The position numbers and the translations under genes are program-made. From an uncultured bacterium (lineage in GTDB: Bacteria; Krumholzibacteriota; Krumholzibacteriia; Krumholzibacteriales; Krumholzibacteriaceae): DNA of 64,000 nt. The stretch covers positions 1,180 to 65,179 of the forward strand of contig CAWFAD010000011.1 in the NCBI GenBank assembly GCA_963813815.1, in the 5' to 3' direction. The notes under the pieces were generated by a model. It was not told the origin of the DNA, searched no databases, and saw nothing but the letters and a program-made list of their open reading frames with translations. Below, piece by piece: positions 1-64,000 of this stretch. Position 1 is the first letter of the stretch, and each line of letters starts with the position of its first letter.

Positions 1-508
1 CTATCAAATTCCGGCTTCGCACAATGGTCAAAACGCACATTGGAATCCTGCGTTATCAAACGTAACATGTACCAGATTTGCTTTTGCCCTATGCATAAAG
101 GCATGGAGTTCTTGCGGATATAACGCTCCGGCAACTGGTACCTTAGCCAATAGCGAGTCGCCCAAGTACTTGTACATGCTGCTGTTGCAGCCCCGTTTCT
201 TCCCAGACTCTCGATACATCGCTGTTTCAGGGTCTTCGTCGCTATTTTATCCGCCTTGCGGGAACTGCCATGCGTTCACGCCCATCCGTTTTGCCCAAAA
301 CACGCGACCCTCGTCATTGCACTATGGACATTGGGCCGGTATCCTTTAGAGTCTATCATGTTAAAACCTGTGTCTTTTGCCCGCCCTATCTTAATCTTGC
401 GAACGGGTAAAGTTACAAGAGTAGGCCGGGTTGTTTATAATGGCTCCATTGTTCCATAAAAACTCTGGATACCAGAGTGCACAGACCTTTTAATTACTTC
501 AGACAGGT

Positions 509-1017
509 TTAACGTGAGTTTAGCGATTTTTGATTTAGATAATACCCTGATAGCCGATGACAGCGATTTCTTGTGGGGACAATTTCTTGTTGATCAAGGC
601 ATTGTCGATAAAGAGTACTATGAAAGCGCCAACGCCAGATTCTTATGATGATTACAAACACGGTACGCTGGATATTGTTGAGTTTTTGCGCTTTTCCCTG
701 CAACCTTTGGCCGATAACGATCCTGAGCAACTGTATCAATGGCGTGCGCAATTTGTCCAGGACGTCATCACGCCGATATTATTAACGCCGGCACAGCAAC
801 TGATTTCCAAACACAGGGATAGGGGCGATACCTTACTGGTCATTACCGCCACCACCGTTTCGTTACCGAACCCATTGTTAAGCTGTATGGCATCAACCTA
901 CTGGCAACCACGCCTGAATTTGTAGCGGGTCGATACACCGGTGGTTTTAATGGCGTTCCTTGTTTTCAGGAAGGTAAAGTGAAGTTATTGGAAGAGTGGT
1001 TAAACTCAACGCGCGAG
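509..1017 (+). pseudogene. HAD-superfamily (subfamily IB-like) hydrolase, disrupted by at least two frameshifts; part of the low-GC foreign-looking 5' segment
   Basis: Frame starting at 509 gives VSLAIFDLDNTLIADDSDFLWGQFL (HAD motif I DxDxT). The protein continues in two other frames (ORF 557..925 and the EGKVKLLEEWLNSTRE frame feeding ORF 979). GC content and codon usage look enterobacterial and are unlike the rest of the window. Confidence 0.4.
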
Positions 1018-2160
1018 GGCGCCCTCAAGGTGTTCATCGAGAATTTTCCGTCCGATTACGTGCGCGAAAATATCCCTTTCGTGAACTACGTCCGCGACAA
1101 GAACGCCGCCGGGTTGTATGCCGTCCTCAGCAGCCTCTACTCGGCCACAGGAGGCGCGGAATACACGATCGAGCTGCACGGACGCGGGCGGTTCGCCGGC
1201 ATGGACGACACGCTCAAGTACTTTTCCGGTCCGACGGAGCTCTATGACGAAACGCGGGAAGGCATCCTGCGCGTGTTGAAGATGGGCCTCATGCGATACG
1301 TCGCGCGAACGCCGCTCGCGGGGGAAATCGACATCACGAGCCGGCACGCCGCGCCGCCCCGCACGGTCGTCGATCCGTGGGATTCATGGGTGTTCACGAC
1401 GAGCGCGAGCAGCGGACTCTCCGGAAATCAGCGGGAAGGGGACTACAGCGTGCGCAGCTCCTTCTCGGCGTCGCGGGTCACGGAAGAGCTCAAGATCGAC
1501 TGCGGCGGCTTCATGAGCTATCGCGAGGACGAGACGGCGCTCACCACGAGGACGCTCAAGAACATATACCGCACGAACAGCTTCGACGCCCTCGTCGTCG
1601 CGAGCGTCAGCGACCGCTGGTCCGCGGGAGGGTTCGCGTCGGCGTACTACGCCACGACCGGCTCGAGGAAAGAGATCTATTCCGTCGCGCCGGCGGTCGA
1701 ATTCAGCGTATTTCCCTACAAGGAAGCGAGCCATCGTTTGATCACGTTCCTGTATCGAGTCGAGTACGCGGACGTGACGTATCACGACGTCACGATCTAC
1801 GACAAGCTCTCCGAGCAGCTCTGGCGGCACACCCTCAGCGGCAGCGTGAGCATGTACCGGGAGTGGGGATCCGCGTTCGCGATGCTCGGCGGTTCCCAGT
1901 ATCTCCACGACCTCGACATCAACAGTCTCTCGGCGACCGCGAGCCTCTCGTTCCGCCTCTTCAAGGGGTTCACGCTGAACGTCGGCGGGAGCTACGCGAG
2001 GAATCACGATCTCATCGACCAGCCGAGGCGCGATCTCACGGACGAGGAGATTCTGCTGCGGCTGCGGAGCATCGCGGAGACGTATTCCTACAGCGCCTCG
2101 CTCGGCTTCTCGTACACCTTCGGTTCGATCTACTCGAACGTCGTCAATCCGCGGTTCTGA
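1018..2160 (+). CDS. 3' portion of an outer-membrane beta-barrel-type protein (N-terminus missing, fused in frame to the HAD fragment)
   Basis: Part of ORF 979..2160. High-GC codon usage begins abruptly at about 1018. The product is Ser/Tyr/Thr-rich with alternating hydrophobic residues and ends ...NVVNPRF (C-terminal Phe, typical of OM beta-barrels). No start codon or signal peptide of its own. Confidence 0.35.
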   Translation, partial: GALKVFIENFPSDYVRENIPFVNYVRDKNAAGLYAVLSSLYSATGGAEYTIELHGRGRFAGMDDTLKYFSGPTELYDETREGILRVLKMGLMRYVARTPLAGEIDITSRHAAPPRTVVDPWDSWVFTTSASSGLSGNQREGDYSVRSSFSASRVTEELKIDCGGFMSYREDETALTTRTLKNIYRTNSFDALVVASVSDRWSAGGFASAYYATTGSRKEIYSVAPAVEFSVFPYKEASHRLITFLYRVEYADVTYHDVTIYDKLSEQLWRHTLSGSVSMYREWGSAFAMLGGSQYLHDLDINSLSATASLSFRLFKGFTLNVGGSYARNHDLIDQPRRDLTDEEILLRLRSIAETYSYSASLGFSYTFGSIYSNVVNPRF

Positions 2161-2324
2161 GCGCGCCGGCGCGCACGCGTCCGGTCGTATTCATGCGACC
2201 TGACGGGGCGGGGGACCGGCGCATTATTCGCTGGAACGCGGGCGAGCGTCGCGGGTATTATCACGTCGCTTCGGGAGCGGGGAACGTAGGATATCCCCGC
2301 GTCACCGGGCAAGGAGGATCTCTC

Positions 2325-2978
2325 GTGAAACGATCGATCATGACTCTCGGCGCGCTGGCGCTCGCGGCGATGCTCGCGCTGCCCGTTCTCGCGGAGAAGG
2401 CGACGACGAAAGCTCTCCCCACCCCGCAAACGACGGGCGGCATGCCGCTCATGGACGCGCTCATGGCGCGCCATTCCTCGCGCGAATACGCGCCCGATCC
2501 GCTCCCGCCGCAGGAGCTCTCGAATCTGCTCTGGGCCGCGTTCGGCGTGAACCGGCCGGAGAAGGGGCTCCGGACGGCTCCCTCGGCCCGCAACATGCAG
2601 GAGATCGACGTCTACGTCGCGACGGGGGAGGGGCTCTACCTCTACGACGCGAAGGCGAACGCTCTCGTTCTCGTTCTCGCGAAGGATATCCGCGGAGCGA
2701 CGGGCATGCAGCCCTTCGTGAAAGAGGCGCCCGTGAACCTCGTCTATGTCGTCGACGACGCGAAGATGGGCGACAAGATGCCGAGAGAGGCGAAGGACGC
2801 GTACGCCGCGGCGGACGCCGCGTTCATCAGCGAGAACGTGTATCTCTACTGCGCCTCGGCGGGTCTCGCCACGGTGGTTCGGGGCGCGGTCGACAAGGAA
2901 GCCCTCGGCGCGGCCATGGGGCTCGGCCCCGGCCGGAAGGTCGTTTTCGCCCAGACGGTCGGTTACCCGAAGAAGTAG
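2325..2978 (+). CDS. SagB-type dehydrogenase / nitroreductase-family protein with N-terminal signal peptide
   Basis: GTG start 7 nt after AAGGAGG. Signal-like MTLGALALAAMLALPVLA. Motif RTAPSARNMQEIDVYVATGEGLYLYDAKANALVLV resembles the SagB/nitroreductase fold. In frame with the 3' end of ORF 1377..2978. Confidence 0.6.
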   Translation: MKRSIMTLGALALAAMLALPVLAEKATTKALPTPQTTGGMPLMDALMARHSSREYAPDPLPPQELSNLLWAAFGVNRPEKGLRTAPSARNMQEIDVYVATGEGLYLYDAKANALVLVLAKDIRGATGMQPFVKEAPVNLVYVVDDAKMGDKMPREAKDAYAAADAAFISENVYLYCASAGLATVVRGAVDKEALGAAMGLGPGRKVVFAQTVGYPKK

Positions 2979-2983
2979 CTTCC

Positions 2984-3877
2984 ATGGCGCTCTGCGACAT
3001 CTGTCCGCGCGGCTGCGGCGCCGATCGAGCCGCCCGCGCGGGATACTGCCGTTCGGGAGAGGGGCTCGAGATCGCTTCGATCTGCCGCCATCGCGGCGAG
3101 GAGCCGGCGCTCTCGGGGAGGCGCGGCATCTGCAACGTGTTCTTCGCGCACTGCAACCTGCGGTGCGTGTTTTGCCAGAATCACCAGATCAGCCGCAACG
3201 AGTCCCCCGCCGGTGGCATGGCTCTCGAAGCGGCGGTTCGCGCGATCGTCGACGAGCTCGACGCGGGCGCGACGCACGTCGGCTTCGTCTCCCCTTCGCA
3301 TATGATCCCCCAGATGAAGCGGGTGATCGCCGCCGTCCGCGAAACCGGGCGCGCCCCCGTCGTCGTCATGAACACGAACTCCTACGACCGCTGCGAAACG
3401 ATCGCCTCGCTCGAGGGCCTCGTCGACGTGTATCTCCCCGATTTCAAGTACCTGGACGAGCGCCTCGCCCGCGAGCTCTCGGACGCCCCCGATTATCCCG
3501 CCGTCGCGCTCGCCGCGCTTCGCGAGATGCACCGCCAGAAAGGGTCGAATCTCGCGATGCGGGAGGACGGCACCGCAGCCTCCGGGCTCATCATCCGTCA
3601 CCTCGTTCTCCCGGGGCAGGTCGCGAACAGCGTCGACGTGCTCCGGGCGATCGCCGAGGAGCTCTCGACCTCCGTCCACCTTTCGCTCATGTCCCAGTAC
3701 TATCCGCCCGAAGCGGCCGCGGGGCGCCCGCCGCTCGATCGAACGCTCGCCGAGGATGAATACGAGACGGTGCGCGCGGAGATGGAACGGCTCGGTTTCC
3801 ACCGAGGGTGGATTCAGGAATGGGGGAGCGCCATCGCGTACCAGCCGGATTTCACGAGGCCGCATCCGTTCGAGTGA
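2984..3877 (+). CDS. radical SAM protein, PflX/AmrS-like (pyruvate formate-lyase activase family)
   Basis: CNLRCVFCQN CxxxCxxC motif preceded by an N-terminal Cys-rich stretch (CDICPRGC...YCRSGEG...ICRHRGEEP), typical of PflX/AmmeMemoRadiSam-type activases. Confidence 0.65.
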   Translation: MALCDICPRGCGADRAARAGYCRSGEGLEIASICRHRGEEPALSGRRGICNVFFAHCNLRCVFCQNHQISRNESPAGGMALEAAVRAIVDELDAGATHVGFVSPSHMIPQMKRVIAAVRETGRAPVVVMNTNSYDRCETIASLEGLVDVYLPDFKYLDERLARELSDAPDYPAVALAALREMHRQKGSNLAMREDGTAASGLIIRHLVLPGQVANSVDVLRAIAEELSTSVHLSLMSQYYPPEAAAGRPPLDRTLAEDEYETVRAEMERLGFHRGWIQEWGSAIAYQPDFTRPHPFE

Positions 3878-3892
3878 ACGCGGCTCGTCCCG

Positions 3893-5599
3893 CTACTTCG
3901 CCGCGCGGGATCTCGGCGCGTGCGCGCGGCGGGAGCGCCTGACCTCTTCCTTGATCCGCTGCACGTGCCCGCGGCCGAGCGCCTTGACCTCGCAGCCGAG
4001 CTCGAAAAAGCGGCGTATCTTCGCGTCCGGGAGGATCCCGTAGCAATCGATCACGGCGACCGCCCTGCCCGCCTTGCGCACCACCCAATCGGGGTCGAGG
4101 GCGAGGTACGGCTCGTGGGGGACGGCGAGGATGACCGCCTCGACGCCCCGCAGCTCCTTCGCCAGATCCTTTCCCACGCGCGCGTTTCGCAGCTCGCCCT
4201 GATTGCGGAAGAACCGGCTCCACGAATGACCCGGCGCGGGATACGTGTCCTGGCTCTCGAGCTCGTACCAGTGCTCCACGTAGGGATCGTGGATGCGCAT
4301 GAAGGCTCCCATCTCGGTGAGCTTGCGGACCACGAGCTCCGATCCGCTGTAGCGCGTGTCGCCGACGTCCTGACGGTAGCTCGCGCCGCAGATGAGGATC
4401 TCGGCGCCCGCGATGTAACGCCCCATGTTGCGGAGGGCGTCCCGCGCCATCTCGGCGACGTGAAGGCCGCGCGTGTCGTTGATGTCGATGGCGGACGGCG
4501 TGATCTTGAAGATCCTGTCGCCGTCCTCGAAACCGAGGATGTGCTGGTACGCCCAGTAGCCGAGTCCGCCGTCCTTCGGGAGGCAGTAGCCGCCGATCCC
4601 GGGGCCCGGAAAGATCATGTTGCTGTGCGTCGGGCGCATGCGGATCGCATTGATGACCTTGATGAGGTCCACGCCGTTGCGCTCGGCGAAGTGGCTCCAT
4701 TCGTTGAGAAAGGCGAGGATCGTCGCGCGGTAGCTGTTCTCCACGATCTTCGTCGTCTCGGACTCGATGGGACGGTCCATGACCGTGAGGGGGAAGTCCC
4801 GCGTGTTGAGCACCTCGCGGAGAAAGCGCTCGACGCGGCGCGTCGCCTCGGCGTTGCAGCCCGAGCAGACGCGCCAGAAATCCCGGATGCTCCGCACGTA
4901 TTCGCGGCCCGGCATCACGCGCTCGAAGCTGTGCGCGAGGAGCGGCGCCGTGCGGATGCGGCGCTCGGCGAAGGCGCGTTTGAGTATGGGCCATACGATG
5001 AACTCCGTCGTTCCGGGGGCGACCGTCGTCTCGATGAGGACGAGGCAGCGCGGAGGTATCTTATCCCCGACGGTCCGCATCGTCGCCTCGAGAGCCGCCA
5101 TGTCGGCCTCGCCGGTGCGCATGTCGCCGAGATCGTTTTTGAGATAGTCGCACTGGACGTCGATCACGACGCAGTCGGCGAATTTCAGGCAGTCGCTGTC
5201 GAAGGTGGCGGTGAAGGTTTTTTTCTTCTGCACCGTGCGCTCGATGATCTCGGCGACTTCGGGGTCCTCGGCCTTGACGGGCGCCGTGCCGCGGTTGAGA
5301 ACCGGAATCTTCCAGTAGCTTCGTGTGCTCGGCCGCTGGCAGCCGATGACGAACTTGCTCGGGTGGCCCTTTTTGTTCGTCGTGTCGGCGATGATCGCCG
5401 CCATGACGACGCCGACGAAGCCGACGCCCATGACGACGACGATCTCCTTTCCCTCGCCGCGCGCTTTTTTCGCGAGCCGTTCGACGCGCCGGTATTCGGG
5501 CGCGTACTCGCCGGGGAGGGGAAGAGGGAATCGCTCGCCGTCGGGGCTCGCGGAGTAGCTCGCGGCGTCCGGAGGATGAATGTCGGTTTTCTTCGCCAT
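3893..5599 (-). CDS. nucleotide-sugar dehydrogenase (UDP-glucose/GDP-mannose dehydrogenase family), long form
   Basis: 568 aa. GVGFVG Rossmann motif near the N-terminus and conserved catalytic-region similarity (GGYCLPKD). Other long ORFs here (3920..5635 +, 3852..4994 -) are low-complexity Arg/Pro-rich and overlap this gene. Confidence 0.65.
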   Translation of the reverse strand: MAKKTDIHPPDAASYSASPDGERFPLPLPGEYAPEYRRVERLAKKARGEGKEIVVVMGVGFVGVVMAAIIADTTNKKGHPSKFVIGCQRPSTRSYWKIPVLNRGTAPVKAEDPEVAEIIERTVQKKKTFTATFDSDCLKFADCVVIDVQCDYLKNDLGDMRTGEADMAALEATMRTVGDKIPPRCLVLIETTVAPGTTEFIVWPILKRAFAERRIRTAPLLAHSFERVMPGREYVRSIRDFWRVCSGCNAEATRRVERFLREVLNTRDFPLTVMDRPIESETTKIVENSYRATILAFLNEWSHFAERNGVDLIKVINAIRMRPTHSNMIFPGPGIGGYCLPKDGGLGYWAYQHILGFEDGDRIFKITPSAIDINDTRGLHVAEMARDALRNMGRYIAGAEILICGASYRQDVGDTRYSGSELVVRKLTEMGAFMRIHDPYVEHWYELESQDTYPAPGHSWSRFFRNQGELRNARVGKDLAKELRGVEAVILAVPHEPYLALDPDWVVRKAGRAVAVIDCYGILPDAKIRRFFELGCEVKALGRGHVQRIKEEVRRSRRAHAPRSRAAK

Positions 5600-5760
5600 G
5601 GGGATACCTCCCGGTTCGGGACGGGCTCATGGTAGCACGGGAGACCGCCGGAACCAAGGGGCGCTTTGGCGCCGCGGAGCGGAAGGATCGCGTTCATATT
5701 TCTTTTGCGCGGCGCTCGGCGGCGAGTGTATGATTCGCCGCGAAGGGGGCGCATCCGAAT

Positions 5761-6096
5761 ATGAAAGAGCCTTCGCACGACGATATCCGCGGGAAAGCTC
5801 TCGAGCTCGGCTCGCTCGCGGATTACCAGACGGGCGCCGTCGTGAGCCGGACGCTCGTCGACAAGAAGATCGGCACGATCACGATTTTCTCGTTCGACAA
5901 GGGGCAGGGCCTGAGCGAGCACACCGCGCCCTACGACGCCTTCGTCTACGTCGCGGACGGGGAGGCGGAGATCACGATCTCCGGAAGAGAGCTCCGGGCG
6001 CGGCGGGGAGAGATCGTCGTCATGCCGGCCGGCGAGCCCCATTCGCTTCACGCGGTCGAGCGCTTCAAGATGTTGCTCGTCATGATCCGCGCGTGA
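5761..6096 (+). CDS. cupin-domain protein
   Basis: 111 aa. Small beta-barrel pattern with GEAEITISG...GEIVVMPAGEPHSLHAV, typical of the cupin_2 family. Confidence 0.55.
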   Translation: MKEPSHDDIRGKALELGSLADYQTGAVVSRTLVDKKIGTITIFSFDKGQGLSEHTAPYDAFVYVADGEAEITISGRELRARRGEIVVMPAGEPHSLHAVERFKMLLVMIRA

Positions 6097-6115
6097 AGGG
6101 CGGCGAAGAGCTTCG

Positions 6116-7342
6116 TTGCGCTTCGCTCCGGCCCCGGTTATACTCGAGCTCGTCTCGGCCGCCGCGGCGCGCCGCGCCGGCCCGCCGGTATGGGTGTGGT
6201 GCAGGGGAGGTGGGGTCGTGGTTTGTTCTCCTATCGCTCGTCGTATCCTCGACATCGTTTCCGCAAAGGGCGTCTCTCCGGGCGCGTGGTCCGAGGCGCT
6301 CGGCCGTATCCCCCTCGACGACGTCGCGGGCATGCTCGCATCGGCCGAGGGGCGCGAGCGTCTGAGCCGCATCCTCGAGCGCCCCGTCGCGGCGCCCGAT
6401 CCGGCGTTCGTCGAGGAGCAGCTCCGGCGTCTCGAGGCGGGAGGGTACGGCCTCGTGTCGATCCTCGAAGAGAAATATCCGCGGCTCCTGCGCGAGATTC
6501 ACGAGCCGCCGCCGGTTCTCTTCTACGCGGGGGATATCGCGGCCCTCTCGAGGCCCGCTCTCTGCGTCGTCGGATCGCGCCGCGCGACGAGACGCGGCCT
6601 CATCGCCGCGCGGGAATTCGCGCGGGGGCTCTCGGACCTCGGATTTCACGTCGTGAGCGGCCTCGCCCGCGGCATCGACGGCGCGGCGCACGAGGGAGCG
6701 CTCGGCGGGGCGGGGGGCACCTCGGCCGTTCTCGGCTCCGGCATAGACGTCGTTTATCCGCCCGAGCATCGGAGTCTCGCCGCGCGCATGCTCGAATCGG
6801 GATGCATCGCGTCGGAGTTTCCGCTCGGCACCGAGCCCTTCCGGTACAACTTTCCGCGAAGGAATCGCGTTCTGAGCGGCGTCTCGCTCGGGGTCGTCGT
6901 CGTCGAGGCGGCGCTCGAGAGCGGAGCGATGGGCACGGCCGGGTGGGCGGCCGATCAGGGGCGGGAGGTCTTCGCGGTCCCCGGGCCCATAGACGATCCG
7001 CGAAGCCGCGGTCCCCACAAGCTCATCCGCGACGGCGCCCATCTCGTCGAGTCGCCGGGCGACGTCGCCGCCGCCCTGGGAGGCGAAGTGGCGGGATCGC
7101 GGTTCCGCGGGACGGCGCCGGGCGAGCGACCCCGCGAGGCGCCGCAGAGCGGACTTTTCGACGGCGACGAGCGGCGCGTGCTCGAGGCCCTCGATCTCGA
7201 CCCGAAACATATTGATGAGCTCGTGGAATTCTGCCATATTCCTCCCGCGATTATTCTGCCGATTCTCCTCGCCCTCGAGATGCGGGGCGTAATCGTATCG
7301 TGCGGGAGTGGCACGTACGCGCTCGCCGCGCCGGCTGGCTGA
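6116..7342 (+). CDS. dprA: DNA-processing protein DprA (Smf)
   Basis: Conserved DprA Rossmann-like core (LCVVGSRRATRRG...VVSGLARGIDGAAHEGAL...VLGSGIDVVYPPEH...NFPRRNRVLSG) and a C-terminal winged-helix tail. The true start may be an internal GTG (6194 or 6218). Confidence 0.75.
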   Translation: MRFAPAPVILELVSAAAARRAGPPVWVWCRGGGVVVCSPIARRILDIVSAKGVSPGAWSEALGRIPLDDVAGMLASAEGRERLSRILERPVAAPDPAFVEEQLRRLEAGGYGLVSILEEKYPRLLREIHEPPPVLFYAGDIAALSRPALCVVGSRRATRRGLIAAREFARGLSDLGFHVVSGLARGIDGAAHEGALGGAGGTSAVLGSGIDVVYPPEHRSLAARMLESGCIASEFPLGTEPFRYNFPRRNRVLSGVSLGVVVVEAALESGAMGTAGWAADQGREVFAVPGPIDDPRSRGPHKLIRDGAHLVESPGDVAAALGGEVAGSRFRGTAPGERPREAPQSGLFDGDERRVLEALDLDPKHIDELVEFCHIPPAIILPILLALEMRGVIVSCGSGTYALAAPAG

Positions 7343-7362
7343 AACACGCGGGAACACGAGCG

Positions 7363-8517
7363 ATGGAGCAGGCGACACAATCCACGCCGCGCGCGGCGAC
7401 GCGGAAAACCGTTTCCATCGTCCGCTGCCGGGCCTACGATCCGTCCGAGATCGCCGACGCGGTCAAGCGCGTCCTCGAGCCGCTCGGGGGAATGGAAGCC
7501 TTCGTGAAGAGCGGCCAGCGCGTGCTCCTCAAGCCGAATCTTCTCTCCGCGAAGGATCCGAAGCGCGCGATCACGACGCACCCGAATCTCGTCGAAGCCG
7601 TCGCGCGCGAGGTGCGCCGCTGCGGCGCCACGCCGGTCGTCGGCGACAGCCCCGGAGGCGCGATTCGCGGCATCAAGCGCGTTTGGGCCAACACGGGCAT
7701 GGAGGAGATGGCGCGGCGCGCGGGCGTGGAGCTCGTGAACTTCGAGGCCTCGGGCTCGCGCGGCGTCAAGTTCGGCTCCTACACCTTCTACGTGGCGAAG
7801 CCCGTGCTCGAGGCGGACGTCATCATCAACCTCCCGAAGCTCAAGACGCATTCGCTCACGCTCCTCACCTGCGCGGTGAAGAACATGTTCGGCGTGATGC
7901 CCGGATTCCGGAAGGGGGAGCAGCACAAGCTCTACCCGAAGCCCGTCGAGTTCGCGACGATGCTCGTTCACCTCTACAAGCTCGTGACGCCGTCTCTCTC
8001 GATCGTGGACGCCGCGCTCGCGATGGAGGGGAACGGCCCGAGCTCGGGAAATCCCACGTGGCTCGGGCTCCTCATGGCGGGGGAGGACGCCGTCGCCGTG
8101 GATGCCGCCGCGGCGAGGCTCGTCGGGTTTACCGGCGAATGCATCGACACGACGCGCATCGCCGCCGAAATGAATCTCGGCGAGGGGCGGGTCGAGGATC
8201 TGCGGCTCGCGGGCGACGCCGCGGACGCGCGGGCGGAGGGTTTTCTCCTCCCGACGAACGGCGCGCAGCGGCTCATTCCGCGCCCCCTCATGAAGCTCGT
8301 GGCGCCGCTCGTGTGGGTGAAGCCCGTGATCGTCCCGTCGAAGTGCATCGGGTGCGGTTTCTGCGCCGAGAGCTGCCCGGTGAAAACGATCAAGAAAGAG
8401 GGCGCCGTCTACCGCATCGTCGACAAGGACTGCATCAAGTGCCTCTGCTGCCACGAGCTCTGTCCCGAATCGAGCATCGAGATCAAGCTGAGCCCTCTCG
8501 CGCGCCTGTTCACCTGA
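7363..8517 (+). CDS. DUF362-domain protein with C-terminal 4Fe-4S ferredoxin domain
   Basis: ATG at 7363 follows the dprA stop. Two CxxCxxCxxxCP ferredoxin motifs near the C-terminus (CIGCGFCAESCP, CIKCLCCHELCP). N-terminal DUF362-like architecture. Confidence 0.55.
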   Translation: MEQATQSTPRAATRKTVSIVRCRAYDPSEIADAVKRVLEPLGGMEAFVKSGQRVLLKPNLLSAKDPKRAITTHPNLVEAVAREVRRCGATPVVGDSPGGAIRGIKRVWANTGMEEMARRAGVELVNFEASGSRGVKFGSYTFYVAKPVLEADVIINLPKLKTHSLTLLTCAVKNMFGVMPGFRKGEQHKLYPKPVEFATMLVHLYKLVTPSLSIVDAALAMEGNGPSSGNPTWLGLLMAGEDAVAVDAAAARLVGFTGECIDTTRIAAEMNLGEGRVEDLRLAGDAADARAEGFLLPTNGAQRLIPRPLMKLVAPLVWVKPVIVPSKCIGCGFCAESCPVKTIKKEGAVYRIVDKDCIKCLCCHELCPESSIEIKLSPLARLFT

Positions 8518-8540
8518 GGGCGGCGGAGGATGGAGACGCC

Positions 8541-9452
8541 ATGAGCGGCCCCTGGAAGCGGATTCGCCACCGTCTCGAGCTCGCCGGCGTGCGGCTTCTG
8601 ATCGCCATCCCGCGGCTCCTGCCGTTCGAGGCCGCGGTGAAGACCGGCGGAACGCTCGGAATCCTCGCCTTCGATCTCTTCCGCGTCCGGCGCCGCGTGA
8701 CGCTCGAAAACCTCGACCGCGCCTTCGGCGACGCCCTGACGCGCGCCGAAAAGATCCGCGTCGCCAGGCGCTCGTACGTCAACTTCGCGAAATCGATGAT
8801 CGACTTCGCATCGCTCGGGCGGTTTTCGAAGGAGAAGCGCCTCGCCATCGTGCGGCACGAGGGGCTCGAGCACGTTCGCGGCGCGATCGAGGGGGGACAC
8901 GGCGTTATCCTCCTCCCGGCGCATTTTGGAAGCTGGGAGCTTCTCGTCACGAGCCTCGTTCCCCACGGATTTCCGACGGATTTGCTCGTGGGCGAGCAGA
9001 CGAACGGCCTCGTGAACGACCTCATGAACGGCATCCGGCGCAGCACGGGCGCGGGCATCATCGAGCGGGGAATCGCTGCGCGGGGCGTGTTCCAGTCCCT
9101 GAAACAGAAACGCGTCGTGGCGCTGCTCGCCGATCAGGACGCGCGCAAATTCGGCATCTTCGTCGATTTCTTCGGGACGCCGGCGTCAACGCTCACGGGC
9201 CCCGCGCATTTCGCCGTGAGAACGGGTTGCCCCATCGTCTGCAGCTATATCGTGCGCGGGCCCGGCGAGACGCACCGGGCGTACCTCCTCCCGCCGATAT
9301 ACCCGCGGGCGGGCGCCGACCGCGACGGGGAGATCCGCCGCCTGACCGAGGAGTCGACGAGGATTCTCGAGGAGTACGTGCGGCGACACCCCGATCACTA
9401 TTTCTGGGCGCATCGCCGGTGGAAGACGCGGCCGAGCGCGCCGGGCTCATGA
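8541..9452 (+). CDS. lysophospholipid/lipid A acyltransferase (LpxL/HtrB family)
   Basis: ATG at 8541. HFGSWE acyltransferase motif and general LpxL/HtrB-like organisation. It is the 3' part of the long mixed ORF 7308..9452. Confidence 0.6.
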   Translation: MSGPWKRIRHRLELAGVRLLIAIPRLLPFEAAVKTGGTLGILAFDLFRVRRRVTLENLDRAFGDALTRAEKIRVARRSYVNFAKSMIDFASLGRFSKEKRLAIVRHEGLEHVRGAIEGGHGVILLPAHFGSWELLVTSLVPHGFPTDLLVGEQTNGLVNDLMNGIRRSTGAGIIERGIAARGVFQSLKQKRVVALLADQDARKFGIFVDFFGTPASTLTGPAHFAVRTGCPIVCSYIVRGPGETHRAYLLPPIYPRAGADRDGEIRRLTEESTRILEEYVRRHPDHYFWAHRRWKTRPSAPGS

Positions 9453-9513
9453 TACGAGCGCCCGCCGCCTGCGGCGGCTGGGCGCTTCGAAGAGAGCGAT
9501 ACTCCGCGGGCCT

Positions 9514-9852
9514 TCAATTCTTTTTCTTCTCGATATCCTCGGGCGAACCCGACTGAAAGCCGATCGCGCCGAGCGGCATGCCCCGCGGCGCCACGTTGAT
9601 CTTGCCGAACGAGCTTTCGAACTTGTTGATCGCGTCCGCGAGCGCGAGACTGAGCGATTTCGCCGATTGCGGCGTCATGATGACGCGCGCGTGCACCTTG
9701 GCCTTCGGGACGCCCGGCACGAGCCGCGCGAAATCGAAAACGAACTCCGCGGCGTTGTGCGCGGTGAGCACGAAGTTCGAGTAGATGCCCTCGGCCGCCT
9801 TCTCGTCGAGCTCGATCTGAATCTGCTGTTGCTGCTGCTGCGCCTTGTCCAT
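9514..9852 (-). CDS. DUF3467-like small protein with N-terminal poly-Gln run
   Basis: 112 aa. MDKAQQQQQQIQIELDEK... Family assignment is from memory of the DUF3467 pattern. Convergent with the acyltransferase gene. Confidence 0.4.
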   Translation of the reverse strand: MDKAQQQQQQIQIELDEKAAEGIYSNFVLTAHNAAEFVFDFARLVPGVPKAKVHARVIMTPQSAKSLSLALADAINKFESSFGKINVAPRGMPLGAIGFQSGSPEDIEKKKN

Positions 9853-9918
9853 GTAGGCTCCTTCCGGGATACTGCGTTTTCTGCTATAATTGAATCAGCT
9901 TCACGCCGGGGAGTCAAT

Positions 9919-10239
9919 ATGGATCGGGACGCTGACTGGAAAGCCTTTGAACGCGGGATATTCGAGTCGGTCGAGCGGCGCGAGCGCGAGCGCGGGTGGG
10001 AGCTCTCGTCCGAAATCCGCCGCCGCGCCGATCGCATCGTCTCGATCATTCTCATGAGCGACCTTCCCCGCGTCGACGTCGAGATAGAGATTCGCGGATT
10101 CCGCGCCTTCGTCTCGGAGGAGTTGCCCGGCAAGGAGGAGCTCTTCGACGCCGTCTACCTCGCCCGCTTCCGGAGAATCTGGGGGCAATGGCGGGGAGGC
10201 CGCGAGCGGCTCCTCCCCGGCCGCGGCTCGGGGGAATGA
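9919..10239 (+). CDS. hypothetical protein
   Basis: ATG at 9919 in frame with ORF 9667..10239. Coding-like codon usage but no recognisable domain. Confidence 0.3.
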   Translation: MDRDADWKAFERGIFESVERRERERGWELSSEIRRRADRIVSIILMSDLPRVDVEIEIRGFRAFVSEELPGKEELFDAVYLARFRRIWGQWRGGRERLLPGRGSGE

Positions 10240-10391
10240 TCCTCCCCGCGCGGCACGCAACTATCGGCTGCTCTTCGAATTTCAGCCTTGATAAGCTCCG
10301 CGCCCGTACGGTATATTTCCGGGAGCCTAAACTATAGTGTACGCGCCGGCCGGCCGCGAAACCGGCGAAACCCTCGAGAGGTAGTCTTTTC

Positions 10392-11354
10392 ATGCGCAGG
10401 AAGAGAGTCCGCGAGATCTGTCGCGGGATGAAGCGCGCCCGGGTCGCCGTAGTGGGGGACGTCATGCTCGACCGCTACATCTGGGGGCAGGTGGAGCGTA
10501 TAAGCCCCGAGGCGCCGGTGCCGGTCGTCGCCGTGAGCGAAACGAGCGTGCGGCTCGGAGGGGCGGCGAACGTGGCATGGAACCTCGCCTCGCTCGGCGT
10601 GCGGGCGAACCTCGCCGGTGTCGTGGGAAAGGACGCCTCGGGCGCCGATCTCAGGCGCATTCTCCGCGAGAGGGGAATTTCGACCACATCCCTCGTCGCC
10701 GATCCCCATCGCCCGACGACCGAGAAGATACGGATCGTCGCCCATAACCAGCAGGTCGTCCGGGCCGATTTCGAATCGCCGGCGCCGCTCGCCGAGGACG
10801 TTTTTCGAAGGCTCCACGCGGCGACGCGCCGCGCGCTCGCGGGAGCCCGCGTCGTCATCGTGTCGGATTACGGCAAGGGCGTGGTCTCCTCGGGGATCAT
10901 GGAGTTCATCCGCGCGCGCAACATCCCCTTTCTCATCGATCCGAAGGAGGGGCACTTCTCGCTCTACCGGGGCGCCTTCGCCGTGACGCCGAACAAGAAA
11001 GAGGCGGGGGGGTTCTACAACAGGAAGATCCGCAGCGACGCCGATCTCGAATCGGTCGGCGTTTCGCTCCTCGTCGATCTCGACGCCGCGGCGGTTCTCG
11101 TCACGCGCGGCGAAGAGGGTATGACGCTCTTCGAGCCGAGGAAGAAGCCGCGGCATTTCCCGACGCGCGCGAGCGAGGTGTACGACGTGACGGGCGCGGG
11201 CGACACGGTCATCAGCGTGCTCGGCGCGGGGCTCGCCGCGGGCGCCACCCTCTACGAGTCGATCGAGCTCGCGAACGCGGCCGCGGGGATCGTCATCCGC
11301 GAGCTCGGCACGGCGGCGGTGCGCACGGACGAGCTCGAGGGGGCCTTTTCCTGA
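10392..11354 (+). CDS. D-glycero-beta-D-manno-heptose-7-phosphate kinase (HldE kinase domain, RfaE domain I), stand-alone
   Basis: PfkB/ribokinase-like carbohydrate kinase with [15 protein letters not shown] and the C-terminal DVTGAGDT motif. Directly followed by the adenylyltransferase-domain gene. Confidence 0.75.
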
Positions 11355-11368
11355 GGCGGGAGACCGGT

Positions 11369-11839
11369 ATGGGCGGACGGATGCTCGCGAGGGGCGAGCT
11401 CGACGGATTCCGGAGGGAGCACGGCTCGAAGCGGATCGTTTTCACGAACGGCTGTTTCGACATCCTGCACCGCGGCCACGTCGATCTGCTCGAGAGGGCG
11501 CGGAGCCTCGGGGACGTCCTCGTCGTCGGGCTCAACAGCGACTCCTCGGTGCGCCGTCTCAAGGGAGCGGCGAGACCGTTCGTGGGGGAGGAAGACCGCG
11601 CGGAGGTGCTGCTCGCCCTCGCCTCGGTGGATTTCGTGACGGTCTTCGACGAGGACACGCCGCTCGAGACGATCGCGGCGCTTCGTCCGGACGTCCTCGT
11701 GAAGGGCGCGGAGTACGCGCACGGAGAGATCGTCGGCGCCCGGTTCGTCGAGGAGCACGGCGGCCGCGTGGAGCGAATCGACATGCTCCCGGGGTATTCG
11801 ACGACGGCCATCGTCGAACGCATTCGAAAGGGAACGTAA
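11369..11839 (+). CDS. D-glycero-beta-D-manno-heptose-1-phosphate adenylyltransferase (HldE domain II, RfaE2), stand-alone
   Basis: Cytidylyltransferase-like fold with [18 protein letters not shown] (HxGH motif). 156 aa. Confidence 0.75.
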
Positions 11840-11864
11840 CGTACGGAGGTGAATCCTTTATTTT

Positions 11865-13187
11865 ATGGCGCGTAAAAGAATGATCATCATGGGTGCCGCG
11901 GGCAGGGATTTCCACAACTTCAACACCCTCTACCGCGACCGCAAGGACGTCGAGGTGGTCGCGTTCACCGCGACGCAGATTCCCGACATCGAGGGGCGCA
12001 AGTATCCGGCCGCCCTGGCGGGAAAGCTCTATCCGAAGGGCATTCCCATCGAGGCGGAGGAGGATCTCGAGCGGCTCATCGTCGAAAAGAGCGTCGATGA
12101 GGTGCTGTTCTCGTACAGCGACGTCTCGAACCAGTACGTCATGGAGAAGGCCGCGCTCGTGAACGCCCTCGGAGCGCACTTCACGGTCGCCGGGGCTCGT
12201 CCGACGATGGTGGAGAGCTCGAAGCCCGTCATCTCGATTTGCGCCGTCCGCACAGGCGCCGGCAAGAGCCAGACGACCCGCAAGGTCGCGGAGCTCCTCG
12301 TCGGCGCGGGCAAGAGGGTCGTCGCCATCCGGCATCCGATGCCGTACGGGAACCTCGTGAAGCAGAGAGTGCAGCGGTTCGCCACGCTCGACGATCTCGT
12401 GAAGCACGAATGCACGATCGAGGAGATCGAAGAGTACGAACCCCACATCGTTCGCGGCATCACGGTGTACGCAGGAGTCGATTACGAGGCGATTCTCCGC
12501 CAGGCGGAGAAAGAGGCCGACGTCGTCCTCTGGGACGGCGGCAACAACGATCTTCCGTTCTACAAGCCGGATGTCCACATCGTCGTCGTCGATCCCCACC
12601 GGCCCGGCCACGAGCTCACGTACTATCCGGGACGGGCGAACCTGCTGCTGGCCGACGTCGTGGTCATCAACAAGATCGACACGGCCGATCTCGGCGCCGT
12701 CGAGGAGGTCCGCGCGAACGTCGCGCGCCTCAATCCGGCGGCCGTCGTCATAGACGGCGCCTCGCCGATTAAGATCGATCACCCCGAGCGCATCAAGGGG
12801 AAACGGGTCCTCTGCGTCGAGGACGGTCCGACGCTCACCCACGGCGGCATGAAGTACGGCGCGGCGATCATGGCGGCGCGCAAGTACCACGCGCGCGAGA
12901 TCGTCGATCCGCGTCCCTACGTCACGGGCAAGATCGCCGAGACGTACCGCAAATACCCCGGCATCGGGCTCCTGCTGCCGGCGATGGGGTACGGCACCGA
13001 GCAGGTCAAGGACCTCGAAAAGACGATCGCGCGGGTCGACTGCGACCTCGTCATCGTCGGCACGCCCATCGATCTCGGCCGCTACATCAAGATCAAGCGG
13101 CCGTCGCTCCGGGTCATGTACGATCTGCAGGAGATCGGGCACCCGGACCTCACGGACGTGCTCAAAGGGTACCTTAAGGCTAAATAA
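11865..13187 (+). CDS. P-loop protein resembling cyclic 2,3-diphosphoglycerate synthetase (CPGS-like)
   Basis: 440 aa. Walker A ICAVRTGAGKSQTT. Overall length and pattern recall archaeal CpgS homologues annotated in bacteria. Family recall is uncertain. Confidence 0.4.
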   Translation: MARKRMIIMGAAGRDFHNFNTLYRDRKDVEVVAFTATQIPDIEGRKYPAALAGKLYPKGIPIEAEEDLERLIVEKSVDEVLFSYSDVSNQYVMEKAALVNALGAHFTVAGARPTMVESSKPVISICAVRTGAGKSQTTRKVAELLVGAGKRVVAIRHPMPYGNLVKQRVQRFATLDDLVKHECTIEEIEEYEPHIVRGITVYAGVDYEAILRQAEKEADVVLWDGGNNDLPFYKPDVHIVVVDPHRPGHELTYYPGRANLLLADVVVINKIDTADLGAVEEVRANVARLNPAAVVIDGASPIKIDHPERIKGKRVLCVEDGPTLTHGGMKYGAAIMAARKYHAREIVDPRPYVTGKIAETYRKYPGIGLLLPAMGYGTEQVKDLEKTIARVDCDLVIVGTPIDLGRYIKIKRPSLRVMYDLQEIGHPDLTDVLKGYLKAK

Positions 13188-13244
13188 TCGACGTTAAGTA
13201 ATCGCGTTAACCCTCTGTGAATAAAGAGATAACGGAGGTATGCG

Positions 13245-14381
13245 TTGAAAATACACGAAGCGGACGCGAGGGCGATATTTGCGAAGTTCGGCCTGCCGGT
13301 TCCACCGAGCCGGCTCGTCATGAGCCCTGCGAACGCGAGCGCCGCGGCGGCGGAGCTCGGGTGCCCCGTCGTCGTCAAGGCGCAGGTGCTCGTCGGGGGG
13401 CGGGGCAAGGCGGGGGGCGTCAAGCTCGCCTCGAGCCCCGATGAGGCGGCCGCGAAGGCGAAGGCTATCCTCGGGATGGACCTCAAGGGGATCAAGGTCG
13501 AAAAGGTCCTCGTCGCCAAAGCGGTCGATATCGCGAGCGAGTTCTACGTCGGGATGGTCGTCGACCGGCGGAGCCGCAAGCCCCTCATGATGGTCTCGCC
13601 GGCGGGGGGGATCGACATCGAGGAGGTCGCCCGTGCGACGCCGGAGAAGATCCTCAAGGTCGCGATCGATCCCGGGTTCGGTCTCCTGCCGTTCCAGATC
13701 CGCCGCATGAGCTCGTTTCTCTCCGCCGACAAGGAGATTTCGAAAAAGATCGGCGGGATGCTCGTGTCGCTCTACGGGGCCTTCATCGGCGTCGACGCGT
13801 CGCTCGCGGAAATCAATCCGCTCGTCGTCACTCCCGCGGGGGAGGTCTGGGCCATCGACGCCAAGATCAACATCGACGACAGCGCCCTCTTCCGGCGGAA
13901 GGACGCCGCGGCGCTCCGCGACGATTCGGCGGAGGACAAGGGCGAGGTCGAGGCGCGCGAGGCGGGGCTCTCGTTCGTGAAGCTCGACGGCAGCATCGGC
14001 TGCGTCGTGAACGGCGCCGGGCTCGCCATGGCCACGATGGATATGATCAAGCACTTCGGCGGCGAGCCGGCGAACTTCCTCGATATCGGCGGATCCTCGA
14101 GCCCCGAGAAGGTGCTCGCCGCGATGCGGATCATCCTCCGCGACCGCAGCGTCAAGGCGATCCTCATCAACATTTTCGGCGGTATCACGCGCTGCGACGA
14201 CGTGGCGCTCGGCCTCATCGAGGCGAAAAAGCAGCTCGGCGTCGACGTGCCGCTCGTGGTGCGCCTCACGGGCACCAACGAGGAGCGCGGGCGGGAGCTC
14301 CTCGCCGGCACGGCGCTCATCCCGGCGGCGACGATGGAGGAAGGCGTTTCGAAGGCCATCGCGGCGGCGCGCGGGCGCTGA
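13245..14381 (+). CDS. sucC: succinyl-CoA ligase (ADP-forming) beta subunit
   Basis: TTG start after AACGGAGG. ATP-grasp N-domain with VVKAQVLVGGRGKAGGVK and a C-terminal CoA-ligase domain. Confidence 0.9.
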   Translation: MKIHEADARAIFAKFGLPVPPSRLVMSPANASAAAAELGCPVVVKAQVLVGGRGKAGGVKLASSPDEAAAKAKAILGMDLKGIKVEKVLVAKAVDIASEFYVGMVVDRRSRKPLMMVSPAGGIDIEEVARATPEKILKVAIDPGFGLLPFQIRRMSSFLSADKEISKKIGGMLVSLYGAFIGVDASLAEINPLVVTPAGEVWAIDAKINIDDSALFRRKDAAALRDDSAEDKGEVEAREAGLSFVKLDGSIGCVVNGAGLAMATMDMIKHFGGEPANFLDIGGSSSPEKVLAAMRIILRDRSVKAILINIFGGITRCDDVALGLIEAKKQLGVDVPLVVRLTGTNEERGRELLAGTALIPAATMEEGVSKAIAAARGR

Positions 14382-14405
14382 CGCTCTCGATAGAAGGAGG
14401 ATTTC

Positions 14406-15290
<885 letters not shown>

Positions 15291-15334
15291 GGGGCGCCGG
15301 GCGCCGGGCGTGCGCGAGAGGAGCAACGGAGACA

Positions 15335-15742
15335 ATGGCGAAGACGTATCTCATGATAAAGCCCGAGGCCGTGCAGGGCGGCAAGCAGGGCGAGATCATC
15401 GACCTTCTCATCAAGAACGGCTTCCGCATCGCGCGGATGAAGCAGTTCCGGTTCGATCGGGCGAAGGCCGGCTCGTTCTACGCGGTGCACGAGGAGAAGC
15501 CGTTCTTCGGCGACCTCGTTTCCTACATCGTCTCGGGCGACGTTATCGGCCTCGAGCTCGAAAAGGAAGGGGCGGCGGTCGAGCTCCTGCGGGAGCTCGT
15601 CGGCGCGACGGATCCGGCCAATGCGCGCCCGGGCACGATCCGGTACATGTACGGGACCAACCTGCAGCGGAACGCCGTCCACGCTTCCGACTCGCAGCCC
15701 AATGCGGAAAAAGAGCTTGCCATCGTTTTTGGCGAGCCATAG
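15335..15742 (+). CDS. ndk: nucleoside diphosphate kinase
   Basis: 135 aa. TYLMIKPEAVQ...NAVHASDS (active-site His). Confidence 0.9.
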   Translation: MAKTYLMIKPEAVQGGKQGEIIDLLIKNGFRIARMKQFRFDRAKAGSFYAVHEEKPFFGDLVSYIVSGDVIGLELEKEGAAVELLRELVGATDPANARPGTIRYMYGTNLQRNAVHASDSQPNAEKELAIVFGEP

Positions 15743-15754
15743 TATTATACGCTC

Positions 15755-16288
15755 ATGAGCGACGACGCAATCGTCATGGAGCTCGATCTCGCCCGGGTCG
15801 AGGACCGAGCGGTCGAGGAGTTCGAAAAGACCTTCGATCTTCCGACGCCCGAGGGGGGGACGGCTTTGTGCCACGCGCTCGCGACCGTCGAGGTCACGCG
15901 GTCGGGGGCGCGTTACGATATCAGGGCGCGCGCCAGCGGAACCGTTCGCGCCGAATGCCACCGCTGCGCCGCCGAGTTCGATCTCCCCGTCGAGGTCGAG
16001 ATCGTGCTCGCCGTTCATCGCGGGCAGGACGCCGCGCCGCCGGAGGAGGATGAGAGTGATTTCGTAGTCGTGCCGGCGGGGGACGTGCGCTACGACATTT
16101 TCCCGCGCGTGCGGGAAGCGCTCATCCTCGAGCTGCCCATCAAGGTTCTCTGCCGCGAGGATTGCAAGGGCATCTGCCGGTCCTGCGGCGCGAACCTGAA
16201 CGACGGCGAATGCGGGTGTCCGCGGGAGGGCGCGGATCCGCGCTGGAGCGCCCTGCGGAAGCTCATCGATCGCAAGGGCGGGTCGTAG
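15755..16288 (+). CDS. yceD: YceD/DUF177 family protein (large-subunit rRNA accumulation protein)
   Basis: C-terminal CxxC...CxC (CRSCGANLNDGECGC) and conserved position immediately upstream of rpmF-plsX. Confidence 0.7.
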   Translation: MSDDAIVMELDLARVEDRAVEEFEKTFDLPTPEGGTALCHALATVEVTRSGARYDIRARASGTVRAECHRCAAEFDLPVEVEIVLAVHRGQDAAPPEEDESDFVVVPAGDVRYDIFPRVREALILELPIKVLCREDCKGICRSCGANLNDGECGCPREGADPRWSALRKLIDRKGGS

Positions 16289-16339
16289 AGAGCGCCCGCC
16301 CGAGAGCGCATCACCGGGATGACGTAAGGAGGATACGAA

Positions 16340-16537
16340 ATGCCGCTACCGAAAAAGAAAGCCTCGAAGCAGCGCAGGCGCAAGCGCAAAACCCACTGGA
16401 AGGCCGAAGCGCCGAGCCTCACCAAGTGCTCGCACTGCCACCAGCCGAAGCCGCCGCACACGGTCTGTCCGAACTGCGGCTACTACGGGGGCCGCGAAGT
16501 CGTGAAGCCGAAGGTCGAGGAAAGCAAGGGCAAGTAG
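16340..16537 (+). CDS. rpmF: 50S ribosomal protein L32
   Basis: 65 aa, basic, CxxC...CxxC zinc ribbon, upstream of plsX. Confidence 0.9.
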   Translation: MPLPKKKASKQRRRKRKTHWKAEAPSLTKCSHCHQPKPPHTVCPNCGYYGGREVVKPKVEESKGK

Positions 16538-16555
16538 CCCGATCCCGGAGGAACA

Positions 16556-17563
16556 ATGAGGATCGCGCTCGATGCCATGGGCGGGGATAGCGCCCCGGCC
16601 GGGATCGTCGACGGAGCTTTCGATGCGGCGCGCGAGAGGGGCGGCTCGCTCGAGGTCGTCCTCGTCGGCAAGCGGGACAGCATCGAATCCTACGTCGCAT
16701 CGCGGGGGCTCGAGGCGCCGAACGTCTCGATCGTCGACGCGCCCGAGGTCATCGAGATGTCGGAGAGCCCCTCGACCGCCATCCGCCGCAAGCGCGGCGC
16801 CTCGATACCGGTCGCTATGAATCTCCACCGTTCCGGCGAGGTTCAGGCGGTCGTTGGTGCGGGAAACACGGGCGCCATGGTGGCGAGCTCGCTGCTGCAG
16901 CTCGGACGGCTGCCGCGCATCGAGCGCCCGGCGATCGCGATCTACCTGCCGACCCGCGAAAACGGCGGCACCGTGCTCCTCGACGGAGGCGCCAACTCGG
17001 ACTGCGATCCGCACAACCTCCTCCAGTTCGCCTTCATGGGATCGGTCTACGCCGAGACGCAGCTCGGGAAGACCGCTCCGCGCGTCGGGCTCCTTTCGAT
17101 CGGCGAGGAACGCTCGAAGGGGAACGAGCTGAGCCGCGCCGCCTACGAGCTTTTCGAGCGAGGCGCCTTCAACTTCGTCGGCAACGTGGAGGGGCGGGAC
17201 GTCTTCGCCGGCAAGGTCGACGTCGTCGTCACGGACGGCTTCGTCGGAAACGTCGTTTTGAAATTTACAGAGAGCATCGTTTATTATATAACGAGCCTGA
17301 TCGGCGACGAGGTGCGCCGCCACGCGTTCGCGCGTCTCGGCGCAGGGCTCATGCGGCCCGTGTTCCGCGTCATCAAGCGGAAGCTCGATTACGCCGAGTA
17401 CGGCGGGGCGCCGCTGCTCGGAGTGAACGGAGTCGTCATCATCAGCCACGGGAAGAGCTCGTCGCTCGCGATCAAGAACGCGATTCTGGCCGCCGAGCGG
17501 TTCGTCGCGGGCGGCATCAACGACCGGATACGGCAGAAGGCCGAGGAGACCGAACCGGCATGA
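16556..17563 (+). CDS. plsX: phosphate acyltransferase PlsX
   Basis: MRIALDAMGGD N-terminus, 335 aa, position ahead of fabH. Confidence 0.9.
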   Translation: MRIALDAMGGDSAPAGIVDGAFDAARERGGSLEVVLVGKRDSIESYVASRGLEAPNVSIVDAPEVIEMSESPSTAIRRKRGASIPVAMNLHRSGEVQAVVGAGNTGAMVASSLLQLGRLPRIERPAIAIYLPTRENGGTVLLDGGANSDCDPHNLLQFAFMGSVYAETQLGKTAPRVGLLSIGEERSKGNELSRAAYELFERGAFNFVGNVEGRDVFAGKVDVVVTDGFVGNVVLKFTESIVYYITSLIGDEVRRHAFARLGAGLMRPVFRVIKRKLDYAEYGGAPLLGVNGVVIISHGKSSSLAIKNAILAAERFVAGGINDRIRQKAEETEPA

Positions 17564-18558
17564 CATCCCAGCAACGGCCCGGCGGCGCGCGCTTCGCCGG
17601 CATCGGGTATTACCTCCCCGACGTCGTGCTGACGAACGCGGATTTCGAGCGCATGGTGGACACCTCCGACGAGTGGATCGTCACGCGGACGGGGATCAGG
17701 GAACGCCGGATCGCCCGGCCGGAGCAGGCGACGAGCGACCTCGCGATCGAGGCGGCAAAACGCGCGCTCGCCGACGCGGGAGTGTCGGCGGAGGAGATCG
17801 ACATCATCATCGTCGGCACGGCGACTCCCGACATGCCCTTTCCGTCGACGGCCTGTATCATTCAGGACCGCCTCGGCGCGCGCGGGGCCGCGGCCTTCGA
17901 TATCACGGCGGCGTGCTCGGGATTCATCTACGGCGTCACGATCGCGCAGTCGCTCATCGTCGCGGGCAAGGCCCGCAGGGTGCTCGTCATCGGCGTCGAG
18001 ACGCTCTCGCGCATTCTCGACTATCAGGACCGCGCCACCTGCGTCCTCTTCGGCGACGGGGCGGGGGCGGTCGTCATGGAGGCGTGCGAGAGCGGCGACG
18101 GCGTGCTCGGCACGTATCTCCGGAGCGACGGCTCCTACGCCGATCTTCTCTATCTCCCCGGCGGCGGTTCGCGGCGCCCCCTCACGGAGGAGGGGCTCCG
18201 CAACCGCGAGCAATACGTCAAAATGAAGGGGGACGGGCTCTTCAAGTACGCCGTCAAGGCGATGGTCGAGGCGTCCGAGGCGGTGCTGCGGGAGGCGGGG
18301 CTCACGACGGCCGACATCGATTTTCTCGTGCCGCATCAGGCCAATATCCGCATCATCGAGGGAGTGCGATCGCGGCTGCACGTTCCCCCGGAGAAGGCGA
18401 TCGTCAATATCGACAAAGTGGGCAACACCTCCTCGGCGAGCATTCCGATCGCGCTCGGCGAGGCGAAAGACAAAGGGCTCATCAAGCGCGGCGACCGGAT
18501 ACTCATGGTCGCCTTCGGCGGCGGCCTCACCTGGGGCGCCCTGCTGCTCAAGTACTGA
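17560..18558 (+). CDS. fabH: 3-oxoacyl-ACP synthase III
   Basis: GIGYYLPDVVLTN, active-site Cys region AACSGF, C-terminal AFGGGLTWGA. Confidence 0.9.
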   Translation: MTSQQRPGGARFAGIGYYLPDVVLTNADFERMVDTSDEWIVTRTGIRERRIARPEQATSDLAIEAAKRALADAGVSAEEIDIIIVGTATPDMPFPSTACIIQDRLGARGAAAFDITAACSGFIYGVTIAQSLIVAGKARRVLVIGVETLSRILDYQDRATCVLFGDGAGAVVMEACESGDGVLGTYLRSDGSYADLLYLPGGGSRRPLTEEGLRNREQYVKMKGDGLFKYAVKAMVEASEAVLREAGLTTADIDFLVPHQANIRIIEGVRSRLHVPPEKAIVNIDKVGNTSSASIPIALGEAKDKGLIKRGDRILMVAFGGGLTWGALLLKY

Positions 18559-18580
18559 CGTTCGGAAGGGGACTCGCGCC

Positions 18581-19519
18581 ATGACGAAGGCGGCAATGCT
18601 GTTTCCCGGGCAGGGATCGCAGTACGCGGGAATGGGGAAGGATCTCGCCGCCGCCTATCCGCGTGCGCGCGAGCTCTACGAGCGCGCGGACGACGCGCTC
18701 GGATTCTCCCTCTCGCGGCTCTGCTTCGAGGGGGACGCCGAGACGCTCACGCAGACGAAGAACGCGCAGCCCGCGATTCTGCTGCACAGCGTCGCGGCGA
18801 TGCGGGTCCTGCGCGAGGAGGCCGGGATCGAGCCCGCGATCGCGGCCGGGCACAGCCTCGGCGAGTACTCCGCCCTCGTCGCCGCGGGCGTTCTCGACGA
18901 GATCGACGCGCTGAGGATCGTCCGGCGGCGCGGGGAGCTCATGTACGAAGCCGGGCTCGAGCAGCCGGGCACGATGGCCGCGATCATCGGCCTCGAGCGG
19001 GAGGACGTCGAGGAGGCGTGCCGGCAAGCGGCGGGGAACGAGACGGTCGTCGTCGCGAACGTCAACTCTCCCGGCCAGATCGTCGTCTCGGGGCACGTCG
19101 GCGCGGTCGAGCGGGCCATGAAGGAGGCCGCCGCGCGCGGCGCCAAGAAGACGATCCCGCTCACGGTGAGCGGCGCCTTCCACTCGCCGCTCGTGGCCTC
19201 CGCCGAGAAGGAGCTCGTCGCGTACATCGAGAGCTTCCCGCTCCGCGGCGCGGCGGTCGGAGTCGTCACGAACGCGGACGCCCGTATCGTGCGGACCGAG
19301 GGGGAGATCGTGGACGCGCTTTCGCGGCAGCTCACGAGCCCCGTCCGCTGGAGCGAATCGATGACGGTGCTTCTCCGCGAGTGGGGCGGCGCCGTGATCG
19401 AGGTGGGGCCGGGCAAGGTGCTCGCGGGACTTCTCAAACGGATCGACGCCGCGCGCAGCGCGCAGAGCGCGGGCACGGCCGCCGAGCTCGCGGCCATCGC
19501 CGCGGCGCGGACGGCGTGA
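18581..19519 (+). CDS. fabD: malonyl-CoA:ACP transacylase
   Basis: LFPGQGSQYAGMG and GHSLGEYSALV active-site Ser motif. Confidence 0.9.
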   Translation: MTKAAMLFPGQGSQYAGMGKDLAAAYPRARELYERADDALGFSLSRLCFEGDAETLTQTKNAQPAILLHSVAAMRVLREEAGIEPAIAAGHSLGEYSALVAAGVLDEIDALRIVRRRGELMYEAGLEQPGTMAAIIGLEREDVEEACRQAAGNETVVVANVNSPGQIVVSGHVGAVERAMKEAAARGAKKTIPLTVSGAFHSPLVASAEKELVAYIESFPLRGAAVGVVTNADARIVRTEGEIVDALSRQLTSPVRWSESMTVLLREWGGAVIEVGPGKVLAGLLKRIDAARSAQSAGTAAELAAIAAARTA

Positions 19520-19539
19520 ACGCGGAATCGGAGACGGAC

Positions 19540-20286
19540 ATGATCGGAATAGACGGAAAGACCGCGGTCGTGACGGGGGCCGGGCAGGGCATCGGCCGCG
19601 ACATAGCGGTGCTGCTCGCCGAGCACGGCGCGGATGTCGCCGCGGTCGACGTCAACGAAGCGGGCGCCGCGGAGACGGCCTCCCTCGTGCGCGCGAAGGG
19701 GCGGGACGCGGCCCCCTTCCGGTGCGACGTGGGGAGCGCCTCCGACGTCGAGCGCTGCGTCCGCGAGATTCTCGCCTGGAAGGCGGACGTGCATTTTCTC
19801 GTGAACAACGCCGGCATAGCGCGGGACAATCTCCTGCTCCGCATGAGCGAGGCGGAGTGGGAGAGCGTCCTTCGCGTGAACCTCACCGGGACGTTCAATC
19901 TCACCAAGGCGCTGTCGCGCCCGATGATCAAGAACCGTTTCGGACGCATTGTGAACATCTCTTCCGTCATCGGGGTTTTCGGCAACGCCGGTCAGGCCAA
20001 CTACGCGGCGAGCAAGGCGGGGGTCATCGGCTTCACGAAGTCCGTCGCGAAGGAGCTCGCGGGGAGGAACGTCCTCGTGAACGCCGTCGCGCCGGGGTTC
20101 ATCGAAACGGCGATGACGGCGGCCTTGCCGGAAGAGCGGCGGGAATGGATGCGGCAGCAGATACCGCTCGCCCGGTTCGGCACGGGCCGGGACGTCGCCT
20201 CCGTCGTGCTCTTCCTGCTCTCGGATCTCGGGAGCTACGTGACGGGGCAGGTCGTGCACTGCGATGGTGGAATGGTGATGTCGTAA
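19540..20286 (+). CDS. fabG: 3-oxoacyl-ACP reductase
   Basis: ATG at 19540 in frame with ORF 19018..20286. TGAGQGIGR Rossmann motif, NNAG and YAASKAG SDR motifs. Confidence 0.9.
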
Positions 20287-20317
20287 GCAACCGTTCGAGA
20301 AGGAGGTCGGTCGTTTC

Positions 20318-20554
20318 ATGGCAACAATCGAGGAAAGAGTGAAGAAGGTCGTCGAGGAGCAGCTGTCGGTCAATCCCGACCAGATCACGCGCGAAGCGTC
20401 GTTTATCGACGATCTCGGCGCCGATTCGCTCGACACGGTCGAGCTCGTCATGGCGCTCGAGGAGGAGTTCGGCCTCGAGATTCCGGACGAGGAAGCCGAG
20501 AAGATCACGAAGGTCGGAGAGGCGATCAGCTACATCGAGGCGCATTCGAAGTAA
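20318..20554 (+). CDS. acpP: acyl carrier protein
   Basis: 78 aa with the DLGADSLD phosphopantetheine-attachment motif. Confidence 0.9.
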
Positions 20555-20599
20555 GCGCGCCCGCCGCTGCGGATCGCGTTTTACGAACAGGGGGGTGTT

Positions 20600-21841
20600 G
20601 TGTCGACGAACGGGAGAAGGGTGGTCGTCACCGGCATGGGGCTCGTCTCCCCGTGCGGACACACCGTCGAGGAAAGCTGGGCCAATATCTCGGCCGGCGT
20701 GTCGGGGCTCGCGCGCATCACGGCGTTCGACGTGAGCGCGTACGACTCCCAGATCGGCGGCGAGGTCAAGGGGTTCGACCCCGAACGGTACATGGACCGG
20801 AAGGAAGCGCGCCGCAACGACCGCTCCGTCCAGCTCGCTTTCGCCGCGGCGGCGGGGGCGATGGCGGGGATCGAGGGGTCGGGGTTCGATCCGGAGCGCT
20901 TCGGGGCGATCATCGGCTCGGGCATCGGCGGCATCACGACCTTCGAGCAGCAGCACACGGTGCTCATGGAGAAGGGTCCGTCGCGCATCAGCCCCTTCTT
21001 CATCCCGATGATGATCTCCGATATGTCGGCCGGGCAGCTCTCGATCCGCTACGGGCTCAAAGGCCCCAATTTCGGGACGGTGTCGGCGTGCGCCTCGGGC
21101 GGCCACGCGATATGCGACGCCTTCATGTACATCAAGCAGGGCTTCGCCGACACGATACTTTCCGGGGGCGCCGAGGCGACGATTTCGCCGATGGCGCTCG
21201 GAGGGTTCTGCTCGATGAAGGCGCTCTCGACTCGCAACGACGCCCCCGAGCGGGCGAGCCGCCCCTTCGACCGCGATCGCGACGGATTCGTGATGGCGGA
21301 AGGGTGCGGGCTCGTCGTGCTCGAGGAGCTCGAGCACGCGCGGCGCCGCGGAGCGCCGATTCTCGCCGAGCTCGCCGGCATCGGACTCACCGGCGACGCG
21401 TACCACATCACCTCTCCGGCTCCAGGGGGAGCCGGCGCGGTGAACGCGATGCGCATGGCGCTCGCCGTGGCCGGACTCGATCCCCGGGAGATCGACTACA
21501 TCAACGCGCACGGCACGTCGACCGCCTACAACGACAAGACGGAATCGGACGCGATCAGGGCCGTCTTCGGCCCGGAGAGCGCGGTCAAGGTGAGCTCGAC
21601 GAAGTCCGTGCACGGGCACATGCTCGGAGCGGCCGCGGCGATCGAGCTCATCGTGTGCGTGAGCGCCATGCGGGACGGGATCATCCCCCCGACGATGAAC
21701 CTCGACAATCCCGATCCGGAGTGCCCCCTGAACCACGTTTCCAACGCCGCCGAGCGCCGCGAGCTCCGCGCCGTCATGAGCAACTCATTTGGCTTCGGCG
21801 GGCACAACGTCTGCCTGCTCCTGAGGAGGTACGATCAATAA
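20600..21841 (+). CDS. fabF: 3-oxoacyl-ACP synthase II
   Basis: RVVVTGMGLVSP, active-site SACASG, HGTSTAYND and NSFGFGGHN motifs. Confidence 0.9.
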   Translation: MSTNGRRVVVTGMGLVSPCGHTVEESWANISAGVSGLARITAFDVSAYDSQIGGEVKGFDPERYMDRKEARRNDRSVQLAFAAAAGAMAGIEGSGFDPERFGAIIGSGIGGITTFEQQHTVLMEKGPSRISPFFIPMMISDMSAGQLSIRYGLKGPNFGTVSACASGGHAICDAFMYIKQGFADTILSGGAEATISPMALGGFCSMKALSTRNDAPERASRPFDRDRDGFVMAEGCGLVVLEELEHARRRGAPILAELAGIGLTGDAYHITSPAPGGAGAVNAMRMALAVAGLDPREIDYINAHGTSTAYNDKTESDAIRAVFGPESAVKVSSTKSVHGHMLGAAAAIELIVCVSAMRDGIIPPTMNLDNPDPECPLNHVSNAAERRELRAVMSNSFGFGGHNVCLLLRRYDQ

Positions 21842-21867
21842 CGATCGGGGAGAACCCGACCGCCGAT

Positions 21868-22623
21868 ATGAATTCCTACATCGAAAGGTTCATCGACCTG
21901 TTCCGCCGGGGCCCCCGCGCCGACGGAAATGATACGTCGGCTCTCGAACGCCGAGTCGGATACCGGTTCCGGAACCGCGAGCGCCTCATCGAGGCTCTCA
22001 CGCATCGTTCGACGATCGGGGACCTGCGCCCCGGCGAAAAGCGCATCACGTACGAGCGGCTCGAGTTTCTCGGCGACTCGGTCCTCTCGCTCGTCACGAG
22101 CGATTTTCTCGTCAGGAACTATCCCGAGGAGAACGAGGGGCAGCTCACGAAGAAGAAATCCCTCATCGTGAGCACGGGGGTGCTTGCCAAGATCGCCGAC
22201 GAGATCGGGATGAAGCAGTTCATCATCCTGAGCGACAGCGCCGCGCGGGGCGGCGTGGCGGATCAGGAATCGGTTCTCACGGCGGCGCTCGAGGCGCTCA
22301 TCGGCGCCATCTACCTCGACGGCGGCCTCGAGCGGGCGCGGATCTTCATCGAGACCAATCTCCTCTCCTCCCTCGACGAATTTCTCGAGCACCGCGACCA
22401 CATCAACTACAAGAGCCTGCTGCAGGAATACAGCCAGTCGCGTTTTCACACCTACCCGCGCTACGCCGTGCGCTCGACGGCGGGGCCGGAGCACGACAAG
22501 ATATTCCTCGTCGAGGTGAAGGTCCGCGGCAAGGAAGTGGGCAAGGGGCGGGGGAAGAGCAAGAAGGACGCCGAGCAGATGGCCGCCAAGGAAGCGCTCG
22601 GCATACTGCGCAAGCGCCAATAG
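21868..22623 (+). CDS. rnc: ribonuclease III
   Basis: ATG at 21868 in frame with the tail of ORF 20653..22623. RNase III signature ERLEFLGDSVL and a C-terminal dsRBD (KSKKDAEQMAAKEAL). Confidence 0.85.
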   Translation: MNSYIERFIDLFRRGPRADGNDTSALERRVGYRFRNRERLIEALTHRSTIGDLRPGEKRITYERLEFLGDSVLSLVTSDFLVRNYPEENEGQLTKKKSLIVSTGVLAKIADEIGMKQFIILSDSAARGGVADQESVLTAALEALIGAIYLDGGLERARIFIETNLLSSLDEFLEHRDHINYKSLLQEYSQSRFHTYPRYAVRSTAGPEHDKIFLVEVKVRGKEVGKGRGKSKKDAEQMAAKEALGILRKRQ

Positions 22624-22635
22624 AGGAGCGGGGCG

Positions 22636-23124
22636 ATGGGCGAAGAGGGCAAGGCGATACGTTATTCCTTCACGATCGGAGGGGATCCGGAGGCCTTCTG
22701 CGGCGAGTGCAAGCTCCCGTGCAACCTCGAGGAGATGAACGTCGACTGCCACCGCCGGTTCTTTCTCCACGGGCTCACGAACTGCTCCTACTTCGTGTAC
22801 GGATACTGCTTCCTCGTCGACCAGCCCGGCTGCGTGTTCGACAACGGCGGCCGGCACGACGAATACTGGCTCCAGCTCCTGAACGCCTACTTCCATCGAT
22901 CGGAGACGGAATCGGAAGAGCCGGATTTCGCGGCGCGGCGCGCCGAGGTGCTCCGTCTCGTCGAGACGCAGCTCGAGGGGAAGGCGACCTATCTATGCCG
23001 CTACCTCGAGGAGTATTACCAGCAGATCATGGGAACGGGCGGGGGGCTCTCCGAGGAGATGCAGACCCGGCTCGACGACGCCTACCTCTCGCTGCTCCGG
23101 GGAATCAGCAGAAAGCCCGACTGA
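22636..23124 (+). CDS. hypothetical Cys-rich protein
   Basis: 162 aa with 9 Cys in the N-terminal half (CGECKLPCN...CHRRF...CSYFVYGYCF...PGCVF). No family recognised. Confidence 0.3.
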   Translation: MGEEGKAIRYSFTIGGDPEAFCGECKLPCNLEEMNVDCHRRFFLHGLTNCSYFVYGYCFLVDQPGCVFDNGGRHDEYWLQLLNAYFHRSETESEEPDFAARRAEVLRLVETQLEGKATYLCRYLEEYYQQIMGTGGGLSEEMQTRLDDAYLSLLRGISRKPD

Positions 23125-23128
23125 CCCT

Positions 23129-24466
23129 CTAGAACCGGTACGTTCCCGATACGACGACCTCGGTGACGCTCCGCTTCTCGGAGAATATCGCCCCGATCTC
23201 GTCGTCGCTCGTGACCTTCTCGTAGCCGCTGAGCACGACGGCGAGATCGAGAGCGAGCACGCGATCCACGACGCCGCCGATACCGAAGCTCCAATACTGC
23301 CGCTCGCGCTCGGCCTCGAAATCCGCTATCACGGAGAGCGGCGCGTCGTCCACGATGTAGGCGATCTCCTCGATGCCCGTGAGCTCGAGCGGTACGTAGG
23401 CGTAACCGCCGCGCACGCTCACGGGAACCATCGGCAGCCGCGCCTCCGCCCCGGCGCGAAAGCTCCACGCGGCCTCGAGCACCGATTGCTTGCCGGGATC
23501 GATCTCGCTTCGGATCGTGAGGCCGTTGTATTTCGTCTGGGAGTAGTCGGTGTAGGAGACGTCAGCCGCGGCCGTGAGGAGCGGGAGCTCGAGGGCGAGG
23601 CCGCCGCTCCACTTCATCGGCAGCGTGAAGTCGTCCTCGATGGCGCCGTAGAGCGGATCGGTCGTCCAGCCGCCGCCGCTCGTGTACGTCCCCGTGTAGC
23701 TCGTCACTCCCTCGCCGTCGTACGAAAGCCACACGGGGCTCGTGAACGAGAACCCCGCCCGCAGCGATTCGACGAGGCGGATGAGGAGTCCGACGTTGAA
23801 GCTCGCGCCGTCGAGGTCGAGCGAGACGTCGTCGCGCCAGTAGGCCTGCGAATCGGGATCGGCGTAGTTGATCTCGTCGCTGAATTCGATCGATTCGTCC
23901 CAGATCGTGAGCCCCGCGCCGAGCGAAATCCGGGGCGATACGTCGATCCCGGCTCCGAGACAGTACTGGTACAGAGTTCCCGTCTGCACGTACATGTTCT
24001 CGACCATCGCGGGGATTCCGTCGAGATACGCGCTCTTGACCGATTCGAGGTTCGAGTTGGCCGCCTGAAAGACGCCGAAACCGAGCACGAGGTTGCCCCG
24101 GTACGTGGGGTAGGGATACGCGGCGGAGATGTGGCCGAGCGTCGTGCTCGAGTTGGTCTGCACGGAGCTCAGCGACCGGTAGGTGTTGTCGATCTCGTCG
24201 CTGCGCTGGTGGAGGCCGATGGAGAACTCCTTGCTCTGGATATTGACGAGCCCCGCCGGATTGTAGAGGAGGGCGAAGACGTCGTTTCCCGCCGCCGTGT
24301 AAGCGCCTCCCATGGCGAGCGGCCGCGGGCCGGAGCCCGGGACCGAGAGGACGCCGAGCCGCTCGAGCGCGAGACCGGCGAGGATCTGCGCGCGCGGCAG
24401 GCACGGCGCCGCGACGACGGCTGCGAAGAGCACGAGAGCGAGCGTCATACGGACGTGTTGTTTCAT
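23129..24466 (-). CDS. outer-membrane beta-barrel protein, FadL/OmpP1/TodX-like (possibly PorV-like)
   Basis: Signal peptide, alternating amphipathic beta-strands, Gly/Tyr/Ser-rich, C-terminal ...SGTYRF. The PorV suggestion rests only on the T9SS context and FadL-like topology. Confidence 0.45.
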   Translation of the reverse strand: MKQHVRMTLALVLFAAVVAAPCLPRAQILAGLALERLGVLSVPGSGPRPLAMGGAYTAAGNDVFALLYNPAGLVNIQSKEFSIGLHQRSDEIDNTYRSLSSVQTNSSTTLGHISAAYPYPTYRGNLVLGFGVFQAANSNLESVKSAYLDGIPAMVENMYVQTGTLYQYCLGAGIDVSPRISLGAGLTIWDESIEFSDEINYADPDSQAYWRDDVSLDLDGASFNVGLLIRLVESLRAGFSFTSPVWLSYDGEGVTSYTGTYTSGGGWTTDPLYGAIEDDFTLPMKWSGGLALELPLLTAAADVSYTDYSQTKYNGLTIRSEIDPGKQSVLEAAWSFRAGAEARLPMVPVSVRGGYAYVPLELTGIEEIAYIVDDAPLSVIADFEAERERQYWSFGIGGVVDRVLALDLAVVLSGYEKVTSDDEIGAIFSEKRSVTEVVVSGTYRF

Positions 24467-24954
24467 GACCGTTCCTTCTTCGTGTCGGAGGTTTTTTTCT
24501 CGTCGCCCGAGCTTTTCGATTTGTCATCGGCGTCGCGTTTGACGGGCGTCTTGCCGCCGGATGCGTTCTTCTTGATCGTTTCGGGGCTCGCCTCTTTCGC
24601 CTCGCCGTCCGTCTTGGAGTCGCTCGAGGTCCCGCCGGTTCCCGTTGCGGCCGGTAGCGTCGGGCCGACGCCGCCGCCCATGGCGCGAACGGGGGTGGCG
24701 GGATCGATGTGCCGGAGAGGGAGGGGCTCCGTTCCGCCGCCGCCGCCTTCCTCCGGAGGCAGGTACAGGATCGGCAGCGGCCGGGTGACGGCGTGGCATT
24801 CGCCGCAGTGGGCGATGACGACCGGCCCCTGATCGTCTTCCATCTCGTATTCGCCGGAGATGTCGGGGTGCCGGAGGAGGGTGTAGCAGCCGGCGAGCGA
24901 GGCCGCGAAGGCGGCGATCGCAAGGGGCAGAAGCATTCGTCTCGAGATGCGCAT
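24463..24954 (-). CDS. hypothetical lipoprotein with Lys/Asp/Ser-rich acidic-basic tail
   Basis: Lipobox LAGC after MRISRRMLLPLAIAAFAAS (start taken at the internal Met at 24954). A 4-nt overlap with the downstream OMP gene suggests an operon. Confidence 0.35.
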   Translation of the reverse strand: MRISRRMLLPLAIAAFAASLAGCYTLLRHPDISGEYEMEDDQGPVVIAHCGECHAVTRPLPILYLPPEEGGGGGTEPLPLRHIDPATPVRAMGGGVGPTLPAATGTGGTSSDSKTDGEAKEASPETIKKNASGGKTPVKRDADDKSKSSGDEKKTSDTKKERS

Positions 24955-25071
24955 GCGGTGACCTCCTCGTGTCCGAAGTATACGTCGCGCGAAAGGCCGT
25001 GTCAATTACACCCGCGTTCCGCGCGCGCCGAAACATTTGCCCGCGGCGCCCCGCTTCGCTATACTGAACCC

Positions 25072-26790
25072 ATGAACGGAAAAACCTCCGCCCTGAAACG
25101 ATCCCTGCCGCTCGCCGCCGCCGCAGTCCTCGCCGCCTCCCTTCTCCGGGCAGGCGAGACGTACGACGGAAGCGCCCTCTCCGCGTACCTCAAGGGCGCC
25201 TATTTCGAATCGCAGGGCGAGCTCCACGAGGCCTACCAATATTACCTGTACGCGGCGGCGCGCGAGCCTGAGAGCCCCCGCGTCCTGCTCCGCCTCGCCA
25301 AGATCGCGGCGCAGGTCGGCGATTTCGATCCGGCGAAGGGGTACGCCGAGAAGCTCCTCCGGAGCGGCGAGTACGGCGTCGAGGCGCGCCTCATTCTGGC
25401 CGAGGTCGAATACCGTCTCGGCGACCGCGAGCGCTCGCTTGCCGTACTGCGGGAGCTCCGCTCGATGAAGGACGCGCCGCTCTTCGACGTGCTCGCGTTC
25501 TACGCGCGCGTCGCGCAGGAGGCCGGCAAGCGCGGCGAGGCGATCGCCGCTCTCGAGGAGGCCTCCGCGCTCGAGGATTCAGACGAGTCGCTCTGGTACG
25601 ATCTCGGGATGCTTCGCGCCGAGGGGGGCGACATGACCGGGGCGGCCGAGGCGCTCGAGCGGGCGATCGAGATGAATCCGGATCACGCCGCGGCCCGTCT
25701 CGCGCTCGCGCGAATCCACGCGGGCGCCGGCCGCCGCGAGGACGCGAAACGGGAATACCGCGAAACCCTCCGCGCCGACCCGCGCTCGGGGAGCGCCGTC
25801 AAGGAGCTCATGGATCTTCTCTATCAGGACGGAGATTACGTCGAGGGCGCGGCAATCCTCGATCCGTTCTTCCGCGACGGCGTGCTGGACGAGGGGGGAG
25901 AGATCGTCTACGGACGGTTCCTGTACCGGGCGGGGAGGATCGCCGACGCGCTCGCCGTGTTCGGCAAGCTGCTCGGCACGATGGGAGACCGGCCGGCGAT
26001 ACTCCGCGTCATGGCCGAGATGGAAACGGAGCAGGGCCGCTACCGTACGGCCCTCGGATATATCGAGCGCCTCGTCGCGGCCGAGCCCGGCCGGTTCGAG
26101 AACTACGTCGGAGCGCTCATCATTTTCTACGCTCCCTCGAGGGCGCCGGTTTCCCCGGACGAGGCGGTCGAGGTGGACGACGCCGAGAAGAGGCGGTATC
26201 TCGACGAAGCGGCCGAGAGAGTGACCGAGAGCTCGGCGGAGCAGAACTTCCTCATGGGCACGATTCTGCGCAAGTCGGGCGATCTCGCCCGGGCCGAGCC
26301 CTACCTGCTCCGCGCCGAGAAGATCGATCCGAAGAACGAGAACACGCTCCTCGAGATCGCCGCTCTCTACGGCCGCATGGAGCGGTACGACGACGCCCTC
26401 CGGAGAATCATCCCGCTCTACAACCGGAACTCCGATGACGCCTCGCTCGCCAATTTTTACGGCTTTCTCCTCGCTGAAAAGGGCGAGAGCCTCGATCTCG
26501 CCGAGAAGCTCATCGCCAAGGCGCTCGCCAAGGAGCCGGAGAACGGGTACTTTCTCGACAGCCTCGGATGGGTGCGTTTCAAACAGGGGAATGCCCGGGC
26601 GGCGCTCGACATACTCCTCTCGGCCGTCGAAAAGGCCGGCGACGACGCCGTTATCTGGGAGCACATCGGCGACGCGTACTCCGCGCTCGCCGAGCGGGGC
26701 AAGGCCCGCGAGGCCTATCGCCGCTCGCTCGAGCTCGATCCCGAGAGCCGATCGGCCGCCCTCAAAATGAAAAACCTCGGAGATCGATGA
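25072..26790 (+). CDS. TPR-repeat protein (secreted)
   Basis: ATG at 25072 in frame with ORF 24709..26790. Signal peptide. Multiple 34-aa TPR-like A/L/Y/G patterns. Confidence 0.6.
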   Translation: MNGKTSALKRSLPLAAAAVLAASLLRAGETYDGSALSAYLKGAYFESQGELHEAYQYYLYAAAREPESPRVLLRLAKIAAQVGDFDPAKGYAEKLLRSGEYGVEARLILAEVEYRLGDRERSLAVLRELRSMKDAPLFDVLAFYARVAQEAGKRGEAIAALEEASALEDSDESLWYDLGMLRAEGGDMTGAAEALERAIEMNPDHAAARLALARIHAGAGRREDAKREYRETLRADPRSGSAVKELMDLLYQDGDYVEGAAILDPFFRDGVLDEGGEIVYGRFLYRAGRIADALAVFGKLLGTMGDRPAILRVMAEMETEQGRYRTALGYIERLVAAEPGRFENYVGALIIFYAPSRAPVSPDEAVEVDDAEKRRYLDEAAERVTESSAEQNFLMGTILRKSGDLARAEPYLLRAEKIDPKNENTLLEIAALYGRMERYDDALRRIIPLYNRNSDDASLANFYGFLLAEKGESLDLAEKLIAKALAKEPENGYFLDSLGWVRFKQGNARAALDILLSAVEKAGDDAVIWEHIGDAYSALAERGKAREAYRRSLELDPESRSAALKMKNLGDR

Positions 26791-27539
26791 AACGTTTTCC
26801 CGGCAGATCGGCGCTCTGCGCCTGCGTCGCGGCCGCGCTCGCGGCCGGGTCCTGCGCGTTCGCCGGGAGGCGCGAGGCGCCGATTCCCTGCGCCGACGAG
26901 CATCTCGCCTGCTTGCCCTTCGGCGCCTCGGCGCCGGGTTGCGAGCTCGCGGGCAGGGTGCGCATCGATCTCCCGCGGTACCGCTTCCGCGGGCTCTGCC
27001 GCATACTGCACGGAGAGGGAGGGCGGCTCCGCATCGACTTCGAGCATTCGAGCCTCTTCGGCGCCGTCGAGCGGCATCTCACAATTCTTGCGGGAGAGAG
27101 TCTCGTCATTCACGACAACGGGGAGGGGAGCTACCTCGCCGGAGACTCGGCGCTCGCGGCCGTCGCCGGGGAGCTCGGGGCGCGCATCGAGCCCGACGAC
27201 ATTCTCTACGCTCTCCTGCTCGCATTCCCGGGATGCGCCGGAATCAGCGAGCCATCGCTCGAGCGGCGCGGCGGAGACCTCGATTTGAAGGGTCTGTGGC
27301 GGGGACGGGAGATCGTTCTCCGTTGCTCCGAGCGCGAGGGCGTGCGGCGGTTCGAGCAGCGCTTCCCCTCGAGCGGGCGCCGGTTCATTATCGAATACGA
27401 AGGCGTTCTCGAGGCGGGAGAATGGCGCTATCCCCGGCGGATCCGCCTTTCGCGGGAAGGCGGGCCGGAGAGGGTCAGTATAGACCTTATTGAAATTAAA
27501 TCCGTTACGCCGGATTCCCTGGAGCTCGTGGCCGGGTAG
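26787..27539 (+). CDS. hypothetical lipoprotein
   Basis: ATG overlaps the TPR stop (ATGA). Lipobox LAAGSC. No domain recognised. Confidence 0.4.
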   Translation: MKRFPGRSALCACVAAALAAGSCAFAGRREAPIPCADEHLACLPFGASAPGCELAGRVRIDLPRYRFRGLCRILHGEGGRLRIDFEHSSLFGAVERHLTILAGESLVIHDNGEGSYLAGDSALAAVAGELGARIEPDDILYALLLAFPGCAGISEPSLERRGGDLDLKGLWRGREIVLRCSEREGVRRFEQRFPSSGRRFIIEYEGVLEAGEWRYPRRIRLSREGGPERVSIDLIEIKSVTPDSLELVAG

Positions 27540-27585
27540 GGCCGTGGGCGGCGGGGAACTTTTGCCGGGACTGGGTGTATCAGGT

Positions 27586-28269
27586 ATGGCGGATAACAGC
27601 AACGGAGACGACGGATTGAACAGACCGGCGGAACTCGCGTCGCAGAAGATAGATTTCCGGGAGCTCACGGACGAGGATCTCATGCTGCTCGTTCAGGAGG
27701 GGCGAAGCCGGGCCTACGACGTCATCGTCAACCGGTACAAGAACCGGCTGTTCACGTATCTCTTCCGTATGCTCGGCGACCGGGACGAGGCGGAGGAGTT
27801 CGCGCAGGAGGCCCTGGTGAAGGCGTACATACACGCCGACAAATACCGGACCGTAGCGCGTTTCTCGACGTGGCTCTACACGATCGCCACGAATCTCGTC
27901 CGCAACCGAATCCGGACCATCAAGCGCCGCCCGCCGACCGTGAGCCTCTGGTCGGGGACCGAGGGGAGCGAGGGGGACGGGAAATGGCTCGAGGTCCGCG
28001 ACGATTCGCAGAGACCCGACGAGGATCTCGAGCGGCGCGATCTGCAGGGGATCGTTCAGGGCGCCGTCGAGCGCATTCCGGAAAAATACCGGTCCGCGTT
28101 CGTGCTCCGCGAGATGAACGAGCTGAGCTACGAGGAGATCGCGGCGGTGACCGGGCTCAAGCTCGGCACGGTGCGTTCGCGCATCAATAGGGGGCGCATG
28201 CATTTCAAAAAGATGGTCGCGCCCTACGCCGCAGGAGGCAACTGCTCGCCAAAGGGGAACAAGCGATGA
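27586..28269 (+). CDS. ECF (sigma-24 type) RNA polymerase sigma factor
   Basis: Region 2 (YLFRMLGDRDEAEEFAQEALVKAY) and a region 4 helix-turn-helix (LSYEEIAAVTGLKLGTVRSRINRGR). Confidence 0.8.
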   Translation: MADNSNGDDGLNRPAELASQKIDFRELTDEDLMLLVQEGRSRAYDVIVNRYKNRLFTYLFRMLGDRDEAEEFAQEALVKAYIHADKYRTVARFSTWLYTIATNLVRNRIRTIKRRPPTVSLWSGTEGSEGDGKWLEVRDDSQRPDEDLERRDLQGIVQGAVERIPEKYRSAFVLREMNELSYEEIAAVTGLKLGTVRSRINRGRMHFKKMVAPYAAGGNCSPKGNKR

Positions 28270-28955
28270 AGTGCAACAAAGCGCTCGATCTGTACTTCGC
28301 CAGCCGCGACGACGCTCTCGATGAAACGGGGCGTCTGCGGCTCGCCGAGCATCTCGGGCGGTGCCCGGCGTGCGCGCGGTACGTCAAGGAAATGGAAGCG
28401 AGCCTCGACGCGCTGGCCGGGCTTCCGGAGCTCGCCCCGTCGGACGGCTTCGAGTGGAACGTCAAGCGCCGCATACACGAGGAGCGAGACAGGGCCTTCC
28501 GCCGCGGCGGTTTCGCGGGCGTCCGAGGCAGACGCTGGGTGCCGTCGTTCGCCGGCGCGGCCCTCGCGGCCGCGGCCGCGGTCGTTCTCGTGGCCGTGCT
28601 CGTCGCGGGGCGTCTGGGCGCTCCGGAGCCCTCGGTGCGCTCGATCGCGCGCACGGACCGCTCCGAGGCGGGTCCGGGCGTTTCCGCGGCCGATCCCGCG
28701 GCGTACCCCGACTACGCGACGGGGGGCTTCGCCGGTCCGCGCATGGTCTCGGACAACGTTCTCTCCATCGGGAGCGGCTCGGCGGGGGAGGAGCAGTCCG
28801 CCTTCCGGTTCGTCGCGAGCTCGCGCGAGGATTCGCTGCTCCGCGAGAACGAGCTTCTGCGCCGCCGGATCGACGGTCTCGAGCGCCGGATGATCTATCT
28901 CCAGAAGGCGCTCGATCGCGAGCGGGCGCAGCGACTCAATTTATCCTTGCCCTGA
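28266..28955 (+). CDS. anti-sigma factor (zf-HC2 / ZAS-like) with a transmembrane segment
   Basis: Start overlaps the sigma gene stop. HLGRCPACARYV motif (Hx3Cx2C). Central TM helix AGAALAAAAAVVLVAVLVAG. Confidence 0.6.
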   Translation: MKCNKALDLYFASRDDALDETGRLRLAEHLGRCPACARYVKEMEASLDALAGLPELAPSDGFEWNVKRRIHEERDRAFRRGGFAGVRGRRWVPSFAGAALAAAAAVVLVAVLVAGRLGAPEPSVRSIARTDRSEAGPGVSAADPAAYPDYATGGFAGPRMVSDNVLSIGSGSAGEEQSAFRFVASSREDSLLRENELLRRRIDGLERRMIYLQKALDRERAQRLNLSLP

Positions 28956-28994
28956 CGGGCCGCCTGTCCTATCGTTTCGTCGGGTGATCGACCG

Positions 28995-30020
28995 ATGAAA
29001 CGCATTCGTCTCCTCCGCTCGTGTATCGTCGCAACTCTCGCGTTCGCCGCGCTCTCGTGCGGCACGCGCGACGCCTACCTCGCTCCGCCCGCCGGCTCCT
29101 ACAGCAACGTCGTTCTCGTCACCGAGTCGGGGAAGATCGAAGGCCCGTCCGAGGCGATGGTGCGCACGCTTCAGCACGAGCTCGATTTCTACACGAAGAT
29201 GGAATACCAGTTCAACGTGAAGATCGTTCCGGCGGCCGAGCTCGAGGAGGAGATCCCGTCGAAAAACATGGTGCTCTTCGGGATCGTCAACCAGGGGAGC
29301 ATCGGCGGCTACATCCGGCAGTTCATCGGCGACGCGGCGGCGGGGGACGTGCTCGCCGGGCGCGCGAGCATCTTCAAAAAGATGGACTATCCCGTGAAGG
29401 GGCAGCTCACGCTCATCGTGACCGCCGCCTCGAACGAGGATCTTGCGCGGGCGGCGGAAGCCGAGGGCGAAATCATCCGCGGCATCATCGAGGAGGAGAA
29501 CCGCGAGCGGCTCCGCGAATCCCTCCTCCGCAAGGAGAACCTCGACGTGGAGCGGCTGCTGCGGGCCCGGTACGGATTCACGCTGCGCGTGCCGGCGGAG
29601 TACGCGCTCAATCAGGAGCGCCCCGAGGTTCCCGGCGTGGAGCTCCTGAACCCGACCCCGAACCGCATGCTCTCCGTGTCGTGGCGCCGGTTCGAGCGGG
29701 GAGAAGCGTCGCTCGCCGATTCGTCGGCGCTCTTCGACGTCCGCGCGGAGTTCGCCTACCGGATGTACGACAAGGACGTCATGCGGCGCGAGCTCGTGAA
29801 ATTCCGCGAGACGCGGCTCGGCCCGTACGAAGCGATCCGTATGGACGGCTACTGGGAAAGCAGCGTCGCCGCGTACGGCGGCTCCTTCGTCGCGTTCTTC
29901 GTCGTCGACCGCGTCACCTCGCGCCTGTGGCTCATCGACTGCGTCGTCTACGCGCCGGGGACGGACAAGAACGAGCTGCTGCGCGAGCTGTACGCCCTCG
30001 CGGAGACCTTCCGGCTCTAG
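28995..30020 (+). CDS. DUF4837-like lipoprotein
   Basis: Lipobox LSCG. 341 aa. Pattern recalled from Bacteroidota-type DUF4837 proteins. Uncertain. Confidence 0.4.
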   Translation: MKRIRLLRSCIVATLAFAALSCGTRDAYLAPPAGSYSNVVLVTESGKIEGPSEAMVRTLQHELDFYTKMEYQFNVKIVPAAELEEEIPSKNMVLFGIVNQGSIGGYIRQFIGDAAAGDVLAGRASIFKKMDYPVKGQLTLIVTAASNEDLARAAEAEGEIIRGIIEEENRERLRESLLRKENLDVERLLRARYGFTLRVPAEYALNQERPEVPGVELLNPTPNRMLSVSWRRFERGEASLADSSALFDVRAEFAYRMYDKDVMRRELVKFRETRLGPYEAIRMDGYWESSVAAYGGSFVAFFVVDRVTSRLWLIDCVVYAPGTDKNELLRELYALAETFRL

Positions 30021-30117
30021 GGCGCCGTTCCGGGCGGCGCGCCCCCCTTGACAGATCGCACGCGGCTCTGCTACCGTTCACCTACGGGGACCCGATCCTA
30101 TCGAAAGGAATGACGGC

Positions 30118-31056
30118 ATGGGCGGAAATCTCGGCGACGAGCTTCAGAATCTGATCGAGCGCTACGAGCGCGCGGGGGATTCGCGTCTCTTCGCCCCGCT
30201 CGCGGACGCATACCGGAAAAAGGGCGATACGGTCAAGGCGATCGAGATTCTCGAGCAGGGGCTCGAGCGGTTTCCCCAGTACGCGAGCGGCCGCGTGATT
30301 CTCGGCAAATGTTTCTACGACACCGGCGCCACCGAGCGGGCGAAGGCCGAGTTCCGCCGCGTGCTCGAGATCGACGCGGACAACATGGTGGCCCTCAAGT
30401 ATCTCGGCGACATACTGCTCGCCGAGGAGCGGCGCCCCGAAGCGGCCGACTGCTACCGCAAGCTCCTCGCGATCGATCCGCTGAACGAGGAGGTCTCGCG
30501 TTCGCTCAAGGAAATAGAGCATTCCTTCGTCGCCAAAGAGATCGATCTCGCCGACGGAAAGAGAGCACGCGACGAGCGTCCGCGCGATCTCGCCACGATA
30601 ACGCTGGCGGGGATCTACGCGGCGCAGGGGTATCACAACAAGGCGCTGGCGATCTATCGCGATGTGCTCGCGCGGGAGCCCTCGAACCGCGAGGCGAAGG
30701 AGATGCTCGCCAAACTTCAATCGATGCTCGACTCGGGCGAAGGGGGACGCGAGGGGTCGGTGGAGGAGCCCGTTCTCACCATCAGCATCGACGACGTGGG
30801 AGATGACATCGCCTCGAGCACGGTCGGCCGCGGCGGCTCGGAGGCGGGCGTGCGGGCCGAGCTGGCCCGCGAGATGAGCGTGGAGGCGGGCGAGGGGGCG
30901 GACGGGAAGGCTTCCCTTTCCGCTCCCGAGACCGGGGCGCCGGCGGCGGACTCCGGGGAGAAGGCGCCGGCCGGGACTGAAGAAGCGCCGCCCCAGGGAG
31001 AATCGGCCGCGAGCATGGATCAGTTCCGCGAGTGGCTCAAGAAACACGCCAAGTAG
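30118..31056 (+). CDS. TPR-repeat protein with acidic C-terminal tail
   Basis: Three to four TPR units (AIEILEQGLERFPQYASGRVILGKCFYDTG...) followed by a low-complexity acidic tail. Confidence 0.55.
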   Translation: MGGNLGDELQNLIERYERAGDSRLFAPLADAYRKKGDTVKAIEILEQGLERFPQYASGRVILGKCFYDTGATERAKAEFRRVLEIDADNMVALKYLGDILLAEERRPEAADCYRKLLAIDPLNEEVSRSLKEIEHSFVAKEIDLADGKRARDERPRDLATITLAGIYAAQGYHNKALAIYRDVLAREPSNREAKEMLAKLQSMLDSGEGGREGSVEEPVLTISIDDVGDDIASSTVGRGGSEAGVRAELAREMSVEAGEGADGKASLSAPETGAPAADSGEKAPAGTEEAPPQGESAASMDQFREWLKKHAK

Positions 31057-31254
31057 GGGCGCCCCGCCCGCCCGGCGAAACTTCCGCTCCAGCGTCTTTT
31101 CCGCAGGAATCGGCCTAATCCTTGCACAAAACTTCAGTCGGACGACTCCCGGCCGGCGGGCATGGGCCGGGATTCATAATGCATTGCAATATATAATGTT
31201 ACGAAACCACCGCAAGGCGTGCGTGGCGATCTGCAATCGGAAAGGTGCAGGGCG

Positions 31255-32388
31255 ATGAACATTAAGAAGATCCTCGAGGAAATGATCAACCAGGGCGCAT
31301 CCGACCTCCATCTCAAGGCCGGGCTTCCGCCGGTCGTCCGCGTCGACGGCAAGCTGAGGCACCTCTCGCTGGAGCGTCCCTCGCCGAAGGACCTCGAGGA
31401 CGTCGCGAGCCAGATTCTCACCCCGTCGCAGAAGGACCGCTTCACGAAAACGCGCGAGGTCGATTTCGCGTTCGGCGTGGCGGGGCTCGCGCGCTTCCGC
31501 GCGAACTTCTACGTGCAGCGCGGCTCGATCGCCATGGTGTTCCGTCACGTTCCGGTGAACATCAGGAACATCGACGAGCTGTCGCTCCCCGTGATCCTCA
31601 AGGAGCTCGCGCTGCGTCCGCGCGGCCTCATCTTCGTCACAGGAACGGTCGGCAGCGGCAAGTCGACGACCCTCGCCGCGATCGTGAACGAGATCAATAA
31701 AACCGCCAACAAGAACATCATCACGGTCGAGGACCCGATCGAGTTTCTCCACCACGACGAAAAGAGCATCATCAACCAGCGCGAGATCGGCAGCGACACC
31801 ACCTCGTTTCACGAGGCGCTCCGGCACATCCTGCGCCAGGATCCCGACGTGATCCTCGTCGGCGAGATCCGCGACGCGCTGACGATGGAGATCGCGCTTA
31901 TGGCCGCCGACACCGGCCATCTCGTTCTCTCGACGCTCCACACGGTCGACGCCACGCAGACGATCAACCGCGTCATTTCGTTCTTTCCGCCCCACCAGCA
32001 TCAGGAGATCCGCTATCTCCTCGCCGCGACCCTCCAGTCGGTCGTGGCCCAGCGCCTCATTCCGATCAAGGATACGAAGGGGCGCGTGCCTGCCGTGGAA
32101 GTAATGATTGTCACCTCGACGATCCGCGAGTATATTATTGACCCTGAAAAGACGCCTCTCATCCAGCAGGCCATCCGCGAGGGCGTGACGGCGCACGGCA
32201 TGCAGAGCTTCGATCAGTCTCTCATGAAGCTCATGACCGACGGCGTCATCACGATAGAAGAGGCGCTCAGAAACAGCTCCAATCCGCACGAGTTCAGCCT
32301 GCGGATGAAGGGTATCCAGGCCACGAGCGACAAGACGTGGGAGTCGTTCGAGGGCGCGGCGAAGGGGGACGGCACGAGCGGTCTCTAG
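31255..32388 (+). CDS. pilT: twitching-motility ATPase PilT
   Basis: ATG at 31255. Walker A GTVGSGKSTT, Asp box, Walker B VILVGEIRD, His box. PilT-type length of about 377 aa. Confidence 0.85.
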   Translation: MNIKKILEEMINQGASDLHLKAGLPPVVRVDGKLRHLSLERPSPKDLEDVASQILTPSQKDRFTKTREVDFAFGVAGLARFRANFYVQRGSIAMVFRHVPVNIRNIDELSLPVILKELALRPRGLIFVTGTVGSGKSTTLAAIVNEINKTANKNIITVEDPIEFLHHDEKSIINQREIGSDTTSFHEALRHILRQDPDVILVGEIRDALTMEIALMAADTGHLVLSTLHTVDATQTINRVISFFPPHQHQEIRYLLAATLQSVVAQRLIPIKDTKGRVPAVEVMIVTSTIREYIIDPEKTPLIQQAIREGVTAHGMQSFDQSLMKLMTDGVITIEEALRNSSNPHEFSLRMKGIQATSDKTWESFEGAAKGDGTSGL

Positions 32389-32436
32389 AGTTCCCCTGAA
32401 CGAGCATCTCCGCCATCCGCGCCGGGGGGACACGGC

Positions 32437-33150
32437 GTGAAGATCGGGTATTTCGCTTCCGTCGAACAGGTCGACCGCGAATCGCTCGCCGGCGCGTGCG
32501 TCGTCGTCATCGACGTGCTGCGCGCGTCGAGCACGATTCTGGCGGCGCTCGCGAGCGGCGCCGAGCGGATCATTCCCATCGCGGACGTCGCGACGGCCTG
32601 CCGGCTGGCACGCCCCGGCGAGCACAAGGCCAAGCTCCTCGCCGGCGAGCGCCACGGGACCGCCGTCGACGGGTTCGATCTCGGCAACTCGCCGCTCGAG
32701 TTTTCTCCGCAGCGCGTGCAGGGCAAGACGATCGTGTTCACGACGACGAACGGCACGCGCGCCCTGACCGCGGCGGTCAAGGCGGATCGCGTGATCGTGG
32801 CGGGTCTCACGAACGTTCACGCCGTCGCCGAGGCGGTTCGCGGGGAGAGCACGCTTGTCGTCATCTGCTGCGGCACCGAGGGCTCCGTTGCGGCGGAGGA
32901 TCTCCTCTGCGGCGGATTGCTCCTCGAGCTCCTTGGCGATCTCGTGGACCGCGTGGCTCTGAACGACGCGGCGCGGATGTCGATGTTGTTGGCCGAGCGG
33001 TTCGGCGGGGAGGTCGAGAGCTTTCTCCGCGGCACCGATCACGGCCGCACGCTCGCCTCGCTCGGGTTCGCGGACGATATCGCCGCCTGCGCGGCGGTCG
33101 CGACGATCGATATCGTGCCCGAGTTCCGCGAGGGCGCGATCGCCCGCTAA
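32437..33150 (+). CDS. 2-phosphosulfolactate phosphatase (ComB) family protein
   Basis: 237 aa. Overall ComB-like pattern (VVVIDVLRASSTI...FTTTNGTRAL). Confidence 0.65.
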   Translation: MKIGYFASVEQVDRESLAGACVVVIDVLRASSTILAALASGAERIIPIADVATACRLARPGEHKAKLLAGERHGTAVDGFDLGNSPLEFSPQRVQGKTIVFTTTNGTRALTAAVKADRVIVAGLTNVHAVAEAVRGESTLVVICCGTEGSVAAEDLLCGGLLLELLGDLVDRVALNDAARMSMLLAERFGGEVESFLRGTDHGRTLASLGFADDIAACAAVATIDIVPEFREGAIAR

Positions 33151-33191
33151 CGGGTTGGTGCCCCCGCCCGGGCGCGGCCGGAAGGATATTC

Positions 33192-34262
33192 ATGGAAATG
33201 CAGAGCGAGCCCGATCGCGGCGCGATCGCGAGGATCATCGACGCGAACGCCAACCGCGCCGCCGAGGGAGTGCGGGTGGTCGAGGAGATCGCGCGCTTCT
33301 CGCTCCGGGAGGAGACGCTCACGGCGCGTCTCAAGGATCTCCGCCACGAGATTCGCGCCGCCGCGGGCGGAATCGCCGCGGGGGCGATCCGTCACCGCGA
33401 CGCCGCCGCCGACGTGGGGAGGGAGAGCGCCACCGCCTCCGAGCTCTCGCGCGGATCGATCGGGGTCGTAGCGCGGGCGAACTTCTCGCGGGCGCAGGAG
33501 GCGCTCCGCGTTCTCGAGGAGTTCGGAAAGCTCGTCGACGAAGAGGCCTCGCGCCGTTTCAAGCGGATCCGCTTCGAGCTCTACTCGATCGAGCGGACCT
33601 TTCTCGGGGTCTCATCCGTCGCTTCCGCGCTGCCCGGCCGCCCCTTCCTCTATCCGATCCTCGACCGCTCACTCGTCGCCCCGCGCGACGTGCCGGCCGC
33701 CGCCGCGGCGCTCGTCGCGGGCGGCGCGGGGATCATCCAGTACCGCGCGAAGGGCGTCGATCGATCGGCGATGCGGCGCGACCTCGCGGGGATCATCGCC
33801 GCCGCCCGTCCCGCGGCCGTTCCGGTCGTCGTGAACGACGACGTGGAGCTCGCCGTCGAGACGGGGGCCGAGGGAGCGCACATCGGCGCGGCCGACATGG
33901 ATCCCGCGGAAGCCCGCGCGATCCTCGGCCCGCTCGCCATCCTCGGCGTCACCGTGATCGATCCCGACGATCTCGCCGGCGTGCCGGTGGAGAAGGTGAG
34001 CTACGTCGCCGTCGGCCCGGTTTTCGCCTCGCCGACGAAGCCGGAAGTCGCCCCGGTCGGTCTCGACGCCGTCAGGCGCGCGCGTCGGCGCGTCGGGACG
34101 GGGCTCGTCGCGATCGGGGGGATCACGCCGTCGAACGCCGCCTCCGTCATCGCCGCGGGAGCGGACGGAATCGCCGTCGTATCGGCGCTTCTCTGCGGCG
34201 ACATCAGGAAAAACTGCTTTACCTTCCTCTCCGTCATTGGTACAAAAGGGGAATGCGGATAA
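33192..34262 (+). CDS. thiE: thiamine-phosphate synthase with about 170-aa N-terminal extension domain
   Basis: ATG at 33192. The C-terminal half carries ThiE motifs (ILQYRAKG, VVNDDVELA, AHIGAADM, VAVGPVFASPTKP, IGGI). The N-terminal half is a ThiE-associated domain of the kind found fused in some thermophile ThiE proteins. Confidence 0.7.
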   Translation: MEMQSEPDRGAIARIIDANANRAAEGVRVVEEIARFSLREETLTARLKDLRHEIRAAAGGIAAGAIRHRDAAADVGRESATASELSRGSIGVVARANFSRAQEALRVLEEFGKLVDEEASRRFKRIRFELYSIERTFLGVSSVASALPGRPFLYPILDRSLVAPRDVPAAAAALVAGGAGIIQYRAKGVDRSAMRRDLAGIIAAARPAAVPVVVNDDVELAVETGAEGAHIGAADMDPAEARAILGPLAILGVTVIDPDDLAGVPVEKVSYVAVGPVFASPTKPEVAPVGLDAVRRARRRVGTGLVAIGGITPSNAASVIAAGADGIAVVSALLCGDIRKNCFTFLSVIGTKGECG

Positions 34263-36442
34263 CGAAGGGTGTTCTTCTCCTCATTCTCGGCGGCTTTCTG
34301 GCGGTCGCCCTCGCGTCGCACCACGAGACGGACTGGGGAGAGTTCTGGCGGGTAGAGAATCTCTGCGGGCCCGCCGGCGCGGCGATCGCCGGCTCGCTCC
34401 GGATCCTCTTCGGCCCCGTCTTCGCGTGGTTCTGGCCGCTCCTCGTCGTTTTCTTCGCGGTTCTGGCCTTTAAGGACATTGACGCCCGCTCGCAGCTCCG
34501 GCGAGTCGTTTGCTCCGCCTTCCTGCTGACGGCCGCCGCCGCGACGGCGGCGACATTCAGCGGGAAGAGCGGTGGGGGAATCGTCGGAGCCAAGACGCTC
34601 GCCTTTCTCCGCCTCCTCGTCGGCCGCGTCGGTTCGGTGTTCGCGCTCTTCGCGGCGCTCCTTTTCTTCGCGTTCCTCCTCTTTCCGGGAAGCGTCGAGA
34701 CTCTCCTCGGCGCCATGCGCCATCTGCGCCTGCCGCGCATTGCGCTGCCCTCGGTGGCCGGAGGCGGGGGAAAGAAGGCGGAGCGTCGGAAGAAGGAGCA
34801 GGGCGCCGGCGTGCCCGAGATCCCCGTGATCGTCGAGGGCGAGGGCGGAAGGAGGCCCCGGCGCCCGCGCGGGGAGCGCGCGGAGGAGCCGGTGGAGGAG
34901 GCGAGGCCCCCGAAGATCACCATGGCTCCCGTCCCGCCGCCGCGCCGCGAGGCGCCCGCGGCGCCTCTCCTCGACGAGCTTCCGCCGCCGATATCGCCGG
35001 AATCGGGGGAGATTCCGCTTCCTGATCTCTCGCTCCTCGACGATCGCGAGTCGCGCGGCGTTTCCTACAGCAAGAACGATCTGCTGGCGCGATCCGAGAT
35101 CATCGAGCGCAAGCTCCGCGATTACGGACTCGACGGCAAGATACAGGAGGTCCGCCCGGGCCCCGTCGTCACGACCTTCGAGTTCGTTCCGGCGGCCGCC
35201 GTCAAGGTGAGCCAGATCGCGAGCCGCGCGGACGACATATCGCTCGCGCTCGCGGCGCGCTCGATCCGCATTCAAGCGCCGATTCCGGGGCGCGGCGCGG
35301 TCGGCATCGAAGTGCCGAATCCCGAGCCGAGCGTCGTCTCGCTCAAGGAGCTTCTCCAGCAGTACCCCGAGGGGAAGGACGGACTCGTCATCGCGCTCGG
35401 CAAAACGGTGACGGGCGAGTCGTATTTCACCGATCTCGCGGACATGCCGCACCTCCTCATCGCGGGGGCGACGGGAAGCGGGAAGAGCGTGTGCATCAAC
35501 ACGATCATCTGCAGCCTGCTGTTCCACCACACGCCCGCCACCTGCAAGTTCATACTCGTCGATCCGAAGAGGCTCGAGCTCATCTCGTACAACGATATTC
35601 CGCATCTGCTGCACCCCGTCATCACCGAGGCGAAGACGGTGCTCAAGGTGCTCCAATGGCTCACGAACGAAATGGATCGCCGGTACAAGCTCCTCGCCTC
35701 GGTCGCCGTCAAGAACATTCAGGGTTTCAACCGCAAGGTGGCCGAGGAGGAGATCGTTTCGCCGCAGACGGGCGAGCGTCTCACGCGGCTGCCGTACTAC
35801 GTGACGATCATCGACGAGCTCGCCGACATCATGGTTCTCATGGGAAACGAGATCTATCCGCCGATCACGAGGCTCTCGCAAATGGCCCGCGCGGTGGGGA
35901 TCCACCTCGTCTTCGCCACGCAGCGACCCTCCGTCGACGTCGTCACGGGGCTCATCAAGGCGAACTTCCCCGCCCGCATCGCGTTTCAGGTCTCCTCCAA
36001 GACCGACTCGCGCACGATTCTCGACGCGAACGGCGGGGAGAAGCTCCTCGGCAACGGCGACATGCTCTACCTGCCCAAGAATCTGCCGAGCCCGGTTCGT
36101 CTCCAGGGCGCGTTCATCTCCGAGTCCGAGACGGAGCGCGTCGCGAGCTACTGGCGCACGCGCGCCCACGCCGAGGAGCAACTCGATCTCACCGAGGAGG
36201 CGGCGGCGTCGGCGCCGGACGACGACGCGCCGATCGACGACGACCTGTACCAGAAGGCTCGCGGGCTCGTCATCATCCACCAGCAGGGCTCCATATCGCT
36301 CCTCCAGCGGCGCCTGCGCGTCGGGTACGCTCGGGCCGCCCGCCTCATCGACATGCTCGAGCAGGCGGGCGTCGTCGGCCCCTTCGAGGGGAGCAAGGCG
36401 CGTCGCGTTCTCGTCGGCCGCGAGGAATATGATGAACGCTGA
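34253..36442 (+). CDS. ftsK: DNA translocase FtsK
   Basis: ATG at 34253 overlaps the thiE end. N-terminal TM helices, a Pro/Arg/Glu-rich linker, a motor domain with Walker A GATGSGKS, and a C-terminal gamma winged-helix domain. Confidence 0.85.
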   Translation: MRITKGVLLLILGGFLAVALASHHETDWGEFWRVENLCGPAGAAIAGSLRILFGPVFAWFWPLLVVFFAVLAFKDIDARSQLRRVVCSAFLLTAAAATAATFSGKSGGGIVGAKTLAFLRLLVGRVGSVFALFAALLFFAFLLFPGSVETLLGAMRHLRLPRIALPSVAGGGGKKAERRKKEQGAGVPEIPVIVEGEGGRRPRRPRGERAEEPVEEARPPKITMAPVPPPRREAPAAPLLDELPPPISPESGEIPLPDLSLLDDRESRGVSYSKNDLLARSEIIERKLRDYGLDGKIQEVRPGPVVTTFEFVPAAAVKVSQIASRADDISLALAARSIRIQAPIPGRGAVGIEVPNPEPSVVSLKELLQQYPEGKDGLVIALGKTVTGESYFTDLADMPHLLIAGATGSGKSVCINTIICSLLFHHTPATCKFILVDPKRLELISYNDIPHLLHPVITEAKTVLKVLQWLTNEMDRRYKLLASVAVKNIQGFNRKVAEEEIVSPQTGERLTRLPYYVTIIDELADIMVLMGNEIYPPITRLSQMARAVGIHLVFATQRPSVDVVTGLIKANFPARIAFQVSSKTDSRTILDANGGEKLLGNGDMLYLPKNLPSPVRLQGAFISESETERVASYWRTRAHAEEQLDLTEEAAASAPDDDAPIDDDLYQKARGLVIIHQQGSISLLQRRLRVGYARAARLIDMLEQAGVVGPFEGSKARRVLVGREEYDER

Positions 36443-37805
36443 TACGCCCCTTGATCGCACCTACCGGTTCATCAATCTCGGCTGCTCCAAGAATCTCGTC
36501 GACGCCGAGCGAGTTGCCTCGCTCCTCGAGAGCGACGGATGGCGCGAGACCCCCGCGGTCGAGGAAGCGTCGCTTCTCGTCCTCACGACCTGCGCCTTCA
36601 TTGCGAGCGCGCGCGAGGAGTCGGTCGATGAAATCGTGCAGGCCGTGGCTTCGCGTCGGCCCGGGCAGCGCATCGCCGTCCTCGGCTGCCTCGTGACCCG
36701 CGAGGGGGCCGACACGCTGCGGCGTCTTCTCCCCGAAGTGGAGGTCTTCTGCGACGTCGCCGAGATGATGGAGCTTCCCTCGCGGCTCGCGGGCTCGACG
36801 GCGCCGCGTCCTCCGCGCTCGCCGGGAGAGGGCGGGGGCTGCCCGGTCATCACCGCCCCGCGCAAGCTCTTCACGTTGCCCCACCTCGCGTATCTCAAGG
36901 TGGCGGACGGCTGCTCGAACGGCTGCACCTACTGCACGATTCCCTCGATTCGGGGGCCGCTCGCGAGCCGGACGAGGCGGGAGGCGGTGGAGGAGGCGCG
37001 CGAGCTCGCCGGGATGGGCGTGCGCGAGCTCGTCGTCGTGGCGCAGGATACGACCGCGTGGGGCTTCGATCGCGGCGGAGACGAGCGGGTGTACGATCTC
37101 ATCGAGGAGATCGCGGGCCTCGGCCGCTTCGACTGGATCCGGCTTCTCTACGCGCACCCGGCGCATATCGATCCCGCGCGGATCGTTCCGCTCATCAAGG
37201 GTGGCGCTCTCGTCCCCTATATCGACATGCCGATTCAGCACGCCTCCGATCGCGTGCTCGAGCTCATGGGCCGCACGTACACGCGCCGCTCGCTCGAGAG
37301 CCTTCTCGATGCGCTCCGCTCGGGAGTCGGCGATCTCGTGCTCCGCACGACGGTTCTCGTCGGGTTTCCGGGCGAGCGGGAGAGCGATTTCCGCGAGCTC
37401 CTCTCGTTCATCGAGGAAGCGGCGTTCGACCACGTGGGAGTCTTCGCCTACTCGCGCGAAAGCGGGACTCGGGCGGCCTCGCTCGGAAACCGGGTGAGCG
37501 CGCGGGTGGCCGCGCAGCGGCGGGACGAAATTCTCGAGCTCCAGATGGAGATCTCGGAGGAACGCCTCGCCTCGCGCGTCGGCGCGGAGCTCGACGTTCT
37601 CGTCGACGAGGAGATTCCGGACGAGGAGCGCCCGGAGGACGCGTTCACCCTCGCGGGGCGTTTCTACGGACAGACGCACGAGGTCGACGGAGTGACGTAC
37701 ATCGGCGGGGCGTCGTCGCGCCCGGGCGAGTTTGTCCGCGCCCGCGTCGTCAAGGCCGGGCCCTACGATCTCTTCGCGGAGGCGCTTCCGGGAGATTTCC
37801 GTTGA
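36429..37805 (+). CDS. rimO: MiaB-family methylthiotransferase, RimO-like (ribosomal protein S12 methylthiotransferase)
   Basis: N-terminal MTTase domain, radical SAM CSNGCTYC, C-terminal TRAM-like domain. The RimO versus MiaB call rests on length and N-terminal pattern. Confidence 0.65.
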   Translation: MMNADTPLDRTYRFINLGCSKNLVDAERVASLLESDGWRETPAVEEASLLVLTTCAFIASAREESVDEIVQAVASRRPGQRIAVLGCLVTREGADTLRRLLPEVEVFCDVAEMMELPSRLAGSTAPRPPRSPGEGGGCPVITAPRKLFTLPHLAYLKVADGCSNGCTYCTIPSIRGPLASRTRREAVEEARELAGMGVRELVVVAQDTTAWGFDRGGDERVYDLIEEIAGLGRFDWIRLLYAHPAHIDPARIVPLIKGGALVPYIDMPIQHASDRVLELMGRTYTRRSLESLLDALRSGVGDLVLRTTVLVGFPGERESDFRELLSFIEEAAFDHVGVFAYSRESGTRAASLGNRVSARVAAQRRDEILELQMEISEERLASRVGAELDVLVDEEIPDEERPEDAFTLAGRFYGQTHEVDGVTYIGGASSRPGEFVRARVVKAGPYDLFAEALPGDFR

Positions 37806-37840
37806 CATTTTACCGCAATTGCAGATGATTATTAGGGTTA
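37803..37840 (+). promoter_or_regulatory. sigma-70-like promoter candidate TTGACA-N17-ATGATTATTA upstream of the secreted-protein gene
   Basis: TTGACATTTTACCGCAATTGCAGATGATTATTAGGG read directly from the sequence, in an AT-rich intergenic region. Confidence 0.25.
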
Positions 37841-37937
37841 TCGTATTTTTCGAAGCGTTCGGCGCAAGCCGTATTCCCGACTGGTCTTAAGGCGCGGAGG
37901 TAACTTCTTGTATTCCTTCTCACCAGAGAGGCCGTTC

Positions 37938-38597
37938 ATGAAGGTTCTCTCGCTGGCGCTGCTCTGCGCGCTCGTCGCGCTCGAGGCCGCGCCGGCCGTC
38001 GCGGGATCCTCCGGGGCGGCCGTCCCGACGAACTACGACGTGCTGCGGTCGATATCCGAGGAGGCGGCGCGAGGCATCGTCGCGGCCGTCGTTTCCGCGC
38101 CGCCGGAGAACATCGTCCGTCTCTCGAAGAACAAGGGAGCCGGCGATGCCGATTTTCTGCTGGAGAACGCCTTCATCGATCAGCTGCGGGAGGCCGGGAT
38201 CAGGGCCGGTTTCGACGCGAAGCAGGATGCCGCCGCCGACACGGGTTCCTTCGTCCTCTCGTATCAGGTGATCCGCCTCGATATGCGGTACACGAGGATA
38301 TCGAGGCGCTACTGGTTCGGGCCGAAGGAGGTCGCGCGGGAGGCCCGCGCGGACGTCGTGGCCCGGCTCATCGACCGCCGCACGGGGGACGTTCTCTGGA
38401 TGCGCGAGGGAAGCGGCCGGTACGAGGACGTCATATCGTATTCGCTCCTCAAGAGGGTCGAGGAGGAGCAGTACAAGTTCACGCAGCCGCCGCGAACGGA
38501 GTTCAAGATGTCGCGCATCATAGAGCCCGTGATCGTGGCGGGGGTCGTGATCGGTCTCGTGGCGCTCTTTTTCTCCAACCAGAGCAGCAATGATTAA
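37938..38597 (+). CDS. hypothetical secreted protein
   Basis: ATG at 37938. Signal peptide MKVLSLALLCALVALEAAPAVAG. Sits downstream of an AT-rich promoter-like region. Confidence 0.35.
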   Translation: MKVLSLALLCALVALEAAPAVAGSSGAAVPTNYDVLRSISEEAARGIVAAVVSAPPENIVRLSKNKGAGDADFLLENAFIDQLREAGIRAGFDAKQDAAADTGSFVLSYQVIRLDMRYTRISRRYWFGPKEVAREARADVVARLIDRRTGDVLWMREGSGRYEDVISYSLLKRVEEEQYKFTQPPRTEFKMSRIIEPVIVAGVVIGLVALFFSNQSSND

Positions 38598-39540
38598 CGG
38601 AGCTTTCACAACGGCCGTCGGGCGCGCTTTCGCCCCCCGCGCGGCGCGGGCGGCGGTCGTGCTCCTGCTCCTCTCCGCGCTCGCCTCGTGCGGCGCCGAT
38701 CCGGCGCTCGAGCGCGCGCAGCGCGAGTACGACGCGGGAAGGTACCGCGACGCGGCGGCCATCATCCGGCTCCATCTCAAGAAGGGGGGGGAGAAGACCC
38801 CCGAGATCCTGTTCCTCGCGGGTTCGGCGTGGCTGCGCGCGGGGAGCGAGGCCGAGGCGCAGAGCGCTTTCGACGAATGCCGGGCCGCCGATCCGTCCCG
38901 CGCGGGATCGATCGCCGATTTTCTGCGGGAGGAGGCTCTCGCCGCCCTCGGCGGCGGGGACGCCGCCCGCGGCAAGCGTCTCATGAGCCTCGCCGTCGGC
39001 TACCGGCCGGGCACCGATTTCGGGAAGCAAAACGTCGCAGCGGCCGAGATCTTTCTCGATCGCCGCGATTTCGCTCAGGCGATCACGTACCTCGAGCGGT
39101 TCGTGCGGGAGGAGCCCGACGATCCGCGCGCCGCGGAGGCGTTCATCGACCTCGCCGCGGCGTATCAGAAAAACGGGCAGAGCGGTCGGGCCATCGAGGT
39201 CTACCGGACGTTTCAGGAGCGGTATCCGCGGAGCCGGCTCGCCTCCGACGCCGCATGGGAGCTCGAGGGCCTTCTCCTGCGCGAGGCGGAGGAGCGCGCC
39301 TCATCGGGCGGGGCCGCCGAGGCGGAGTCGATGCTCGTCGATCTCTCCGCGACGGCGACGAGCCCCATCGTGAAAGACCGGGGAAACTTCTTGCTCGGAG
39401 AGCTCTGCGAGGCGCGCGGCGACGCGCGGGCCGCGGTGCGATACTATCGAGCCGTCGTCGACGCCGGAACGGGCGGGCGGCTCATCGACAAGGCAAAGGA
39501 GCGAATTGAAAAGCTGGAGATATCCACGCGGCGCCGCTAG
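38590..39540 (+). CDS. TPR-like outer-membrane lipoprotein
   Basis: Lipobox LASCG. TPR-like helical repeats. 316 aa. Confidence 0.5.
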   Translation: MINGAFTTAVGRAFAPRAARAAVVLLLLSALASCGADPALERAQREYDAGRYRDAAAIIRLHLKKGGEKTPEILFLAGSAWLRAGSEAEAQSAFDECRAADPSRAGSIADFLREEALAALGGGDAARGKRLMSLAVGYRPGTDFGKQNVAAAEIFLDRRDFAQAITYLERFVREEPDDPRAAEAFIDLAAAYQKNGQSGRAIEVYRTFQERYPRSRLASDAAWELEGLLLREAEERASSGGAAEAESMLVDLSATATSPIVKDRGNFLLGELCEARGDARAAVRYYRAVVDAGTGGRLIDKAKERIEKLEISTRRR

Positions 39541-39541
39541 G

Positions 39542-40321
39542 GTGCCACTCGTCGCGGCGCTCGCCGCGGCGTTGCTCGTCTCGTCGTGCGGCGGCCCGTA
39601 TACGCCGAAGCGGATCAGCGTCGCGGGCGACAAGATCGCTCTCGCCGACCGGCTCTTCGATCGCGGCAAATTCGGCGACGCGGCGGTCGAGTACAAGGAT
39701 TTTCTCGCGACCTTCGCCGGGGACGACAGAAGCGACTACGCGCAATTCCGCCTCGCCGAGTCGTACCGGCGCGACAAGCAGTACGCCCTCGCCGAGGTGG
39801 AGTGCCGGATCCTCATCAACGAGTTCGGATACAGCCAGTACGTGGACGACGCCTTCTATCTCGAGTCCGTGAGCGCCCTGCGGCAGGCGCCGCGCATCGA
39901 GCGGGATCAGAGCAAGGCGTACGAGGCGCTCACGCGCCTGCAGCGATTTCTGGAGACCTTCCCCGCGAGCGATCGCACCGCCGAGGCGAAGGCGACGCTC
40001 GCCGAGATCCACGACCGGCTCGGGCACAAGGAGTTTCTCAACGCGCGCCTCTACATCTCGCGGAAGGCGCACGACGCGGCGCTCGTTTACATCGACAAGG
40101 TGATCGACGTGTATCCGGCGACGACCTGGGCCGCGCGATGCCTCTACTACCGCGGACAGATCAAGGAGCTCCGGGGGGACGCGGCCGGAGCGGTGGACGA
40201 CTACCGCGCCGTCGCGGCCTCGAAGGGGGACGTGCCCGAGCGGGCGGACGCGCGCGCGCGGCTTGAGGCCCTCGCGGCGCGGGCGGGGGGAGCAAAGCCG
40301 GATGACGGCGGCGCGAACTGA
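39542..40321 (+). CDS. bamD: outer-membrane protein assembly factor BamD-like TPR lipoprotein
   Basis: GTG at 39542 gives the signal MPLVAALAAALLVSSCGG (lipobox). The body has a BamD/YfiO-like TPR pattern (FDRGKFGDAAVEYKDF...AESYRR...AL). The alternative TTG at 39506 would overlap the upstream gene. Confidence 0.55.
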   Translation: MPLVAALAAALLVSSCGGPYTPKRISVAGDKIALADRLFDRGKFGDAAVEYKDFLATFAGDDRSDYAQFRLAESYRRDKQYALAEVECRILINEFGYSQYVDDAFYLESVSALRQAPRIERDQSKAYEALTRLQRFLETFPASDRTAEAKATLAEIHDRLGHKEFLNARLYISRKAHDAALVYIDKVIDVYPATTWAARCLYYRGQIKELRGDAAGAVDDYRAVAASKGDVPERADARARLEALAARAGGAKPDDGGAN

Positions 40322-40898
40322 GAAGATAGGTCTTTTCGGCGGCTCGTTCGATCCGATCCACACGGGGCACCTCATCTTCGCCGAGGCTGCGGTCAACGCC
40401 GCCGGCCTCGACCGCGTGCTCTTCATACCGACGGCGTCGCCTCCCCACAAGCCGTCCGGGGCCTTGAGCGATTTTGCGCTTCGAACCGAGATGGTGAGAC
40501 TCGCGATCGCAGGCAACGCGCGCTTCGAGCTGAGCCTCGCCGAATCGTCTCCGGAGGTTTCCTTCACGTACCGGACGATAGCGTCGTTCGCGGAGCGGGG
40601 TTTCGGGAGGGGCGACGTTCATCTTCTCGTCGGAAGCGACAGCCTCGGCGAGATGCTCGGCTGGAGGAACCCCGGCGAGATATTCTCGCGGGCGACGCTC
40701 GTCGTGCTCATGAGGCCGGGGCACGAGCGGCTTCCGGCGCTCCCGCCGGGGGCGGCCGTGATCTGCGTGACGGAGGGGATGAACGCCATCTCCTCGAGCG
40801 CGATACGCCGCCTGCGAGCCGAGGGGAAATCGATCCGGTACCTCGTCCCCGAGGCGGTCGAGCGATACATCGAGGAACGCTTCCTCTACCGCCCGTGA
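40302..40898 (+). CDS. nadD: nicotinate-nucleotide adenylyltransferase
   Basis: IGLFGGSFDPIHTGHL (HxGH) and the SSSAIR C-terminal motif. Start chosen at the internal ATG at 40302. Confidence 0.8.
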   Translation: MTAARTEKIGLFGGSFDPIHTGHLIFAEAAVNAAGLDRVLFIPTASPPHKPSGALSDFALRTEMVRLAIAGNARFELSLAESSPEVSFTYRTIASFAERGFGRGDVHLLVGSDSLGEMLGWRNPGEIFSRATLVVLMRPGHERLPALPPGAAVICVTEGMNAISSSAIRRLRAEGKSIRYLVPEAVERYIEERFLYRP

Positions 40899-40904
40899 GG
40901 CGTC

Positions 40905-43631
40905 ATGGATTCGAAGGACAGCCTCTTCATCGTCGACGGACACGCGCTCGCGTACCGTGCGTACTTCGCCCTCATACGGAGCCCCCTCATCAACTCGCGG
41001 GGCGAGAACACGAGCGCCGCGTTCGGTTTCGCCCGCATGCTGCTGCTCCTCCTCAAGAAATACGAGCCGCGACGCCTCGCCGTCGTCTTCGACAGCGGCG
41101 AGGAAACGGACCGCCACCGCGAGTACGAGGAGTACAAGGCCACGCGCGAGGAGATGCCGGAAGAGATGGTGAGCGCGCTCCCGTGGATATTCGACATCGT
41201 CAGATCGCTCGGGGTGGCGATGATCATGCAGCCGGGAGTCGAGGCTGACGACCTCATCGCCACGCTCGCGCGAAGATCCGTCGCCGAGGGGCGCGAGGCC
41301 GTGATCGTGACCGGCGACAAGGATTTTCTCCAGCTTCTCTCGGATCACATCAAGATCATACGCCCCGAGAAGGGAACCGCCCTCGAAGAGGAGGTCGGCC
41401 CCGAGTACTGCCGCGAGCGCTGGGGGATCGAGCCGCGTCAGGTCGTCGATCTTCTCGCTCTCATGGGGGACGCCTCGGACAATATCCCCGGCGTCAAGGG
41501 GATCGGAGAAAAGACGGCCGTGAAGCTGCTCGCCGAGTTCCACTCGCTCGACGCGATTCTCGGGCGCCTCGACGAGGTGGAGCCCCCGAGCCTCCGCGAG
41601 AAGATCCGCGCCGGGCGCGAGAGCGCGCTCCTCTCGCGCGATCTCGTGACGCTTCGCGACGCGCCGCTCGATCTCTCGCCCGACGAGCTCGCCGTGTCGA
41701 AGCCGGACGAGGAGCGCCTCGTCGATCTCCTGCTCCGGCTCGAGTTTCATCAGCTCCTGAGGGAGCTCTCGCTCGGCGCGACGTCCGCGAGGGAATCCGC
41801 GAGCGACTACGCGGCGATCGGCGAGGACGGACTCGACGAGCTCGCCCGCACGCTCTCCTCGGCGCGGGAGCTCGTGTTCGACGTCGAGACGACCTCCGTC
41901 GATCCGATGCACGCGGATCTCGTTGGGATATCGTTCTCGGTCGAGGCGGAAAAGGCGCGCTACGTTCCCGTGGACTCGGGAGAGCGCCGCGCGCCGGCGG
42001 GCCTCCTCGACGAGGAGCCGCCCGCGGGCGGAATCCCGCTCGAGAGGGTGCGGGCCGCGCTCGGGGGGGTGTTCGCGAACAAGGGAATCGCGAAAATCGG
42101 GCACAACGTCAAGTACGACCTCCTCGTCCTCGAGCGGCACGGATTCGCCGTGCGCGGCGTTTCGTTCGATACGATGGTCGCCTCCTACGTGCTCGATCCG
42201 GAGCGGAGGTCCCATTCGCTCGACAATCTCTCGCTCGAGTTCACCCGCCACCGAAAGGTTCCCTACAACGAGCTCTTTGCGCCGAAGGATCGCGTGCGGG
42301 ATATCCGCACGGTGCCGCTCGCGCGGCTCGCCCAATACTCGTGCGAGGACGCGGACTATACGATGCGGCTGCGCCGCATCTTCGAACCGAGCCTCGTCTC
42401 GCTCGGTTTTGAACGCCTCTTTCACGAGATCGAAATGCCGCTCTGCCTCGTCCTCGCCCGGATGGAGCGCGAGGGGGTCGCGATCGACTCGGGGGCGCTC
42501 GGCGCCCTCTCGACGAAGCTCGCCGCGGACATCGAGGCCGCCGAGCGGCGCATATACGAAGCGGCGGGGGAGGAGTTCAACGTCAACTCGAGCCGCCAGC
42601 TCCAGCGAATTCTCTTCGAGAAGCTGGGGCTCCGGACGGCGCGTCGAACGAAGACCGGTTTCTCGACCGACGAGGACGTCCTCGGCGAGCTCGTTTCGCA
42701 GAACCCCATAGCGGGGCTCGTTCTCGAGCACCGGCAGCTCTCGAAGCTGCGGAGCACCTACGTCGAGGCGCTCCCGCGGCTCGTAAATCCCTCGACGGGG
42801 CGCATCCACACGTCGTTCAACCAGACGGTGACGGCGACGGGGCGCCTCTCGTCGAGCGAGCCCAATCTCCAGAATATCCCGATCCGCACCGAGCTCGGGC
42901 GGCGCATCCGCGCCGCTTTCGTGCCGCGCGCCGGCGGAACGCTTCTCGACGCCGATTACTCGCAGATCGAGCTCCGGATCGTGGCGCACCTTTCGCGGGA
43001 CGCGGGGTTCGTCGAGGCCTTTCGCGAGGGGGGCGACATTCACACGCGCACGGCGGCGCGGATTTACGACGTCCCCGAGTCGAGAGTGACCCCGGAGATG
43101 CGCGCGCGCGCCAAGACGACGAACTTCGGCGTCATCTACGGCATGGGGCCCCGCGGCCTCTCGAAGCAGCTCGATCTCTCGCTCGACGAGGCGAAGCGCT
43201 TCATCGACGAGTATTTCGAAAAATACCCGGGCGTCAAGGCGTTCATCGACCGCTCCATCGCCGAGGCTCGCAAACGCCGCTACGCCGAGACGCTGCTCGG
43301 CCGCCGGCGCCTCCTCCCCGAGATCGAGAGCGAGGATACGATGACGCGAAGCTTCGCCGAGCGCATCGCGATCAACACGCCGATTCAGGGAACGGCCGCC
43401 GACATGATCAAGATCGCGATGATCCGGATCGACGCTGAAATCTCCTCGCGCGCGCTCGCGAGCCGCATGATTCTGCAGGTCCACGACGAGCTCGTCTTCG
43501 ACGTTGCGGCGGGGGAGCGCGGCGAGATGGAGGAGATCGTCCGCTCGCGCATGGAAGGGGCCCTCGCGCTCGAGGTGCCGGTGCGCGTCGACATCGGAGC
43601 GGGCTCGAACTGGCTGGAGGCGCACCCGTGA
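40905..43631 (+). CDS. polA: DNA polymerase I
   Basis: 908 aa with 5'-3' exonuclease, 3'-5' exonuclease and polymerase domains (motif A DYSQIELR, motif C QVHDEL). Confidence 0.9.
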   Translation: MDSKDSLFIVDGHALAYRAYFALIRSPLINSRGENTSAAFGFARMLLLLLKKYEPRRLAVVFDSGEETDRHREYEEYKATREEMPEEMVSALPWIFDIVRSLGVAMIMQPGVEADDLIATLARRSVAEGREAVIVTGDKDFLQLLSDHIKIIRPEKGTALEEEVGPEYCRERWGIEPRQVVDLLALMGDASDNIPGVKGIGEKTAVKLLAEFHSLDAILGRLDEVEPPSLREKIRAGRESALLSRDLVTLRDAPLDLSPDELAVSKPDEERLVDLLLRLEFHQLLRELSLGATSARESASDYAAIGEDGLDELARTLSSARELVFDVETTSVDPMHADLVGISFSVEAEKARYVPVDSGERRAPAGLLDEEPPAGGIPLERVRAALGGVFANKGIAKIGHNVKYDLLVLERHGFAVRGVSFDTMVASYVLDPERRSHSLDNLSLEFTRHRKVPYNELFAPKDRVRDIRTVPLARLAQYSCEDADYTMRLRRIFEPSLVSLGFERLFHEIEMPLCLVLARMEREGVAIDSGALGALSTKLAADIEAAERRIYEAAGEEFNVNSSRQLQRILFEKLGLRTARRTKTGFSTDEDVLGELVSQNPIAGLVLEHRQLSKLRSTYVEALPRLVNPSTGRIHTSFNQTVTATGRLSSSEPNLQNIPIRTELGRRIRAAFVPRAGGTLLDADYSQIELRIVAHLSRDAGFVEAFREGGDIHTRTAARIYDVPESRVTPEMRARAKTTNFGVIYGMGPRGLSKQLDLSLDEAKRFIDEYFEKYPGVKAFIDRSIAEARKRRYAETLLGRRRLLPEIESEDTMTRSFAERIAINTPIQGTAADMIKIAMIRIDAEISSRALASRMILQVHDELVFDVAAGERGEMEEIVRSRMEGALALEVPVRVDIGAGSNWLEAHP

Positions 43632-44278
43632 AGAGACCGCCCGTCATAGGAGTCACGGGGCCCATCGCCTCGGGGAAGACGACCGTGGCCCGCGCGATTG
43701 CGGGCCGCCGCGGCGCCCTCGTCGACTGCGACTCGCTCGCCCACCGCGCGCTCGAGGACCCGCTCGTGAAATGGCGTGTCGTCGCCGCTTTCGGCGAGGG
43801 GATTCTCGGGCCCTCCGGGCGCGTCTCGCGGCGGCGCCTTCGAGGCGTCGTCTTCGGGAACGAACGCTCGCTCCGCAGGTTCAACCGCATCGTGCGGGCG
43901 CGGGTGCGGGCCATTATCGAGGCGGAAGTGAAACGCGAGAAGGGGCGGGCCGAGTATATTGTCCTTGATGCGGTGCTTCTTTTTCAGTATAAATTCAAAT
44001 TCGAAATAGACTTCGCCGTCGCGACCCGGGCCCCGGCAGCCGCGCGCCTCGCGCGGATCATAAAGCGGGACGGCGTTACGAGGGCCGAGGCCAAGCGAGT
44101 CATGGAGCGCCAAAAGGGTCTCGAGCGCGGCTGGGCGAAGGCCGACGCCGCGATAGACACCGGGGCGGCGCTCGCGGAAGTCAGACGGGAGGCACGGCGC
44201 CTCCGCGACGAATTTTTCGCGCGCCCCCCGGGCGCAAGGAGCGGATCATGGCGGACAAGCTCACGGGCCGCGAAATAG
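43628..44278 (+). CDS. coaE: dephospho-CoA kinase
   Basis: IGVTGPIASGKTT P-loop, about 216 aa, start overlapping the polA stop. Confidence 0.75.
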   Translation: MKRPPVIGVTGPIASGKTTVARAIAGRRGALVDCDSLAHRALEDPLVKWRVVAAFGEGILGPSGRVSRRRLRGVVFGNERSLRRFNRIVRARVRAIIEAEVKREKGRAEYIVLDAVLLFQYKFKFEIDFAVATRAPAAARLARIIKRDGVTRAEAKRVMERQKGLERGWAKADAAIDTGAALAEVRREARRLRDEFFARPPGARSGSWRTSSRAAK

Positions 44279-45367
44279 AAGAATCGCTCGACGCGATGGA
44301 GCAGCAGCTTACGGGGCTGCGTGAATATCTTTGACCCCGAGAAAATGCGGAGCGAGGTCGCCGGCATAGAGACCGAGATGGGCCGGACGGGCTTCTGGGA
44401 CGAGCGCGAACGCGCCGAGGAGTTCGTCTCGCGCCTCAAGGAGCTCAAGAGCAAGATCGAGCCGCTGCGCTCCGTCGAGCACGACATCAAACAGCTCCGG
44501 GAGCTCGCCGCCATGGCGGGAGGCTCGGATGACGCGGCCATGATAGCCGAGGTCAACGCCGAGCTCGCGGGTCTTCGCAAGCGTCTCGCGGATTTCGAGC
44601 TCAAGACGCTCCTCTCGGGCGAGCACGACCGCGGCAACGCCCTCCTGAACATCCATCCCGGCGCGGGAGGGACCGAGTCGCAGGACTGGGCCGAGATGCT
44701 TCTGCGTCTCTACCGCAAATACTTCGACGCGCACGGCTGGCAGTACCGGCTCCTCGACCTCCAGCCGGGGGACGAGGCGGGCATCAAGAACGCCACGGTC
44801 GAGATCACGGGCGACTACGCCTACGGCAAATTGAAATCCGAAAGCGGCATCCACCGGCTCGTCCGCATATCGCCCTTCGACGGGAACCAGCGGCGGCACA
44901 CCTCCTTCGTGTCGGTCTTCATCTATCCCGAGATCGGAGAAAAGATCGAGGTCGACATCAATCCGAACGACATCCGGGTGGACACCTACCGCGCGAGCGG
45001 CGCCGGGGGCCAGCACGTGAACAAAGTTTCGTCCGCCGTGCGCATCACGCATTTTCCGACCGGCATCGTCGTCCAGTGCCAGAATGAGCGCTCGCAGCAC
45101 AAGAACCGCGAGATGGCGATGAAGGTGCTGCGCTCGCGCATCTTCGCGAAGCTCCTCGAGGAAGAAGAGGTGCGCAAGGCCAAGATCACGGGCGAGAAGA
45201 AAGACATCTCGTGGGGCAACCAGATCCGGAGCTACGTCTTCCAGCCCTACACCCTCGTCAAGGACCACCGCACGGGCGTCGAGACCTCGAACGTGCAGGC
45301 GGTGATGGACGGGGACATAGACGATTTCATCGAGGGCTACCTCAAGTGGAAGGAGCGCGCACGCTGA
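44248..45367 (+). CDS. prfB: peptide chain release factor 2 (requires programmed +1 ribosomal frameshift at 44332)
   Basis: Frame 0 gives [28 protein letters not shown] then in-frame TGA at 44332 within the canonical CTT TGA C shift site. The +1 frame continues [13 protein letters not shown]... through GGQHVNK and SPF motifs to the stop at 45367. Confidence 0.85.
44329..44335 (+). promoter_or_regulatory. prfB autoregulatory +1 frameshift site (CTT TGA C)
   Basis: Exact match to the conserved RF2 recoding heptamer. Confidence 0.8.
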
Positions 45368-46866
45368 TGAGCGGCACCCCGACCCATCCGGGCGGCTCCG
45401 AGCGCGAGCAGCGCGCGGCCAAGGTCGCGCGGCTCCGCGAGCTCGGCGTCGTACCGTACGCGTATCGATTCGATCGCACCTGCGCGATCTCGGAGGCGAT
45501 CGCCCGCGAGGCGGAGCTCGCTCCGGCCGGCACACCCGTGTCGCTCGCCGGACGGGTCATGGCGCTCCGCGGCCACGGTCATACGTCTTTCGGGCACATC
45601 AAGGACGCCTCGGGGAAGCTCCAAATCTACATCCGCGACGACGAGGTCACGCCCCGTGATTTCGAGATCTTCCGGCTCATCGACATGGGGGACATCATCG
45701 GCGTGACGGGGCCGCTCTTCCGCACCAAGACGGGGGAGCTCACGATTCGCGTCAAGAGCTTCGAGATCCTCAGCAAGGCCGTCACCCCGCTCCCCGAGAA
45801 GTGGCACGGGCTGCAGGACAAGGAGCTTCGCTACCGGCGCCGCTACGTCGATCTCATCGTGAACGACGACGTGTTCGCCACCTTCGTCGCCCGCTCGCGC
45901 ATCGTCGAGGCGGTGCGGCGGTTTCTCCTCGCGAAGGGGTTCCTCGAGGTCGAGACGCCGGTGCTCCAGCCCATCTACGGCGGCGCGCTCGCGCGCCCGT
46001 TCGTCACGCACCACAACGCGCTCGACGTCGATCTCTACCTCCGCATCGCCGACGAGCTCTATTTGAAAAGGCTCATCGTGGGAGGAATGGAGCGGGTTTT
46101 CGAGTTCTCGAAAGATTTTCGGAACGAGGGGATGGACCGCTCGCATAACCCCGAGTTTACGATGCTCGAGTGCTACGCGGCCTACTGGGACTACACCGAC
46201 ATGATGAGCTTCGTCGAGGAGCTCTTCGGACTACTCGCGCGCGAGATCGCGGGCGGCCCCGAGATTACCTACGGCGAGCATACGCTGAACATCGCCCCGC
46301 CGTGGCGGCGGCTCGCCTACTACGAGGGCCTTCGCGAGGCCGTGGGGAGCGACGTCCGCGAGGCGGACGCGGCGGCCCTGCGGAAGATCGCCGTCGCGCA
46401 CGGGCTCGAAGCCGAGGGGTGCTTCTCCCGCGGGGATTTCCTCGACCTTCTCTTCGGCGAGCTCGTGGAACCCAAGCTCATACAGCCCACGATCGTCATG
46501 GACTACCCGATAGAGATATCGCCGCTCGCCAAGCGCCACCGCTCGGAGGCCGGACTCGTCGAGCGGTTCGAGCCCTACATCGCGGGGTACGAGGTGGGGA
46601 ACGCCTTCAGCGAGCTCAGCGACCCCGTCGACCAGCGCGAGCGCTTCGAGGCGATCGCGAAGCTCTGGGACGGGGGCGCGCGGGAGACGCATCCGGTGGA
46701 TGAGGACTACATCCGGGCCCTCGAGTACGGCATGCCGCCCACGGGCGGGCTCGGAATCGGGATCGACCGGCTCGTCATGCTTCTCACGAACTCCCCGAGC
46801 ATCCGCGACGTGATCCTCTTCCCGCAGATGCGGCCCGAAGAGGGACGAAGCGGGGCCGGAGAATGA
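45367..46866 (+). CDS. lysS: lysyl-tRNA synthetase (class II)
   Basis: ATG at 45367 overlapping the prfB stop (TGATG). Class II motifs (FRNEG, GGLGIGIDRLVM). Conserved prfB-lysS linkage. Confidence 0.9.
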   Translation: MSGTPTHPGGSEREQRAAKVARLRELGVVPYAYRFDRTCAISEAIAREAELAPAGTPVSLAGRVMALRGHGHTSFGHIKDASGKLQIYIRDDEVTPRDFEIFRLIDMGDIIGVTGPLFRTKTGELTIRVKSFEILSKAVTPLPEKWHGLQDKELRYRRRYVDLIVNDDVFATFVARSRIVEAVRRFLLAKGFLEVETPVLQPIYGGALARPFVTHHNALDVDLYLRIADELYLKRLIVGGMERVFEFSKDFRNEGMDRSHNPEFTMLECYAAYWDYTDMMSFVEELFGLLAREIAGGPEITYGEHTLNIAPPWRRLAYYEGLREAVGSDVREADAAALRKIAVAHGLEAEGCFSRGDFLDLLFGELVEPKLIQPTIVMDYPIEISPLAKRHRSEAGLVERFEPYIAGYEVGNAFSELSDPVDQRERFEAIAKLWDGGARETHPVDEDYIRALEYGMPPTGGLGIGIDRLVMLLTNSPSIRDVILFPQMRPEEGRSGAGE

Positions 46867-48128
46867 GGCAGATGCATTACTCGCTCTCCATCGCGCTCAA
46901 GTATCTCAGAACCAAGCGGCGCGGGGGATTTCTCTCTCGCGTCACGGCGATCGCCATCGTCGGCACGCTCGTCGGGGTCGCGACCCTCATCATCGTTCTC
47001 TCCCTCATGAACGGGTTCACGAACGAGCTGCGCAACCGCATCGTCGAGTTCAACACGCACGTGCTCGTCTTCGCGCGCACGCCCGAGGCGTGGGCCAATG
47101 TCGACTCGGTCGCCGCGCGGGTCGCCGAGGTCCCCGGGGTCGTGGCCACGGCGCCCTTCGTGCGGGCCGAGGCGCTCGTCTTTTACGACGTCGTGCCCGG
47201 CGTGCGGGTCAAGACCAAGGGGGTCATCGTCAAGGGGCTCGATCTCGAGCGCGAGAGAGCCGTCTCGACGGTGATCGACTCGCTCCAGCCGCCCATCACG
47301 TCGTTTACGGCGGAGGGGTTCGACGACGGCAAGGACGTGCCCGGGATCGTTCTCGGCAAGGACCTCGCCGACGATCTCCTCGTCTATCCGGGCGAGGTCA
47401 TGACGCTCGTCACGGCCCCCTCGGAGATGCGGCTCGGCAAGGTCGAGCCCCGTACGCAGGAGTTCCGGATGATCGGATACTTCAAGACGGGGGTGTACGA
47501 GTTCGACTCGCGCTTCGTCTACCTCGACATCCGCGACGCCGAGCGTTTTTTCGACTTCGAGTCGGCGACGCGCGGGCTCGGCGTCCGCGTGCGCGACATT
47601 TACAGCGCCGACCGCGTGGACGAGGCGATCATGGACCTTCTCCAGAACCCGTCCTACAGCACGAACAACTGGATCCTCCTCAACAGGAACCTCTTCAGCT
47701 ACATCAAGGTCGAGAAGATCTTGATGTTCCTGCTGCTCGCCCTCATCATCCTCGTCGCGGCTTTCAACCTCATCGCCATGCTCACGATGGTCATCATGGA
47801 GAAGCGGAGCGAGATCGGCATCCTGCGCTCGATGGGGGCGTCGTCGCGGGGCGTGATGTCGATCTTCATGCTGCAGGGGAGTTTCATCGGCGGGGTGGGA
47901 ACGGCGCTCGGGGTCGCCGTGGGGCTCGTGGTTTGCGGCGTGCTCGCCAAGGTTCACATCGACCTCCCAGCGGACGTTTATTTCATAAATACGCTGCCGG
48001 TCCTCGTTAAATGGACCGACGTCGTCATGGTGAGCGTCGCGTCGCTCGTAATCTGCTTCGGCGCGACGCTGTACCCGAGCTGGGAGGCCTGCCGCATCCC
48101 GCCGCTCGAGGCGATAAAGTATGATTGA
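46863..48128 (+). CDS. lipoprotein-releasing system permease (LolC/LolE family, FtsX-like)
   Basis: 421 aa. N-terminal TM, large periplasmic loop, three C-terminal TM helices. Followed by an ATPase gene. Confidence 0.7.
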   Translation: MRQMHYSLSIALKYLRTKRRGGFLSRVTAIAIVGTLVGVATLIIVLSLMNGFTNELRNRIVEFNTHVLVFARTPEAWANVDSVAARVAEVPGVVATAPFVRAEALVFYDVVPGVRVKTKGVIVKGLDLERERAVSTVIDSLQPPITSFTAEGFDDGKDVPGIVLGKDLADDLLVYPGEVMTLVTAPSEMRLGKVEPRTQEFRMIGYFKTGVYEFDSRFVYLDIRDAERFFDFESATRGLGVRVRDIYSADRVDEAIMDLLQNPSYSTNNWILLNRNLFSYIKVEKILMFLLLALIILVAAFNLIAMLTMVIMEKRSEIGILRSMGASSRGVMSIFMLQGSFIGGVGTALGVAVGLVVCGVLAKVHIDLPADVYFINTLPVLVKWTDVVMVSVASLVICFGATLYPSWEACRIPPLEAIKYD

Positions 48129-48200
48129 TTCTATGCGATATACATACGCCGCATACGGCGAAATAGGACGGCTTGCATTGCGGCCGCTCCCGAGGTTATA

Positions 48201-48894
<694 letters not shown>

Positions 48895-48914
<20 letters not shown>

Positions 48915-49431
48915 AAAACGCGAGGCGACGATCCACGTCACGAACGCGGAAGGGTCGAAGGTCCGCGCGATCCATATCTGCCGCGAGTGCGCCGAGGAGC
49001 GCGGCTTCGACGAGCTCAAGAAGAGCAACTTCGCGATGAACGACTTTATCGCGGGGCTCTTCGACTCGGCCTTCGCCGCGGTCGAAAAGGGCGAGACGGG
49101 GGACGCCTGCCCCAACTGCGGGACGAGCTACTCGGCCTTTCAGGACGTGGGGCGCCTCGGTTGCTCGCAGTGCTACGAGTTTTTTCAGAAGCAGCTCCTG
49201 CCGCTGCTGCGCAGCATTCACGGCAACACGCGGCACGTCGGAAAGATCCCGCAGCGATACGGCCAGCAGGTGAGCCGCCGCCGCAAGGTTCGAAAGCTTC
49301 AGGAGGAGCTCGAGCTCGCCATCCAGCTCGAGCAGTTCGAGCGAGCCGCCGAGCTCCGCGACGAGATTCGCAAGCTCGCCGAGCCCGAAAAGGGGGAGGA
49401 GAAGCCGTGTCGCCGCTCGACGAGCTCATAG
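48895..49431 (+). CDS. mcsA: McsA-like UVR-domain zinc-finger protein (protein arginine kinase activator)
   Basis: Four CxxC pairs (CHIC, CREC, CPNC, CSQC) followed by a UVR motif (EQFERAAELRDEIRKL). Start overlaps the lolD end by 20 nt. Confidence 0.6.
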
Positions 49432-50468
49432 CGAAGCCGAGCCGCTGGCTTTCGGGCGACGGCGAAGAGGCGGAGCTCGTGCTCTCGAGCCGGGTGCGCC
49501 TCGCGCGGAACCTCGAGCGGCGTCCCTTCACGCACGGCGCCACCCCCGAGGTGCTGGCGGAGATTCGAGGCGAGACGGCCGGGGCGCTCTCGAGCTGCCC
49601 GACGCTCGCCGGGGCGATGAGCTTCGACATCGAGACGCTCGACGATCAGGAACGCTGGCTGCTGGCCGAGCGGCGGCTCATAAGCCGCGAGATGGCCAAA
49701 AACCACCGCAACCGCGCCCTCTTCGTCCAGCGCGCCGAGGATCTCGGCGTCATGGTGAACGAGGAAGACCACCTCCGGCTCCAATCCTTCGAGCCGGGGC
49801 TCGCCCTCGGGGCCGCCTTCGAGCGGCTCATGGCGCTCGACAACGAGCTCGACGAGCGGCTCTGCTACGCGTATTCGGACGAGCTCGGATATCTCACCGC
49901 CTGCCCGACGAACGTGGGCACGGGGCTTCGGGTGTCGGCCATGGTGCACCTGCCGGGGCTCGTTCACAACAAGGACATAGGGCAGGTGCTCGAGGGACTT
50001 CGCAATATCCGCCTCACCGTGCGGGGCATCTACGGCGAGGGGAGCGACATCATCGGCAACTTCTTTCAGGTCTCGAACAGCATCACCCTCGGGCTATCCG
50101 AGGAGGATACCGTGAAGAACCTCGAGGGGCACGTCCGCAAGGTCATAGAATTCGAGAAAAAAGCCCGCGAGGTGCTTCTCCGCAAGGCACGGAGTTTGCT
50201 CGAAGACAAGATTTGGAGGGCCTACGGCATCCTCAGAACGGCGCGCCTTGTAAATTCAAAAGAGGCAATGAGTTTGATATCGGCCGTTCGTCTCGGGATC
50301 GGGCTCGGTGTCATAACCGATCTCAGGCTTTCCATTTTGAACGAGCTTTTCATCATGATTCAGCCGAGGCATCTCGAGAGGCTCCACGGGAGGGCGCTCA
50401 AGGCGGAGGAGAGGGACAGGGCGAGGGCCGATTACATCCGAGAAAAGCTCGGCGGTACGGTTGCATAA
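49407..50468 (+). CDS. mcsB: protein arginine kinase McsB (ATP:guanido phosphotransferase family)
   Basis: GTG at 49407. Conserved CPTNVGTGLR phosphagen-kinase active-site motif. Confidence 0.75.
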   Translation: MSPLDELIAKPSRWLSGDGEEAELVLSSRVRLARNLERRPFTHGATPEVLAEIRGETAGALSSCPTLAGAMSFDIETLDDQERWLLAERRLISREMAKNHRNRALFVQRAEDLGVMVNEEDHLRLQSFEPGLALGAAFERLMALDNELDERLCYAYSDELGYLTACPTNVGTGLRVSAMVHLPGLVHNKDIGQVLEGLRNIRLTVRGIYGEGSDIIGNFFQVSNSITLGLSEEDTVKNLEGHVRKVIEFEKKAREVLLRKARSLLEDKIWRAYGILRTARLVNSKEAMSLISAVRLGIGLGVITDLRLSILNELFIMIQPRHLERLHGRALKAEERDRARADYIREKLGGTVA

Positions 50469-50512
50469 CGCATTATTTAGCAATACTTAAGAAAGGACGC
50501 TGAAAGCGCCGT

Positions 50513-52975
50513 ATGAACGACAAATTCACCGAACGGGTGCGAAAGGTAATTTATCTCGCGCGGGACGAGGCGAACCGGCTCCAGCACGAGTACATCGGCA
50601 CCGAGCACTTGCTTCTCGGAATTCTCCGTCTCGGCGAAGGGATAGCGGCCGAGGTTCTCGCGCGCCTCGAGGTCGACCCCGAGCAGATACAGCAGGCGAT
50701 CGAGAACATGGTCAAGGCCTCGGGCGGCACGCTCACCGTGGGCGAGATCCCGCTCACCCCGCGCGCGAAGCGCGTGCTCGAGCTCGCCGTCGAGGAAGCG
50801 CGGCTTCTCAGCCACAACTACGTCGGCACCGAGCACCTGCTCCTCGGCCTCATCCGCGAGGGCGAAGGGGTCGCGGCGCGAGTGCTTCTCGAGCTCGGCG
50901 TCGATCGCAAGCGCGTGCGCGAGGAGATCATGAAGAGCCTCGCCCGGAGCGGCGGCGCCCCCGGCTCGAAGCAGCGGGGCGGGCGCGGCAGCAAGCCCGA
51001 GACCTCGACGCTCGATCAGTTCGGACGCGACCTCACCCAGCACGCCCGCGACGGAAAGCTCGATCCCATCATCGGGAGAGATCAGGAGATTCACCGGGTC
51101 GTGCAGATCCTCTGCCGGCGCAAGAAGAACAACCCCGTCCTCATCGGCGAGCCGGGCGTGGGGAAAACGGCGATCGTCGAGGGCCTCGCCCAGCGGATCG
51201 TCGAGGGCAAGGTGCCGGAGCTGCTGCGGGATAAGCGCATCACGACCCTCGACCTCGCCTCGATTGTCGCGGGCACCAAGTACCGCGGCCAGTTCGAGGA
51301 GCGCCTCAAGACGATCATCAACGAGATCCGCGAGAACGACCAGGTCATCATCTTCATCGACGAGATTCATACGATCGTGGGAGCCGGCGGGGCCGAGGGC
51401 GCCATCGACGCCTCCAACATGCTGAAGCCGGCGCTCGCGCGGGGCGAGATCCAGTGCATCGGAGCGACGACGCTCGACGAGTACCGCAAGCACATCGAAA
51501 AGGACGGCGCCCTCGAGCGGCGTTTTCAGCCCATTATCATCAATCCGCCCTCCGAGGACGAGACCGTGCGCATCATACGGGGGCTTCGCGACAAGTACGA
51601 GGCGCACCACCGCACGAAGTACACGGACGGGGCCATCCGGCAGGCCGTCTATCTCTCGCAGCGCTACATACAGGGACGCTTTCTCCCCGACAAGGCCATC
51701 GACGTGATCGACGAGGCGGGCGCCCGGGCGCGCCTCTCGATGACGACCGTGCCCGAGGGGCTCCGCGATCTCGAGCGAAAGAGCGAGGATATCTCGAAGG
51801 AAAAGGAATCCGCCATTCACGCGCAGGAGTTCGAGAAGGCGGCGAGCTACCGGGACGAGGAAAAGGAAATAAAGAAGCGCATACTCGAGGTTCAGAAGGA
51901 GTGGAACGAGACCCGGCAGGAGAGCGAATCGAGCGTCACGGAGCGCGAGATAGCTGTCGTGATCTCCGATATGACGGGAATCCCCGTTTCCGAGGTTCAG
52001 GAAGAGGAGACGGAGAAGCTCCTCCACCTCGAGGACGAGCTGCGCAAGCGCGTCATCGGTCAGGAAGAGGCCTTGAAGGCGATCGCGACGGCCGTGCGGC
52101 GCAACCGCGCGGGGCTTCGCGATCCGCGGCGTCCTATCGGCTCTTTCTTCTTCCTCGGGCCGACGGGCGTCGGTAAGACGGAGCTCGCCCGCGCCATCTC
52201 GGCGATACTCTTCGAGAGCGAAGAGGCGATGCTCCGCATCGACATGTCGGAGTACATGGAGAAGTTCGCCATCTCGCGCCTCATCGGCGCGCCGCCGGGA
52301 TACGTGGGATACGAGGAGGGCGGCCAGCTCACCGAGAAGGTGCGGCGGAAGCCCTACTCCGTGGTGCTGCTCGACGAGATCGAGAAGGCGCATCCCGACG
52401 TCTTCAACCTCCTGCTCCAGATACTCGAGGAGGGGTGCCTCACCGATAGCTTCGGGCGGCGGGTGGATTTCAAGAACACGGTGCTCATCATGACCTCGAA
52501 CGTCGGGGCCAAAGAGATAAAGGGCAAGAAGGGGATGGGGTTCATCTCCGAGGACAGCGACGCGGGCTACCAGCAGATGAAAGCGCGCGTGCTGGACGAG
52601 CTGCGCAAGGTCTTCAACCCCGAGTTCCTGAACCGTCTCGACGAGATCATCGTCTTCCGCCAGCTCGAAAAGACCGATCTCATCAAGATCATCGACATCC
52701 TCCTCAAGGACCTCTACAAGCGGCTCGTGTCGCAGAAGATCGAGTTCGAGATCACGGAGGGTGCGCGCGAGTTCATACTGGAGAAGGGGTACAACCCCGA
52801 GCACGGCGCGCGGCCCCTGAAGCGAGCCATCCAGAAGTACCTCGAGGATCCCCTCAGCGAAAAGCTCCTCTCGGGCGAGTTCACGCGGAACGATCAGCTC
52901 CGCATCACGTACGAGCCGGGAGCGCCGAGCCTCGTCTTCGCGGCGGTGAAAAAGGTGGGGGAGAACCTCAAGTAG
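50513..52975 (+). CDS. clpC: ATP-dependent Clp protease ATP-binding subunit ClpC
   Basis: 820 aa. Duplicated Clp-N repeats, two AAA+ modules ([16 protein letters not shown]), and a UVR-like middle-domain coiled coil. Confidence 0.9.
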
Positions 52976-52977
52976 GG

Positions 52978-53018
52978 CCGAGCGTCAAACATATTTGACG
53001 TATTCTCGGCTCGAGATC
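52978..53018 (+). terminator. stem-loop downstream of clpC (GGCCGAGCGTCAAACATATTTGACG...CTCGGCTC, nested palindrome GTCAAA-CATA-TTTGAC)
   Basis: Inverted repeats read directly from the sequence. No strong T-tract follows. Confidence 0.3.
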
Positions 53019-53184
53019 TCCGCACAGTCTGGGCAAGGTTTGGGCGCCGGCGTGAGTCTCATGCTGTCCGCAAGCTGGGGTTTAGGTATGCTTCTTGCTC
53101 TAAAACCTATTTACGTCGGGGTCCAGGAAGTCCGCGGGTTCGGCCAGCCGAGGAGCTGGCGTCGTAACGCTGAGGCGGACGATC

Positions 53185-53952
53185 ATGCAGAAGCAATTGG
53201 TACAACCGCAGAAGAGAGCGCAGTTCGATAGCGACGCTTACTACGCGACGCTCGCCCTCTCCGATGGCGGCCTCCGAGCAAAACGAAAGCCGTGCGAGGC
53301 GAAGGGCGTTCCTCGCTGGGCAATCGTCGTCGCGGGCTTCGTTCTGCTCGCCATCGGCGGGTATTTCATCAGGTGGACGTCGCATCGCATCGACCATCAG
53401 ATGCGCGCCGAAATCCTTCTTCAGGCGAAGATGGTCGCGCAGGCGGTCGATTTCAAGAATGTGGCCGCCCTTTCAGGCACTGATGCCGATCTCTCTTCGC
53501 CCGACTACCTGAGGCTCAAAGAGCAGCTCTCCCTCGTCTGCAAGGCCAATCCAAAATGCCGTTTTATCTATCTCATGGGGCGAAAGTCGGACGGCAATCT
53601 CTTCTTCTACGTCGATTCCGAGGACCCGGGCTCCGATGACTACTCGCCGCCCGGACAAATCTTTGAAGAGGCGACGGAGGATGACCGTCAGGTGTTCGAG
53701 GCCGGCGTGGGAAACGCGGATGGCGGGCCTTACGAAGACCGCTGGGGCACGTGGATCAGCGCGATGGTCCCGGTGTTCCATCCGGAAACCAGCGATGTGA
53801 TGGCGGTGCTCGGCATGGATTTCAACGCCGCTTCATGGAAGCTCGACGTGGCGAGCAAGACGGCCCTGTGGGCGTTGCCCGCGGCGCTCGCGCTGCTTCT
53901 CGGAATCGTGCTGCTCGCTCTTCCCACTCGCTTCGAATGGAGCTACTGTTAA
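53185..53952 (+). CDS. membrane protein consisting only of a periplasmic sensor-like domain between two TM helices (orphan or truncated sensor)
   Basis: TM1 WAIVVAGFVLLAIGGYFI, a periplasmic domain of about 190 aa, TM2 ALWALPAALALLLGIVLLALP, then a stop 7 codons later. No HAMP, kinase or GGDEF module. Confidence 0.4.
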   Translation: MQKQLVQPQKRAQFDSDAYYATLALSDGGLRAKRKPCEAKGVPRWAIVVAGFVLLAIGGYFIRWTSHRIDHQMRAEILLQAKMVAQAVDFKNVAALSGTDADLSSPDYLRLKEQLSLVCKANPKCRFIYLMGRKSDGNLFFYVDSEDPGSDDYSPPGQIFEEATEDDRQVFEAGVGNADGGPYEDRWGTWISAMVPVFHPETSDVMAVLGMDFNAASWKLDVASKTALWALPAALALLLGIVLLALPTRFEWSYC

Positions 53953-53978
53953 TCATCGTGAGTTGGATAGCCGGGTAG

Positions 53979-54010
53979 AAAAAAGCCGGGCGATTCGCCC
54001 GGCTTTTTTC
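53979..54010. terminator. bidirectional rho-independent terminator AAAAAAGCCGGGCGattCGCCCGGCTTTTTT
   Basis: Perfect 8-bp GC stem with A6 upstream and T6 downstream, between convergent genes. Confidence 0.65.
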
Positions 54011-54062
54011 AGGCAAGCTTGGGTTGCCGATGCTCCCCAAGCCCGTTTCTTTTGAGGCCGCT

Positions 54063-54674
54063 CTAGTTCGTGGCCGTGGTTGTGGCGACCGGCGGCTGCA
54101 TGCCGAGGGCCGTCATCGCCTCGACGACCTTCTCCTTCACCGTATTCGCCTTGGTCATCGCATCGGCCACGTCGCCGGCCGAGAAGGCGGTTTGCGCTTC
54201 GGTCCACATCGTGGATGCGGTCTCGTAAGCGCCCTTGGCGCCGTCGAGCGTCGCTTTGTCCATGCCCGCGGGCAACTTCCTGCCGGCCGATAGGGCGTCG
54301 AGCTTGCTCTTGATCTCTTCGAGCATTGTGGGCATCCCGGCGCTCATCTCTTCCCAGCTTTTTGTGAGCTCGATCTTTTTGGTCTCGGCGAGGGCGATGA
54401 GCTCCTTGACCTTGTCGGGGAGGACCTTGACCGCGGTGAGGACCTCATCGAACTTGTTCTGGCTGAGATTCTCCTTCGCGGACGCGATCGCGTCTTCCAC
54501 GCCCTTCGCCTCATCGGGGATGTACTTCACGAGCTCGACCTTGGCGGCGTTGTAGGCGTCTTCGGCCGCTTGAAGCGCGGTCGTCGCCGCCAGTTTCTTG
54601 CCCGCGCCGCAGGCCGCGAGCATCAGACACATAACGGAAACGAGAACAGGCAACAGGTGCTTTGTCGACTTCAT
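54063..54674 (-). CDS. alpha-helical Ala/Lys/Glu-rich lipoprotein
   Basis: RBS AAGGAGGAAG. MKSTKHLLPVLVSVMCLMLAACG lipobox. Low-complexity helical body. Start chosen at the internal Met (54674). Confidence 0.4.
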   Translation of the reverse strand: MKSTKHLLPVLVSVMCLMLAACGAGKKLAATTALQAAEDAYNAAKVELVKYIPDEAKGVEDAIASAKENLSQNKFDEVLTAVKVLPDKVKELIALAETKKIELTKSWEEMSAGMPTMLEEIKSKLDALSAGRKLPAGMDKATLDGAKGAYETASTMWTEAQTAFSAGDVADAMTKANTVKEKVVEAMTALGMQPPVATTTATN

Positions 54675-54764
54675 CTCGCTTCCTCCTTTCTTTAGGGAAA
54701 GGGGAATGCTAAGAGAGAAGCTCCGGAAATGCAAACAGTATTTAGGAACCGTCTGTTCCGGGCG

Positions 54765-57188
54765 CTACCTCGCGAGCACCATCTTCTTCGTTTCCGAGTA
54801 GGCGCCCGTCTCGAGCCGGTAGAAATACACTCCGCTCGCGACGGCCCGCCCCGATGCGTCGCACCCGTCCCAGATCTCGGTATACCGCCCCGCCGTGCGA
54901 TGCTCCTCAACGAGCGCGCGAACGAGCCGCCCCGCGGGGTCGTAGATGCGGAGCGATACGCGCGCCGGCGTCCCGAGGCCGAACTCGACCCGCGTCATCG
55001 GATTGAAAGGATTCGGATAGTTCTGCGCGAGGTAGCTCGCCTCGGGCGGCGGAGGCGTCTCTCCGCCCGTGATCTGCTCGGGCGCGAGAATCGCGAAGCC
55101 GCTCTCGTTTCCATGGATATCGACCGCCGAGACCTTGTAGTAGTAGCCCACACTCCAGCTCCAGCCCGCGTCGAAGCAGATCGTGTCCTCGGGAGAGGCG
55201 ATGAGGTTCCCCTCATCGGGAATGAAATCCTCCGCGATCCCGCGGTACACGCGATAGCCCGCGAGGTCGGCCTCGGTATTGCCGTCCCACGAGAGCTCGA
55301 GGCCGTCGGGCACGTAGCTCTGCTCGGCCGCGAGGCCGAGAGGCAGGGTAGGGGCGAGGTTGTCGACCGAGTAGCCGCTGTCCGGCGCCGATTTCCAGAA
55401 CACGAAGGGGTCGGACGTGTGAGCCACCACCTGGAAGTAATGATACTCGCCGCAAGCGGCGGTCGAGTCGAAGAGAGTGGCCACGGGCTTCCCGTATGCC
55501 TCCATGTAGAGCGCGTCGACCGTCTCCACGAGCTCCCAGAAGTAGGTGAGCGCTCCGATCTGCTCGACCCGTACGACGGGCTTGTCGGCCGCGGTATCGA
55601 GCTCGGATAGAGACGCGAGGGGCGAAACGCCCGAGTCGAGGGCGAGCGCCGCCTGCGTCGGACTGATGGCGCGCCAGATCGAGTAGTACGACATATCGCC
55701 CGTCATGAAGAGGTCGGGGCGGGCCGCGTACCAGGAGAGGTACACCTTGCCTCCCTGATCGCCGGGGACGTCGCGGACGGTGTGGATCTCCGGCGACAGC
55801 ATGCCGGTGCGACCGAACGTGTCTATGAATTGAACGTAGATGTCGCCGTTCCCATCGCGGTAATCCGACCATGCGACGATCGCGCCGCCCCTGTTATCTG
55901 AGGCGATCACGGGATACTCCTGCGTCTGTGCCGCGGTGCAAAGAGCGACCCCATCCGCGGCCCATTGAACCGCTCCCGAAGGATTCACTCGCTGGGCGTA
56001 GATGTCATAGATCCCGCTGCGGGCGTCGAACCATGAGATGATGGCGCCGCCGTCGACGTCGGAAGCGATGACGGGATAATACTGAGTCCCGGTCGCCGTG
56101 CAGACGGCGATGCCGTTGGCGATCCACTGGACGACACCCGAGGCATCCAGCTTTTGAGCGTAGATGTCATAGTTGCTGCCGTTGCGATAGTCGTACCACG
56201 AGACGATGGCGCCGCCGGCATCGTCGGATACGATGACTGGATAATATTGAGCTCCCGTCGCAGTGCAGAGAGCGACGCCGGTCGTCGTCCATTGAACGAC
56301 TCCAGAGGCGTTCACGCGCTGGGCATAGATGTCGTAGTTCGCGCTGCGGTAGTCGTACCACGTGACGATCGCGCCGCCCGTCCCGTCGGAGGCAATGGTG
56401 GGATACTGCTGATTCCACGCGACGGTACAGAGGGCGACGCCGTCGACGGTCCATTGAGCGACTCCAGAGTTGCTCACTCGCTGAGCATAGATGTCATAGT
56501 TGCTGCCGTTGCGATAGTCCTGCCATGCGACGAGGGCTCCGCCGGCGCCGTCTGAGACGGTGGTGAGAGACAACTGGCCGTTCGCCGCCGCGCAGACGGC
56601 GACGCCATTGGCGGTCCACTGAACGACCCCCGAGGCATTCACCCTCTGAGCATAGACATCGTAGTTGGAGCCGCTCCGGTAGTCGTGCCACGTGATGATC
56701 GCGCCGCCGACACCGTCCGAGACTATCTTCGGGTTCAACTGATCGCCTGTCCCTGCGCACAGAACCACCCCGTTCGCCGCCCACTGAACGGCTCCCGAGG
56801 CATCGACCCTCTGCGCGTAGATGTCCCAGCTGGTGCTCGTGCGGTAATCGTGCCATGCGACGATCGCGCCGCCCGCGCCGTCGGAGACGATCGCCGGTAC
56901 CTGCTGGTCAAACGCCATCGTGCAAAGAGCGACTCCGTTGGCCGTCCACAAGACTTCTCCAGAGGCGCTCACGCGTTGCGCGTAGATGTCCGTGTTCGAG
57001 TTGCGGTAGTCGTTCCACGCGATGATCGCGCCGCCCGCGCCGTCGGAGCCGATTGCAGGGCGCAATTGATCTCCCGTGGCCGTACAGAGAGCGACGCCGT
57101 TTCCTACCCAATAAGCCCAGATCGAAGGCACGGCGATTACGAGCGAACCGAGCGCCAGCGCAAACGCAACCTTCATAGCCTTGCTCAT
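54765..57188 (-). CDS. secreted repeat protein with T9SS (Por) C-terminal sorting domain
   Basis: RBS GGGAG before MSKAMKVAFALALGSLVIA (signal peptide). Eight tandem repeats of about 54 aa (consensus G-V-A-L-C-T-A-x-x-Q-x-x-P-x-I-V-S-D-G-A-G-G-A-I-V-A-W-x-D-Y-R-x-G-S-N-Y-D-I-Y-A-Q-R-V-N-A-S-G-V-V-Q-W). C-terminus ...GVYFYRLETGAYSETKKMVLAR matches the T9SS type-A CTD pattern. Confidence 0.6.
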   Translation of the reverse strand: MSKAMKVAFALALGSLVIAVPSIWAYWVGNGVALCTATGDQLRPAIGSDGAGGAIIAWNDYRNSNTDIYAQRVSASGEVLWTANGVALCTMAFDQQVPAIVSDGAGGAIVAWHDYRTSTSWDIYAQRVDASGAVQWAANGVVLCAGTGDQLNPKIVSDGVGGAIITWHDYRSGSNYDVYAQRVNASGVVQWTANGVAVCAAANGQLSLTTVSDGAGGALVAWQDYRNGSNYDIYAQRVSNSGVAQWTVDGVALCTVAWNQQYPTIASDGTGGAIVTWYDYRSANYDIYAQRVNASGVVQWTTTGVALCTATGAQYYPVIVSDDAGGAIVSWYDYRNGSNYDIYAQKLDASGVVQWIANGIAVCTATGTQYYPVIASDVDGGAIISWFDARSGIYDIYAQRVNPSGAVQWAADGVALCTAAQTQEYPVIASDNRGGAIVAWSDYRDGNGDIYVQFIDTFGRTGMLSPEIHTVRDVPGDQGGKVYLSWYAARPDLFMTGDMSYYSIWRAISPTQAALALDSGVSPLASLSELDTAADKPVVRVEQIGALTYFWELVETVDALYMEAYGKPVATLFDSTAACGEYHYFQVVAHTSDPFVFWKSAPDSGYSVDNLAPTLPLGLAAEQSYVPDGLELSWDGNTEADLAGYRVYRGIAEDFIPDEGNLIASPEDTICFDAGWSWSVGYYYKVSAVDIHGNESGFAILAPEQITGGETPPPPEASYLAQNYPNPFNPMTRVEFGLGTPARVSLRIYDPAGRLVRALVEEHRTAGRYTEIWDGCDASGRAVASGVYFYRLETGAYSETKKMVLAR
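55814..57113. repeat. eight about 162-bp tandem DNA repeats encoding the propeller-like repeats of the T9SS protein
   Basis: Near-identical peptide repeats and a cluster of spurious same-length ORFs in the six-frame track across this interval. Confidence 0.6.
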
Positions 57189-57396
57189 GGTCGTTTCTCC
57201 CTTCAAGGATGAATTTCGAAGCTATTTATTTATAGTAGCATACAGCGACAGCCTCATAAAGCAGAATATATGGCTTCGAAGAGCTTGCTGCCCGCCTTTT
57301 GGCTTTGACTCGGCGCGCCATGCGCAATACACTGGTCTCGGTGGCGCAATGCTCATTCACCTATGAGACGCGTCTCCGTAAGATGAACCGGGAGCC

Positions 57397-58536
57397 GTGA
57401 GCGGGGTTCTCATGAAGCACCGCTACGTCGCGCTGGATTGGATGCGCGGGATCGTCATGATCCTCATGGCCTTGGACCACGCCTCCGGCGCGTTCAACAA
57501 GAGCAGACTCTTCACCGACTCGTTCTATCTCTATGAAACCGGCATGAGGCTTCCGGCGCTTCAGTTCTTCACGAGATGGATCACCCACATCTGCGCGCCG
57601 ACGTTTCTCTTTCTCGCCGGGACCGCCCTTGCCCTGAGCTTGGAGCGGCGGGGGAGAGCCGGCGAGTCGAACGCCTCCATCGACCGTTACTTGTTGACGC
57701 GGGGGCTCATCATCGCCGCGCTCGATCCGATTCTCATTTCATGGCTCTTCGGCTACGGCGGGATCATGTTTCAGGTCCTCTATGCGATCGGCATATCGCT
57801 CATTGTGATGATCCCGCTGAGGCGTCTCGGATCGAGTTGGCTCTTGGGAACATCCATGGGGTTCATTCTGCTGAGCGAAGCCCTGACCGGAATCCTGCAC
57901 AGTCTCAACAACGGTCGGCCCACGGCGATAGGAACCCTATTGATCCACGGCGGCGTGTATCCTCGTCTCATCGTCTCGTATCCGGTGTTCCCATGGCTCG
58001 CGGTGATGATGCTGGGCTTCGTGTTCGGGAAGAGGCTGCTGCGCTTCAGAGACTCCGGATCGACGCGATGGTCTCCTGCAAAGGCGCTTTTAGCGAGCGG
58101 AGCAGCCTCATTGCTCGCATTCAGCGTCATACGAGATTTAAATGGCTATGGGAATATGATGCTTCTCAGGGAGAGCGGCTCTCTCATCCAATGGCTTCAC
58201 GTCAGCAAATACCCACCGAGCTTGTCGTTTCTGACGCTGGAGCTCGGACTGATGGCGCTCGTTCTGAGCCTATTATTCGGGCTTCAAGGCAGGTCCCGCG
58301 GACCGATACGGATAAATAGTCCGATACTCGTTTTCGGGCAGACGGCATTCTTTTTCTATATTCTGCATATCGTGATTCTCGAGCTTTCGGCTCGGGGCCT
58401 GCGCGTCCATGCGAGCAGGGGCCTGGGAACCGCGTACCTAGCGGCGGTGGCCGTTCTCGTTCTTCTCTATCCCTGCTGTCTCTGGTATCGGCGCCATAAG
58501 GCTTCCCACCCGAATGGCTGGGCGCGCTATGTTTAG
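57397..58536 (+). CDS. polytopic membrane protein, DUF1624/acyltransferase_3-like
   Basis: About 10 predicted TM helices. N-terminal ALDWMRGIVMILMALDHA resembles the DUF1624/heparan N-acetyltransferase-like motif. Lower GC than the core genes. Confidence 0.4.
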   Translation: MSGVLMKHRYVALDWMRGIVMILMALDHASGAFNKSRLFTDSFYLYETGMRLPALQFFTRWITHICAPTFLFLAGTALALSLERRGRAGESNASIDRYLLTRGLIIAALDPILISWLFGYGGIMFQVLYAIGISLIVMIPLRRLGSSWLLGTSMGFILLSEALTGILHSLNNGRPTAIGTLLIHGGVYPRLIVSYPVFPWLAVMMLGFVFGKRLLRFRDSGSTRWSPAKALLASGAASLLAFSVIRDLNGYGNMMLLRESGSLIQWLHVSKYPPSLSFLTLELGLMALVLSLLFGLQGRSRGPIRINSPILVFGQTAFFFYILHIVILELSARGLRVHASRGLGTAYLAAVAVLVLLYPCCLWYRRHKASHPNGWARYV

Positions 58537-58619
58537 AGCCCGGGCGACGCTCGATCGATCCCCCCGCGGCGGAGGGGGCGAGAGGCCCATCGAGCGGGAC
58601 ACAGGAGAGCCTAGCCGTT

Positions 58620-60374
58620 TTACTGAATCTCCCTCGACTGCTCGTCGAAAAGGACGCGGTAGAGGCCGCCCGCCTGATAGAGCGTGTTGTGCGTGCCCGA
58701 CTCGACCAGCCTGCCTTCGCTCAGCACGAAGATACGGTCCGCGTTCGTCACGCTCGTGAGGCGGTGGGCGATGATGATGACGGTTTGGCCTCTCACCTTC
58801 TCGAAGTAGCTCCCGAGCACCTGCCGCTCCGTGCGCGGATCGAGGGCGGAGGTGGCCTCGTCGAGGACGTGGATGCGGGGCGCCTTGAGGAGCGACCGCG
58901 CGAGCGCGAGCCGCTGGCGCTCTCCGCCCGAGAGGCGGAGCCCCTGCTGGCCGACGATCGTCTCGAGCCCCTCCGGCAGATTCGCGAGAAACTCCCCGAG
59001 AGAGGCCGTCTCCATGGCCGCGACGAGCTCCGCCTCCGTGGCCCGCGGCCGGGCCATCCGCAGGTTCCCCGCGATCGTGTCGTGAAACAGCTGCGTCTCC
59101 TGCGGAACGACGCCGATCGCGCGGCGGAGGCTCTTGAGCTTCCAGCGCCTGAGGTCGAGATCGTCGATGTAGACCGCGCCTTGCTGCGGATCGAGGTAAC
59201 GGGCGATGATCGCGGCGAGCGTGGATTTGCCGCTTCCCGAGGGACCGACGAGCGCGATCACCTGCCCCGGCTCCACCGAGAGACTGATATTCTCTATCGC
59301 CCTCGCGCCGTTGGGCCACGTGAGGCCGACCTGCTCGAGGCGGATCGCGCCCGTGACGCGGGGCGGCGCCGTCGCCTCCGCGTGCTCCTGAATCTGCGGT
59401 TCCGTGTCGATGAGGTCGTACACTCGGGCGAGCGACGCCCTCGCCATCTGGAGCTCGATGTTGATGTCGATGAGCTGCGAGATCGGCCGGTAGAGACGGC
59501 TCGCGAGCGTGTAGAACGCCACGAGACTGCCGAGGCTGAGCGTTCCGCCGAGCACCCGTCTGCCTCCCATGAGAAATACGAGGATAAAGGCGCCGGTCGA
59601 CATGACGTCCGCGAGCGAGACTTGTCCCGCGCCGATCACGGAGAGGGCGAGGTTGCTGCGGATCCACGGCCGCGACACGCGGACGAGGCGGCGGGTCTCG
59701 GCCTTCTCCCGGATAAGTTCCTGAACGAGGCGGATGCTCGAAATCCGCTCCTCGAGAAACGAGAAGAGGTCGGAGATCGCGTCCCTCGCCTTGATTCCCT
59801 CTTCCTGAATGCGGTGGTTGATTTTCGCGAGGATGGCGACGAGGAACGGATAGACGAGGAGGAGCAGGAGCGTGAGGCTCGGATCGATCCAGAAGAGGAT
59901 CGTCAATATCCCGACGATCGTCAAAACGTCCTGAATCGCGTTGACGATCGTGTGGGCGGCCGCGTGCTGGAGCACGTCGATGTCGGAGCTGATTCTCGCG
60001 AGTATGTCGCCCGTCTGCTCTCCGCGGAAGAAGAAGGGGGAGAGGCGTTCGACGTGCTCGAAGGCCTGCCGGCGGTAGTCGAAGAGGATCCGAAGCCCCG
60101 AGTAGCTGTAGAGCCAGACCGAGATGAGACGGAATCCCGTGCGAAAGACGAGCACGCCGAGAAGTATGGACACGAGCATGAGAAGAAGCGAGTAGTTGCC
60201 GTCGCCGATCGCGCGGTCGATGATGGTTCGCAGGATCAGCGGATCGATCAGGTTGAGAAAGACGTTGATGATGAGGCAGACCGCGATTTCGGCCTGAAGG
60301 CCGTAGTAGGGGCTCACGCGCTCGCGGAGGAAGCGCCGCAAGAGCCCGCGTCGGCTGGGATTCGCCTGTTTCAT
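58620..60374 (-). CDS. ABC exporter (fused 6-TM permease + ATPase), bacteriocin/type I secretion-like but without an N-terminal C39 peptidase domain
   Basis: 584 aa. TM domain from residue about 20. Walker A GPSGSGKST, signature LSGGERQRLALAR, Walker B IHVLDEATSALD. Confidence 0.8.
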   Translation of the reverse strand: MKQANPSRRGLLRRFLRERVSPYYGLQAEIAVCLIINVFLNLIDPLILRTIIDRAIGDGNYSLLLMLVSILLGVLVFRTGFRLISVWLYSYSGLRILFDYRRQAFEHVERLSPFFFRGEQTGDILARISSDIDVLQHAAAHTIVNAIQDVLTIVGILTILFWIDPSLTLLLLLVYPFLVAILAKINHRIQEEGIKARDAISDLFSFLEERISSIRLVQELIREKAETRRLVRVSRPWIRSNLALSVIGAGQVSLADVMSTGAFILVFLMGGRRVLGGTLSLGSLVAFYTLASRLYRPISQLIDINIELQMARASLARVYDLIDTEPQIQEHAEATAPPRVTGAIRLEQVGLTWPNGARAIENISLSVEPGQVIALVGPSGSGKSTLAAIIARYLDPQQGAVYIDDLDLRRWKLKSLRRAIGVVPQETQLFHDTIAGNLRMARPRATEAELVAAMETASLGEFLANLPEGLETIVGQQGLRLSGGERQRLALARSLLKAPRIHVLDEATSALDPRTERQVLGSYFEKVRGQTVIIIAHRLTSVTNADRIFVLSEGRLVESGTHNTLYQAGGLYRVLFDEQSREIQ

Positions 60375-61441
60375 CGCTTCTTCGTCCCGGCGAGCCTTTC
60401 GATGAGGAGGTGGCCGAGAGAGACCTTCTCATCGACGATGATCCGCGCCTGCCCTTTCATTCCGTCATAGAGCGGGCCCGGCGCGGTCGAGGGGTCGAAG
60501 GACACCTTTACGGGAAAGCCGCCGCCGCTCCGGCAGTCGTCCACGAAATCGAGCCGCCCGGCGAGGGTGCCGTGGAGAAGCCAAGGGTATCCCTCGAGCC
60601 GGATTTTGACCCTGTGTCCGGGACGCGCGGAGGCGCGGCCGGCGTCGAAGACGGCGCCCTCGAAGCGGTCGGCCGGGCCGGTCGAGAGGCGCAGTATCTC
60701 CTCGCCGCGCGTTACGGTTCGTCCCATGAGCTCGAAGAGGTTCGCGCCGAGCACGATCCCCCGGGTATCCGCCGCGAGCGTGTCGAGGGCGAGCATGCGG
60801 TCCGTTTCACCCACAGCCGCGCGCTCCTCGGCGATTTGCCCGGCGAGATTCCGAATTTCCCCGTCGAGCTTCTCGATTTGGTCCCGATGCCGCGCTTCGA
60901 GCACGGGGCCCGCGGCCTCGGCTTCCTTGAGCGCCACCCGGGCGAGATCGAGGGCGAGCTCGGAATCCTGAAGCTCCAGCTTCGTCGTGAGCCCCATGTC
61001 CCAGAGCTGCTTCTTGAGATCGAACTGTATCTCGGCGCTCGAAAGCTCGAGCCGGCTCCGCTCGAGATCCCGCGAGGCTTGGAGAACCTCGGCGGGGTGG
61101 ATCTGCGAGGCGAGTCGCCCGCGCTCGGCTCGGAGCACGACGATGCGGTCCGACAGGTTCGCGATCCGCGCCCTGATCTGCTCGTCCTGCGCGCGGAGCG
61201 GGGAGGACTCGAATGCGACGAGCGGCGCGCCGGCCCTAACGCTGTCCCCCGGCGCCACGAAAATCCCTTCGACGCGGCCTTCCCACGGCGCATACACAGC
61301 GACGGTGCCGCCGGCGAGACGGCCCTCGGCGATGACGACCCGGTCGATTCGCACAAAGAGGAGGAGACAGACCACGGCGACGAAAAGGCAGGAGCCGAGC
61401 GTCAAAAGGGGACGCAAAAGAGGCAGTGGGCGACGATGCAT
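60371..61441 (-). CDS. HlyD-family membrane fusion / secretion adaptor protein
   Basis: N-terminal TM anchor, biotinyl/lipoyl-like hairpin, long coiled coil and a C-terminal beta domain. The stop overlaps the ABC gene start (ATGA). Confidence 0.8.
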   Translation of the reverse strand: MHRRPLPLLRPLLTLGSCLFVAVVCLLLFVRIDRVVIAEGRLAGGTVAVYAPWEGRVEGIFVAPGDSVRAGAPLVAFESSPLRAQDEQIRARIANLSDRIVVLRAERGRLASQIHPAEVLQASRDLERSRLELSSAEIQFDLKKQLWDMGLTTKLELQDSELALDLARVALKEAEAAGPVLEARHRDQIEKLDGEIRNLAGQIAEERAAVGETDRMLALDTLAADTRGIVLGANLFELMGRTVTRGEEILRLSTGPADRFEGAVFDAGRASARPGHRVKIRLEGYPWLLHGTLAGRLDFVDDCRSGGGFPVKVSFDPSTAPGPLYDGMKGQARIIVDEKVSLGHLLIERLAGTKKR

Positions 61442-61499
61442 AAACCTCGCCGTGGGGTTAGAAGACTATTAACTGCGGTCGCGGCCTCGGAGCTTCGAC

Positions 61500-61610
61500 T
61501 CAGAGAGGGCCGATTTCGCACGCGGGCGGATACTCGGCGCACTGCATGCAGTGCGTGAGCGGCGGTTTCACGTGCGCGATGTTCGTGGAATGCTTGACGA
61601 CGAACTTCAT
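61500..61610 (-). CDS. candidate RiPP precursor peptide 1 (36 aa): MKFVVKHSTNIAHVKPPLTHCMQCAEYPPACEIGPL
   Basis: RBS GAGGTG 7 nt upstream. One of six paralogous small ORFs sharing the MKFVVK N-terminus and the T-x-C-x-x-C-x-E-x-P-x-x-C C-terminal motif. Below the ORF-track size cutoff. Confidence 0.6.
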   Translation of the reverse strand: MKFVVKHSTNIAHVKPPLTHCMQCAEYPPACEIGPL

Positions 61611-61705
61611 TTATTTTCACCTCTTCGATGGGACGAAGTGGCGCGGTCGCAGGGACCGCGCCACTCGCCGAGCCATATCGATCGACGATTATCGAGAAAT
61701 CGCGA

Positions 61706-61813
61706 TCAAATGGGGTCGATGACGCAGGCTGCCGGATTCTCCTTGCAGAGCCAGCACAGCGTATAGTTGACCCTCTTCGCCACCTCGGCGTTACGCTTTA
61801 CGACGAACTTCAT
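61706..61813 (-). CDS. candidate RiPP precursor peptide 2 (35 aa): MKFVVKRNAEVAKRVNYTLCWLCKENPAACVIDPI
   Basis: RBS GGGAGGG upstream. Same family motif. Confidence 0.6.
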   Translation of the reverse strand: MKFVVKRNAEVAKRVNYTLCWLCKENPAACVIDPI

Positions 61814-61859
61814 TGTTTCCCTCCCTTCCCTTTCCTTGCCCGTACGGGCTCACCTGGCG

Positions 61860-61958
61860 CTAGAAGCAGAATATGGGGTTTTCCGAGCACTGGGCGCAGC
61901 GGGTCGTGGGACCATTATGCGGTCCGACGCCGTTACGGCCGAGAACGATGAACTTCAT
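61860..61958 (-). CDS. candidate RiPP precursor peptide 3 (32 aa): MKFIVLGRNGVGPHNGPTTRCAQCSENPIFCF
   Basis: RBS GAGGAG upstream. Same family motif. First gene after the putative internal operator/promoter. Confidence 0.6.
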   Translation of the reverse strand: MKFIVLGRNGVGPHNGPTTRCAQCSENPIFCF

Positions 61959-62016
61959 GAGGATCGCTCCTCTCGCAACGATTGGAGATACGGCAGCCGA
62001 AATTTAGAGAGTCCCT

Positions 62017-62033
62017 TGAACAATCAGTTCAAA
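62017..62033. promoter_or_regulatory. perfect palindrome TTGAAC-aatca-GTTCAA in the gap between precursor genes 4 and 3 (candidate operator or internal promoter element)
   Basis: Read directly from the sequence. Lies in the only long (about 250 bp) spacer inside the peptide array, about 75 bp upstream of the peptide 3 start codon. Confidence 0.3.
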
Positions 62034-62106
62034 AATAACCCTTTAATTTTGTCATAGAGCGCGGCGGGAGTCAAGGTATTTGGGAGTGGCCCGCGGAAAG
62101 GGAAAT

Positions 62107-62130
62107 GGCGCGCTCCCGGAGGAGCGCGCC
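62107..62130 (-). terminator. GC-rich hairpin GGCGCGCTCC-cgga-GGAGCGCGCC downstream of precursor gene 4 (possible attenuator or partial terminator)
   Basis: 10-bp perfect stem with a 4-nt loop. On the minus strand it is followed by a pyrimidine-rich ATTTCCCTTTCC stretch. A second, weaker hairpin (AGCACTT...AAGTGCT) lies at 62149-62174. Confidence 0.35.
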
Positions 62131-62209
62131 ATTCCATGGCGCATTCTCAGCACTTCGGAAATCCGCAAAGTGCTTGCGGGCACCGATGCTCATCGCGCGC
62201 CGGCTCCGA

Positions 62210-62308
62210 TCAGTAGCAGGCGAGTGGATTCTCCTTGCAGAGAAAGCACATTGTGATCCTCGGCATGGCCGATTTGCGCGTCTCGGCGGGCTTTACGACG
62301 AACTTCAT
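62210..62308 (-). CDS. candidate RiPP precursor peptide 4 (32 aa): MKFVVKPAETRKSAMPRITMCFLCKENPLACY
   Basis: RBS AAGGAGGTG upstream. Same family motif. Followed by two hairpins. Confidence 0.6.
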   Translation of the reverse strand: MKFVVKPAETRKSAMPRITMCFLCKENPLACY

Positions 62309-62349
62309 ACTTCACCTCCTTACGATGAACTTGATGTGTTCCCCCTCGC

Positions 62350-62466
62350 TCACTCGCACCAGTGCGGGTCTTCCGAGCAGAGGGCGCAGAGCGTATGTCT
62401 CGGAATAACGCCATCCGAAGGCTTCGCATGGCGCGTTTCGGGGTTTGATGTCACGATGAACTTCAT
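62350..62466 (-). CDS. candidate RiPP precursor peptide 5 (38 aa): MKFIVTSNPETRHAKPSDGVIPRHTLCALCSEDPHWCE
   Basis: RBS GGAGGAG upstream. Same family motif. Confidence 0.6.
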   Translation of the reverse strand: MKFIVTSNPETRHAKPSDGVIPRHTLCALCSEDPHWCE

Positions 62467-62486
62467 AGCGCCTCTCCTCCCTATTA

Positions 62487-62591
62487 TCACTCTTCGCAGG
62501 CGCGGGGCTCCTCATGGCAAAGCCAGCAGCGCGTCAAATGAGTGGAATTCGATCCGCGCGTCCCGAGCAACGGCTTCACGACGAATCTCAT
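62487..62591 (-). CDS. candidate RiPP precursor peptide 6 (34 aa): MRFVVKPLLGTRGSNSTHLTRCWLCHEEPRACEE
   Basis: RBS AGGAGGG upstream. Same family motif. First gene of the array, next to the divergent promoter region. Confidence 0.6.
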   Translation of the reverse strand: MRFVVKPLLGTRGSNSTHLTRCWLCHEEPRACEE

Positions 62592-62687
62592 GAGTACCCT
62601 CCTTTCCCCTAGGCTGAATTGGATGCTGAATTCGTTAAGCTTGACATATATGAAATAAGCTGTCAACATATTTAACGTGAGACTGTT
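62592..62687. promoter_or_regulatory. AT-rich divergent intergenic region between precursor gene 6 and the ATP-grasp gene, with TTGACA and repeated TGACATAT / CAACATAT half-sites flanked by GTTAA...TTAAC
   Basis: TTGACATATATGAAATAAGCTGTCAACATATTTAAC is read directly. It is the only strongly AT-rich spacer in the cluster and sits between divergent transcription units. Confidence 0.3.
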
Positions 62688-63599
62688 ATGGAAAAAGAGA
62701 TAATCCTCGTCGGAATTCCCGGATCGGGTCTCGCGAGGGAGATTGCCGCGCATCTCAGCGGCACTCTTTTTACTCCGAGGATCCTGTCCGTCGACGCGCC
62801 CTTCGAGGGGCGGGCGGTGACGTTTGCTCCCGGGACCATCGTGTGGGAAGGGGTCGAGCTGCTCGAGGCGAGCGCCATATTCGCGGAGTGTTCGGTATTC
62901 AACTGGCCGCAGGCGCTCCTTCCCTTCGAAAACGATTCCAGTGGGCTCGCGTATAAGGAATGGGCCATCTTCCAGCGGGAGGCGCGTTCGCTCGTCGTAT
63001 CCTCGCTCTGGGCGGCGGGGAGGGAGCGCCCGATGATAAACCCGCCGTCCGCGGCTCACCTCGCTCTCTCGCCCTCGATAGCGCTCGATTATCTGAAGCA
63101 AGCGGGGATCCAGGTCCATCCGTGGAGCGTCGAATCGGCTCCGCCGGATGAAGGGGCGGGAGCGGGGTTGGTTCTCGATGTCTGCGGGCGCGAGCGCTGG
63201 CATTCCCCGCGCCGGCCGCCGGCCGGCGACCCGGCTCTCGTGCTCGAGCCGCACGATAATGAGGTCGTGACCTTCATGGTCGCGGGCGGCTCGGTCCTCG
63301 GAGCGCTTCGCTACGCGCGAGGGGAATCGTGGGCGAAACGGCAGACGGGATCGATCGGGGCGGATGAGCCCGGGCTCACGATCGATCTCGCGCCTTTTTC
63401 CGAAGCGGCCGACCTCGCGAAACGCTCGACCGAAGCGCTCGGGCTCGTTTTCGCGGCGGTATCCGTTCGCGCGGGCGCTCATCCCCCCTCGGTCATGCTC
63501 GTCGAGGCGAGCCCCGATCTCGAATCATGGAACGCGAAACTCGCGGGGCGCGTCGCGCGCTCCCTCGCCGATTGTCTCGTCGCCGCGGCCAGCTCCTGA
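62688..63599 (+). CDS. ATP-grasp-like (RimK-type) protein, candidate peptide maturase
   Basis: 303 aa. An N-terminal pre-ATP-grasp-like region is followed by a C-terminal region resembling the RimK ATP-grasp core (...LGLVFAAVSVRAGAHPPSVMLVEASPDL...). The usual E-x-N metal motif appears as E-A-S, so catalytic competence is uncertain. Confidence 0.45.
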   Translation: MEKEIILVGIPGSGLAREIAAHLSGTLFTPRILSVDAPFEGRAVTFAPGTIVWEGVELLEASAIFAECSVFNWPQALLPFENDSSGLAYKEWAIFQREARSLVVSSLWAAGRERPMINPPSAAHLALSPSIALDYLKQAGIQVHPWSVESAPPDEGAGAGLVLDVCGRERWHSPRRPPAGDPALVLEPHDNEVVTFMVAGGSVLGALRYARGESWAKRQTGSIGADEPGLTIDLAPFSEAADLAKRSTEALGLVFAAVSVRAGAHPPSVMLVEASPDLESWNAKLAGRVARSLADCLVAAASS

Positions 63600-63631
63600 G
63601 CCGGGGCCCCGAAGCAAAGGAGTCGGATTCG

Positions 63632-64000
63632 ATGAAAGCGTCGCGCTACAATAAGCTCTTCCAGGCTTCGAACGGCGCGTGGCTCGCCTTCAACGGGTGG
63701 ACCACCTCGCTCGCCGAGATCGAGCCGGAGCAGCTCGAGTTCTTCAGGGCCCTTCTCGCCGATCCCGACCATGTTCCGTGCGACACGGCCGAGAAACGCG
63801 ATATGCGCGAGGCGATGATCGAGGCTAATTTTCTCATCGAGGACGGCATGGACGAGCTCAGCGCGACCAAGGTCGACAGCATGCGCGACCGGTTCGGCGG
63901 AGATTACCTGTATCTCACGATAGCGCCGACCCTCAACTGCAACTTCCGGTGCGATTACTGCTACGAGGAGCACCTCAAGATCACGATGCCGAAGGCGATC
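63632..64000 (+). CDS. radical SAM / SPASM-domain peptide-modifying enzyme (5' part; runs off the window end)
   Basis: RBS AAGGAG. N-terminus MKASRYNKLFQASNGAWLAFNGWTTSLAEI... is typical of anSME-like peptide maturases. CNFRCDYCY CxxxCxxC motif at 63940-63966. Confidence 0.7.
   Translation, partial: MKASRYNKLFQASNGAWLAFNGWTTSLAEIEPEQLEFFRALLADPDHVPCDTAEKRDMREAMIEANFLIEDGMDELSATKVDSMRDRFGGDYLYLTIAPTLNCNFRCDYCYEEHLKITMPKAI

Follow-up and report, generated by a model that had tools for sequence, protein, structure and literature searches.

A full-length ATP-grasp-fold protein lacking the canonical catalytic residues, encoded next to a radical SAM/SPASM maturase and a second ATP-grasp ligase

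Introduction

In pathways for ribosomally made peptide natural products (RiPPs), the precursor is usually recognized either by an RRE domain or by the enzyme that carries out the chemistry. At the end of the 64,000-nucleotide stretch of bacterial DNA analyzed here (the window), a gene for a 303-residue protein lies beside a radical SAM (rSAM)/SPASM maturase gene and opposite a row of small peptide genes, and the question is what such a protein contributes to the pathway. The original prediction saw in it a RimK-like ATP-grasp architecture with a degenerate metal-binding motif, and proposed that it was either a divergent graspetide-type ligase or a non-catalytic recognition or scaffold partner of the maturase. 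If the latter is correct, a dead ATP-grasp paralog that is obligatory in its operon would represent a different solution to precursor recognition, and would show cleanly how a homodimeric macrocyclase can split into catalytic and non-catalytic subunits.

Results

Organization of the locus

The gene, which we call T, opens with the earliest start codon following a stop codon and has exactly the span originally given. It heads an operon (T-rSAM-G2-X), and tandem precursor genes and HlyD/ABC export genes run away from it in the opposite direction; six precursors are found in the window. The features are as follows:

62688..63599, + strand: T, full-length ATP-grasp-fold protein with a degenerate active site, 303 aa, first gene of the T-rSAM-G2-X operon
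63632..64000, + strand: radical SAM/SPASM peptide maturase, N-terminal 123 aa, running off the window end, with CNFRCDYC (CxxxCxxC) after about 95 aa
62487..62591, - strand: precursor peptide MRFVVKPLLGTRGSNSTHLTRCWLCHEEPRACEE
62350..62466, - strand: precursor peptide MKFIVTSNPETRHAKPSDGVIPRHTLCALCSEDPHWCE
62210..62308, - strand: precursor peptide MKFVVKPAETRKSAMPRITMCFLCKENPLACY
61860..61958, - strand: precursor peptide MKFIVLGRNGVGPHNGPTTRCAQCSENPIFCF
61706..61813, - strand: precursor peptide MKFVVKRNAEVAKRVNYTLCWLCKENPAACVIDPI
61500..61610, - strand: precursor peptide MKFVVKHSTNIAHVKPPLTHCMQCAEYPPACEIGPL
60371..61441, - strand: HlyD-family membrane-fusion (secretion adaptor) protein, 356 aa (TIGR01843, E 2e-15, below cut-off)
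58620..60374, - strand: ABC exporter, permease plus ATPase, 584 aa (PF00664 and PF00005)

The precursors share a layout of MKF[IV]V, a basic linker, and then T-x-C-x-x-C-x-E-x-P-x-x-C. This 13-residue core has invariant T, C, C, E, P, and C, so the conserved Thr and Glu noticed earlier are both present in it, and the Glu is its single invariant acidic residue. The precursor peptides are net basic, and T is net acidic (-2 to -15). The HlyD gene occupies an equal place in related loci. The ABC exporter is without an N-terminal C39 peptidase domain, with bacteriocin-ABC profiles matching it only from position ~140-160 on, and most loci encode no leader peptidase, an HExxH protein being found at one locus (L007) alone. 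A scan of the divergent region for promoters and terminators gave nothing convincing.

The maturase is 454 aa at full length on the contigs of the source genome (PF04055), and its ortholog at a related locus (L002, 4967-6331) matches the SPASM domain model TIGR04085. The best NCBIfam matches of the fragment in the window are TIGR04334 (E 8e-23) and TIGR04463 (E 2e-17), both below cut-off. The ~95-aa extension at its N-terminus is covered from profile position 1 of RiPP rSAM/SPASM maturase models; an N-terminal extension of such size on an rSAM enzyme is usually an RRE.

G2, a second ATP-grasp ligase, is encoded two genes downstream of T and just outside the window. We took it from the same contigs of the source genome (protein P0157), and other genes past position 64000 from related loci. 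It keeps every catalytic residue, with the motifs LKP, IRKGMVGG, QE, NLRAF, DTR, VDF, and LECNSAP, and the L002 homolog aligns with PsnB at E 2.3e-18. Matches of G2 to PF08443, TIGR00768, and TIGR04187 are weak, and its NCBIfam matches number eight. By these motifs, G2 is a predicted intact graspetide-type ATP-grasp ligase and a paralog of T, to which it is ~20% identical; its named relatives come from Planctomycetota and Krumholzibacteriota MAGs. The label "grasp-with-spasm," mentioned in the original prediction, does not fit the locus: T has no NCBIfam match, none of the eight G2 matches is a grasp-with-spasm model, and TIGR04193 is missing from the 25 best matches of the maturase.

The fourth gene, X, encodes a PrdB/GrdB-like protein, which follows G2 everywhere except at L007, where a different 402-aa protein stands in its place. 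The order T-rSAM-G2 holds at every related locus with enough sequence, two of which were chosen from the G2 side. Overlaps of 4 bp are frequent between adjacent genes, T and rSAM included, and the operon is thus predicted to be often translationally coupled.

The T family and its fold

Clustering at 50% identity left 97 representatives of T homologs, and each of the matches named by its source is labeled a hypothetical protein. An alignment of 54 members, with identity down to ~27%, shows five invariant residues (W73-P74-Q75, R97, and L102) and about 15 near-invariant ones, among them W53, G55, E67, W146, D164, G167, and W281. Per alignment, W53, E67, W73-P74-Q75, R97, W146, D164, D277, and W281 are specific to the family. 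The window protein, itself the seed of the family, has all of its defining traits, both the residues and the place upstream of rSAM/SPASM and then G2. Mean pairwise identity is 42% for T versus 53-59% for the three operon enzymes, so that T diverges fastest; its reading frame is nevertheless intact at every locus examined. The invariant residues and the 97 representatives indicate that T is still under selection.

The ATP-grasp fold is not visible in the single sequence, to which one ground for rejection named in the original prediction (no significant ATP-grasp HMM match) applies, but the family profile and the structure model overturn this. Alone, T has no Pfam or NCBIfam match at E<=10, and its sole phmmer match in the PDB is a chance one (E 0.85). 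None of the T searches against Pfam and NCBIfam reached the curated cut-offs of PF08443, TIGR00768, or TIGR04184/5/7, although PF08443 is weakly matched by 8 of the 54 members (best E 4e-4). The 54-member profile, on the other hand, finds RimK (5zct/4iwx) at E 2.7e-10 and PsnB (7drm) at E 3.6e-7, the latter over T residues 3-291, which is nearly full length, and when the T and G2 families are compared by hhalign, the probability is 98.4% (E 8.5e-15, 276 columns). Structure prediction, suggested as a check at the outset, agrees. AlphaFold (AF2) reached a pLDDT of 47.6 with a 4-sequence alignment, and of 95.4 (pTM 0.93) with the 54-sequence alignment used instead. Foldseek places PsnB first against this model (E 4.6e-15, TM 0.70), followed by PruB, AMdnB, MdnB/C, and CdnC, and the best 50 PDB matches are ATP-grasp enzymes throughout, with graspetide ligases leading and RimK also present. 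Because the family profile matches RimK and PsnB and the model is closest to graspetide ligases, we conclude that T has a three-domain ATP-grasp fold and is homologous to known members.

Loss of the catalytic residues

We compared the catalytic positions of T over the 54 family members with RimK and PsnB as reference. At the position of the first lysine that binds the ATP phosphates (RimK K100; ITKP in PsnB), 47 of the 54 proteins have Pro, and at that of the second (RimK K141; IYKP in PsnB), which adjoins the near-invariant D164, the family has L, I, R, or V. No column anywhere in the alignment is a conserved Lys, and 12 of the 54 proteins contain no Lys at all, which bears out the remark that the Lys/Arg signature is hard to find by eye. 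In graspetide ligases a conserved arginine recognizes and escorts the ring-forming carboxylate of the substrate (PsnB preprint); its position (PsnB R213) is T, S, or E in the family, with Arg in 2 of 54, and 53 of the 54 members have gaps where the D(F/W)R loop would be, both features being kept in G2. A compensating role of Arg for the lost lysines was considered and rejected, as R97, the sole invariant Arg, maps to a helix rather than the phosphate site.

The metal-binding positions are replaced as well. The Mg-binding Asp (RimK D248) is S, T, or A, with Asp in 6 of 54 and S259 in the window protein; the Glu (RimK E260) is L, F, W, A, or Y (L271 in the window protein); and the Asn (RimK N262) is D or E (E273). 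The motif was therefore rightly called degenerate, but not in the proposed register. Within the string SVMLVEASPDL (residues 268-278), E273-A-S275 had been read as the E-x-N motif, whereas HMMER, MAFFT, and hhalign agree in aligning RimK E260-V-N262 with L271-V272-E273, and the E-A-S register, two residues off in three independent alignments, was rejected. Of the Gly-rich loop, G167 alone remains; the median length of the lid segment is 41 aa versus 56-62 aa in G2, PsnB, and RimK (~15-20 residues shorter), and the model has no helix in the lid region (residues 139-211). Most of the substituted positions are variable across the family. By this comparison, T lacks every canonical residue for ATP and Mg and is predicted to be no ligase by canonical chemistry; with its ATP lysines, Mg ligands, carboxylate-guiding Arg, and D(F/W)R loop all gone, it should be unable to form an acyl-phosphate.

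Discussion

Could T nevertheless be an active, divergent graspetide-type ligase that installs one ester or amide while G2 installs another, in the manner of MdnB and MdnC? The fold and its closeness to graspetide ligases would suit this, as would the conserved Thr and Glu of the peptides, and some known clusters contain two ATP-grasp ligases (PMC8939145; PMC12848669). However, the residues for ATP, Mg, and substrate are replaced by ones that mostly vary within the family, 12 of the 54 members are without any Lys, there is no conserved Arg nearby that could take over from the lysines, the lid domain and its Gly-rich loop are truncated, and a core with one invariant acidic residue would need only a single ligase, for which an intact candidate lies two genes downstream. 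We thus consider this part of the original prediction very unlikely. That T is merely left over from a ligase gene duplication, decaying and without function, as its lost catalytic residues and fast divergence might suggest, is hardly credible in view of the intact reading frame, the residues conserved down to ~27% identity, the 97 representatives, the very confident fold prediction, the fixed position, and the translational coupling.

Since the active-site residues are lost while the maturase and an intact G2 always adjoin, we propose that T is probably a dead paralog of a graspetide-type macrocyclase, kept as a non-catalytic peptide-binding or scaffold subunit. The second option of the original prediction is therefore consistent with the evidence, with binding as a predicted property. 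In the proposed arrangement, the remodeled former active-site cleft of T would bind the basic precursor, a partner enzyme, or both, and T, beside the rSAM enzyme encoded immediately downstream, would act as a non-catalytic scaffold or substrate-presenting subunit; G2 would form a Thr-Glu ester on the precursor, and cross-linking of the three invariant Cys would fall to the rSAM/SPASM enzyme. By alignment with PsnB, the conserved residues of T appear to cluster in the cleft. R97 aligns with PsnB R101, and the WPQ triplet is within a loop corresponding to the PsnB loop that orders on core binding. PsnB R101 reaches into the active site of the neighboring subunit and binds the core-peptide Glu, yet is largely dispensable for activity (PsnB preprint). 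The fold, the homology, the lost residues, the intact paralog, the gene order, and the peptide motif are what the analysis shows; peptide or partner binding by T, its heterodimerization, and the chemistry are predicted. There are points that weaken the proposal: T should be unable to bind a leader in the way PsnB does because it is without PsnB-type leader-binding helices, the rSAM enzyme may need no T if its own N-terminal extension is an RRE, and G2 could homodimerize without T because it carries the Arg equivalent to R101.

The conserved polar residues also raise the question of whether T has become a new enzyme, with an ATP-independent step such as leader removal, isomerization, or a metal-dependent step on the Cys-rich core. 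The remodeled cleft would comprise E67, Q75, R97, D164, D/E273, and D277 and four Trp; several of these polar residues are invariant or nearly so and align with cleft-lining positions of PsnB, and the acidic ones (E67, D164, D/E273, and D277) could instead make up a new site for catalysis or metal binding. The scarcity of leader peptidases at these loci and the missing C39 domain of the exporter would leave room for such an activity. We regard it as unlikely, since a recognizable hydrolase or isomerase motif is not seen and divergence faster than that of the operon enzymes suits a binding protein better; to our knowledge, ATP-independent catalysis in an ATP-grasp fold has no precedent.

Another possibility, to which we attach rather little weight, is that T serves as a chaperone of the rSAM/SPASM enzyme alone, a large analog of PqqD or "LPL" proteins with no link to G2. 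In every case T directly precedes the rSAM gene, often with a 4-bp overlap, and a small putative chaperone occupies the equal place in Bacteroidetes loci that combine ATP-grasp and SPASM proteins (PMC8939145). Against this, the rSAM enzyme has its own ~95-aa extension, and the ligase ancestor of T dimerizes, with the interface helix of PsnB alpha3/alpha4 kept in T together with invariant R97, L102, S105, and A106. The chaperone and scaffold readings overlap and do not exclude each other.

Taking the scaffold reading further is more speculative. T may be the first ATP-grasp pseudoenzyme serving RiPP recognition or scaffolding, forming an obligate asymmetric heterodimer with G2 and docking the rSAM/SPASM enzyme, so that Thr-Glu lactonization and Cys cross-linking are coordinated on the 13-residue core; Planctomycetota and Krumholzibacteriota-type bacteria would then possess a new class of hybrid RiPP, defined by this cluster. 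We offer this extended model tentatively and would sooner expect parts of it to fail than the whole to stand. The product of such a cluster could be a small peptide that carries both ester and thioether cross-links, and a T family model would flag further clusters in metagenomes.

Comparison with known systems

The combination of a 13-residue core, an rSAM/SPASM maturase, an ATP-grasp ligase, a pseudo-ligase, and a PrdB-like protein appears to be undescribed in the searchable literature, where we found no description of this system or of an ATP-grasp pseudoenzyme in RiPPs, the truncated protein of "branch 8" (see below) being the nearest. The closest relatives of T by structure and profile are PsnB, MdnB/MdnC, AMdnB, CdnC, and PruB, which have the same fold and share with T the Pro in the beta6-alpha3 loop and the R101-equivalent Arg; like T, they are encoded in RiPP clusters together with small precursor genes and an exporter gene. 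Compared with PsnB, however, T is without both Lys, R213, the DFR loop, the Mg triad, the Gly-rich loop, and the leader-binding helices, and it differs from graspetide ligases in its own invariants (W-P-Q, W53, W146, D164, and W281) and its shorter lid. The contrast with G2 is just as clear: the two are paralogs and always co-encoded, but G2 is the catalytic one by prediction and matches models, whereas T matches none.

Among more distant parallels, the E1-like and ocin-ThiF-like partners of YcaO cyclodehydratases are inactivated homologs of an ATP-using enzyme, kept beside an active enzyme for substrate recognition, with the leader bound by an RRE. Their likeness to T is one of analogy only, as the fold is unrelated and T is without an RRE. 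Synapsin and TTLL12, both eukaryotic, have an ATP-grasp or TTL fold and no known ligase activity, and synapsin still binds ATP. They share with T the reuse of the fold without ligase chemistry, in unrelated biology.

Two described groups come closer in gene context. The "branch 8" graspetide loci encode truncated, inactive ATP-grasp proteins beside an active ligase (Makarova et al. 2022, PMC8939145); by that description T differs, as it retains its full length, has lost its catalytic residues position by position, and is tied to rSAM/SPASM. The grasp-with-spasm systems of Bacteroidetes (TIGR04192/TIGR04193; branch 5 of Makarova et al.) have a small LPL-family protein as their accessory (PMC8939145). 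They share with this locus an ATP-grasp ligase, SPASM, HlyD, and ABC proteins and an accessory gene upstream of SPASM, but differ in precursors and taxonomy, and here the accessory is itself an ATP-grasp paralog.

Results

The gene under study, T, lies exactly where the original prediction placed it, and its product contains the string SVMLVEASPDL. It is followed by a radical SAM (rSAM)/SPASM gene on the same strand after a gap of 32 bases, and the neighborhood reads as follows.

58620-60374, minus strand: ABC exporter, beyond the precursor ORFs
60371-61441, minus strand: HlyD-type adaptor, beyond the precursor ORFs
61500-62591, minus strand: six short tandem precursor ORFs, starting MKF[IV]V or MRFVV and with a Cys-rich motif at the end
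62688-63599, plus strand: T, an ORF of 303 aa opening at the first start codon past a stop
From 63632, plus strand, running off the window end: rSAM/SPASM gene (fragment) with CNFRCDYC and matches to TIGR04334 and TIGR04463

The rSAM fragment carries an N-terminal extension of ~95 residues before CNFRCDYC and matches radical SAM/SPASM RiPP maturase models (TIGR04334, E 8e-23; TIGR04463, E 2e-17). GC content is 0.56-0.57 over the precursor genes and divergent intergenic region (window 61500-63000) versus 0.62-0.68 in the flanks, and a sigma-70 promoter scan of the AT-rich divergent region (62592-62687) gave no convincing match. Farther out, an 813-aa protein (54765-57206, minus strand) has a signal-like N-terminal segment, some ten ~45-aa repeats (…GGAI..W.DYR…YDIYAQRV.ASG..QW..NGVA.C…) and a C-terminal part that, judged by eye, is like FlgD-Ig or T9SS-type sorting domains.

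Searched as a single sequence, T has no match in Pfam or NCBIfam even at E<=10, only a chance match by phmmer against PDB sequences, and just three relatives (52-57% identity) in a word-indexed search of 5.8 billion proteins. A profile of these four sequences, run against 1.84 billion cluster representatives, recovered a T family with 97 members at E<=1e-3, of which 54 fall below 1e-30. The profile of 54 aligned full-length members (A2) matches RimK in its C-terminal domain (5zct, 4iwx; E 3e-10) and the graspetide macrocyclase PsnB over residues 3-291 (7drm; E 3.6e-7), and eight of the 54, searched individually, weakly match PF08443. From the four-sequence alignment AlphaFold2 produced no informative model (pLDDT 47.6), whereas with A2 it gave one of pLDDT 95.4 and pTM 0.93, for which Foldseek against PDB ranks PsnB first (E 4.6e-15, TM ~0.70), followed by PruB, AMdnB, RimK, MdnB, CdnC and MdnC, the top 50 all being ATP-grasp enzymes. 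The A2 profile matches, the model and the Foldseek result together make the ATP-grasp fold of T a secure assignment, and its nearest solved relatives are RiPP (graspetide) ligases. The architecture originally predicted thus draws nothing from the single sequence, which gave no HMM match, but is borne out by the A2 profile and by a predicted structure that has the ATP-grasp fold.

The T family was aligned with PsnB, E. coli RimK and G2, a second ATP-grasp ligase encoded two genes downstream of T, by HMMER, MAFFT and hhalign, and the three agree.

Catalytic positions in T and in the T family (position; T; T family)
First ATP-binding Lys (RimK K100, PsnB ITKP); S128/P129; Pro in 47/54
Second Lys (PsnB IYKPVAGG); L163/D164; L/I/R/V, with D164 94% conserved
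PsnB Arg213 position; Thr; T/S/E
D(F/W)R loop; deleted; gaps in 53/54
Mg-binding Asp; S259; Asp in 6/54 only
E-x-N; L271-V272-E273; Glu position L/F/W/A/Y, Asn position D/E

The degeneracy first noticed in the metal motif therefore holds, although its reading as E-A-S was off by two residues. The role of Arg213 in PsnB is to guide the carboxylate that forms the ring to ATP (preprint 10.1101/2021.03.09.434688). No Lys is conserved at any position across the 54 members, 12 of which are lysine-free, and the sole invariant Arg, R97, maps to a helix and not to the phosphate site. In the T family the lid (B-domain) segment is short, at a median of 41 residues versus 56-62 in G2, PsnB and RimK, and it contains no helix in the T model. 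The catalytic positions are both substituted and variable within the family, a pattern that reads as relaxed selection on a lost function; because they are replaced and varying, we conclude from the alignments that canonical ATP-grasp chemistry is not possible for T.

In two short public contigs that encode the exact T protein, the next genes specify a radical SAM protein of 454 aa and a protein of 313 aa that matches RimK weakly; they are followed by a fourth gene, X, which in this genome falls beyond position 64000. Related loci (full: L002, L004, L007, L009, L011/L012; partial: L005, L006, L010) encode on the minus strand an ABC exporter, an HlyD adaptor and between one and three precursors, and on the plus strand T, rSAM/SPASM (449-463 aa), G2 (310-325 aa) and X in that order, with frequent 4-bp overlaps between neighbors. 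As a guard against the circularity of T-seeded loci, a G2-seeded search was run; it returned at least 161 clusters, and in two loci picked from this list (L013, L014) T lies directly upstream of the rSAM gene and scores 285-334 bits with the T profile. Where a G2 relative carries a source name, it is only that of a Planctomycetota or Krumholzibacteriota MAG.

G2 matches PsnB over its full length (E 2.3e-18), exceeds the PF08443 cut-off and retains both Lys, the GG loop, QE, the Arg213 equivalent, D-x-R, the Mg Asp and E-x-N, and so is an ordinary, intact graspetide-type ligase. The G2 of the window genome (P0157), which shares contigs with T, has two lysines in 313 residues, both catalytic (HALKPHE, WIRKGMVGG), an internal control for lysine-free T proteins in these GC-rich genomes. 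By hhalign, T and G2 align at 98.4% probability (E 8.5e-15, 276 columns, ~20% identity); they are full-length paralogues. T diverges fastest: compared pairwise over eight loci, T proteins are on average 42% identical, against 53% (G2), 54% (X) and 59% (rSAM).

X (~250-300 aa) was located in six related loci, and in L007 another protein stands in its place.

L002, 7372-8118: X, fourth operon gene
L004, 9158-9934: X, fourth operon gene
L009, 4353-5156: X, fourth operon gene
L011, 13130-13930: X, fourth operon gene
L013, 8930-9838: X, fourth operon gene
L014, 8948-9823: X, fourth operon gene
L007, 6147-7355: 402-aa substitute with HELAGH (HExxH), no Pfam match

X reaches 98.6 bits against TIGR04483 (cut-off 300) and E 0.005 against PF07355, has a conserved P-T-C-S-[LVI]-C-V motif, and is remotely related to D-proline reductase PrdB and to the selenoprotein-B family of GrdB, an unusual family for a RiPP operon. 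The HELAGH protein is a possible leader peptidase; the L007 contig showed no precursor gene of the usual motif. The window's exporter lacks a C39 leader-peptidase domain, because its matches to bacteriocin and NHLP-type ABC profiles begin only at profile position ~140-160, and no dedicated leader protease was seen in most loci.

Twenty precursors from ten loci (alignment drawn from the window, L001-L006, L009, L011, L013 and L014) share eight invariant residues (M1, V5, T, C, C, E, P, C). In their layout, MKF[IV]V is joined by ~8-18 residues of basic linker to T-x-C-x-x-C-x-E-x-P-x-x-C, after which comes a short tail; they match no Pfam or NCBIfam precursor model. The Thr and Glu proposed as conserved are thus both invariant. 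The rSAM enzyme's closest models (TIGR04463, TIGR04334, CefB, FlmE/OhkG, PapB), all below cut-offs, are maturases of Cys-rich peptides, sactipeptides and ranthipeptides.

Discussion

The precursors suit two chemistries: one invariant acid (Glu) and one invariant hydroxyl (Thr) would fit a single ester made by G2, and three invariant Cys would fit thioether formation by the rSAM/SPASM enzyme. T itself is functional, but not as a ligase, since it is conserved and always present, at a fixed operon position, with a confident fold and invariant residues down to ~27% identity. At the level of fold it belongs to the same superfamily as the graspetide ligases, its closest group, but it has none of the catalytic features of a member, so of the two original options a divergent graspetide-type ligase is the less favored. 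We therefore consider it very probable that T, an ATP-grasp paralogue, is non-catalytic and keeps a function that is under selection.

The invariant residues (W53, E67, W73-P74-Q75, R97, L102, W146, D164, G167, D277, W281) hint at what that function may be. Aligned to PsnB, the WPQ motif falls in the beta6-alpha3 loop, D164 and G167 on the former phosphate-loop strand, D277 and W281 on the helix past the E-x-N strand, and R97, L102, S105 and A106 on a long helix matching the alpha3/alpha4 dimer interface, with R97 at Arg101. In PsnB, the beta6-alpha3 loop gains order on core-peptide binding, and in crystal structures Arg101 crosses the dimer to bind the core-peptide Glu in the neighboring subunit (10.1101/2021.03.09.434688). 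T is acidic (net charge -2 to -15) and the precursors basic. On the best explanation, T would be a non-catalytic subunit with a remodeled cleft for binding of the precursor, of a partner enzyme or of both; it would sit beside the rSAM enzyme and most plausibly pair with G2 as a fixed asymmetric heterodimer. Several observations speak against this mechanism: PsnB-type leader-binding helices are absent from T, the rSAM enzyme has an N-terminal extension of the kind usually serving as RRE, and G2 also has the R101-equivalent Arg, so that it could homodimerize. Alternatively, this acidic cleft, rich in Trp, could have become a new site of catalysis or metal binding. Although a recognition or scaffold partner is the favored original option, its non-catalytic part is better supported than its binding role: a scaffold or peptide-binding mechanism in general is an even call, the specific T:G2 heterodimer is tentative and rather doubtful, and the explanation of T as a whole, the best at hand, is moderately probable.

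T is an ATP-grasp pseudoenzyme tied to an rSAM and ATP-grasp RiPP cluster that is apparently undescribed; the literature searched, where most subscription-journal papers fall outside coverage, contained no description of the T family or the cluster. An inactive E1-like partner exists for YcaO cyclodehydratases, and it is the closest functional analogy for T. The label "grasp-with-spasm" does not apply, as T is not a member of those families; in the Bacteroidetes loci of that name, a small LPL-family protein lies upstream of the SPASM gene, whereas here a ligase paralogue does (PMC8939145). Clusters with several ligases exist among microviridins and myxomiditides, but there every paralogue is presented as a ligase (PMC12848669). 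The nearest precedent for T is the truncated, inactive ATP-grasp protein known in "branch 8" graspetide loci (PMC8939145).
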